DNA of 63,990 nt, the filler included, from Basidioascus undulatus (Eukaryota), in the NCBI GenBank assembly GCA_000826855.1. It is 5 parts of 5 records of this genome, joined end to end, with 100 filler letters (N's around TTAATTAATTAA, not from the genome) between each part and the next. Parts side by side here need not be neighbours in the genome. Positions count along the whole stretch, not along the records: positions 17,499 to 46,665 come from JTLS01000136.1; 4 more parts are not named here. One strand, written 5' to 3'. The notes under the pieces were generated by a model. That model saw only the letters and a list, made by a program, of their open reading frames with translations. It searched no databases and was not told where the DNA came from. The position numbers and the translations under genes were made by a program. Positions 1-63,990 of this stretch are shown piece after piece. How positions within the stretch are numbered: position 1 is the first letter of the stretch; every line of letters begins with the position of its first letter.

Positions 1-11589: not shown

Positions 11590-13002
11590 ATGCTGCACCC
11601 CTTCCCCACAACCATCCCATCCCCTGCCGCCACGCCCTCGCTGACCGACTCCCAAGCGCGCGCCGTCTACGCGCGGGCCATCCAAGCCCACGGGCTGTAC
11701 CCGAACCTCGACACAGTCCGCGCAATCACGCGCGACGCGGGCAGGGAGAAGAAGGAGTTCCGTGCGTACTTGGTTAAGGAGCGGCGGAAGCTGGCCGGGG
11801 AAAGGGAGAGGGAGCGGGAGGTGCGTAGGGGTGGACGCGTCGGGTCGGGAGGTGGGGGCGTCACTGACTTACTGGATGGGATGGGATGATTGGGTGGCAG
11901 GCGCAGGAGGTAGACCATGCGAAGAGGCTTGCGGCGCTGGCGGGGATGAGCACGCACCCTCCGAGCAACCCGCCGCGCCTGTATGCGCCAGTCCCCCCGC
12001 GCCCCAACGCCCAGCCGGGCGCGTCTTCCTCCAGCAGGAGGAGCAGCAGCGACCCTTCCGTTCGTCTTTCCTCCTTCCCTTTCCCCTCATCCCCCTACCT
12101 TCCCATCCTCCTTTCACACGCACACACACCGCAGCTCCCCACTCCGCCCCCGCCCTCCCTTTCCCCGAGCAAGAGCAAGGGCAAGGGCAAAGCCATGAAG
12201 CCCACCGCGGAGCCCGCGCCGCTCACGCACAGGGAACAGCTCGCGATCCTCCGTGAGGCGTACGTGGAGGACAGCCGCCCGTCGGACGATGTGTACTGGG
12301 CGCTCGCGAGACGGACGGGCAGGACGGTCGCGAGCGTGAAGAGCTGTGCGTTTCCTTTATTTTTATTTTTTATTTTTCCTGTGACCGGTGGTGCGGATGC
12401 TGATTGTGGGAGTGCGGGGACGCGAGGATAGATTTCTATCAGAAGCGCAACACGGATGGGAAGCGGCAGAAGGAGAGGGGCGTGAAGGAGAGCGACAACG
12501 AGGTGAGTTCCAATCCACCTCCCCTTCCTTTCGTCCTCCTCCCATCCTCCACATCCTTCCTTACTGGACTCCTAACACTTTTTACCAACCCAGTCTGACA
12601 TCCCCACAACCAGCACCTCCGCCGCACCCTCCAAGTCCACCACCTCCACCTCGATCTCACGCTTCTTCCGCCCCGTCCCCTACCCCAAGTCCAATCCCAA
12701 AGCGCCCAAGCCCTCGCATCGCATCATCCTACCTCCTCCCGTGCGTTCTTTCTCCCACCCCTGGCCCTTACTCCCTGTTCCCCTTCTTTCCCCTTTCTCC
12801 CATTTCCCCTACTTCCTTCCTTCCATCCGTCGCTTTGCGTGTAACTGTGCCAACGCTCGCGGACGACCAGGGTACCCTCAACCCCGACTTCGCTGCCCCC
12901 CACACGCTCGCAGCGGGAAAGTCGAGCGGCGCAGGCGCACCGCTCGGCCTTCCCGCTTCGCGCACGCCCGCTGCGGACGTGCTGAGGGCGTTGGGGACTT
13001 GA
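11590..13002 (+). CDS. Divergent double-homeodomain-like protein B (5 exons)
   Basis: HD-like 1: TDSQARAVYARAIQAHGLYPNLDTVRAITRDAGREKKEFRAYLVKERRK. HD-like 2: THREQLAILREAYVEDSRPSDDVYWALARRTGRTVASVKS/YFYQKRN. GT-AG introns at ~11821, 12347, 12503 and 12741 keep the frame. Ends SRTPAADVLRALGT*. Confidence 0.72.
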
Positions 13003-14099
13003 GGGGTGGGGCGGCTAGTTCTCGGTGGGAGAAGGGAGGAACGAAGGATGGAAGAAGGGAGCAAACAGGAGAAGGAAGGAGGAAGGGGGAGGCAGTGATA
13101 CTATCGCGCATTGGTCTCATCCGTCGTGTTGTACTCGCTTTGAGAAGTGTTGAGAGATAGTAGCGTACGACGACGCCAAGGACCGGATGATCGATAGAGT
13201 CGATAGAGGACTGGCCGACGAAGACCAGCCTGCCCGGCTGAAGGTCAAATTCCATGCAGTCTAGGCCCTCAGAGACCGCCAGCCTTAGGAGAAGGTGGAC
13301 GGACACGCGTGCCAAGACTACGGGCAACTTGGGCAGCACTCACAATAACCAAAATGCAGAGCACGGTCTGCATTCGTACTTGGAGCTCAGTGGGCTCGAC
13401 GCCAGACGGTCCGCCACTAGTCCATCTTACAGCCGACAGAGAAGTCAGGGCCGACGTGCGCAGAAAGGACAGAGCAAGAGCAAGCGTGAAGGACTGAGGG
13501 GTGGGTCGCTCGTCATGTCTCCTTACGCCATGTCCGCGCAAGAGCGATCGTCTGGCGTCGAGACTAGAGCTCAGGTGATGCAGCCCCAGCTGGCCAAAGA
13601 TCACATGCCTCCCGCAAAATTTTTTGGATCAAATAATACATTTAGTTAGGTATGTGACTGCTGAGTATCTTAATCTCTTGTATGACCGCCCTCTCGTAGC
13701 CAGTTGGGACTGCTCAACCTCTTAAAGGCCGCTGCATGCTGCAGTCTCGGTTTCATACAGAAGGACGTGCACGCTCCGTGTTCTGTTGACCATCGAACCC
13801 TACGTTAGATTACAGAGCGACATGAACAAGGAGAATTTTATCCTGAAAAAGGAATTCGTCTTGTCGGCGCTGGTCAGTCGGATGTACCCGAGACAAGCTG
13901 TATTCAAGTTCGTCCCGGACGTTGCACCCTCGTTTTATCCTTCCCAACCATCACTATACCCACAATGCCCAGGTCTCTTTCAAGGTTTCGCCACCTCCGC
14001 AATATCGTCAGGGCCTTCACCCCCCGTATCGGTGTCGATGTTCCCGGACACCTCTCATTCGAACCCGGACACTACGTCGTCTCGTCGTCCTCCGCAAAG

Positions 14100-14579
14100 A
14101 CCTCCCCGCCCCGAAGGTCGCGGCACATTGCGGAAGTCAATCGTTATATCGCCCAGGATTACGGCGCGTCCATTCTCCGGGCTCTGCCGCGACATCTCCC
14201 CATGGTACACCGGCGACTTCGCAAACAAAGTGAGGACTGCTGTGTGCTCTTTCGCATGGACTGCGAGAATCTATATCAACGGACGCGGCAATCAGGAAGG
14301 GATCCGGGAGTGGCTCCAGCTTCACCGAGAGCATCTCCTGGTCATGCTCGCATTCGCTCTCCGGCTCCATATCGGCCTTTTCAACGCCCGCCGCCAGGCG
14401 CTCGAGATCAAACTGCGCCCGGTCAGGCTCGACCCGCCCGCGTTCGCCCTCACCGGGTACCATTTCTTCCGTTTGAGGACGTCAAGGCGTATATGAGCCA
14501 GGGCGAGTGGAAGGGGATGCTACAAGAGAACTGGGCTCTGGAAGGATCGGGTGCGTCTTCGATTCCACGTCCCAAATAG
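14100..14579 (+). pseudogene. Hypothetical fungal protein fragment, frame-disrupted
   Basis: Protein-like stretch IREWLQLHREHLLVMLAFALRL...PPAFALTGYHFF continues in another frame (PFEDVKAYMSQGEWKGMLQE). No confident family. Confidence 0.3.
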
Positions 14580-17398
14580 TTAGTCTCAATGCGGAGCTGA
14601 TGCTTCTTGTGATCCGGGCCGAGTAGGGGCGCCGAAATTCGCGGTCCTCATCTTTGAGGCTGAGGGCGTTCGTGTCTTTCTCCAGTGCCTGGTTAGGAGA
14701 AGAGCCTCCTCAATGCGGTTCGGAAGCTTCCGTTGATGAATAATGGGTGGTGGCGCTGGATGCAGGCGACGCTGGAGGGATGACGGCCTCTAGGCGTGTG
14801 GCTGAAGAGCTGCTGTGTTGACTTGTCTGATGGTATCCATTTTTAGGTGCATGCATATTTCTGCCGAACAGGGGGTACCTTATAAGGATAAGGGACCATG
14901 ACTCTTGATTTTCTGGGTTCTGGCTTGAGGGCGAAGGCGAGTGGCGAGTCGAGCGCAGGGCGGGATGCGGATGAGGACGACTGGAATGTGCCATCTTCTC
15001 ATCCCCAGGCGCGTGCGACGGCACGCCGATTGTGATATGTCCGACTGTTTTTATAGTAAATTTTTTTGGTACACCTCAAGTGAGTAGTGGAAGGGTTTCT
15101 AAAAAGCGCTGTCCTGCCGGAGAATAATGCGTGTTGAATCGTCATCCAGCACAACGGTCGTGCTCTCTTGCTGGAACTGGTGCTCGGGCGGCCGGTTAAC
15201 AGTAAGGGGTTAAAGTTCAGAAAAGGAGAATGTAGTCTACTGTCAACCGAGGCGCCCCGAATCAGGGTGATGATTAGCAGTACGACCCATCCCCATGCTG
15301 ACCTGGGTCGCACGACAAGGCGGAACTACCTGTGCAATCTAGCGGCAGTTGATCGGTCTGAAAGCCAGAAAAAAGCAAAACTTTGACACACACATTTTAC
15401 ATGACTCCAGTCGGATTTGGAGGCGAACTGAGCACGCCGGGACAACCACATTGGATCTGCACACTGCGTTCGTAAAAACGTGGTCGACACTCTTCACCGA
15501 GCCAGAGTCGTCGAACGGTTCTGGCGTGCTCTCTTCTTTCCCTCTTCGCTCTCTACTCCTTAGAAACCTCTCAATTTCCCATCAAATATGGAACCCCTTG
15601 CGGCGGGGGACCGCTGGTTCCCAGACACCCACACACTACTTTCGCACTTCTTCGCATCCATCAGGTCGGACGGAATCGCCATGGTCATGAGCGGGGCGGG
15701 AGGTTGTACCAAGAAGGTCGCCTTGGATAGCGTTGGCGACACAGTACTTGCGAGGATGTTCATCGATCAAGACTCCGAGGGGAGCATCACGGCGGTCCAC
15801 AGGTTCGAAACGACTGTGGAAGCCGAGCGCTACTTGGTACGTCCACGCGGGCTGGTTGACCTGTCCTGTGTGCACAACTCATCACAGTCCCTGAACAGAT
15901 GGGGGAAATCGCCGTTGCGCTCGGAAACGATCGTGATGCAGCGAATGGTATTCCCTCGGTCCTCGTGGGCGTTCTGGCCTGGACCAGCGACGAGAAGGCG
16001 GACGACCTTTTCGAGGTCTTCTCTCGCCCCTGAGTCGCATCGGAGTTTCGACTTGGGTTTGTGAGCGATTCGAGGGGGCTGTACGACTCGGGGGCTCCGC
16101 GTTTGGTTTTTGGCCAGTGGAACCCAAGCCGGCTGCAGGGTTGCCCCAATGCGTTTTGGAACAACGAGGGCAACACTCTTGTCTGGTGAACGGTGCTTTG
16201 CCCCATGCTCTGTTTCGTACATGAAGACCAATTTTGCGAGCTGCTCAATGCGCATCCTCCAAGATATGAGCGTCAACCTCAACCTCGGTTCAGAAGCTTC
16301 AATGCGCAGGCTGCCCGCGCATGTATTCGGAATGGCTTTTGCAACGGCGGCAGGCCAACTTGTTACCGTCATGATACCTATCATGCAGGTACGTTCTGTG
16401 CAGTAGGAGCACCCTTAAGGGAAAAAAAGCTCGTAGCATCGCGTACTTCAGATCGGTCAACCTCTACCACCTCGACTTTGTCCATCGCCGCAGCGAGCGA
16501 ACTGTCGGCTCTGTCCTGCAATCGCGCATGCATATCGCTTCTAAAGGTCGATACATTATCGTCCATCTCAACTTCATTGGTCCCGCGTTTGTTATAGACA
16601 GGGAACGGGTGCTTGAACTGATTTTGAGGGGGCGGGCCCTTTCGTCCGGCTCTTGATTTCGATAGCCATTTGTACCGCCATCCCCAGCTCCAGCTTCTGA
16701 GGCAAGATATCCACTAAGTCTCAAGGACGTACAACCGACTTGTCCCCAAAGAGACAACGGCACAACTCCCTACTCCTCGACTCCTAAGCCTCCTCATTCT
16801 CGTCGTATGCTTTCTCTGTCCCCCCGCCGCCGCCCAGAACGCCACGACCACGACCGCCGTCACCGCAATACCCACACCGAGCGCTAGTCCTATTGCAAGC
16901 CCACTGCCCGTCCGGTACAGCTGCCGTACCGCTGAGAAGAAAAAGACCACAGCAAGCGACCTCTGCTCATCGACAAGTATCTTCCGACCCGCACAACCGT
17001 CACACAAAACAGAAGCGTAGCACATCAAACCGCATCTTATCTATTCGCCCCCCCTCCCCCTCTCCCGTCTCCCCACATCCTCGCTCCCCCGCATCCCATC
17101 ATCGCCTACCACATACCCCCTTGCGATCCCCGCCCGCCCATCCTCCAGGACGCTCGGCGCGTCCATACCTTCGCGGACCTCCAGCCCAGACCAGGTGCGG
17201 TTGTTCCGCAAATAATCCCCTGTTGTACCTCCACCATCAATAAACCAGCCCGATGACGAAAGAAGACGGGAAGGAAGGAGGGGAAGGAAGGGGAGGAGGG
17301 GGAGGCGCACCGGCTGCGGAGTCCGACATTACGGCTAGGGCCGTCTCGGTCGAGCGGAGGGTGAGGGACTGGATGTCGGGGAGGGCGGCTGGGAGGGT

Positions 17399-17498
17399 NN
17401 NNNNNNNNNNNNNNNNNNNNNNNNNNNNNNNNNNNNNNNNNNTTAATTAATTAANNNNNNNNNNNNNNNNNNNNNNNNNNNNNNNNNNNNNNNNNNNN
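17399..17498. other. Artificial contig spacer
   Basis: N44-TTAATTAATTAA-N44. Confidence 0.98.
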
Positions 17499-18380
17499 CA
17501 GGATGTACACCCCCCCCCCCCCGACGTGAAGCTCTAGCACAGTCACCTGCTGTTTGATGTCGACGGGGAGGGCCCACTGGGCACCGTTAGCCAGGCCGTA
17601 TGCCCTTTTAGAGAGTGTAAAGGTGTGCCTCTGTACATGTGTCGAGCACGGCGGTGAGACAGTGAACAGCTTCGGCATTGCCGGCAGGAAAGCACGAGAA
17701 GACCATGCCGTAGTCCAGGTCCCGGGCGCGAAGCGGTGATGCGCTGGAAGCCATAAAGGAAACCATGTCTTTTCCCAGGTGCGGGTCGGCGCTATGGAGA
17801 TCGCCTGCGCCGCGCGGAGCCGGCCCGGCGTAAAGCTGAGCGTCTCGAGATCATGCACGGCCAGAAGCACGTCATCGATGAGAAAGCCTTCGATGCCGAT
17901 ATTAAGGTGCGAGAGAGGAAGGGTGGCGAATGAAAGCCCGAAAGACGCAAGAAGGTGGGGCGGAAGAGGGTGCCAGAAGGACGAGAAGGAGCGCAGACGC
18001 GGGAATGCGGCGAGCATCATGAGCAGGAACTGGAAGATGGCGTCGGATGGCACTTCGCTGCGGAGACCCGAGGTCTCGTAGGCGGTTACTTCAAGCGACC
18101 TATATGGCAGGCAGTTCCAACCCGCAGCTCATGTGGAACTGGGCGTGTATCTGGAGACGTACCTTGCTGCTCCAGTCGGGTACTCCTTCGCCCACTGGAC
18201 AAGCTTCACGCATTCCTCAAACATACAGGGCGTCTTCAAGTCCTCGTAGAGCAGCGGGAGCACCATGGTGCGGATGGACGAGTTGACGAGCGAGAAGGCC
18301 TTGAGCGTCCTGCGTTCGCACACCGCTCCGATGGCAAGAATGAGCTCCGGCGCGAGAGTGGAGAACGGGCTGTGATACAT
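17499..18380 (-). pseudogene. F-box-like protein, copy 1 (paralogue of 40100-41308), disrupted and cut by the gap
   Basis: MYHSPFSTLAPELILAIGAVCERRTLKAFSLVNSSIRTMVLPLLYE is F-box-like. In-frame TGA at 18129-18131 and internal frame changes relative to copy 2. Confidence 0.65.
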
Positions 18381-19134
18381 GTCGCGTGGGCGTGAGGGGT
18401 CTGGTATACGATCGAAATTGGGGCTCTTTTGGAGGGCGGTGGGTCGGCGATGGGGATAATGATGATGGTCAAGCGCAAAGGAAGTCGTTGCCCGCGCGCG
18501 AATGAATGCTGTGCAGGTACTGAGTCTCCAATGGGGTTTTGGACGGCGCGTCGTCGTGGAGGTTGGTGTTGCCTCCATAGCTGGGTTGAGTCCTAGTTCG
18601 ACTTTTTAATGCAGAATAATCCAAATCAACTTCATCGTGGCAAAAGCGATCGTGCATGTTACCCCCTCGTCCCCCCGTCGCATCGCATGCCGTTTCGGCA
18701 CTGTCTTGGAACAAGTGTATATCGGGGAGACTCAAAAGATGTATTTTTAATTTCACCGCTGAATCATGTACGTCTGGCTCATTTCGTCCATGTATGCGTC
18801 TCGGGTCGTTTCTTACAATACTGTGATGTTCACCATTTCCTCCTCCGTTCTGCGGACCCCACCCAGCGTGCAGGCCCTCGCTCATGAAATTAATTTAAGA
18901 GACATAGACAGTTACCGTAGAAGTGGTATGTACCGCCGTCCGGATAATCAAGGCTCGTGCCGTGCCGCACGCGGCGGGTGTTGTGGCGACTGCTAGGCAT
19001 GCCATGATGGAGGCGGGAGGAGGACCCCTGACCGTATACCAGCTCCCCAGTCAGCGAGTTTCCCCTTCATCAAGTAATAGGAAAGAGCATCGCACAAGCA
19101 ACCAGACCCTAGCGGCACAACCCCACTGCGTAAG

Positions 19135-20115
19135 CTAGAAATCTTGAACAAGACAGCGCAGCACCACGATCCAAATGGCGTTCCCCAGATCCGCATCAGC
19201 CGAGCTTGAGGAATCCTCTATCCTGTCCCTGGCGATGCAGAACACTGCGATCTCGAGTGCCCAGCCCATGGCGGCGAGCAGGCAGACGAGCGCGGAGAGG
19301 GCGGCGGTTGCCAGGGCGAGCAGGCGCGAGGAGGAGATGGCTGTTGCGGAGGCGAGGAAGGCTAGGAAGGCTATCCTGGCGGCTGTGGGGGGTGTGTTTG
19401 TTGGGGTGGGGCGAGGGGAGAAGGATAGAGGAGGCGCACCGAGGGTGTGAGGACGAAGGCGGTAGTGACGCCTGAGAAAGGAGGGTGAGGGTCAGATGCC
19501 GAGGGATGGAGAAGGATGTGAACGAACTTTTATGACAGAGCGTGCAAGTAAATGTTATTCGCTTTACCCCAGTACGCCAGGGTCGGAAGTCGTCTGTGTC
19601 CCTGCAGTCTTACCTTTCCCAGTACGAATTAGCCCCGGCAGGGAATGGCACTCACACCCGAGTTACCGCTTCGAGCAACCCCCATCAAACGACGTGCCCC
19701 CAAAGAGGGAGTCTACCGGAGACGCCGTCGGAGCAGTAGCTACAAAACCAACATGTGAACGCTGCGCTCCATAGTCTCGTGAGGCAGCCAGCACGCACCC
19801 CCACATCCCGAACCGGACCCGCGACGCGGCGGAGGCGACGCTGATCCCGAGCGCAGAGGCGTCGACGTTGATACGGGACTGTCCATATATTCTCCACCCT
19901 GGTCAAGGCTTCCGTTCTTGCTCTGAGGAAGAAGGCCCGGAGAACGCGCGTCGAGGAAGTACAGGTTCCAGCTGATAGGGACCGTGACTGCAAGTCGCCT
20001 CATCCCATGAGTAACCGTCTTCGGAACCAAGACCGCTTTCCGGGGAACCCGAGCAGAGGATGAGCAGGATGAGCGCTCCGAGGGTGAAGATGAATGGGAG
20101 GGTAGCGACGATCTA
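19135..20115 (-). pseudogene. SUR7/PalI (Rim9-like) tetraspan membrane protein, probably disrupted
   Basis: Exon pieces LPFIFTLGALILLILCS/VTVPISWNLYFL/...RVRFGMWG/YCS.../GVTTAFVL(H)../AARIAFLAFLAS...WALEIAVFCIARDRIE...LGNAIWIVV match SUR7/PalI motifs (FG.WGYC; VLHP; LGNA.W). Apparent 1-nt loss near 19452 and weak donor sites. Confidence 0.7.
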
Positions 20116-21075
20116 CGTTGTAGCCGGTTTTCGCTTCGATAGCTTCCGGGGGTCAGTGGCGATCGTGAAACTGAGGGGTATCGTGAGGTCGTAAACGGAT
20201 GGAATGGAGAAAGTAAGAGGTGCAGAAGCTGGACAATGGGAGAACAACAGACGCTCCCTTTCAATATCTCAACGTCGGGCTCCACAGCGGCGAGAGGGCG
20301 GGCCGTCGAAGGGGCAGTGTGTCGGCGCCTTCTGCCGCTCTTCTCTGTGGCGCAGTGATGATTTTAAGCCCGGAACACGCATGAATTTGGGAGTCAATGG
20401 GGGCAAACCAAGGCAAATGGGGCTGAGGAGCTGAAATCGGACTGCCAAATAGTGTGGCGCGTCCGGCTCACGGGTACCGGCAAACACCATGATGGCCGAG
20501 CGGGCTGTGGGTGCGTTGTGATAAAGTTTGAGTAACTTGTCTGTAAAGCGTAGAGATGTCGCTTCAGGTGTAGCGAAGTCAGAAGTTGGTCGAGGCACAG
20601 CCGCTGCTGGGAAAGAGAAATTGCAAACCGACTTCTTGAGTGCATGCTTGCTAATTCAGCTTTCCCTGTAATGCCAAAATACAACGATACGCGAATCAAG
20701 CCAAGGTGCGCTTTGGCGTACAACACCAACATCGGCTGGCGGCTAGAAACACCAGCTGGCGGGCACAATTGAGTGCGACTCCAGCAGCACATATCGACAA
20801 GCCCCAGTACGAGGGTGGGCGAGTAGGCTTGAGTGAACTCTTCCGATCCCCCAGCTGCATCTTGAGCACAAGACGCACACACCAGCCAGTTGGTCATCAA
20901 CACCGTCCATCATCCATCTCATCCCGCACCGCACACGCCACGCTCGCGTAGCCGAAGCATGTGATGCAGGCGTGTTCATACAAGAGGCATACTCGTGTGC
21001 AGTACGGAGAAAGAGAGAACAGGACAGGTGCAAGGAAACATCCCCCAACGCGTGACGAACGAGACGGCGAGACGC

Positions 21076-21912
21076 TCAGAAGACGAGCGCGGCGCCCTTC
21101 TGCTTCTTCTCGCCACCGAGCTCGAAGCTGTTCGCGGGGTGCAAGCGAGGCGTGAGCAGGTTGATCGGAGCAGAGAGGAGGGGAGGATGAGGGAAGAGGG
21201 CAGGAGAGACGTACTGCTTGCAGCGCTTGAGCGCGAGCTGCATCTTGTACTTGCAGACGGTGCACTCGAGGCGGAGGACGACCTTCTTGGTCGTCTTGGC
21301 CTATTTACCGCGACACACCCAACCGTAATTCTCCATCAGTCACGCGCTCGCAACACCTGGTCGCTACGAGAAGGCACTGGGGGTGGAGAGAGAAGGAAGA
21401 CGCACCTTCTTGTGAAACACGGGCTTGGTCTGACCACCGTAACCGGACTGCTTCCGGTCGTAGCGGCGCTTACCCTGCGCGTAGAGCGAGGCCTTGCCCG
21501 TCTTGTACTGGGTAACCTTGTGCGGGCTGGAGGGCGGGGTCGAGATGGACGGGGAAGAAGGGGGCGGCAAGTGGGCGATTTTGGGTGATGCGGGAAGGCG
21601 GTTGTGGATCGACGGCGCGGTGGACGGGAGGATAAGGAGTCGGGGGCATCCGTCAGTATCGCCTAGTTCTGGTTCCCTGTAGAAGGAGAGAGTGAAAGAG
21701 GCACGACGCACGTGTGCTTGCGGCACTGCTTGCCCTTGCAGACTGATCCCAGATGCCCATCTCAGCGACCCAGCTCCCCATCATCCCCCGAGGCGCGCCG
21801 AGTTCGACACTCACAGGTACGGCGGGTCCTATAGGGGCGGACGCGATGTCAGCTTTGCACAGACGGGAGAGCAGGGGAAGGTGGGGCGAACGCACTTGGG
21901 GACGTTGACCAT
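21076..21912 (-). CDS. RPL42: 60S ribosomal protein eL42 (L44/L36a), 6 coding exons
   Basis: Spliced: [106 protein letters not shown]. Pro in QTKPVF is the cycloheximide-sensitive form. Confidence 0.98.
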
Positions 21913-21913
21913 T

Positions 21914-22220
21914 CTGCGGGGACAGCACCAACCCACACGTCAGCACCGCTATCACCATGGCTGATCCCGCACATCGTCCCCATAAAAAGTCACTCACCTG
22001 CACACCCCAAAGCAGAGCGAGTCCCAACGAATCCCCAAGCTCACCGTCAGCGCCGCCTTCGTCTTCCCACCTTCCCAACCCAACCCGCTCTTCCCCTCAC
22101 CCGCCTCCCCCGCCTCCCTCAAAGGAACGATACGCACTTGACCTATACGCAGAGAAACCACCGAGTCAGGACGTCCGAGTGAAATAAAACGGCGGTAGTG
22201 CGGGGACGGCGAGCACGCAC
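21914..22220 (-). other. RPL42 5' UTR intron cluster: intron 22220-22143, 5-nt exon 22142-22138, abutting introns 22137-21998 and 21997-21914
   Basis: Three consensus donors (GTGCGT, GTGCGT, GTGAGT), three CTGAC branch points and three YAG acceptors. The spliced product gives GTCAA-A-ATG. Confidence 0.65.
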
Positions 22221-24443
22221 CTGCTCTTGAACGGGTTGGACGGACAGACGGCGAGAGCGAAGGGGTGTGCAGGAGACGCAAAACTGGCCTCTCCGGCCGC
22301 GCGCGCGGGGGGCCGGACAGGCGAGGGGGTTTCCGCGGATTGTCGTTGGTCCTTCGGCAGTCGTTTTTTGTTTTCGCTTTCGTCTTCGCTTGCTTGTTGG
22401 GGAGGTACAGATGCATTGGAGAGCAAATAAATTCACTGGGGGATAAGTTCTTCATGTAAGCAGGGTCTTTGGGGAGAAAGGAACAGTGTGAGATACAGAC
22501 TCGAGTCATCGCGTGCAATGACCTGGTGTGTCTTTCGGTCCGCCTAGCTTTCGCTTCTGAAGCGACTCCGGCAAAGTGATGTTTGCAGGCATTCACACAG
22601 GCGCTTGCGTAGCAATTTCTCTCTTTGGTGCGATGTCTGCGAAAGGCCGAGCCGACAGGTAGCATTCAGGATTCATGGCCGGGGCCGACTGTTTGTGAAG
22701 TTTCTGGATGATTGAGCAGTTATGGCTAGTGAGCAAGACGGGTGAGGGAATCTGAATAATCCAAAGATCTTTATGAGCACTCTAGGGGTGTATTTGGAGG
22801 TACGGGGGCGGAATATTTTACCCGGTAGAGGCCAGGGCAGTCAATTTGCTCAACTCACTGAAGATCGTACTGATTTGTTGCTGTTGAACACCATTCCATT
22901 GGATTATTGGGGTGTATCCTGGGTAAATCTGCTGGACGGATATGCACAATGTGTGTATGTTGGAGAGTCTAAGTCTTACACCTCTCTCTAACTGCGGCAG
23001 CGCGTTCTTTTGAAGCTCCTGCGGGGAGGCATTGATTGGCCTTTCACTGAGGACTGACGAAGACCATTGCCACGCCGGTACATCAAAATTGGTGAGTTTC
23101 TGGGGAGCTTTTCCTGGGCGGTTGGCTTCGAGACGCTATGCTGCTGCTATCGAGCAGACAAGCTTGCAGGGAAAGCTGTTCGGTCGCCTCGTATAACGTA
23201 CAGAACTGCCGGCGCTTTTGGATTTGCAAAAGGTCGTGGGTTGACGGTGTACTTTTAACGGTCTAACGCAAAGGAGGCAAGAGGCCCTTCGCATGTTGAA
23301 GCCAACCTGAAGTACTCGCTCGAAAGTGCCTTGCGGCCAAGTGCCTCAACGTTTCGCTTCAAGTTCTGCCTTCAGTCTCCTGCAAGCGTCTAGTTGTGGA
23401 TTCTGGTAAACTTTTTAAAATGGTTCAAACACCCTTCGTCAACTCGTTCAGAACATAATGCAGCCAGAGAGCCCTTTACAGCGACGGTCTACGGCTGTCC
23501 GCCTCGCTCGTTTCCTTCGTGGTACTGGTAGAGGATCAGGAAGTTCGGGAGCATACTCCTGTGGCTGGATGGACATTGTGTTCCCGTACACTGGGAGCGT
23601 TATTGGAATTTTGGCGTTGTGATGGGCGTTGTTGCACATAACCAGAGCTAAGCCAAGTTGTCGATAGGCCGGCGATCACCGCTGGACTCCTCAGCACACT
23701 GAGAACAACGGCTGTGCTAGCATTTACATGATCGTTGTGCTTGCGGTCATGGTTTCTCCCAACGACCAAGCAAACCGCAACGGGGGGAGAAAGCTTGTCG
23801 GACTCTTCACTGAGCCATCTGCGTGCGTGGTGTCTCTGCCTTCTGATTGTTCCTTCATCCGCAAGGGACACCTGACTGTGTGTTTATCGTACTTTTCGAT
23901 GACGGCGTACAGACAAAAAAATAAACAAATCCTATGTTGTTTGGCCAGGGAAAGCTCAATGGCGAGTTCCTAGCAGAGTTGTTATTCGGCTTGAATTGGT
24001 CGCTACGATCGCGAGTGACGCGGGCCGAGCGGGGGCAAGGGCGGGGCGGCACGTTCACCGTCCACCGTCCGTCGACCGTGTCCGTGTCCGGCTGGCTGCC
24101 TATCCTCCGGGCTCCTCCCTTGCTCTTGACCGCAGCCGTCGCGCGGTCTCCCGTACGACACACGCTCTACCTCCTGCAGGTTCATAGTCTTTGGTGAGTG
24201 TACTTGGAGGTTGGGAGGCGTAGATTGGGAGGGAGAGGTGCCGGAGGGGGGACGCGCCGGGACGCGTTGGGTGAGCTGGCTGACTGGCTGGGGGGCTGGC
24301 GGGTGAGGTCACTGGGGATGGATGGGGAGCGTACACAACGAGATGGAAAATCGAGCAATACACTCAACAGCAGCATCATCCCATAGCCCCGAAAGCATGC
24401 TGACAGTCACCCACGCCTCCCCGGTCCAGCAGCAGCAGCAGCG

Positions 24444-26651
24444 ATGACCTCGCCCACCTCGCCCGGCTTCGTGAGCGACAAGCCGCTCCCGCCCGTCGGG
24501 TCGGACTCGTCCCCGCAGTCGCTCAAGCCCGGGAATCCCGTGCTCAAGGCAATGCAGAAGCCCGCTCTCAAGCGCCCTCCGAGCCTGAACGAGCTCGTTG
24601 CGAGGTGAGTGCACGACGCAATGGGGGATGGGCCGGGTCCGGCCCTTACTGACATCCGCTCCGCCCTCCCGCTTCTCGCCCACATCGACAAGGATCAACC
24701 CCGACAAGTGGTCCCAGCTCCAGGCGGAGGCCGCCCGCGGCGGGTCGACCCTCCTTGGCCACGGGCCCACCAGCCCGCAGCCGTCCATCGAGGAAGGTGG
24801 GTCGCCCGTCCTTCCTCTCATTCCGTCACCCTTCAACCCCCACACATCTCCTAACGCCCTCCAATAGCGGTCATTCTATCTTTCTCCCACCGGTACTGAC
24901 TGATATCTCTGGACGCTCTCAGAGAACGCCGCCGCTGCCGCCTCCGGCACTCCGAACTCGCGCCTCCGTCTGCCCGGGAAGCTCCTGAGCCGGACGAACT
25001 CCTCGACGACCCCTTCTCCGCCCGCGTCCGAGGGTTCCGAGGCGCTCGCCGCGCCCGCGCCCGCGTCGGAGGGTTACGTCAAGGGGTACAAGGCCGTGCC
25101 CTCGCTAGCTGCGCTGCAGGCGCGGTACAACCACCCTACCGGCGCGCCGGCGAAGGGCGCGGAGGGCGCGGAAGGGATGCCGACGTTGGAGGCGGCTGCT
25201 GCTGCGGGGGCGAAGGACGCGCCTTCGCGGAGGGTGAGCGCGACTGAGGACGAGGCCGAGGGCGCCGGTGCGGGGAAAGGGGAACATCCGCTGCAGCATG
25301 TCTGGTTCGTCGTCCTCTTTTTCTCCCTCATCTCCGTCTCTCCCCTTGCACTTTAACACCGAAACCATGTCCTCGAACAGGACGCTCTTCTACGACTCCA
25401 AGTCGTCCAAGCCGCCGCAGACGCCGCTCACTGCCGGGGCCGCGTCGCCGAGCGTCCCGCCCACGCCGACTGCCGGGCCGATGCCGACGGACAAGGGCAC
25501 GTACGAAGCGGGCTTGAGCGTCGTCGGCGAGTTCCGGACCGTCGAGAGCTTCTGTAGGACTTACAACTGGTGCAAGCCGCCTTCGAAGGTGAGTCCCTCG
25601 CGCTCTGGCCTTGCCTTCCCTTTCACCACTCTTCGTTCTTTTCTTTTTGCCCTTTTTCTTCTCTCCTTTATCCTTTATCCTTTCTCTCTTCTTTCTCAGT
25701 TCTTTCTTCTTCCGCCTTTCTTTGGTCAGCGTACTGACTGGTGCACTGTTGGACAATGCAGCTGGAGCGCAACTCGAACTACCACCTTTTCAAGGACGGC
25801 GTGAAGCCGATGTGGGAGGACAGCGCGAACGCCGCGGGCGGCAAGTGGGTCATCCAGATGCGCGGGAACCCTGCGCTCCTCGACCGCTCGTGGACGTGGC
25901 TCGTCATGGGCCTCGTAGGGGAGGAGCTCGACGAGAAGGACGAGGTCACGGGCGCTGGTGGGTCCCTTTCCTGTTTCCTCTTCCCTCTCTGCATCATTAC
26001 CGCAAATCCAGCTTTCGCACTGTCCTCTGCGGCCGGTTGCTGATGGGTGGGACGGCGTTGGGGATGAACAGTTGTTTCGACCCGTCCGAGAGGCGACCGG
26101 CTGCAGCTGTGGACGAGGGGTACGGAGCCCGAGGCGATCAATGGCATTGGGAAGCGCCTGATCAAGCTCCTCGAGGTCGAGCATGAGCCGGGGGTCAGCT
26201 TGGAGTTCCAAGTGCGTTCCCAGCTCCCCTCTTGCAACTGACTGATACGTCGATACGTCCGTGCACCCTGTTGCTCACACGCCGTGCTCCCCGGCAGTGG
26301 AACACCGGCCAAGCGCCCGCGCCGAACAAGTACATCTCCATCGCACCCACGCCGGCGCACCACCAGCCCGGCCCCTCCCTGGGCGGGGGGTCCGCGCCCA
26401 ACTCACTCCTCTCCTCGCGCTCGTCCACGCCATCAGGTGTCGCGGGCGGGGCGGACTCCCCCATGGGCGCGTTCGGCGGCTCGGGCAGCAGCTGGCGCAG
26501 CGCGGGCCCGGCGGCGCGCGGGGGGATGGGCATGGGCGGCGCGATGGGGGGCGCGATCGGGCTGGGGATCTCGGGCGGCGGGGGAGGGCAGCCGAGGAGT
26601 GGGCTCCCGCCGCAGCAGCAGCCGATGGGCGGGTTCGGGCTCGGGAAGTGA
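24444..26651 (+). CDS. eIF4E-family cap-binding protein with long N-terminal and Gly-rich C-terminal extensions
   Basis: HPLQHVW/TLFYD...EFRTVESFCRTYN...YHLFKDGVKPMWEDSANAAGGKW...LDRSWTWLVMGLVGE...VTGA/VVSTRPRGDRLQLWT. Canonical introns keep the frame. Confidence 0.93.
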
Positions 26652-28691
26652 GAGTGAGAGTGAAGTGAGAGTTTGACTGTAGGAGGGAAGGGAGGGAGGG
26701 ACAACTTCTTTGCATCTTTCTGCTTTCTTCTTCTTTCTTCTTCCTTTCCTTTTGCAGCGAGTGCTCTTGATATCTTGATGCAACCAACCGACAACACACA
26801 GACGAGCAGCACCTAGCAGCAGCAGTACCATGAGCCTACCTCCCCCCCCTCACCCTGCCTACGCATGAGTCTATCTACGCATGAACCTTACCTACCTATG
26901 CATGGACCATTCATTTGAACGGGCAAAGAAGTGGAAGTAGTTGCCGTTTCCCATACTCATCACGGACAATCATTCGAAGCACGCTGCTAGCTGCAAGAGT
27001 ACTCCCATTAGCTAGCCGAAATTGATTTGATATCTGCCGGACTTGCTTGCCTGCGTGCATATTGACCGTTCTGACACTATTTCTGGACTAGGAGAGTGCG
27101 TTGATATTCGTGGGCAGCTGTAATACGGGCAGTGCAAGGCAGTGCAAGCAGTCGTTCACGGTAGTCGCTCCGGCCTGCGTCCGGGCAGGTGGGCCAGCTG
27201 CATCCATTATATCGCCTGGGTAACAAACTTTCTTTGAACATGATACGAGAGAGATGAGCGGTCGCTTCGGGCTGGTCATTGATCGTCGTGGATCGGGAGG
27301 TTGGTTGATGGCCTTGTTGTCTCCTCCGCTGCAGCCTGATATACATTGTAGTAAGGCAAGACGTTCGGAGAGCAGTCTCATGTTCTGCATGTCTGAGGAT
27401 GAGTTGATTTTCTGTTATTGCCCTTCTTCGTGATTCTCATCCTGAGGTAAAACTTGCACACAATGCTTGCCACATTCGACAAGGGAAATCTGTAGTAGGC
27501 ACCGCCGTCAGACCGCCAGCTCGAGCTCGGAGCGCCATCAAAGATATGATTGCTTCCTTGATTTTTCTCCCGCTCATACATACTAACAGTTCATAACAAT
27601 GAGGGGGAAAGCCGGCTCGGTGAAAGAAAGCGAGTGCAGTACCCTATGGGAGGATCTTTGTGCTCGTTGTGGTATAGAGACTACTGCACAGCTCCTTCTT
27701 GTTTATCTTTGTTCCAAGCGTGGGAAGCGGTTCCCAGTTGCAGACTGAAGGCGGGATGGACCCACTCAATGTGGAACGATGTTATATCATTGTCATGAAT
27801 CTGACATGTTGGCGGCAGTCTTGGGTAATGCCGATGTAGGCTTACGGCTTCGTCTTGCTGCATCATTTGTCCTCATGGCAGCCGTCAGTAAGGTTTTTGT
27901 TGATTCGTCACAACACTGCAACGTAGCAATAACATACGAGAAATGACCCCATCGGGAGTTGACAAGTGTGACATGGGGACAGCGGACTACGGCGAGCTCT
28001 CAGAGTTCTTGTTCTCCTGAATTTCAGTCTGAGCGTCCGCTTGTACTCACAGCAGGGACAGAGCTTGTAGTTTTCAACTTGATAAACAGTGGCCCCAGAT
28101 ATCAGACGCCGGTGAGGTGATGCTCTTAGAGCCACGCGGATGGAGGTGTAAAAACGCACTGGCAGTCGTAGCTTCTTCCCGTTTCCTGCCTCAACAGTTC
28201 AGAGGTTATGGACCTCCCACATGTAGGATTATCTTCCCAGCGTCACTTCCTTCACTGTATTGAAAAAAATGCCCAAGTAGTGTAGCGCGGTAAGAAACCG
28301 CCAACGCACATGAAAAGCACAAAGGCTTGTATTCTAGACTACGCGCGCCCACCAGGCCCTATTCAGTTGCGCGCTTGCTCGACTCGCGCGCCGCTCCATC
28401 AAAGGGGAGTTGTAACTCTGCCACGACGACTTAGACCCTCCCAACAGGCGGTGAAGACAGGCAACCGCACTGCAAACTCGCTCGCTCACAGGTTCGCTTC
28501 TTACACTCATCAAAGAATCTTCAAATCAGCCTCATCGCTGACACTGCATCGAATATGATGGTCCATAGCGACTCATTTATACCGCCCACTCCCCACGCGT
28601 TCCCAGCACCACTGACCCTCGCTGCTGAGCGCGCCGCGAAGGGACACTTCGACTGCCCGCACCGCTTGGATACGGCTGCTCAGGCGAGGCC

Positions 28692-31600
28692 ATGAGATAC
28701 GTCAAACCAGCATGGGTGGTCCACATGTGTGCGTTCCATCATTTATCGGACACGCAGCGGAGCTGATCCCGTCTACATCGCAGCGGGTGAGGGGGACCGT
28801 AAGAAGCGGACGGGCATCTTCTCCATTCACGTCCACCCGGACGGCTCTCGTCTAGCAACTGGCAGTCTGGGTGCGTGTAGTTCCTCACACTCTGGTGATT
28901 AGGGGGCGCTAGCCGGAGGAATCGTGATTGACGAGGAGACGGTCACCAGACACGACCGTCCGCATCTGGTCCACCGCGCCGATCCTGAACCCCGAGGCGG
29001 AGATGAACGAGCGCATCCCCAAGCTGCTTTGTACGCTTGACCAGCACAGCGGTGAGTGTCTTCATCTCCCTAGGCACGCGGTGTAAGCAGGGCAGTGCTG
29101 ATGAGGCGAGAGGAACGCCAGGTCCGGTTATGACGGTCCGGTGGTCGCACTCGGGTCGGTACCTCGCCTCGGGCTCGGACGACCGCGTTATCATGGTGTG
29201 GGCGATAGACCCGTGCGTTCTAAATCTCTATGGGGGGTAAGACTGCATGGCGCTAAGCGGTCCGGAACATGCAGGATGGGAGGCGGGAAGCGCTGGGGCA
29301 CGGACGAGGTCAACGTGGAGAACTGGACGTGCGAGAAGCTGCTGCGGGGACATGACAGCGGCGCGTGTTTCTTCTGTGGTCTCTTGGTCTCGTGTAGGCA
29401 ATGCTAAGACTTGGGGGACACGCGCAGATGTGGCCGACGTGGCGTGGTCCGAAGACGACGCCTACTTGGCTTCGGTCGGGATTGACGGGACGCTCATCGT
29501 GTACGACACGCGCACGTGGGGTGCGACCATTCATATAATCTATGGCTTAACCTGTCTGACTTGTCTTTATTGATACAGAGCGCGTCGTCAAGCTCTCCGG
29601 ACATGACAGCTCAATCAAGGGCGTCTGCTGGGATCCCGCTGGCCAATATCTCGCGACGGCGGTACGTGTCCTGCCTCGGTACACCAACTTTCTTACTCAC
29701 ACTATGAGCTTCTGTTATCTAGTCGGACGACCGGACCCTCAAAGTCTGGCGGACTGAAGACTGGGGACTGGAAGCGAGCATCACCGACCCGTTCGTGAAC
29801 TCGCCGCGCGCGTTCGTACGCCGGCTGAGGTGAGTCGGCCACTTGCTCTGGATCCTGTTCATAGACGCGCGGCTGATGAATGTACCCCTGAAGCTGGTCC
29901 CCTGACGGCGCGCACATCACCGCCGCGTGCGCCATGAACGGCCCTGTCTTCGTCGCCGCCGTCATCCGCCGCAGCGACTGGACGTCCCAGGTCTCCCTCG
30001 TCGGTCACGAGAACACCGTGCTCGTTTCGGTGCGTCTCATTGCCTTGTTCGCGTGCGCGAAGTGATTCCTCAACTGACAGCGCAAAGCGATCGCCAGAGG
30101 TTCAACCCGCGCGTGTTCCACAAGGACGTCGATCAGCCGGCGCAGAAGGGCAACGTGTTCAGCGTCGTCGCTGTCGGGTCTGAGGATAGCACCATCTCCG
30201 TGTTCTTGACGAAGCAGGCGCGCCCAATCCTCGTCGCCAAAGACATCTTCGACCGCCAGGTCCTCGATCTCAGCTGGTTAGTGCCTCCTCCCCCTCTTTT
30301 CATTCGACCACTCCGTCGGGCAGTATTCAGCAGGTGTGGGCCCTGACCACCTCATGTTCTGTTTTGACAGGTCGAGCGACGGCCTCACGCTGTACGCATG
30401 CTCCTCGGACGGGACCATCGCCGTCTTCTCGTTCGAGGCGTCCGAGCTCGGGCCGTTCGCGCCGCCGGGCGTACGCGAGCAGTATCTGGCCGCGTATCCC
30501 TCGCGCGCTCGGAAACGCGCGCAGCTCGCTCCCGCTGCCACCCTCGTCCCTCCGCAACCTCAGCCCACGCAGATGCCGTTCCAGCCGGCGCCGCAACATC
30601 CCCATGTACCTCCCCCTCAGACCCTTCTCCAACACCCCGCTCCCGCACCTACTCCCCCACCGCCGACCGCGCAGACGGTCACGATCGGCAGGAACGGCAA
30701 GAAGCGCATCACGCCGTCCCTGATCGGCGGGATTGCCCAGCGCGCTCCGTCGACCGCCCCTGTCCCTGCGCCCTTCGGCCAGCCTCAGCCCACCCCTGCC
30801 CCTGTCGCGCCAGCACCGTTCGGCCAGCCGTATGCTCAGCCATACGCTCAACCATACGCCCAGCCTTTCGCAGGCGCGCCCGAGGTCTCGCGCCAAGCCG
30901 CGACGGCCGACCTCCGCGCCGGCGCGGACGCGCTCAACAACGGCGGCGCTGCCGCGCTCCCGCCGTTTGCCAGCCCGAGTGCGAGTGCGGGGCACTGGAC
31001 CGCCCCGACGTGGGGCGGCATCAACGAGCCGCCGCCCGCGCCCGCGCCCCGCGCCAGTCTGGACGAGGCGATGGATGTCGACCCGACCGAGCTGCGCGTC
31101 GGGCCCCCGTCGGCGAGCCGGGTCGTCAAGGGCCGCACCCTAGGCGGAGACCGCCAGAGGGACGTCGTGGCGCCCCGCGAACTCCGGCAGTACCTCCCGC
31201 CCCTCGCCACGCCGGGAGCGCAACCCGGCCCGATGCTGCCCATACCCCCGCTCAACGCGTTCCTTAGCGTCGACACGCCGCAAGGCGATGTGATCGAGGT
31301 TCGGAACGTGCCAGAGTCGAGTGCGTGCCCCTTCCTCGCTGTCCGTTTTTTTGGTCTGCCACGGTCGATGATGGATCCGTGAGCACCTGCAGGGGTGTAC
31401 GAGATTTCGCTGCAAGGCCCCCGCAACACTGTCGGCGCGCGGAAGACGCTCTGGCTCGACTACCTGCCTTCCGCGATCCTTGCGGCGGCGGGCACCGCTC
31501 AACTGACCGCAGCCGCTTGCGAAGACGGCAAGCTCCATGTCTATTCGCCTACTGGACGGAGGTGAATTGCTTTAGATTATTGCGCGAAGGCTGCGACTGC

Positions 31601-32620
31601 GGCTGACATGTTGTCCGGATCGCAGATTGATGGGACCCGTCTCGCTCGAATCTCCCGTCGTGCTGCTTACGGCGACAGCGAGCTATCTCCTGGCCATTAC
31701 CTCCTCTGGTCTTATTTATGTCTGGTGCGCATGTTTACCGTCACTGCGAATCTTGACCATTGCTAAACCATCGACGCACTTCCTCACAGGAACGCCCATC
31801 GGCTCGATGTCCCTCATCCGCCCATCTCGCTTGCTCCTCTTTTGACTGCGCCGAACGCACCCGCGCCCGTCAACATCGCTCAAGCGATACTCCTGCCAAA
31901 CGGCGTACCCTTGCTCTACCTGTCCGACGCGACCGCCCACGCCTTCTCCGCGTCCACCTGCTCCTGGCAGACGGTCGCGTCCGCCTGGTACCGCGACAGC
32001 GGCTCGGACGCATGGGACACACGGGCGCGCTCTCGCGTCGCCGTCGGCTCGCGCGGACCTGTCGCACAGGCCGAGGCGGTCCTGAACGACATGCGGCTCG
32101 ACAGCAGCGCGCCGGCGCCCGCTCCGCCTCCGAACGCTGGCGAAGACTGGGTCGCCGCGCTCACGCTTGCGCACCTGGAGATCCGCTTGGCCGCTGCCGT
32201 GCTGCTCGACTCCCCGGCGGAGTACAAGCAGAACTTGCTCGCGTATGCGAAGCGGCTTGGCGAGGAGGGCTTCCGCGGCAAGGCCGAGGAGCTTGTGAGG
32301 GAGCTGTTCGGCCCTGTGTTCCAGTAAGTCTGCCCGATTGGCTTTTCTGGTGCGTTAGATAGGTAACTAAAGTTCAATCCGCAAACCAGCCAACCCGGCC
32401 GCGATGAGCAGTGGACCCGGACGGTGCTGGGCATGCAGAAGCGCGATCTGCTGCGCGAGGTCCTGAGCATCTTCGGTACGCTCCGACCTGTCGATCTTAG
32501 TATCCGTCTGGCTTGCCTTGCTGATTTTGAGCCCTTAACTTTGCAGCTCGTGGCCGTCTGCTCACCAAGCTCGGCACTGACTGGCAAGACTTGCTGCGCC
32601 GGGCGTCTGGAAGGGAGTGA
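28692..32620 (+). CDS. HIR1: Histone chaperone HIRA/Hir1 (WD40 + HIRA-B motif + Hira C-terminal domain)
   Basis: MRYVKPAWVVH, IFSIHVHPDGSRLATG, VRWSHSGRYLASGSDD, NVENW..LRGHDS, B-domain QTVTIGRNGKKRITP, C-terminal TLAHLEIRLAAAVLLDSPAEYKQNLLAYAKRLGEEGFRGKAEELVRELFGP. Confidence 0.96.
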
Positions 32621-33055
32621 CATAGGTCGCTCTTGGGGTTACGCGCTGATCAGGGACTCGGAGTATGTTGTTCTTTGTATTTCTGGCGTATCTGATGTGT
32701 ACTAGTAATTGTGCGGTCTCATGATTCAAGGGGCTGGAGTGCACCGTCGACTCGCAGACGCGCTCGCTCGCGCATTCAGCTGTTGGGATAGGCACGGAGA
32801 AGGAGCGTTTCATCAACACCCAAGCACTAGTTTTGCAGTCTTCTTTGCAGCGCTGTTAATAGAGCATGGAGCACCTTGGCGGCCAGAGGAGAGGTGCGGC
32901 CGGTCGAGTGTTCAGACGCACTATGATCGATGTTCTAGAGCGAATATCGAGGGACAGTGGCTAAGGTATTAAAGGGAATACACTCGTAATACACTCAAAC
33001 AACAGACTGCTGTACATGGAGTGAGAAAATGCCAAATACAGAAGTAGAAAAATGC

Positions 33056-34754
33056 CTAATGGGTGTGCGTCCCTTTGCCCAAACACCTTGCGAACAGCTT
33101 CTTCCAACCCCTCGGTCCCGGGCGCGGCTCCTCTTCTCGTGGCTGTTGCGGCGTTTCTTGCTGCGGCGGAGCAGCGGGTTCCGCTTCGGCAGGCTGCTGG
33201 GGGGCAGGCCCCGGCGCACCGCCCGCCTCGGGCTCCAGCTCCTTCACCTTGTAAGGTCGCGCTGAGGACGTATACACAGACCCTGGTTCAGTGAGTGGAT
33301 ATCCGGACTGATATGAAGCATCCTCACGTGTCCCACGAGGTCCTGGCTCTTCTGTCGTCGGAGGTGGGAGGTCCTTCGGAGCGGCAGCAGCAGCAGCTGT
33401 TTCGGTGGCTGGGCCTCCTCCAGCTCGGCGGCTGTACGGCAAGCACCCGGTGAAGTCAGCGACAGCCTCTAGCATTGTACTCGTACCGCTGTGATGCATC
33501 AAAAACTCAAAGGAAGGTTGGGAAGGTTGGCAGTGTGTACAGCGCTTTACTCGAGCAGACCTTGTCCCGGCAGTTCCACGCCAGGCCCTCCCTGCTGTCC
33601 AATTACCGGCGGACCACTCACTCTTTGCCGGCGACGAACGTAGAGACAACGTCTCCAAAATACTTGCCCTGCCACCGGCTACGCATGTGTGCGCTGTTAA
33701 TCTTTGTGAGCTGAATCAAGTAGAGGAAGCACGCACGCGACCTCCAATTCCTTCTCATGCACCGGACGAGATCCATCTCCTGCCGCCATCGTGCCCGCAC
33801 CGTACGCGCTCTGCCGAGATAATGTTCTATGTAAGTACCAACCCAAGGTGCTAAGGATTCCGAAGGAAGCTCATTGATGCTCACACCGCCAAGGGTCTCG
33901 GTCATGTCCGTCAACGTTTTATTCGCGTAGCCGACTGCGAAAAAGCGCGTGATGGGTCATTGGACAGCCTGTTCCACTGGCTTTACACCCGTACGGCTGT
34001 GCTCACTTGGTACAAATATGACACTGCAACAATGAAATCGGGTCAGTTGAAACCCTTGCTTCTTGGGGTAAAAGACGGCACGAACCCCATATGCGCGAAG
34101 AAGGGCAAATTGGACAAAGGCGTCTCTTCTTGCCCTCCATGCTGACTGGCAGTCGAATAAAACATGCCGCCGAACTTTCCCTGGAGAGCATCAGTCGCTG
34201 TGAGGGGAGTTATGAGCAAATGCGCTTCAATCTTCCATTTTACGGACGTACCCCAAAGTCCTCCGGTGCGGTCTATGAAAGTGGCGACCTGGGCAGGCCT
34301 GCCACCATAGCGAGTCGGAAAACCTGTGTGCACAATAGCAATAAGACCCTCATATTCAGATTCAATTCTACTGACCAGACGACGAAAGGGCTCACCGAAA
34401 AGGAACCCGTCGAACTCCTTCAAGTCATCGGGCTGCAGCACAGGAAAATCCGGGCGCGGCTTCTTTGCCCCCATCTTATCCAGAACCTCATCCGACAACG
34501 TCTCCTGGAACTGGAACCGCTTGTGTTCGACCTCTGCCTCCTTCAGTCCATCTTGGATGGCGTCTCCGACTGAAGGACGAGCGGAGAACAGTCAGACAGC
34601 AGGATCAGGCGCCTGAGGCCCACCACTCACGGGCGTTGACATGCCCCCACATCGACCAGGTGACGACTGCGACCTGGAAAACATGCAGGCCGACCCTCCA
34701 GGTGAGGACCGCTCGGAGGCGGAGAGAAGAGTGCCTACATGCCTTGGCGGGCAT
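33056..34754 (-). CDS. WrbA-type flavodoxin-like NAD(P)H:quinone oxidoreductase (Pst2/Ycp4 family); 3' end either 33618 or extended to 33056
   Basis: MPAK/VAVVTWSMWGHV...QETLSDEVLDKM...DDLKEFDGFLF/GFPTRYG...DRTGGLW...GKFGGMFYSTASQHGGQE...GG/SAYGAGTMAAGDGSR...ELEVA/RWQGKYF. The core is intact. Confidence 0.92.
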
Positions 34755-35495
34755 GAAAGCAAGTGCTGATTGTGGTGCTTGATTTGCGCTGTGCGGGGCG
34801 TGTGTGAACACGCTGTGGGTGTGGCAGTGTGATAGAAAGGCGAGGGTGAGGATGAGAAGGGGAGTGCAGATTGACTGTGCAGGGATAGCATGGCGGGACC
34901 ACTTGGTACAACGGGAAACGCGCGATCCCCTTGCGGGACGCTCCCGATACAGCGGTAGTGCTGAAGCGGGAAGCAGAGTCTCTCCACACACGCAGCCGCT
35001 ACATCTGGCCTTGACCTATTGTGTATTAGCTTGGGACTTTTGGTTGACGTGCGCGATGGTGGTGTTCTCCTTCAGATATCCAAGCCCCCAAGGTCGTCGG
35101 CGAGGCAAGCGAAAGCGCACACTCTGCCCATTAGGCAGACTCCTCGCGAGGGACCTTTTCGGAACACTGCGGACCAACTGGGTTGCTCCTGGAGGCATGG
35201 GCAGGGTGGGCCTGAAGGTTGAAATGCTGGTAGAGACGGGCAAGAGGCTCGACGCGGAGCGACATCCAAATTGCGTCACTTCACCGTGAGCATGCTGCCC
35301 CGTCACGGAGGGCAAGTTCCGAGTTCGTCACCAACGACGATATGCATACAATTGTCATAAGGAAGCCGTACCAGGATGTGGAGAAGTGAGCGTCGTCCAT
35401 CCGTCCGCGATGCATACAAAACGAGGCAGGTCGCTCGACCTTGTCGTTTCCACTCATCTTCCACGACGTTCACGGACAGCATACATCCAGCCACA

Positions 35496-36984
35496 ATGAT
35501 TACTGTGTTCCTTCTCGGCGCTACTGGTTTCCTCGGAAGTGAGCTCTACCTTCAACATGTTGATATACAGTCGCAGCTTGGCTAAATGCGAGCCCCCGAC
35601 AGGTACCGTCCTGACCGACATCCTCTAAGAACGGGTACAGCACGACCGCCCTCGTGCGCCCCGGGCCAAAGGTCGACGCAGTGAAGAAGGCAGGCGCTAA
35701 AGTAGTCGAGGTGCGTCGCCCGCCCCTTCTCTCCCTGCGGCAAGCCAAATACTGACGTGAGGCGAAACAGGGCGACTTCTCCGCGCTCGACCTCATCCGT
35801 GTCTCGTCCGAGCACGATGTCGTATCATCAACGCCGGGACGACGGAGGAGCTCGACCTTACCAGGCTATCAACCGCGGCCTGGCAAAGGCTAAGAAGGCC
35901 GGGAAGAAGGGCGTGCTTTTGCACTTCTCTGGTAAGTTTTGAGAGCTACTAACTGCGACGTATATACAAGTCGCTGACAACAGGCATGCAACAGGTGTCC
36001 AGGTGATCGAGGGGAAGCTTACTGCGGACTATGAGGACATCAAAGAGTACAGCGTGAGCTCCTGAAGCCTGAGGTTAGCTGAAAAGAGGCTTATCGAGTT
36101 GCGGTACAAGACAACAAGCTGCCAGACATCGAGGGCATCTCGCCTGATGCTCTGCACCGTTCCCTCGATCTCGAGTGCGTGTTCCCTTAAAATTCCGGTT
36201 TTGCATCCACTGAAGCCCATTCCCTTTATAGGATCAAGCGCGCCGACACAGCTGGTGAAATCATTGCCTACAGTGCAGGCTGCGTCCATTCTGACACAGC
36301 AGTATCTTGTTCTCTAACAGTGTTTCCGCACAGTCATCTTGCAAAGGTACCGGACCCTCAAAGATCACCTCCGCTCAAATCCCCAATTTGATAAGAGATC
36401 GCGCTCGACAACCGGCAGGCGATCTACGCCGGCAAGGGCACCAACGTGTGGACTAAGTGCGTGCCTTTTCTCTTTTCATTTCCACTTCCTTCGCACGCCT
36501 TTAACTTGGTACTCATGAGTGACACCCTTCAACAGCGTAAACGTCCAAGACGTAGCCCATCTCGCCCTCCTGGCGCTCAAGGACGGTCTGAATGGAGACA
36601 AGCAGCCTGCCGGGTTCGAACGGTTCTTCTTGTCGGTCCTCTTCCGGCCTTCTCACCGCTCCCCATACTCACTCCTCTCCCCGTCAACACAGTGCCGTCT
36701 CCAGCTCCCACGCCTACGGCGACGTGGTGCGCCACCTCGGCAAGGTCCTGCACTCCAAGGGCCTCGTCGACACCCCCGAGCCGCTCAGCGTCCCGTCCGA
36801 CGACAAGCGCGCGCGGCTGCAGCCCAATAAGATTAACACCAAGGTCGTCACGGGCCGCGCGGTCCACCAGCTCGGGTGGAAGCCTAAGTACCGCCTGGAG
36901 GACAGGCTGGAGGAGGAGCTGGAGTGGACGGCGGAGCAGATTTTGCGGGAGCGGAAGAAGTATATGCGAACACAGGAGGCGTGA
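35496..36984 (+). pseudogene. NAD(P)-binding Rossmann-fold epimerase/dehydratase-like protein, multiply frameshifted
   Basis: MITVFLLGATGFLG (GxxGxxG), TALVR, AGKGTNVW..VNVQDVA, QLGWKPK. TAA at 35626-35628 arises from an apparent 1-nt insertion; further frame breaks at ~35825 and ~36397. Confidence 0.75.
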
Positions 36985-37103
36985 TTGATATTGAATGTGT
37001 TGTAAAGTTGCTCTTTGGATTGTCTGGTAGCCGAGCTCGATAGCAGAAGTACACCCCCAGAAAGCGCATGAAGATCCTCGAGTCAAGTAACGATCGCATT
37101 GGT

Positions 37104-38244
37104 TTACGCAAAATCCCACTGCTCCTCACGCGCCTTCGGTCCCGTATTGGTTCCTGCACCTTTGAGCCCCGCAGCGCCGAGGGCCTTCCCTCCCCTTCCC
37201 ACCTCCTCCCATATCACTCTGCCAGCGTCATACAGCCACTCGACCTGCCCATTCCCTTCCACCATAAGGCCCCTCCGCTCCCGTAGCCCATCCACCGCCC
37301 TCACAATCAGGTCCTCCTTCCACTCCTGAGGCAGCCTCGTCAACCCGCGCGCGTCTGGCATGGTAGGGCATACGACCGCCCCGCGCGCCATGAGGGGGAG
37401 GACGCGCGCGAGATGGGCGAGGACGATGAACGTCCCGGTGCGGCCGATGCCGGCGGAGCAGTGCACGAGGACCGGGGCCGAGCTGGGAGGCAGCAAGGAG
37501 AGGAGGTGCAGAAGCGGAAGCGGAGAGGGCGGCAGGGAGTGGTCCGGCCAGAGCGGATAGAAGTGATGCGTGACCGTCTTCGAGGCGTGGGAAGCGGAGG
37601 GGGTCGTCGGGGTGAGAAGGAGGACAGTGGAGACGATGCCGAGCGGTGAAGTGGTGCTGGACTGGTGGGTGACCGTGAGGGATGGAAGGCGCAGGGGAGC
37701 GGTGGGCGTGGGGAGGTAGGGATCGGCTTTGATGCGGTCGCGCTCGGTCCACTATGTCCCAGCGAAGCGGGTGGGGGATCACTACAAAGACAGGGGTGGG
37801 GGAGAGGAGAGATAGACGCACCCGCGTCAGCTGCACAATACTTGGAATTTCCTCCTCATACAGCAGTGTGTAAAACGCATCGAAGCTCTGGGGCAATGGC
37901 GCCTGCGCAGCAACCCACCGCCTCTCCGCCTGCCCGTCCCTCTCACCCTCCAGCACCTCCGGCACCCTCACCCAATTCGCGTTCAAGTAGCCCTGCCCTC
38001 TGCCCATACCCGCATGGCTGCGTGGTGTTGCGAGCGAATGATCCCACGGAATGATGTCCGCATAGCGATTCGCGGACCGGTGAGCGAGCGCCTGGCGCCA
38101 GCTGAAGGCGTTTGTGGTCGCGGGAGAAGAGAAGCGCGCCCGGTCGCGCGCGGTGAGCTCCGCGACCGCCCGACGTAGGTAGGTCGGTGACTGAAGAGAG
38201 GCGAGGAGGAAAGATGGGAGAGGAGGTGCGGCGTTGGCGGACAT
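37104..38244 (-). CDS. Classical protein tyrosine phosphatase (one intron)
   Basis: NRYADIIPWD, YLNANWV, WVAAQAPLP, WPDH and the P-loop VHCSAGIGRTGTFI, followed by LRERR..MV. Confidence 0.93.
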
Positions 38245-38748
38245 GCTGGTTGGGGTTGGGTTTGGAGGCTTGGGGCCAGCGGAGGAAGATCGGGTGTCAT
38301 GGGCGCAGGTCAAAAAAGGAGCAGGGTGAGCTCTGCAGACAGTAATCTTTGGAAAGGGATGACATACATCTTAACTTGATGGACGCTGCAGGAGCTTCCG
38401 GATCAAATTTGGCATCGGTGCGAGGAGAAGATGGTAGAGGTTGGACGGAAAGATACCACTGCTCCACGTCAGGAGCGCGGTCAGGAGCACTGCACTGCCA
38501 CCGTGCGGCTTTTGACTGCAGCCCTGCTGCTGGCTCCTTGCTCCCACCTTTATCACGCTATTTGTATCGACGTGGAGCGTAAAATCCACAATACACGTTA
38601 CATTGCGCCGTATTTCTCGAGTACGTCGACCGCGACCTGGAGCTTTCGCAGTGCAGCATGCTCATGCTCAAATTCTGCGCTGCTCACACATTCAAGTTCC
38701 ATCCCAATACCCCTTAACGCACCATAACAACATCACGTCCTTTCAATC

Positions 38749-39299
38749 ATGGTCCTGGACGATGTGAACGCCTCCGAAATCGCGCTCTTTGTCACCGCGG
38801 CTCCACCCCCGCCGCCCGACGTCCACGCCGACGTCCACGCCGACATCTGTGCCCGAGCCGTGCGCGGAGCCGAAACGGAGTACGCCAAGCTTACGCCGCT
38901 GGGCGTCGAGGACGGGGCCTTTGCTGGCTGGTCCCCTAGCGCTTGGGGGCGTACGTCAAGCGCGATTTCAACCGCGAGGAGAGTCCGTTCGCCGGCACAG
39001 CGTTCGCGGTCGCCGACGACACGAGCGTGCGCAACCACTCGGTCCTCATCGTCGCTATGGTGCCAAAGACAGTTCGGAAGAATCTTGGGGCCGGCGACGA
39101 CCCCGAGGACTTCAAGATCGAGTGCGCGTTCCGGGCGGATCCGGAGTACGCGGTCGACCTGCCGGCTCTGGCGGAGTTTTGGGGTCTGAAGGAGAGACCG
39201 GACATGGCTGAGAAGCAGGAAGGGATTTTGCGATGGAAGCCGGTAGAGGCTCCAGCTGAGCCGCCGGTGTTGGTGAGCAAGACGCTAGCTTGGTTTTGA
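38749..39299 (+). pseudogene. Hypothetical protein (possibly DUF6924-like), frame break near 38940
   Basis: ATG-led IALFVTA...GAFAGWSP continues in another frame as FAVADDTSVRNHSVLIV...FRADPEYA. Family call is tentative. Confidence 0.35.
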
Positions 39300-40099
39300 T
39301 GGGCCCTTGCTTTGCCAACGATGCTACAACCTCTGCACGCGTACGCTGCGTGATTGCCGCTGCAGTGCACGTAACCTCCTGAACAACTTGACAGAGAACC
39401 ATGTTTTTGGGGCAGAAATATATGCGCTAAATTCGATTTCTCTAAAACCGTCCCTCGTGAGCACCGCAAATCCTATTTTGTCTTACAGCAAGTCAACACA
39501 GGCGGGAAGACAGCTGATGCTGGCGGTAATATGTCGAGAAAGATAGTCAGCGAAGGGATGGAGTGGGTGTTCAAAAAGGATATACTTAATTTCGTAAACT
39601 ATCCTTGGGTGAAGGTCAGCCAGTTTCAGATAACTCACGTGTAGCAGCGTGCGGGGCGTAACATGCTTGGTCTTAAAGAATTCGACCGCGCTCTTAGCGT
39701 TTCGACTTCATCATATCCCTCTGGATGCATATTCAAAGTGTGCGGAGGCTGAATTTTAACTCACAACAATGCTCGTGGTCTTGAAAGCCAGTGGGCACGC
39801 GCAACGTTGCTATCCTGCAGGCCCACTCCATTGCACCGCGAGTCCAAGCAAGGGAACTAATACAGTGTATGTACTGCAACAAGCACCTCCCCATCCACAC
39901 GATCAAAAAGGAAGCGCTGCCCAAAGGGCAAAAGCTCCGGACCAACAGCATTAGACAGCTTCACCTCCTCCAGCCGCGCCAGCCGCCCGCCGAGCCATGG
40001 TCAGAGCCAAAAAGGAGTTGGGAAGGAACGTCGGATCGAGCGAGCAGGCGATCTCGTGAGCGTCAGAGTCCGTTCACAAGATCATGTAAGTGTCGAAAG

Positions 40100-41308
40100 C
40101 GATGCGAGGCCATCCACAAGTCGATGCTGTAACATGGATAGGGTAAGCCGAGCTCTCAAAAGTGTCAGTTGAGAGGAGAAAGACAACATACGTCATACCA
40201 TGGAAACTTCTCCGGCATATCGGGCCAAAGTACAAAGCTGAGCGTGCCCAATGCGGGTACGAGAGCCACGAGGATGCGACGTTCGATTACGTTGTTGGGG
40301 AAATCCAACTCGAGCAGACTTCTGGGCGCCGAGAGAGAGCGGAGAGCACTCTCGATGTCGTTTTCGTTCCAGCAGTGCTACAGCGACAGCTTTGTCAAGT
40401 GCGGCATGTTGCGAAGCGCCACCGAAGGCTTCACGCAGTCGGACCAGAAATCGAATGCTGTTACCCGCTGCTTGGTGTCAATGGGAAGGTCCCACCTGGG
40501 ACCCTTTGTCATACGGTGATTCCGATTGGAGAGCGCGAAAGTACGCAGGCGAGAGCATGAATCGAGCGCGGAAACGAGGGAGCGAACAGCGTCTGCGTCA
40601 CCTGCGAGGAAGCTCGAGTAGACCATGGCACAGTCGAGCTTGAGAATGCGAAGCAAGGCTGTGTTGGAAGCGTTAAACGAAACTGGGTCTTTTCCCAGCT
40701 GGAGCCAAAGGTCAGGCCGCGGATCCGCGCTTCGGAGGCCGCCTGTGTTGAGCGGAGGGGGATCAGCGTAGATGCTGAGGGTCTCCAGACCGGATTTCCA
40801 GGAGGGCATGATCGATGCGGAAGCCTTCGATGCCGATTTGGAGATGCGAAAGCGACAATACGGCACAGACGAGCCCGAAAGATGTGACAAGCCATGCAGC
40901 CTCGAAAGAGTGCAGATGCGTGAAGGCTGCGAGCAGCAGGAGCAGGAAAGTGGGAACGGTGTCGGAGGGCGCTTGGCAGCGCGGATAGGAAACACCGGGG
41001 ACGGCGAACACGTAGAGCCCTGCGCAACAAGCCATTTCAACTCTCAACCCGCTACGCAACGCGGCGGATCTCCGAAAGACTCGCCTCACGACCCCAGCGG
41101 CCCTCGGGCATTCATTCACCCATTTGACAAGCTTGACGCACTCTTTGACCGTACGAGGACTCTTCGCCTCCTCAAAAAGAAGTGGGAGCACGATGGTGCG
41201 AACGGACCAGCTGACGAGCGAGATTGTTTTGAGCGTCTCTCGGTCGCAGACGGCTTCGATAGCGAGGATGAGCTCGGGCGCGAGGGTGGCAAAAGGGCTT
41301 TGGGACAT
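40100..41308 (-). pseudogene. F-box-like protein, copy 2 (paralogue of 17499-18380), disrupted
   Basis: MSQSPFATLAPELILAIEAVCDRETLKTISLVSWSVRTIVLPLLFEE; LSHLQIGIEGF is shared with copy 1. Frameshift at ~40790 and in-frame stop at 40378. Confidence 0.65.
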
Positions 41309-41920
41309 GCTCCGGGGGTGTGAGACGGTTCTTGTACGATCGAAGTTGAGGCTGCTGCGGGGTTCGGGTGCGCCGGCGGTGGAGATGATGATGGTCAAGA
41401 GCGAAGGGCGGAAGAAAGACCGCGAGCCTGTTGCCCGTTGGGGCCCGCGACGTGGCAATGCCTGCTCGATTTCCCAGTATCATCCTCTCACAGCCACAGA
41501 TGCTCTATTTTACCGGAGCTCCATTAACACCGGAACTTCGATGGTCTCAGAGCGCTTCTGTCGACTGAATCGTAGAAGTGGCCAGCGCTTCCATGCCGCC
41601 ACAGCGCCATCGGCGTTCCTCAGTTCTGACTCTCGCGGCGTTACCGCATTTCATCCACTTGGGATAAACATCCCGTACGAATATTAAAATTCAAAGCTAA
41701 GAGAGCGGTGCGTGGGCTCCTGGAATTGCTACCCGCTCCTCCTGGCCAAGGCCAAGCGCGGCCGCGGGTGTCGTTTCATGCAGCAAGCTGTACGGACGGA
41801 GCTTGTTCAAAATTTTGAGCCCCCCATCTGAACCAGGAGAAGATGATTAAGGTCATACGGAAAAGTACCAATCTTCACACTGGGAGCAGCGTGGCACCGA
41901 GAGCGTCCTGCTGCCAATTG

Positions 41921-41954
41921 CTTTCAAAATGCCGCCAATTGCTTTCAAAATGCC
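41921..41954. repeat. Short tandem duplication (GCCAATTGCTTTCAAAATGCC x2, first unit starts ~41913)
   Basis: Direct 21-bp duplication visible in the sequence. Confidence 0.7.
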
Positions 41955-42299
41955 ATGTCCATCCACGTCGTTTATTTCTGGACTATGTAATGATTTCTAG
42001 TGGTATTATTGAGCCTTATTGCCTCAACCCTCTCAGCTTCGCAGCAAGCCGTAGGTAAAGCAGTAAACAAGATCTCTTCAGTGGGAATGCATCCCTGCCA
42101 CCGAACTCAGAACCTATTCACCCTCCTCTCCCCTCTTCTGGACATCAGTTTCCTTCCCATCATTTCCCCCTTCCAAGCGCGCCCACTCCACAGATCTCAA
42201 ACTCGGCAGCGCTCTCCGAAGGTCTTTCGTCCACGCCTCGAACGCCGGCTCGAACGGCGCGGCTGGCCATGGGAAGTTGGATAGCCATGTCAGCGACGC

Positions 42300-43288
42300 A
42301 GAGGAGAGGCTAGTGAGAGGGGCTAGAATGTCTTCGTAGTGTATCTGCGCAGGCGAGGGCTGTCAGTTCGAGAGTGTCAGCCGACTGCAGGCGGGAGGCG
42401 GGGAGGACATGCCAGCGTGTCGGGCGCGTAACAGGGTGCCGAAGCTTCCGCACCAGGAAGGATGGCACTCAAATCAAGGACCTCGAGGTTTAGGAACAGG
42501 TCGATCACCCGGTGCAGCGAGGCAGTGGACACCGGCCACGTCAGGCGGAGGCTGCGCAGCGTCCGAGGGCAGGGCTGCGCCCCCAGCGCGTCCAAGAGCG
42601 TCCCGGCGTCGACGTATCCGTCCACCCGCACATCCACCAAAAAGCCAAATTCCTGCAGTCTCGTCAAGCCCTTGGACGTCCCGGATCAGGCGCGACTCGC
42701 AGCAGCGTGAGCGAGCGCAGCGAGCCAAGGAAGGGCGCGCCGCGGAGGAAGGGCTGGGGCGTGCGGAGGCGTGCGGGGTGCGCGGGGTCGCGCGCTGCGA
42801 ATGTGAGGGATGAGAGGCGAGGGAGGAACAGGCGGTAAAGGTTGAAGGAGGGGTGGTGCGCTGCGCCGAGGGAGAAGAGGTACTCCACTGCGGAGGGCGC
42901 GAAGGGCAAGTGGATGGGAAGGCCCGCGCAGACGGCTATGCCGAGGAGCGTGTAGGGTAGTCTAAGTTGTAGCGTCCTAAGAAACCCCGCTGATAACTCA
43001 GCCAACTTTATGTTGATAGAAGGGTGGTAAGAGAGACGCTGCGCACTCAGTCAACTGCATCTCCTCCCTGCCTGATCATGGAGCATAGAGCGGTGCGCCC
43101 TCGGTAGGAAGTAGGAGCTGGATGATGGCGATGCGCAGCTCGGCGGGGAGGCGGAGGAACGGCGATGTGCAGCATTCAGACCCGGTGCTGGGGAACACAC
43201 CGGGAGATGCTTCGGTGGATGAGGGAATGAAGAGGGAGCCAAAAGGCTTCGATAAGGGTGTATAGTCGAGCAGCTCGGTCACGGACAT
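42300..43288 (-). pseudogene. F-box/LRR-like protein, disrupted
   Basis: SPFLRLPAELRIAIIQLLL (F-box) is followed by a stop at 43076; downstream LRR-like LRSLTL, LRSLRL and LNLEVLDLS lie in different frames. Confidence 0.55.
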
Positions 43289-45612
43289 CGGAGGCTGGCC
43301 CGCGCACAGCGTCCGGGCTCGGACGGAACGCTGGCCGACACGGCATTCAGTTGCGAAGTGTCACGGCCAGGCGTGGATCCCATTCAGTGTCGGCCGGTTG
43401 ATGAAGAAAGTCTTGCTCAACGAAAACGACAAATAGTTTTGCTTGTCTGCGCAGCCTTCCTCCTTCGTACGATCCGGGCTGGAAAACTGCACAACGCCTG
43501 CATTGCAACGACTCACAGAAGCACTCCGGCCCCGCTTTCTGCCCATGAGAAGCTTATCCAAATTGAAAAAAGGAATGAAACCCCACGGTAAGCGGGTGTT
43601 CGAAAAACGGAAATGTGACTACAGAAAGCAGTGCCGCCTGCCAGTCTTCTGCCACCCGGGAGGATGGAGTCCGGATACATGCACTCAACATACAACTGCT
43701 TCCCGTGGTACACTGCAGCCAGCCTGCGACTCACTTGGATGGATTACCAGCCAGTATGACCATCGCCCAGTTCGATCCCACCGTTGCATCTACTTTTGTC
43801 CGATCTCGAAAGTTCAAAGCCCCAACGTCGCACCGTCTGCCTCCCGTCGACGCCTTGCCTGTGCGGCAGAGCCTCGTTGGTCTTCGATCACGCCAAGCTA
43901 ACGCCGTATGCGAGCCGCATGAGGATACGTGAATTCCGTTGTGTTTCCTGCCGTACTGGGCGGCTGTCGAAGGGTTGGATCGAATAGGCGGGGTACTTAT
44001 GTGATGTGCCGCTTCCACGCAAAGCACAACGCACGCATTCAACTTCCAACCTCGATTGTTTTGCACCACCAACAAACACACGAGCAACACACACACTCCG
44101 CAAAGTTTCAATGGGGTAAAAATTGGATGAATTCACCGCCCCACCACCGACCCCACATCGTGAATCTACAACCCCAGCAACACACAGTCAGCCAGCCGCC
44201 CTTGGTCCATGAACCACAGCCGTGCGCGCAGCGTAGTCAGAAGCCGTTTTTATTCTCTCGCAACCGGTCCAAGCCCGTCAACACGACCGCCCATGGCGCG
44301 CAAGACGCGCGCCGGGGGCCGCGCGGGCGGGCGGCGTGCGGCGCGTCGTCGAATGGATAATCAACTGAGGGTGTCGTCCTTTGGCGCCTTGCGGGCTGGT
44401 GTCCAGATCGAATAGCGACTCACGAAGTGGAGGGGTGGTTGCGGAAAGGGGATGTGGGACTGTGAAGAGACTTTCGGACGGGCGAAAGTCAGTACGGTGG
44501 ATTGGGCAAGGTGGGATGGGGTTGGAGAGAGGGAGATGGAGAGCGCAGGAGGCATTCAGCGATGCGCACTGCATCGAATGTTGGGTTTTCCCCACGGGCG
44601 GTAAAACACCTGCCAGGCGGAAGAACGAAGGTATGAAGATGGGTCTTCATCTGCCTCGAGCGCGGGCGCGCATGTCCTTCTCCCTTCTCCCTCCTGCACC
44701 CAAAAAAAGTCTAACTCACAAAGTGCTGTGGGTCGCGCGGAAGATTGTATGCGTCTGTGTGGAAGGGGAGGCTTTGTAGCCGAGCGGCATGTCAGCTACT
44801 GTTCGCCAGACAAAATGAGCGTGCGTGTGCGTGAAGGGTTCAGATATGGTTTGGTAAGGTATATGGTTATCTTCAACGGGTAGTGCAGAAGCAGAACTGA
44901 ATATAGTGAATCATCCTTGAAAGGCGCGGCGGCGCATTCTCCCCTCTTACCAACGCAGAGCAAAAGCAGAACATGGACTCACGATCAGCAGGTAGGGGGG
45001 GCGTTCGAAGTCGGTCTTGGAACGCCAGAGATCTGCCCGGACCACCTTCGATGCAGGGTCAGTATGAATGCTTGACAGAGCGGGAGAACAGCCATCGTCG
45101 AGCGGAGGAGACGAGCGTCCGTTGGTGGTGCATAGGTGTGTAAGGCTCACGGAGTCGCCCACGGATTAGCAGCCCGAAAGGGAGGGCGTTTCTTCATCGC
45201 TCGTGGAAGGTGGCCGCCGACAATGGCTTCTGGCTTCTACCATACAAATCAAGAAAGCTCACCTGTTAGTGTGTTGATTGAGGAAGAGGGGAGATGGAGA
45301 AGTGAGGGTGTGAGGAGAGGCAAGAAAGAAGACGTTGAAATAAATACCTTTTGAGCGCGAGGCAAGCCGGCCCTGAAGGGGATTTCGCGAAAGGCCCCGC
45401 GGGTGGCACGCGGAGGGGGGCCGGACGGCGCTCGGTGAGGTGGCCGTCGCGCCTGCCCGCGCGCGCCTTTGGACGCTCGACTCGCATTACTCTGTTCACA
45501 GCCCAAAGTTCGTAGTCCGCGGCCTTTCATTGCAATCATCAACGCCGCCATCTCAGCGCACCACCGAAGGCGACTGACGCGCCCCCGCCCACGCTCTGCT
45601 CCCGCGCCCGCC

Positions 45613-46665
45613 ATGTCTACGGAGGCGCCGTGGATCGTGAACGTGCCCGAGTTTGTCGAGCTCGATATCGGCGAGAGCTTGACGTCGAGGACGGAGACTC
45701 TCTGTGAGTCGCTGGTGGGGATCAGGAGGTGCTGCCGGAGGAGCCGGAGGGCTGGCGAGCTGGGGTAATGGACGCGCATCTTGGAGGAGAGCGCAGTGCA
45801 GCGCAGTGACGGACATTCGATCTTTCCCCCAGGACGACGCACACTGACGCTTCCCCGTCCATCAATCCCCAGCCAGCTTCCGCGAGCTCGGCCCTCCCGA
45901 TCTCTGCCACATTGTCAAAACGCCCTCACGGCCCGGCACCGCACGGGATGTGCGTCTCCCCTTCCCTTCCCTCCCCCTTCCCCGCCGGAGCTTACCCTCC
46001 GTGCAGTCGGCCTCCTACCACTACGTTTCCGGCGTCGACGCATCCTCTTCCGCGTCCATCGCCATCTACCTCAACAGCCTAATTCAGAGCCTCGATGGCC
46101 CTAGCGGCTGGTTCTCGGGCGGGTCGGGGTGGAAGGTCCGGGGCGGGAGCTACTGGTGCGCTTCGCGTTCTGTCTCGCGTCTGAAGGGCAGGATGGTACT
46201 CATTTGGTGGGACGGTGGGGCCGCAGCTGCTTCAACGCGTTCTCTAGAGTAGACCTCCGCGTGGAGGTCAAGATCCCCGGCGGTGTCGAGGCTTACGTGG
46301 TGGACCTGCGGGGGGAGCGGTGCGTCCTTGCTGCCAGCCTCGCCCGTGGTCCTCTCCTCTGAAACTGAGTCTTCGGACCGATTGCACAGACATGAGCCGA
46401 CCCCCGAGATCTGGCTCGAGACGTACCTTTCCGCTCACCTCCGCGCTATCCTCTACTCGGACGACCCCAACTACCGTCTCGCGGGCTACCGAAAGCTCGA
46501 CCCGATGCCCAAGCCTGAGGATGAGGAGCGCTTCTTGCAAGCGTGCGAGGAGCTGTTCCCGAAGGGTGCGCTTTCCCTCTCCTCTCATCCCGCGCTCCTC
46601 TCCCCCTTTCTCCTCTCCCCCTTTCTCCTCTCCCCCTTTCTCCTCTCCCCCTTCCTCCATACGGC
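45613..46665 (+). CDS. ChAPs family (Chs5-Arf1-binding, Bud7/Bch1) exomer subunit, 5' part
   Basis: VPEFVELDIGESLTSRTETL/.FRELGPPDLCHIVK, SYHYVSGVDASSSAS, YCCFNAFSRVDLRVEVKIPGGVEAY, WLETYLSAHLRAILY. Cut by the gap. Confidence 0.92.
46596..46657. repeat. 15-bp pyrimidine minisatellite (~4 units) in an intron
   Basis: (TCCTCTCCCCCTTTC)n just before the assembly gap. Confidence 0.85.
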
Positions 46666-46765
46666 NNNNNNNNNNNNNNNNNNNNNNNNNNNNNNNNNNN
46701 NNNNNNNNNTTAATTAATTAANNNNNNNNNNNNNNNNNNNNNNNNNNNNNNNNNNNNNNNNNNNN
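46666..46765. other. Artificial contig spacer
   Basis: N44-TTAATTAATTAA-N44. Confidence 0.98.
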
Positions 46766-46998
46766 AGTTCGTCAGGATGCCGACGCCCGGCGCGAAGCCG
46801 CCGCGCAACAAACGGCTCGAGGGGTCGCTCAAGGCACAGGCCAGGGGCGAGGCGAGCATGATGGCCAGGACGAAGGCCAAGGCCGATAAGGAGGCCGAGA
46901 AGGTCAAGGTCAAGCCTGAGAAGGCCCTCAAGAAGGCCGGCAAGGAGGACGAGAGGGACTGGGCGAGGGAGTTCTTCTACTCGTTCGGGGCGTTCTGA
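46766..46998 (+). CDS. 3' end of an unidentified Lys-rich protein
   Basis: GC3-rich open frame ...KAKADKEAEKVKVKPEKALKKAGKEDERDWAREFFYSFGAF*, followed by a pyrimidine-rich 3' UTR-like region. Confidence 0.55.
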
Positions 46999-48849
46999 GA
47001 GGCTGGCTTGCGCCTGCTCTTCTTTCCGCTCCCTCTCCGTCCCTTCCGATCTCTGCACACACACATCACAGCGTGATCATTCCCCTCTCGTAGGTCTCTT
47101 GCATTCTTCTTTCACATCCAGAAATCGACAAACCCCAAAGTTTTCCTTCCTTTTTTTTTATCACCCTTTACGTTGCGTTACTGTTCCTGTTCCAGTTCCT
47201 TGTCTTGTCCATGCCCCCCTCCCCATCCAGCACCCAGCACCCGCCCATGTTCTCGCATCGTTCGCACTCCTGTAACATGCACCGCCTCTCGTTCCGGTTC
47301 CAGCTCGCTGTTCTCAGTCCCCCGTTCCGTGTTCCCCGTTCCCGTTCTCGCTCGCACACCCACTCCTGTACTATGCTACGCGTCCCATGTCCTCGATCCG
47401 TGTCTCCTTGTCCGCTCCGCATTCCGGCCAGTTTAGCGATATTTTCTTATCAGCTTGTGCTTTCTTTACGTCTGTGCTCGTTCCGATTTCGTCCAGTCGT
47501 CCTGTCATGTCTCTTTTCCATGCCGGGGCATGTTTTTAGTCTTGATGTAGGGCGTCTAGCGCATTCCTATGATTGTTTGTAGGCTCGCTCATGTATCGCT
47601 TTCTTCTTGATTCTACTGCTGGATGGCGGCTCGGGAGCTTGAAGGAATGCTCTTGCTTTCGTATCGGGCTTGCACGTTTGGCCCGGCATACTGTCGAACG
47701 CCGTGGTCCAACCCCACTCAGTGCGTCGATGAGAAAGCAGAAAGATCAGCGTAGGTGAACCAATGTTTGGGCATGGTGCAGTCCTGTGCGCACTGGAAAA
47801 AAAGTAAAGTGGTGTTGCTTCAAGCTCGTCAAGCAGCCCGAAGGAAGTGAACTGCAGCTTGTAAGGCAGGAGGCCGCGAGTGTATAAGATTGCCTGAATG
47901 AGAAAAATGTGTGTCTGGAATAATGAAAACGAGCTACATCCGTATTCCAGCTCCGCACTTAAATGTACCTGTACAGAGGAGAGTGGTCTCCCACTGCCCA
48001 CAGGGACGCCCGAAGCCCCTCGTGTCAGTACGCAGTTCGGTCAAGCAGTGGGAGCGGAGAAGGTCAAGAGCGAATGAAACTACGACGCACTGGCAAGCTT
48101 CTCGTCCGTATACCGCGCCCGAATCTCCTCTTCCGTCCCCTCACGATCGTGCGCCGCATTATGACGTGCGTACTATATCCGGTAAAGAAGGACAGAACTC
48201 GGGAGTCAAGGAAAATGTTGGACTGTGACCCAGAAAGAGCGAAGGCCAATAGGTCAGTTCCGCTCAGGTAATCACATCGAAAATAAATGAAAGGGAAAGG
48301 GCACGCACGCCAATCGCGCCGCCAAGGTTACCGAGGGAAAGCATTGCAGCTGTTGAGGCTGTTGAGATGCTGCGCTTCCACTGTCCAGTGATGTTCTGCG
48401 AATTCCACGCGACGACGCCGGGTTACATAGAGTACGCGCCCGAGCAAACAAGGAAGAGCGCAAATTCTGTCCGTTACCCGAGGCGTATCAGCGGGCGAAT
48501 GAGCCTGCTGTTTGCAAGGTTTTCAGAGGCTCAAAGCACGCACACTGCACCCCTGATACTCACGCCTTGCCGGTCGAGGCGAGAATGATGATGAATCCCT
48601 GTTATCGCCGCACTGTAGCGTGAGTGCCTATCCGTGAGCATGAAACCGGTTACGTACGAAACTGGATGGAGAGCAGGACCAGCAGGAAAAAGACGTGGTC
48701 GAACCGCTTCCCACGGCGGTCCGCAAGCATGGCATTGGCGACGCAGATAATGGAAGCACAGATGCATGGGGACGGACGGAGAGGTGTTGGACGAAAACAG
48801 GGAGAAAGTTCAAAGAAGGAGCCCCACTGATAATTACGGGCAGAGCGTA

Positions 48850-50407
48850 GCTAAGAGCCTACACGGGGATTGTGTTTGCCTAGAAAATCCACGGGACGAG
48901 GTAGTTCTTCTTGTCGGTGACAGCTTGGCGCACGAACTTCCAGTCGAAGTGCTCCGAAGAGCCCGTTCTGCTGTTGGAGAACCTGAGCGGGGGGAGCAAA
49001 CATTGTTTGTGAGTAGAGGCGGCGATTTCGGGATCGTAGGGGTGTGATGGAAAGCTATCACGCACTTCTAGCGGAGGACGAGGTAGCGACGCTCCTCAGC
49101 CGTGAGCCATCGGCACTGGCCGGGCTCGTTGGTGATGACTGAAGGAGATGCGGTTGAACACAAAGGTACGTCACGTCGGACCATTAATTTGTACTCACCA
49201 AATGGCCCGATGCAGCCGAAGACGAACACAATCAAACCTTTTTAATCCTGCGGTCAGCGTCTTCAATCGGACGCGCTGAGACACACTGCGCACCTTCAAT
49301 GATCAAGATCCACCGCCATCTACCAAGGAAATCAAACAAAGGTAAGTAATCGCCGCAACGGAAATCAGGCCTAAAACAACGTCACTCACCCCGCCAAGCC
49401 GCCGACGCCGTCAATCTTGGAGAGACCGAACCCGAGGAGACTGGTAGCACCCGCCGTAGAAACCGCCGCGTAGAAGTACGACATCCGCCGAGTCGACTCG
49501 TTGCGGACGTACCACTGAGAGAATATGACGGTCACGGCGAGGAAGACCTGACAGCGAACGGGCGTAGATGTGGTCAGCCGACAGCGCAGAGACTGTTTCC
49601 GACCCATCGTCCACCGTTGATGATACTTACACCTGCTTGGGCAGCCCCGAGGAAAAAGCGCGCAGCTTGCAGACCGGCCGCGTTCTAAAGTCCCATAAGA
49701 GTGGCGATCATCGAGAAGGTGACGACGAGGATGGTGATCCACCATCGCGGACCGACAATGCGGAGCATCGCGTTGCTAGGCACTTCGCAGAAGCTGTTGA
49801 CTGAGGGCGTCGGATACTCCTTACCGATTCCATCTGTACTTACGCGTATCTGTAGGAAACCGTCAGTGGGACGTCATTATAGGATTTTATAGGAGGGGAA
49901 TAGAGGTGGAAAGCTATACGACAAGAAAAAAAAACGGTAAGGGCCCATTCATTTTGCGACTGTGAGATCCCTGTGTCGTCGAGCATGCCCGCCACCTTGG
50001 CATTGCCACTGCAAGCACCGCGCACAGTCAATCGGAATGGCGGCGGTCCAGAGCGAAGCGAAATAATTACTCATGCGGTTCCTCGAGTGATGAACGCTAG
50101 AAGAAAATATGTCGAGAAAATGGGCACAAGATCTGTAAGAAGGCTTGTGTAAGTGAGGGGCGCTCGCTGCAGAGCACGAAAGTCTACTCACGGAGATCAA
50201 CTTCGCGTATGAGCTTCTTACGCGGGCAGCGTCGAAAGCTTTTTAAAGATCGAGCCACTCCGAGTAATCTGAGCTGCCGAGTGCCTCCTCGGTGGCGTCC
50301 GTCTTCGTGTCGTGAAGCTGAATCGCCTGCTCCTTCTCGAAGTGGCTGGCGGGCCCCGACGACAACGTCTTTTCTCCTCGAGAGGACGCCCGACTAAGAT
50401 CGGCCAT
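48850..50407 (-). pseudogene. MFS anion:cation symporter (allantoate/nicotinate permease, Dal5/Tna1-like), disrupted and apparently lacking its C-terminal half
   Basis: GNAKVAGM...WALTVFF, SQWY..E..RRMSYFY, DGVGGLAG/WRWILIIEG, WLTAEER, FDWKFVRQAVTDKK. Premature TAA at 50243 and frame breaks. Confidence 0.8.
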
Positions 50408-53173
50408 GACTGGATCGGAGGCAAGAATGGTCAGGCTTTTCAAGTCGTACACAGAGTTTCGGTAATACGCACTTTGCTGGGTTGTGTTTGCGCTTGCGGG
50501 AAGTGGGCGACTCTTGACAGTGAAGTGAGTTGGTCGAGCGTGGGTGAGGGAGCAAGCAAGTGCGGAGAACAGGGTGGGGCATACGGGGTTCATGCACCTG
50601 CTTTTAAACGCCGTCCCGTCTCCCTTGTTGCCGCGCCTTCATGTTTTGCTGGAGCCCCGCTCGAGAGCGTGTTAAGTTGAACTCCGTGATGCCGAATTGC
50701 GTTGCACATGTTGAGCAAAGTCGCCGGCGGTTGGTGTCCCACATGAAACCACATGGTTCCCCGTGCGTGTGCAATACCGGCGGCAACCCGATTTCCGAGA
50801 GCTCATCATAGAGCCACAAGTCTTCCGGATAACTACGCCTCGAGTATGTTTTCGCTCGGCCCATTGCCCGCTAGGGTTTTCAATTCTCGTGCGCATCCGT
50901 CTGCATACTTGCTTAGAGGTGTGTGCGCTTCCAACTTCTGGCTATTCAGGCTGTCCTCCAAAGATCGAGCAAGCAGTCCTTATCATGGGTACGGCTGTGA
51001 TCGGCGACAGCCCGCTTTTCGTCGGCCTTTCCGCAGGAAGTTCTCCACTCAACTCCACCTGTCCAACGTCTCCCCACAGACGTCCGAGGTTGGGCCCCCG
51101 CAAGCCACTCAGCATTCGGGCACGCCATAATGCCTAAGTTGATGGGACGGCCGCTGCCGGCCGTGTTGGTGTGGGGACCGGTCCATATTGGGTCCATAAG
51201 CGCTCATGGTTTCTCGCGGTGCGCCATCGCATAATTGCTTGTTTGTGAGCCCTGTCAGCCTATTTTCATGCTGTAGCTTCGTCTCATCTCCAGACTCGTC
51301 TTCACCTTTGCAGCGAAGGCGGGAACAGTCGGCCGGGACTTTCTTTCTCTTTCATGCCCACTCTTGCAGCTTCGTAGCTAGCGTCGGAGCGGGGCCGGAC
51401 AGTGGGACGAGAGGGTGCAGGCTAGCTGGGCCTATGGACTATGAAACGGTCTCTCGCTGTTCTTTTTGCCCGCTTAAGATTGAGGGCGATACCATAACAC
51501 CATTCAGCATTGCCCAAGGCGGTATGGCGGGCGCCCCGAAGTCGCTCCTTGGTTATTGCGTATTTATACTCCGTGGTCTGTTGCAAGGACGTCAAGGGAC
51601 TGATCAGCTCATGAGGATGTGGAACAGCCGTTTGTAAAGTCTCGCTTGACAATTGGTTGTGGATATGCCATGCAGGATGTGTCCGTGACTCCGAGCTGTG
51701 CGTTCTTTTCGAGTCAGTGCAATCCTGCTCTTGCAAAGCTCGCTTCATCGCTGTTGCTGAGACACTTGGAATGCTCGCCGTCAATGATGCAGTGTAGCTG
51801 TTGTGTTGCCAAAAGCTTTGTGAAGAAATCGGTGTATGACGAGCTATGCAGAAGTTCAGGCTCCTTACACCACCCATACTACCCAGTTCGCCAGACATCT
51901 GGGACCTGGTTGCGGACTGTCGAACATCAATGCAAGTGGCGCTGCTCCTCCGCAGATTAGCATACCAGAAAGTTCAACATGTGGCATTGCAGGCCGCCAG
52001 TGCCAGCGAACTCACACAAGCCCCCCAGGTCCCCGCAAGCCCTGTGGTCAGTGCCTAGCCCAGACAAGCGCCGCACCGTTGACGAGCCCTTCAGCAGCAT
52101 CGCTGCAGGGAAAGATAACCCTGGTGTCCTACCAGTTCACCATGACGGATAACGGAGTCGTAGTCCGGGTTCAGGAAGAGGGTAGGGATTCTGAAATCGG
52201 GAAGACGTGGTGGTGAAGGCCGGACACGCCGCCGAGGACATGTGTCCGCAACGGAACTATGAACTGGATGGAAAGATGTGTGATTAAATATGGGAGGAAG
52301 AAGAGAAGTTCGGGCTGAGTATGCATTAGCGGGCGGGGACAGTTTTGCAGTGGAAGCCGCCAGCTGACAGGTGAAGCCGAGCATGTTTCTCGCCGTAGGG
52401 GCCACAGTTGAAATCGTGGGCCAGAAAAATAATGTGATGAAGGTAAAGTATGCGATATTCTAACGGCCAAAGGCGTTCGCATAAGGCAGATGAACCCAGC
52501 TGAGTCGGCGGTGACTCAGCCCGCTCCCAGTGTATACTCTAGGGGATCGTCGCTCTACTTTGTAGACTAGAGCTTTGCGGGTCAAGACATTGGAGAGGCC
52601 AGTTCCCTCATTTCATGTTCCCAATGCACACATATACACATAAACATACACCCGCAGTCGGCGTCGTTGCGGCGGGACACGCTTGTGGATTGTCCCACGC
52701 ACCGCCTGCGTGACTGCGACATGTTGTCCTGTGACATGCTGTCCTGTTGTCGCGCAACATGCCGCAGTTACAACACAGTTTGCTCATTCTTCTCTCGTAT
52801 ACCGATGTTACCTTGTGTTACCTATAAGTCGAGAAATGCTCTGCACAGCTACTGACTACTGAAGCGCTACTTACTACTGAAGCGGGACGAGATACCCAAC
52901 AAAGACAGACTGCCCGCTATACGCGGCGGCTTTTGGATTTGCGAGCGACGATGGGGCCACCATTAGGCTTAGAGTACATATTTTCAGGTCACAAAGCCAA
53001 GCGAAGCGAGCGAATCAAGGCGATATAGCGAAGAAGAAACGAGATAGACAGTTCGAACGGCACGGCATAGGTGAAGAACGGCAGATACACATTAGAAAGG
53101 ATAAGGCGGCCAAAAGCATCCTGGACGAGACGAAAGGAGGCAGAAAATGGAAAGAAAAATGGCAGCATGAGTT

Positions 53174-55365
53174 TCAAGATGAAGATTGCAGAGTCGAGAC
53201 AAGCTGGAGGGCCACAAGATCAGCTAGTTGCCATTGGGAGGCAGACGACCGGCGTGAACGCACCTGCTGCCAGAAGTTCATTTCCCTCTCTGTGCTCTCC
53301 TCACCGAGCCCTCCCGGCGGGGTCGTGCTCGTCGTGAGCGAGTTGACGTCGAGCCATCCATTGAGGAGCGTCTGGGCCGCATCCCCAAACAGGTCCTGCT
53401 GCTGGGACGCGGACGACGCGGCGGGGAGGGTGAACGAGGGCGCGGAGACGACGGCGTTGCTCGCGTTGGCGTCGCCGATGCTGCCGAAGCTCGGCCAGCT
53501 CTGCGCGCCGAGCGGGAAGCTCGGGTTCAAGCTCGCCGTCGCCGTCGCGCCCGACGCGAAGCTCGGCGCGTCGACGATCGCGGACCCGCCCGTGCTGCTG
53601 CTGTTGTTATTGTTGTTGGCGCCGCTGCCGTTGCCGTTGCTGCCCCCGAAGCCGAGGAGGAGGTCGACGGGGTTGGACTGGCTGTTCAGCGCGAGGGGGG
53701 TGGCGGACATGCTGCTCCGCCGGCTGGGCGGCTGCGTGCCGAACAGGGACGGGTTCGACGAGTGCGTGTTCTCGGACTGCCGCCTGCGCTTGGCAGGGGG
53801 GCCGGACCCGTCGGGCGAGCCGGGGCGTGAAAGGGTCGACGTGCCCTTCTCCGCTGCGCCGCGCTTGAAGAGCTCGAGAACGGCAAGCTCCTTGACCGTC
53901 GCCTCGTCCACGCCGGTGGTGTAATTGTCGAGGAACTTGCGAAGTCTGTCCGCGCCCAACACAGACCCGATCAGCACCAAGTCCTCCAGAATCATCCACA
54001 GCCAGAACCAGCGAACGCACTCTGACGTCTCCTCGCCGAGCGGGTTGAGCACGAGCGCGATCCCGAGCACCATGAGCGACGTCATGATGCGGTACTGCCC
54101 CGCAGACAGGCTCTTCGGCCTCCCGACCGTCGAGTCCTGGTACTCCTTGCGGGCCACGAGGTCTGCCTTGGCCGACTCGATCGCGGCCGTCCGGCTCGAC
54201 CTGTACCGGTGCGAGTGCGACTTGCCCAGGATGAGGTACGGGCGGTGCAGCGTGATGCGCACGAAGTGAAACTGTCACCGTCCACCCCTTCATCAGCAGA
54301 GCTCGCGCTCGCTAAACAGCCAAGGTGAAAACGATGCGTACCTCGGTGGAGAGGAAGTACCGGTGCGTGGAGATGTACGGCAGGGTCGCGTCGAGCGCCT
54401 TGTCGGCGTTCTCGAGCTGGAAGTGCGGCGGGAGCTGCTCCTTCCACGCCATGAGCTCCTGGTCGAGCTGAAGGATGACGTGGTACGGCGGCGGGCGGAG
54501 GCCGAACGCGGCCGTCTGGATATGGCCCATGAGCTGCGCGAGCGAGTGGCGGAGGATGGTGTAGGTCTGTTCCCAGAACAGGCCATACGTGAGATGGGCC
54601 TAATCGAAAGAGAGGAACAGAACGGACGAACCATGATAGTAGGCGTCGTCAGCGGCTTCCCGAGCGTGACGCCCGCCTCGAGGTCCGCGTCGTCCAAGTT
54701 CGCAGGCGGCTCCGTGTCGACGTCCGCGTCGTTGATCGCGAGCGGGCGGCCGAGGAGAAGGGACGACATGCGGTCTTGGTGGTAGATGTAGGCTGGAAGT
54801 CACGACAAGACGCTTTAGCTCGCTGCGTCAAAGATGTGATTTGCCCAGGAAAGCTCACCATACACCCTCCGACGCAGTTCGCTGTCCACAGGGTTGGCGA
54901 GGCGCAGCATGGACGGGTCGCGGTGGAGGCCGAGGGCCTGCGCAGAGTGGATCGCCGCGCCGAGGCTGTGCTCACACCATGGCTATCAGTTCCGCTTCTC
55001 TTCCTCTCTATCGAAAAAGAAGACTCACGGGACGAATCCCTCGCTGGCGCGCCTGACGAGGATGAGGTACCTGGCAGTGAGGAGCCCCCAAAGCACGCTC
55101 TCGAGGTCCTCCTCCTGCATCGCGCCGGCGAGGTTGCTCGCGCGCCTGCTGGCGCCGTAGAAGCGCTCGTGCATCGAGCGGCGGTTGTCGGCGTCTCCAA
55201 CGAGGCTGTCGGGCGCGGTGAGCGCCGAGATGGCGAGCACGATAAGGAGGAGGGGCATGAAGCGGATCGAGGCGGGCGTAACGTGCTGCGGGCCGAGCAG
55301 CAGCGACGCGTGCAGCGTCGTGTACTGTCGGTAGAAGCGCGGGGAGAAGAGGGGGTAGCGCCAGC
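53174..55365 (-). CDS. Fungal-specific transcription factor (Fungal_trans middle homology domain); N-terminus lost in the gap
   Basis: LGAAIHSAQALGLHRDPS..ELRRRVW..IYHQDRMSSLLLGRPLAINDADVDTEPPANLDD; LDQELMAWKEQLPPHF; RITLHRPYL. Confidence 0.9.
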
Positions 55366-55401
55366 TGAGCGTGGGTGAGAGGAGAGGGTCAGCAGGAGGG
55401 A

Positions 55402-55501
55402 NNNNNNNNNNNNNNNNNNNNNNNNNNNNNNNNNNNNNNNNNNNNTTAATTAATTAANNNNNNNNNNNNNNNNNNNNNNNNNNNNNNNNNNNNNNNNNNN
55501 N
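55402..55501. other. Artificial contig spacer
   Basis: N44-TTAATTAATTAA-N44. Confidence 0.98.
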
Positions 55502-56273
55502 CGCGCACGCCGACGTCCGCGCTGGCGTACGAGGCGCAGCAATACGGTGGGGCGCAGGCGCAACAACCGGCGCGGGAGGGGCCGAGTGAGTTTGAGGAGA
55601 CGTTCCAGAAGCTGGCGGACTGTGCGTCTTCTTCTCTTTCTGCCCTTCGCTTGAACGGGGGAGCTGAGGGTTTGGGGCGGACACAGCGGGCAAAAAGACT
55701 TTCAACGACTTCCTCACCAAGGCTAAAGAGGCCGTCAACAAGTTCCAGCAGAACACGGCCGGGTCCGGGCCGGGCGACGGCACGTCGTCGGGCAGCGGTG
55801 GCTCCCATCCCGAGCCGCCGTACGCCTCGTCCGTCGCGTTCCGGCCGTCCAACGCCCCGCCGCCGCCGGCGCAGCCCTACTCCTTCCAACCCCAGGCCCA
55901 AACTCAGCAGCAGCAGCACCCTCGCTCGTCCCCCTCCCACGTCCCTGCCCCCGCCCCTGCACCTCCGTTCCAGTCTCAGACCCAGTCCCAGTCGCGCGCG
56001 CTCCCGACCTCCTCCCCGCTCGGAACGCCCAGCGGGCAGAAGGACTACACACACCTCGGTTTCCTGCCCAAGAAGGAGATCAACCTGCGGCAGCAGCAGC
56101 CGTCGAGTCGGCTTGATGACGACGACGATGATGACCTCGAGTGCGTCTTCCTTCTTACGCGTTCTGCAGGATGTTCCTTCGTATCTTTTTGAGGCATCTG
56201 GGAGGACTGGTACTAATATGTGCTCTTGCGCCGTTTCAGGTATACAAACTCGCCGTTTGACGACCGCCGGTGA
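55502..56273 (+). CDS. 3' part of a low-complexity protein resembling basidiomycete Cue5-like proteins
   Basis: EFEETFQKLAD/SGQKTFNDFLTKAKE...HLGFLPKKEINL...DDDDDLE/YTNSPFDDRR* across two introns. The CUE domain itself is not visible. Confidence 0.5.
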
Positions 56274-56792
56274 ATGAGAAGGCAGAAGGGGCGGACGAGA
56301 GTACCCAGATGAGACTGCACGAATACCGATACTGCTTGACACGACGACGATACTGTACAACTAACTTGATTGACCGAATACAAGGCTCGTGATTGCTTTT
56401 ACACCTTGCTGTCCTTGTACGTATCGAGTACGAGACGCAGGCCTGGTCGCGCGGTACATCAAACGAAGGCCTTGCTCTATAACGAGACGCAGGCCCGAAC
56501 ACTCAGCATAGCAAACAATTATCAAGCTGGCGAATCCGTAATAAGTGGGGTAATAGGGGCGGGGAGAAGGAGGCTGATAGACGTAGGAAAGAGGAGAAGG
56601 TTATCGGGAGAAAGCGCGGGGGGTCGTGGGTTGAGTTCCAGGTTCGTAGGTTGAGATTCGTATGGACATATCAGGATGAGGAAGAGGAGCGTGGGTGGGA
56701 GAGCAGAACGGTGGATGCGAGGCAGAAAGCAAGGGTGGGAAGAACAGCCAAGTCCGAGTCCCTAAGACACCGCGGCGAGCGTCTTCTTCGAC

Positions 56793-57856
56793 TCATCGGC
56801 CCGGGGCGATCCAGCTGCTGCGGCCGCCCTCGCTCGGCGTCTGGTACGTGCTCCGGTATGAGTTGCGGCTGCGGACGCTCGCGGAGGAGGTACGGATGGA
56901 GGGCGTGCGCGGCGCTTGCGAGCCCTGCACCGAGGACGCGCCGTCCGCGTTGAGTGTCACGCAGACGAGCGGGAATGCGCCTTCCCGGAAGGAGGAGCCG
57001 AGGATCTGGCCGGCCGCCCAGGAGTCGTCGTAGATGCTGGATTTGCGGACGCGCGCGCGGACGCAAAAGCACGGAGAAAGAGGAGAGTAGCAAGGTCAGC
57101 GTGAAGGGTAGGAGGATGATACAGACGCAGGGTCACGGGCGGAGGAACGCACCGAGTGACACGGACGACTTGGTCGGGGACGAGGGTGAGCTCGTCGGGG
57201 AGGCCAGCATTGTAGGGGTAGAGGACGTAGACGTTCGAGCTGCGCGAGAAGACGGGTATGCAGGGACGGGTGAGCGGGCCGTGCGAAGAGCGATCAGTGA
57301 GAGAGCCCGAGGCGGGTGCGTGACCGGTTCTCCGCATTTCCTCGACGCCCCGCCGTGGACCGCGCACCCGGGGAGAAAGGAGGTTCTCATGAACTCACCC
57401 AGGGGTGATGAACGCCTCCCGGCTCTGGTTGGTGTCCCTATAAAACGCGACGAGGCTCGTATTCCGGTTGTCCGCGCCGTTGTCCCCCTCGTTCGACGCG
57501 CCCTGCCCGCCCGTCGCGTCCGACGCCCGGTGCACCTGACCTTTTTCCACCGCGTCGGCATCCGCGTCGGCGTTGCTCAGCGGCACACCGCTGCCAGCGC
57601 TGGCCCCGCTGAGTTTCCGCGAGTCGACAGCACCGGACCGGCGACTGCTGTTGCTCACGCGGCGACGGCGCCAGAGGAACCAGATGCCCAGGCCGATGAG
57701 AAGCAGCGCCCCGACGACCACACCGACGACAATGCCCGCTATCTGACCGCCGGTGAGGCCAGAGGAGCTGCCGCTCGAGCTCTCCTCGGGGGAGTTATTG
57801 CTTTGTGCGCGCGCGACGACGGCGGCGCCGCTGAGGGCGAGGAGGGTGGGGAGCAT
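56793..57856 (-). CDS. Single-pass membrane protein with cytoplasmic SH3 domain
   Basis: Signal peptide MLPTLLALSGAAVVARAQ; TM GQIAGIVVGVVVGALLLIGLGIWFLW-RRRR; SH3 VLYPYNAGLPDELTL...IYDDSWAAG...EGAFPLVCV. Confidence 0.88.
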
Positions 57857-59234
57857 AGCGCGCGGGGTGGAGGGATAGGGGGTGGGTGGATGGAAAGGAG
57901 GTGTATGTAGGCGGCGGCGGTGGGAGCAGGGGTGACGAGGAGGAGCTGCTGCAGCTACAGCGCGCGTACTGCCGCGAAAGCGCCGGGTGAGGAGGACGAT
58001 GCGGGTAGGCGAGGGCAAAGTCTCGTTCGTTTGTAGTGCTCGCTCAGGGGGGCAGAGGAAAACGCAGGGGTCTCGCTGACCGCCGAGATGATGGTGATGA
58101 TCAGTTTGCAACCCACGGCCACCCCGCGTTTCGCCTTTTCCATATCGACTCTGAGCCAACACCTCGCTAGCGCCGTCACCGGCAGATACATAGTCAACGG
58201 TCATATCAACGCGTCAGCCTCCGGCCGAACACCAGCAGGCCGTGGCGGCGAGGGTGCCAACTGCCTGGACCTTGTGGTGTGGCAGCAATCTGAGACATAT
58301 CATTACTCGTCAGACGTCACCAGCTCCGGTACCTTACAACGTTCCAGAAATTGTACCCGAACCAAGTTACATTCATGAAGATGATGTTGAATCCATGCGA
58401 TATTCTGAGCAGTTGTGGGCAAGTTGTTGGGGTGGGAAGAAGACGGTGAACGGCAGTCCTGATGAAGTCTATCGGCCTGAAACTCGGTGACTAGTAAACG
58501 CATGCAGGGTCAGGCACAGTCGATCCTGACCTGCGGCAGAGGCCCTGCGCCAGCAGCGCAGCGCAATTTAATAAACTGTTTCCGATCCTCATGGGCGCAC
58601 AGCTCTCTCCTGCTTCGTCGGTTGAATGAAATGCAGATTTCTACCTAGAACACACGTGACAGGAAAGCCCAAGGAAAGCCATGAAGCATTGAAGCAACTT
58701 TAAGTCCTTGTTGGACAGCCTCTTCTTTACACAGCGGTGGCATTGTTGGACTGCCTCGTGTCAGTGCGCTGTTCGAAGGCTCCTGCGCCCGCTAATGAGG
58801 CATCGGCTGTGTATGCTGCTTTGGACAGTTGCATACACCATGCGCATTGGACTACAAGTACAGACCGGCGGCGGTGACCGACATCACTGGAACGCGCAGA
58901 TCTCAGGAGGTGAAATCAAACCCCACTCTAGCGGCACCTTGCATTATTGAGCATGTTATTTAGTGGAATCGCTTTCAAATCTATGTATTATTATCCTTCA
59001 TAAGACTGTCGGTAGTGGCGGCGATGAAGGTGTTGGAACTGTCGGAGGGTCGCACACAAGGCTTCTCTGTGGCTGTCACTCGCAAACACTCTGGCTTTAG
59101 AGATATGATAGGCCACGGAACAACATCAGTTGCAAGTAAAGTAGACTATGTGAATATATGGATATGTGTTTGCAGAAGTGGAGTTTGCGAGAGGAAATGC
59201 TGGCGAGACTGCGTGTTCAGGATGGTAAAGCCCG

Positions 59235-60225
59235 TCACGCAAACATCGCAGCCACGACACCAGCAAGAGCCAGTGAGGCAGAGACAACACCCCGGCGCGG
59301 CATGAGCAGAGGGCTGGGAGTGAGACCAGGAGTAAGCATGGCTGTGTTTTTGACGGTACGCAGCAGGGGGACGACGTACCTGCTGGCGGCATTTCTGCCA
59401 TTCCAGCCGTTGAAGCCATTCGAATTGTTCAAGCCATTCGAATTGTTCAAGCCATTCGAATCGTTCCAGTTGCTCTTGCTGTTGAAGTTGTCGCCGTTCC
59501 CGCCCGAAACGATATCGAACATGTTGCTCTGCGCAAAGATCGTGTTGGGATCGTCTGCGAATTGTGCCTAAGTCAGTGGAGGAAACGCGAAGGTTTAACG
59601 AACTGCAGACGCACTGATGTCCTTGACGAGGTTGACCTGACCAGAGGCAAAACTCGGTCAACAAAGGCCTCGACCCCAAGATTTACTTCAAAGAAAGCTC
59701 TGCAAGCTCACCTGGTATCCACGTCCAACAGGGAACCCGCCCGACGGCGGCGAAACCCACCACGACCGCGCTGACGTCTGGACGGCATTGGCAAGCTCCT
59801 TCGACTTGCCCCGGAGGATGTTGCCGTCCTGGTTGACGAGAATTATGGCCTGTCCAACGTCCATCCCACTCACAGTGAGATCCGGTACCCACTAAGGCAA
59901 CCCTTCAAGAAGCAAGAGAACGCACGAAGCTCGACGGGTCTGTGAAGCAAGCCCACCCAATATTTCAGCCACAGTGGAATACGAAAGGGGGTAATGTAGG
60001 GACTGCTCACCCGTCACCACGGTGTTCCAGCGAATCTCATTCTTGCTGTTACTCTGCCACCTGTCGGACTGGGTCGGGTAGGTCTGTAGACATAAGGAAT
60101 GTGTGTCAGTAAAGTGACCAATCCCGGCGATACCAGGACTTCTGTCTGGGAGAAATGGAACGCACGACTTGGATTGCCGTGACGGAGGCCGCGAGGATGG
60201 TAGAGAGGAGGAGGGTGAACTGCAT
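59235..60225 (-). CDS. GPI-anchored cell-surface protein with Kre9/KNH-like N-terminal Ig-like domain
   Basis: Signal MQFTLLLSTILAASVTAIQV/TYPT...IRW...ILVN...GRGYQ/VNLV...IFAQSNMFDI; C-terminal NAAS plus hydrophobic tail ASLALAGVVAAMFA*. Confidence 0.8.
59403..59465. repeat. 18-bp coding tandem repeat (NDSNGL/NNSNGL/NNSNGF)
   Basis: Repeated AAGCCATTCGAATTGTTC units on the + strand. Confidence 0.85.
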
Positions 60226-62519
60226 TTCGATTCGGTGGTGTGCCTGGGCAACGTCGAGCGTGGTAGATGATATGAGGGACGGGGGCGGGAACGGCGAAGC
60301 GAGTCGTGGGGGGTGATAGGAGGAGGCTCATCAGCCCTTGAATATATATGGGCTGCGGAAAGGGGGACTCCATTCCGGACTGAAAGCTAGCAACGTGTCG
60401 GATTGGCAACACGCACAGTATCGGTCGCGAAGAATGCTCCGGCGCGCCTACCCTTGCTGGCGCGAAGGAGAGGCAGCTCGGCGTTCTTTTTCGTTTCTCT
60501 TGGCAATGCGAAGCCTCATGTAACATGTCATACAGATTTTGTCAGTCTGTGTGATCCGTCTTGAGAGCCAGCGCAGAGAGGCACGCAAGAGGCATGCAAA
60601 CTGAACCGGGCACGTCGCCAGCAACAAGTGATCATCCGCACAAGGGCTCGGCACGAAGCTCATCTGTCTTAACTTGGAGAGTGACCGTGTTCCCTGCTAT
60701 ATTGTTATGCACAACTCTCGAATCGGACGCCCTCCCGACGATTGGAGGCGTGAAGGACGCGTCGATGGCGCTTGGCATGCCGCCCTGCTTTGCTGAAAAC
60801 ACAAGCTCTTCAGCCAAAGCAAGTACCCCGGCAAGCATTGAGGCTAAAAAATTTCAGTCTACTGTTATAATGAACTTCTCGTCTGACGAGGCTGTACGAA
60901 AGAGTGGTCGAAATGCACGCATCGCATCTTGCACCACTGGCAACGGTCTGCTCAGTGTTTTCAGTGGGCCTGAATTCAGGCCTGTTGCCAAAAATCACCA
61001 AAAATTGAAAAATTGAAAATCCAGGCTAATTTAGCCCTCACGGAAGTCCAGCTGATGGCTGTTATCAGTCACGATTTCATGCTTCGTTCACCGACTCGAA
61101 AGAAGGATCGTCGCAGGAAGTCTTGTTGCAGTGCCTTGCAAGGCGCACCTCTTGTCAAATGCACAGATTTCTTTAATGACTCCACGGTTAGGCCATTGAT
61201 GTAATCTTTGCACGGTCGCCTGGGCACGACAAGCGGCTGTCATCCTCATGCTGCAGGCGTGCGTTGCAATGCCGGGGACGGTTCTCCTCACAAGACGATG
61301 GCAATATCGCACGCTTCGCATGGGAACTATGCCCAGTGTATGCATTGTGGAATTTTTCCAAGCTCAAAACAAGCAGCTCCGAGCTAGACGCAAGAGACGG
61401 CGTCCTTGCTAGGTGGGTCTGGCATGCGCGAGGATGGGACCGAAGCGCCGCAACCGTTTGCGAGGCCCTGCAGTCGGCAAGAGGTCCAGCGGGAGAAAAG
61501 CCACCAGGACGTGTCATCTGTAAGCTTGAGTAACCCATACAGTGTGAGAGACGTGAAACTGACAAGCACGTGGCCCGAAGCGGCCGCGTTGAATGCGGCA
61601 CGGCAGTTGGGGTCTGACGCGCCGCCGTGAAGAAGTACGAGCAGGAGTCGTGGCTGATGGCAGGAGGAGAGTTCATTGATGAGTTGTCAGCGTAACCGTG
61701 CCGGTCAAGGTGATGGATCGCGAAGCCGAACGCCAAACGCTCGGCGGTCTAGACAGAAGGTAGAGCACCCCCGCACGCCGCACCGCAGCGTCCCATGCAG
61801 TCATAGTCCGCAGAGGAGATGGTGCCTGTGAGGTTCGGATATAAACAAAAACCAGCCCTCAGTCAAAATGGTTTGCACAGGGTTGAGCAAGCTCCTCACG
61901 CACTGTAGTCATCCCCCACCGTAGCTGTCCAGGTGCAAGTCCTCCCGTCCGCGATCTTCCAAGAGACGGTCTGCGAAGTCCCTGGGAAACGCATGCGATG
62001 GATGCCGCGATATATACTGTAATGGAGCCGACGACGGCCAACCTAACGAGCCCGTGCATGTCTGCGGGCAGAATAGTGGAGGAGAACGAAAAGCCGTACA
62101 AAAATTTCAGTTTCAGGTCAACCCCGTCCGCTTCAACCCTCTTGCTCATCATTTTACCTATTGTACCATTCGCGAAGCTACCTCAGACCTGTTGTCGTGG
62201 GTCCCGGTACAGTAACTTGATCGGCAAAGGGGTTTCCGTCCACTTGCCGCGTTTGCGATCCAAGCTGAACTTGCTGCTCGAAGACTCCGTCCAGGAACCA
62301 AGCTCACTGATTATCGGGTAAGACTCGAAACAAAGGTTACCAGTATTCCTCTTAGCCAAGAGACTGCGGGCGACTGCTTGTTCGGAAAAGCATTATGGAG
62401 GGGGCGGTTGCCAGAATATTGCTGAAGTCCTGCGTGCAGTTGGCATTTAGAGCACTTTCGGCTGAAAATAAAATGGGTTGCGTGCTCTTCTTCCCAGCAC
62501 TGCGTCGTCCCTCATGTGC

Positions 62520-63050
62520 TCATAGTGCTGCGATGCTCAAGCAGCGTGTCCAGGCGCCAACCAAGCTGCATGCCGTCGAGCTCCCAACCCAGCTGGCGCC
62601 GCTGCCAGCCGCCGCACAGTACATGACCACCCTATCCGGGTGTCCCACCTCGTACCCGTCCCAAAATTTTGTCCCCCCACCCATCAACCCCCCAATCGCA
62701 AGCTCCGCGCTCTCCACATCGTACCTCACACACCGAATCGGGTCCCTGCGCTCGGGCTCCTGAGTAAGCTGGTAAACGACGAGGACGGACGGGTCCTCCT
62801 CGTCGAGCCAGCGCCGGTCGACATGCACGACCGCCTCGGGCGTGTACGTCTCCCGCGGATCCGCGTCGGGGACTCGCAACCGCTCCCGCGCGACGAGGTG
62901 CGCGTAGTCGATCGCTTGCCACTCTGCGCGAGAGGGCGTGTACGGTTCGAGGAGGAGCGGCATCCCCCGGCCTGCGCCGGAGGACACTGCGGCCGCCCAG
63001 GCTGCTTCTAGGCGTTTGACAGCCTCGGACCTGCTCCAACCATCCCACAT
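62520..63050 (-). CDS. Hypothetical protein (possibly DUF6924-like); may extend upstream to ~63385
   Basis: 176-aa GC3-rich ORF with VVHVDRRWLDEEDPSVLVV...IRCVRYDVESAELAI, loosely similar to the 38943-39299 ORF. Confidence 0.45.
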   Translation of the reverse strand: MWDGWSRSEAVKRLEAAWAAAVSSGAGRGMPLLLEPYTPSRAEWQAIDYAHLVARERLRVPDADPRETYTPEAVVHVDRRWLDEEDPSVLVVYQLTQEPERRDPIRCVRYDVESAELAIGGLMGGGTKFWDGYEVGHPDRVVMYCAAAGSGASWVGSSTACSLVGAWTRCLSIAAL

Positions 63051-63990
63051 GTTCAGTGCTTCTCAGCGTGTGCGAGTTCCTGCAGAGACGCGCACCTTGC
63101 TCACCGACCCGCCAGCCCACGGAAACTTCGGGACCCCCTCGTCCACGCCCAGCGGGCGCTGGAACAGCCCGCGCTTGAGACATAATGCATCTCGCTCTCA
63201 TCATACTCCTCGCGGCGGACGCCGTCTCGTCGTGGTCGTACGACCCGCTGACGACGACGTCGAGCGCCTTGGGCGGGAGGCCCTTGTACTCCGCTTGCGA
63301 CGCGGTGAGCGACAGAGTCGTCCCCGACGCGGAGGAGTCGGGTGTAAAGCGACGGTGTGCGCACTGCGATGCGGGGGGAGGGCATGAGAGGGGGGCCAGA
63401 CGTAAAACGAGCGTTAAGCGATGAAGAAGCGTTCGGAGGTTCCTCTACGGCAATCGAATTTCACGATGAGCGAATGGGAACTGAAGAAGTTGCTCGAAAG
63501 CAAGAAGGGGTTAGGGATGCATGGATAAAGTAAGGACTCAAGGACTAAGGAGACGACACATTGCGCAGCTGGCTGACAAGCGACCTCTAGTCAGTTTTTT
63601 ATGGTAGGTACACCAGCTCGCAGCTGTGCTGCCTGCATGGTGCGGCCAATGCAATGAATGACACAACATTTTTGTCTTGTTGTATAGTAGTAGGTCAGGC
63701 AAAACGCAGAAGCTCTGCAAGAGTTTCGATCACCGTATGTTACTGGCCGTGGGGAGGGACTGCCCAATCTCGATCTTCTGTTAAAGTTGGGATGCGACCA
63801 CAGACCGAACAGTGCGCCACCGTGGGGACGGTCTGGCAACCACGATCCCAGCTGTCGTCTACCCATCGCGGAACATCGCAAAATCGCATGTTCATCTCAC
63901 TAACTCCCTCCTCCCGCCCCGCCTTCCTTCCCCTCCTCCGCCGTCTTCCCACCCGCACATCCACCGCATCCACCTCCAGGCCGGCCCCCG

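Follow-up and report, generated by a model that had tools for sequence, protein, structure and literature searches.

The leader of the eL42 gene of Basidioascus undulatus raises a question of splicing: on the minus strand a consensus acceptor ending at position 21998 lies directly against a consensus donor beginning at 21997, and the 224-nt stretch that contains this AG|GT junction may leave the transcript either as one intron or as two. All positions count along the window, the whole stretch of 63,990 nucleotides (64 kb) that was analysed. The best explanation overall, to which we assign a probability of roughly one half, is that the leader contains three end-to-end introns, that the AG|GT acts as a zero-length exon, and that the 224 nt is removed in two steps.

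The minus-strand gene downstream of the leader is eL42 (RPL42/L44e/L36a), with its ATG at 21912. The coding sequence is divided into six exons by five coding introns and comprises 321 nt, which encode 106 aa. The exon containing the start codon (21896..21913, minus strand) consists of a single A followed by ATGGTCAACGTCCCCAA and holds codons 1-5 plus two bases of codon 6; its coding part, the first coding exon counted from the ATG, is 21912-21896. The remainder of the gene (21076..21895, minus strand) features exons at 21828-21815, 21742-21712, 21526-21406, 21300-21215 and 21127-21076, the last including the stop codon; the coding introns are 67, 72, 185, 105 and 87 nt. Exon 4 matches the Pfam family PF00935 (Ribosomal_L44) with an E-value of 3.2e-16 and 59.9 bits (cut-off 25), and a database search with this exon returned 3,431 eL42 relatives among 3,472 candidates. 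The spliced product of 106 aa is 96% identical over 106 residues to a gene model from Rhodotorula araucariae (P0117).

Before the eL42 ATG are three consensus GT..CTGAC..YAG units of 78, 140 and 84 nt, all on the minus strand, and the chain stops exactly one base 5' of the ATG. The putative first exon of the leader (22221..22300) ends in GAGCAG and contains a pyrimidine-rich stretch that precedes the first consensus donor; a transcription start within it is tentative, and 22300 is a working limit only. Leader intron 1 (22143..22220; 78 nt) has its donor at 22220 (GAGCAG|GTGCGT), a CTGAC with the branch A at 22166, and TATAG ending at 22143; its length, and the 23 nt from branch A to AG, are both typical for the window. 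The candidate microexon GTCAA (22138..22142; 5 nt) sits between the 78-nt and 140-nt units. The second unit (21998..22137; 140 nt) is ordered as a GTGCGT donor at 22137, a G-rich tract, a CTGAC with the branch A at 22047, a pyrimidine run, and a TGCAG acceptor ending at 21998; the CTGAC is its sole consensus branch point, and the branch A is 49 nt from the AG. The AG|GT junction itself (21997..21998), in the context CAG|GTGAGT, is the border common to units 2 and 3 and the place of the predicted zero-length exon; written out as CTCGCTCTGCTTTGGGGTGTGCAG|GTGAGT, it consists of an acceptor (pyrimidine run and YAG) abutting a consensus donor inside the span 22137-21914. The third unit (21914..21997; 84 nt) has a GTGAGT donor at 21997, a CTGAC with the branch A at 21940, and CGCAG ending at 21914, which is 26 nt from the branch A and is followed by A-ATG-GTC.

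Full splicing of these units yields a leader ending in GTCAAAATGG, in which the GTCAA microexon occupies positions -6 to -2. Counting the zero-length exon, the 5' end of the gene is crowded, with exons of 5, 0, 18, 14 and 31 nt. The donors over the eight introns and units of eL42 are GTGCGT (five), GTGAGT (two) and GTACGT (one), the leader hexamers being the same as those of the coding introns; a perfect CTGAC is found in three of three leader units vs two of five coding introns. The preliminary description had given the motifs and coordinates of this leader, and all of them are present and correct to the base: the acceptor at 21998 abuts the donor at 21997, each half has its own CTGAC (22047 and 21940), the 224 nt is made up of abutting 140- and 84-nt units with no nucleotide between them, and the signals for a 5-nt microexon upstream are in place for assembly of the start context. 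The same description had placed one upstream ATG in the last intron, near 21958; that ATG exists, but it is one of three in the 84-nt unit (21983, 21974 and 21958), none of which is in frame with the main ATG; the reading frame of each overlaps it. No ATG is present farther upstream in the leader, from the proposed first exon through the 78-nt unit and the microexon to the end of the 140-nt unit.

The first matter to be decided is whether these units are introns at all. An intron-like unit was defined as GT[AG][ACG]GT, followed by CT[AG]A[CT] and the first AG 8-60 nt on, the whole spanning 45-260 nt; 112 such units (57 plus-strand, 55 minus-strand) occur in the window, and only at this locus are there unit pairs separated by a gap of 0 or of <=5 nt. 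As a null, 200 dinucleotide-preserving block shuffles of the 64-kb strand contained 38.5 units on average (sd 7.9); abutting sites averaged 0.015, and sites with a gap of <=5 nt averaged 0.09. Under this loose definition the enrichment is only ~1.4-fold (55 units seen vs 38.5 +/- 7.9), and when the 388 nt preceding the ATG were shuffled 20,000 times, 3,789 of the shuffles contained at least one unit; a lone unit is therefore weak evidence. The same 20,000 local shuffles produced an abutting pair in 2 instances, a pair with a gap of <=5 nt in 9, and a unit ending at the base before A-ATG in 27, and a chain of three units in register with the ATG does not plausibly arise by chance. By length, the short consensus units of the window cluster at 50-100 nt, where 17 of 73 strong-donor units fall over a flat background of ~4 per 25-nt bin; by this measure lengths of 78 and 84 nt are typical of an intron here, and one of 224 nt is atypical.

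Comparison with other eL42 loci bears on the same point. A metagenome scan with the Phenoliferia eL42 protein (P0006) as query gave 79 loci, ranked toward uninterrupted genes, and the alignment of these 79 loci to the window is confined to the coding exons and the first post-stop bases (21741-21061). Two distant GC-rich fungal eL42 loci, L015 and L029, exhibit a leader microexon layout: after a CTGAC and a YAG acceptor come 9 nt (GACACCGAA or GACTCCAAG) and then a GT donor, and the last leader intron, of 61 or 96 nt, contains CTGAC and places its CAG directly at the ATG. L029 also shares the position of the last coding intron, CAAGCA|GTACGT. Both leaders resemble that of eL42 here in having an acceptor, a very short exon, a donor, and a short intron at or beside the ATG; they differ in that the microexon is 9 nt rather than 5 nt, and that a single 61- or 96-nt unit takes the place of the abutting 140 and 84 nt. 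Alignment of the window with the two loci found no meaningful similarity of leader sequence. The shared layout, as read from the DNA of these loci, supports the leader microexon with its flanking introns as a real arrangement in part of the fungi. AGGT is absent from the last leader intron of both loci, which is single in each, and the zero-length exon is thus not seen to be conserved. On one reading the 140-nt unit may be a lineage-specific addition at an old donor; on another, the 9-nt microexon of the relatives may have shrunk to nothing here.

These results weigh on the simplest alternative, by which transcription would start just upstream of the ATG and the three units would be chance matches to the motifs, the leader having no introns. 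The ~1.4-fold excess of loosely defined units over shuffles (55 vs 38.5 +/- 7.9) is in keeping with such a reading, but a chain with 5- and 0-nt gaps that ends one base before the ATG of an intron-dense gene is far beyond the shuffle rates, and in both L015 and L029 an intron ends at the ATG. A protein model from Rhodotorula toruloides reads ...LTSLVVPQ directly before Met, which, to the extent that a protein model can tell, would fit a read-through of CTGAC..CAG|ATG. An intronless leader is accordingly regarded as very improbable. It is very probable that the microexon and the leader introns are real, because the chain is rare by chance and the layout recurs in two distant loci; of the parts, at least the last leader intron is predicted with high confidence, and the microexon is considered probable to a somewhat lesser degree. 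We infer that transcription begins upstream of 22220, that the units are removed by splicing, and that the AG|GT takes part.

That the AG|GT serves as a zero-length exon is plausible, and is best described as an even bet. The span from 22137 to 21914 may instead be a single leader intron that is removed in one step by way of the branch point at 21940, the internal site being a harmless cryptic one of chance origin that is seldom or never used; the stretch would then be an ordinary long leader intron. The 224-nt span does have an intact donor (22137), branch point (21940) and acceptor (21914) of its own, and the 140-nt unit is atypical, which argues against removal in two steps: its acceptor is 49 nt from the branch point, beyond the usual 15-30 nt of the window, where branch-to-AG distances in short units are 15-24 nt in 11 of 21 and 45-54 nt in 0 of 21. 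Another long intron of eL42, the 185-nt coding intron, has no internal AG|GT, and length alone thus does not force subdivision; leader introns of Cryptococcus neoformans are reported to average 118 nt vs 63 nt for coding introns (PMC7049704). At 0.015 abutting pairs per 64-kb strand, several would be found per genome in random sequence, so the AG|GT taken alone could be a chance product within a real long intron, and its absence from L015 and L029 is compatible with this. The site was picked from a very large scan, which bears on the chance estimate for the AG|GT.

Set against removal in one step is the quality of the internal site, which has full consensus on both sides, a pyrimidine run, and the first usable AG after a perfect CTGAC. 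Under intron definition, a donor in a fungus with short introns should be joined to whichever competent branch point lies nearest and to the first AG usable after it. For the donor at 22137 this means the CTGAC with its branch A at 22047 and the acceptor CAG ending at 21998, the sole earlier AG falling 6-7 nt past the branch A; pairing of this kind favours removal as two introns, as do the short introns of the window (about 50-100 nt) with strong GTGCGT/GTGAGT donors and CTGAC. Comparable sites are reported to be used in Schizosaccharomyces pombe and C. neoformans (bioRxiv 10.1101/226894 and 10.1101/224170). A single 224-nt intron is considered unlikely on balance, though it is the alternative to be taken most seriously.

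The context of the junction permits a further alternative that involves two transcription start sites. CAG|GTGAGT is the textbook exon/intron consensus, and some or most transcripts may begin within 22137-21998, for example at the pyrimidine run near 22020; GTGAGT at 21997 would then be the donor of a short first exon ending in CAG, and the AG would be exonic rather than part of an acceptor. The match of CAG|GTGAGT to that consensus speaks for this arrangement, the CTCGCTCTGCTTT run just upstream resembles the CTTCGCTCTCGCC run of the proposed first exon, and in L015 and L029 the ATG is immediately preceded by a single short intron. A start within the 140-nt unit would leave unexplained the perfect donor at 22137, the CTGAC at 22047, and the 78-nt unit and microexon that stand in register with them, and is considered doubtful, more so than the single long intron.

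According to the preferred reading, in which the three leader introns lie end to end, the leader would consist of a 78-nt intron, GTCAA, a 140-nt intron, directly thereafter an 84-nt intron, and A-ATG, all three being ordinary short spliceosomal introns. The AG|GT at 21998/21997 would be a zero-nucleotide exon, a border shared by two introns that are each self-sufficient, and the 224-nt stretch would mostly leave as two separate introns. Either order is possible: removal of the 140-nt unit first would re-create a donor, CAA|GTGAGT, and removal of the 84-nt unit first would leave TGCAG|AATGG as an acceptor. Acceptor and donor sequences overlap at the 0-nt and 5-nt exons, so adjacent introns are probably not committed simultaneously, and neighbouring introns would go in turn. 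The mature mRNA is identical whether the 224 nt is removed in one step or in two, and the whole is best viewed as constitutive processing of a crowded 5' end. The microexon would contribute C-A-A at -4 to -2 and thereby AAA at -1 to -3 of the ATG; in six fungi the genes for cytoplasmic ribosomal proteins are reported to be marked by a strong enrichment of A at -1 to -3 (PMC7049704), which suggests a plausible purpose for GTCAA.

Sites of this kind have precedents. The preliminary description had named ratchet points of long animal introns and nested stwintrons of fungi as the known systems; both belong to the background, but the list was incomplete, as zero-length exons have already been shown in S. 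pombe and C. neoformans. Two zero-length exons are reported as experimentally confirmed in S. pombe, one of them within a 336-nt intron of SPNCRNA.445 and conserved among Schizosaccharomyces species (bioRxiv 10.1101/226894). The 375-nt intron of C. neoformans BOT1 leaves as 210 + 165 nt, its zero-nucleotide exon having been demonstrated by profiling of junctions, branches and 3' ends (bioRxiv 10.1101/224170). Abutting U2 introns that are excised by recursive splicing are described as a known class apart from stwintrons (PMC6616335).

Among the closest parallels is BOT1, which is likewise from a basidiomycete yeast with short introns and likewise ends in the same junction as removal in one step; the division of 375 nt into 210 and 165 nt is experimental in BOT1, whereas that of 224 nt into 140 and 84 nt in eL42 is predicted from DNA only, and the eL42 site differs further in being located in a ribosomal protein leader, beside a 5-nt microexon. 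SPNCRNA.445 is similar in that a 3' splice site adjoins a 5' splice site within a fungal intron of more than the usual length; it differs in being a non-coding snoRNA host transcript with a site that is experimentally confirmed and conserved in its genus, where the eL42 site is read from the genome. The ratchet points of Drosophila and vertebrates also set an acceptor against a donor and regenerate a 5' splice site after the first step, but they divide introns of tens of kilobases, and the halves in eL42 are of about normal intron size.

Stwintrons, like the eL42 stretch, are complex fungal intervening sequences built from a pair of U2-type introns; the internal member of the pair is inserted into a splice signal of the external one (its donor, branch point or acceptor), which makes the order of removal obligatory (PMC6616335). 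The 224-nt stretch is not a stwintron, because both units are complete and no splice signal is interrupted, the donor at 22137, the branch point at 21940 and the acceptor at 21914 being intact. The sequence features of a zero-length exon are present: an acceptor and a donor abut within the outer span, and the upstream half carries a CTGAC of its own, with 49 nt between branch A and AG. If real, the eL42 site is a compact case of the zero-length-exon recursive splicing already documented. An incomplete survey of the literature, which covered papers without their supplements, found neither recursive splicing in a ribosomal protein leader nor a fungal case this short.

A more elaborate reading gives the arrangement a regulatory role, in which ordered stepwise removal tunes the output of eL42, for instance if the 84-nt unit were retained in a regulated way and its three upstream ATGs stopped translation or led to decay of the message. 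The upstream ATGs are in accord with this: within the leader only the 84-nt unit contains them, none is in frame with the main ATG, and each opens a frame that overlaps it; the overlap of acceptor and donor recognition at the 0-nt and 5-nt exons would force an order of removal. A 15-nt inverted repeat provides another feature of interest: its 5' arm (22262..22276, minus strand) can pair at 14 of 15 positions with the arm at 22008-21994, and that second arm lies across the AG|GT junction. Helices of this quality (14 of 15) within 400 nt number only seven across the 64-kb window, this one included, which gives a chance of ~0.003 that one covers a given site; the junction helix is also present in the minimum-free-energy fold. 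A helix between 22276-22262 and 22008-21994 could mask the AG|GT, provided that the upstream arm is transcribed.

Other results reduce the weight of these points. The lack of ATG upstream of 21984 is not significant, as 794 of 5,000 shuffles are also ATG-free, and depletion of ATG was rejected as a signal; any leader intron bearing an ATG behaves alike when it is retained. The leader region folds at -171 kcal/mol vs a shuffle mean of -164.6 (z = -1.03), with 17 of 100 shuffles as good, because a C-rich stretch precedes a G-rich one; a special RNA structure of the whole region is thus rejected and the junction helix remains a lead only, its upstream arm possibly lying ahead of the transcription start. 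A regulatory device of this kind is considered improbable; the regulatory role that the preliminary description had suggested found no support in the results, the only fact that bears on it being the exposure of three out-of-frame upstream ATGs if the 84-nt unit is retained.

The strongest form of the regulatory proposal is a forced-order cascade, in which the three introns would be removed one by one, the middle step would be gated by the helix, and retention of the 84-nt unit would silence the message; we judge it no less improbable. If it were true, a stalled 84-nt unit with its three upstream ATGs would silence the message, and splicing kinetics would act as a dial on a ribosomal protein; no shorter intron would then be known to splice recursively, and no earlier example from the leader of a ribosomal protein gene.

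The region was also searched for other content that might account for its sequence. Nine reading frames across the leader region on both strands, a 223-aa frame among them, have no Pfam match, and Rfam has no match within 20800-22800 at E up to 1, so that neither an intron-hosted snoRNA nor another known RNA was found there. A G-quadruplex-type tract of G-runs is located inside the 140-nt unit (22066..22118, minus strand); it is one of 13 such motifs on that strand of the window and is thus not unusual. The 140-nt and 84-nt units are alike only around the branch point, over 22 aligned positions (z = 2.06), with a score matched by 11 of 200 shuffles. No further copies of any leader unit are found within the window; an origin by tandem duplication or from introner-like elements is unsupported and was rejected.

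If the AG|GT is used, recursive splicing is not confined to unusually long introns, as 224 nt would be cut down to normal intron sizes; the locus would add a third fungal lineage to the two in which such splicing is experimentally shown, and it would provide a compact, highly expressed test case for the treatment of 0-nt and 5-nt exons by the spliceosome. At ~310 nt in all, the cassette should lend itself to mutation. For splicing specialists the locus is of modest interest, being a neat, easily testable example and an annotation trap that is hardly surprising.

The main practical value is for annotation: the microexon and the leader introns will escape gene finders, and the public models of eL42 in related yeasts already have spurious N-terminal extensions or fusions to neighbouring genes. 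In Rhodotorula gene models eL42 is fused to a tRNA methyltransferase, which was searched for in the 64-kb window and is absent from it. Nearest to the eL42 product among the 120 matches listed are models from R. araucariae, R. pacifica, Microbotryum and Rhodosporidiobolus. By its sequence the gene is that of an intron-rich, GC-rich basidiomycete, and this single protein appears closest to Microbotryomycetes among the matches listed. A HIRA exon elsewhere in the window has best matches at 27-38% identity, of which the named ones (27-29%) are from Agaricomycetes.

The 5′ end of the eL42 gene is unusually crowded; the first 509 nt past the first donor (21712-22220, minus strand) contain five introns and an exon total of only 68 nt, divided into pieces of 5, 0, 18, 14 and 31 nt. 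Coding intron 3 follows (21527-21711, minus strand, 185 nt) and seems to have its branch point far from the acceptor, with an extended AG-free zone in between. In its sole CTGAC branch-point motif the branch A is 21653, so that 126 nt separate it from the 3′ AG; the C-rich stretch from 21664 to 21528 is devoid of AG.

Among the eL42 loci recovered from the metagenome scan (L-numbers), 20 were inspected around the start codon, and 18 of these have an acceptor AG at the boundary directly before codon 2 (GTN AAC): L012, L013, L018, L044, L073, L077, L031, L059, L014, L002, L003, L008, L017, L027, L032, L042, L074, and L024. An ATG|GT donor is seen upstream of this acceptor in several loci (e.g., L044, L031, L018, L014, and L027). 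The intron lies after the ATG in loci with the ATG|GT donor; in the window and in L015 and L029, the two loci with a microexon-type leader, its 3′ end immediately precedes the ATG. Lineages differ by 3-4 nt in the position of this start-proximal intron of eL42. L001, L060, L062, and L069 carry the start context GTCAAAATGG uninterrupted in their DNA, whereas in the window it requires assembly from the microexon and exon 1.

Seven public eL42 models found through the protein database search (P0023, P0115, P0117, P0030, P0021, P0068, and P0026), from Rhodotorula, Microbotryum, Puccinia, and Botryobasidium, display either N-terminal extensions of 40-80 residues or fusions to a tRNA (uracil-54) methyltransferase. 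Both the extensions and the fusions are probably annotation errors, attributable to the complex 5′ end of the gene and its close neighbours.

The N blocks of the window (8652-8751, 17399-17498, 46666-46765, and 55402-55501) each consist of 44 N, TTAATTAATTAA, and a further 44 N, and resemble a spacer carrying stops in all six frames; spacers of this kind are employed for stringing contigs together. If the blocks are contig-joining spacers, the window would be five artificially joined contigs, and gene neighbourhood across the join points would be meaningless; the eL42 locus falls within the 17499-46665 piece. A U6 snRNA gene (8733-8831, minus strand, 75 bits) has a match that enters the N spacer, which places the gene at a contig end. 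The stretch 44837-44922 (minus strand, 57 bits) matches a C/D box snoRNA, snR61/Z1/Z11. Exons of neighbouring genes include eIF4E (25238-25804, plus strand), a weak match under the Pfam cut-off, a HIRA B motif (30282-31382, plus strand), a protein-tyrosine phosphatase (37228-38370, minus strand), and DUF4112 (2555-3394, minus strand).
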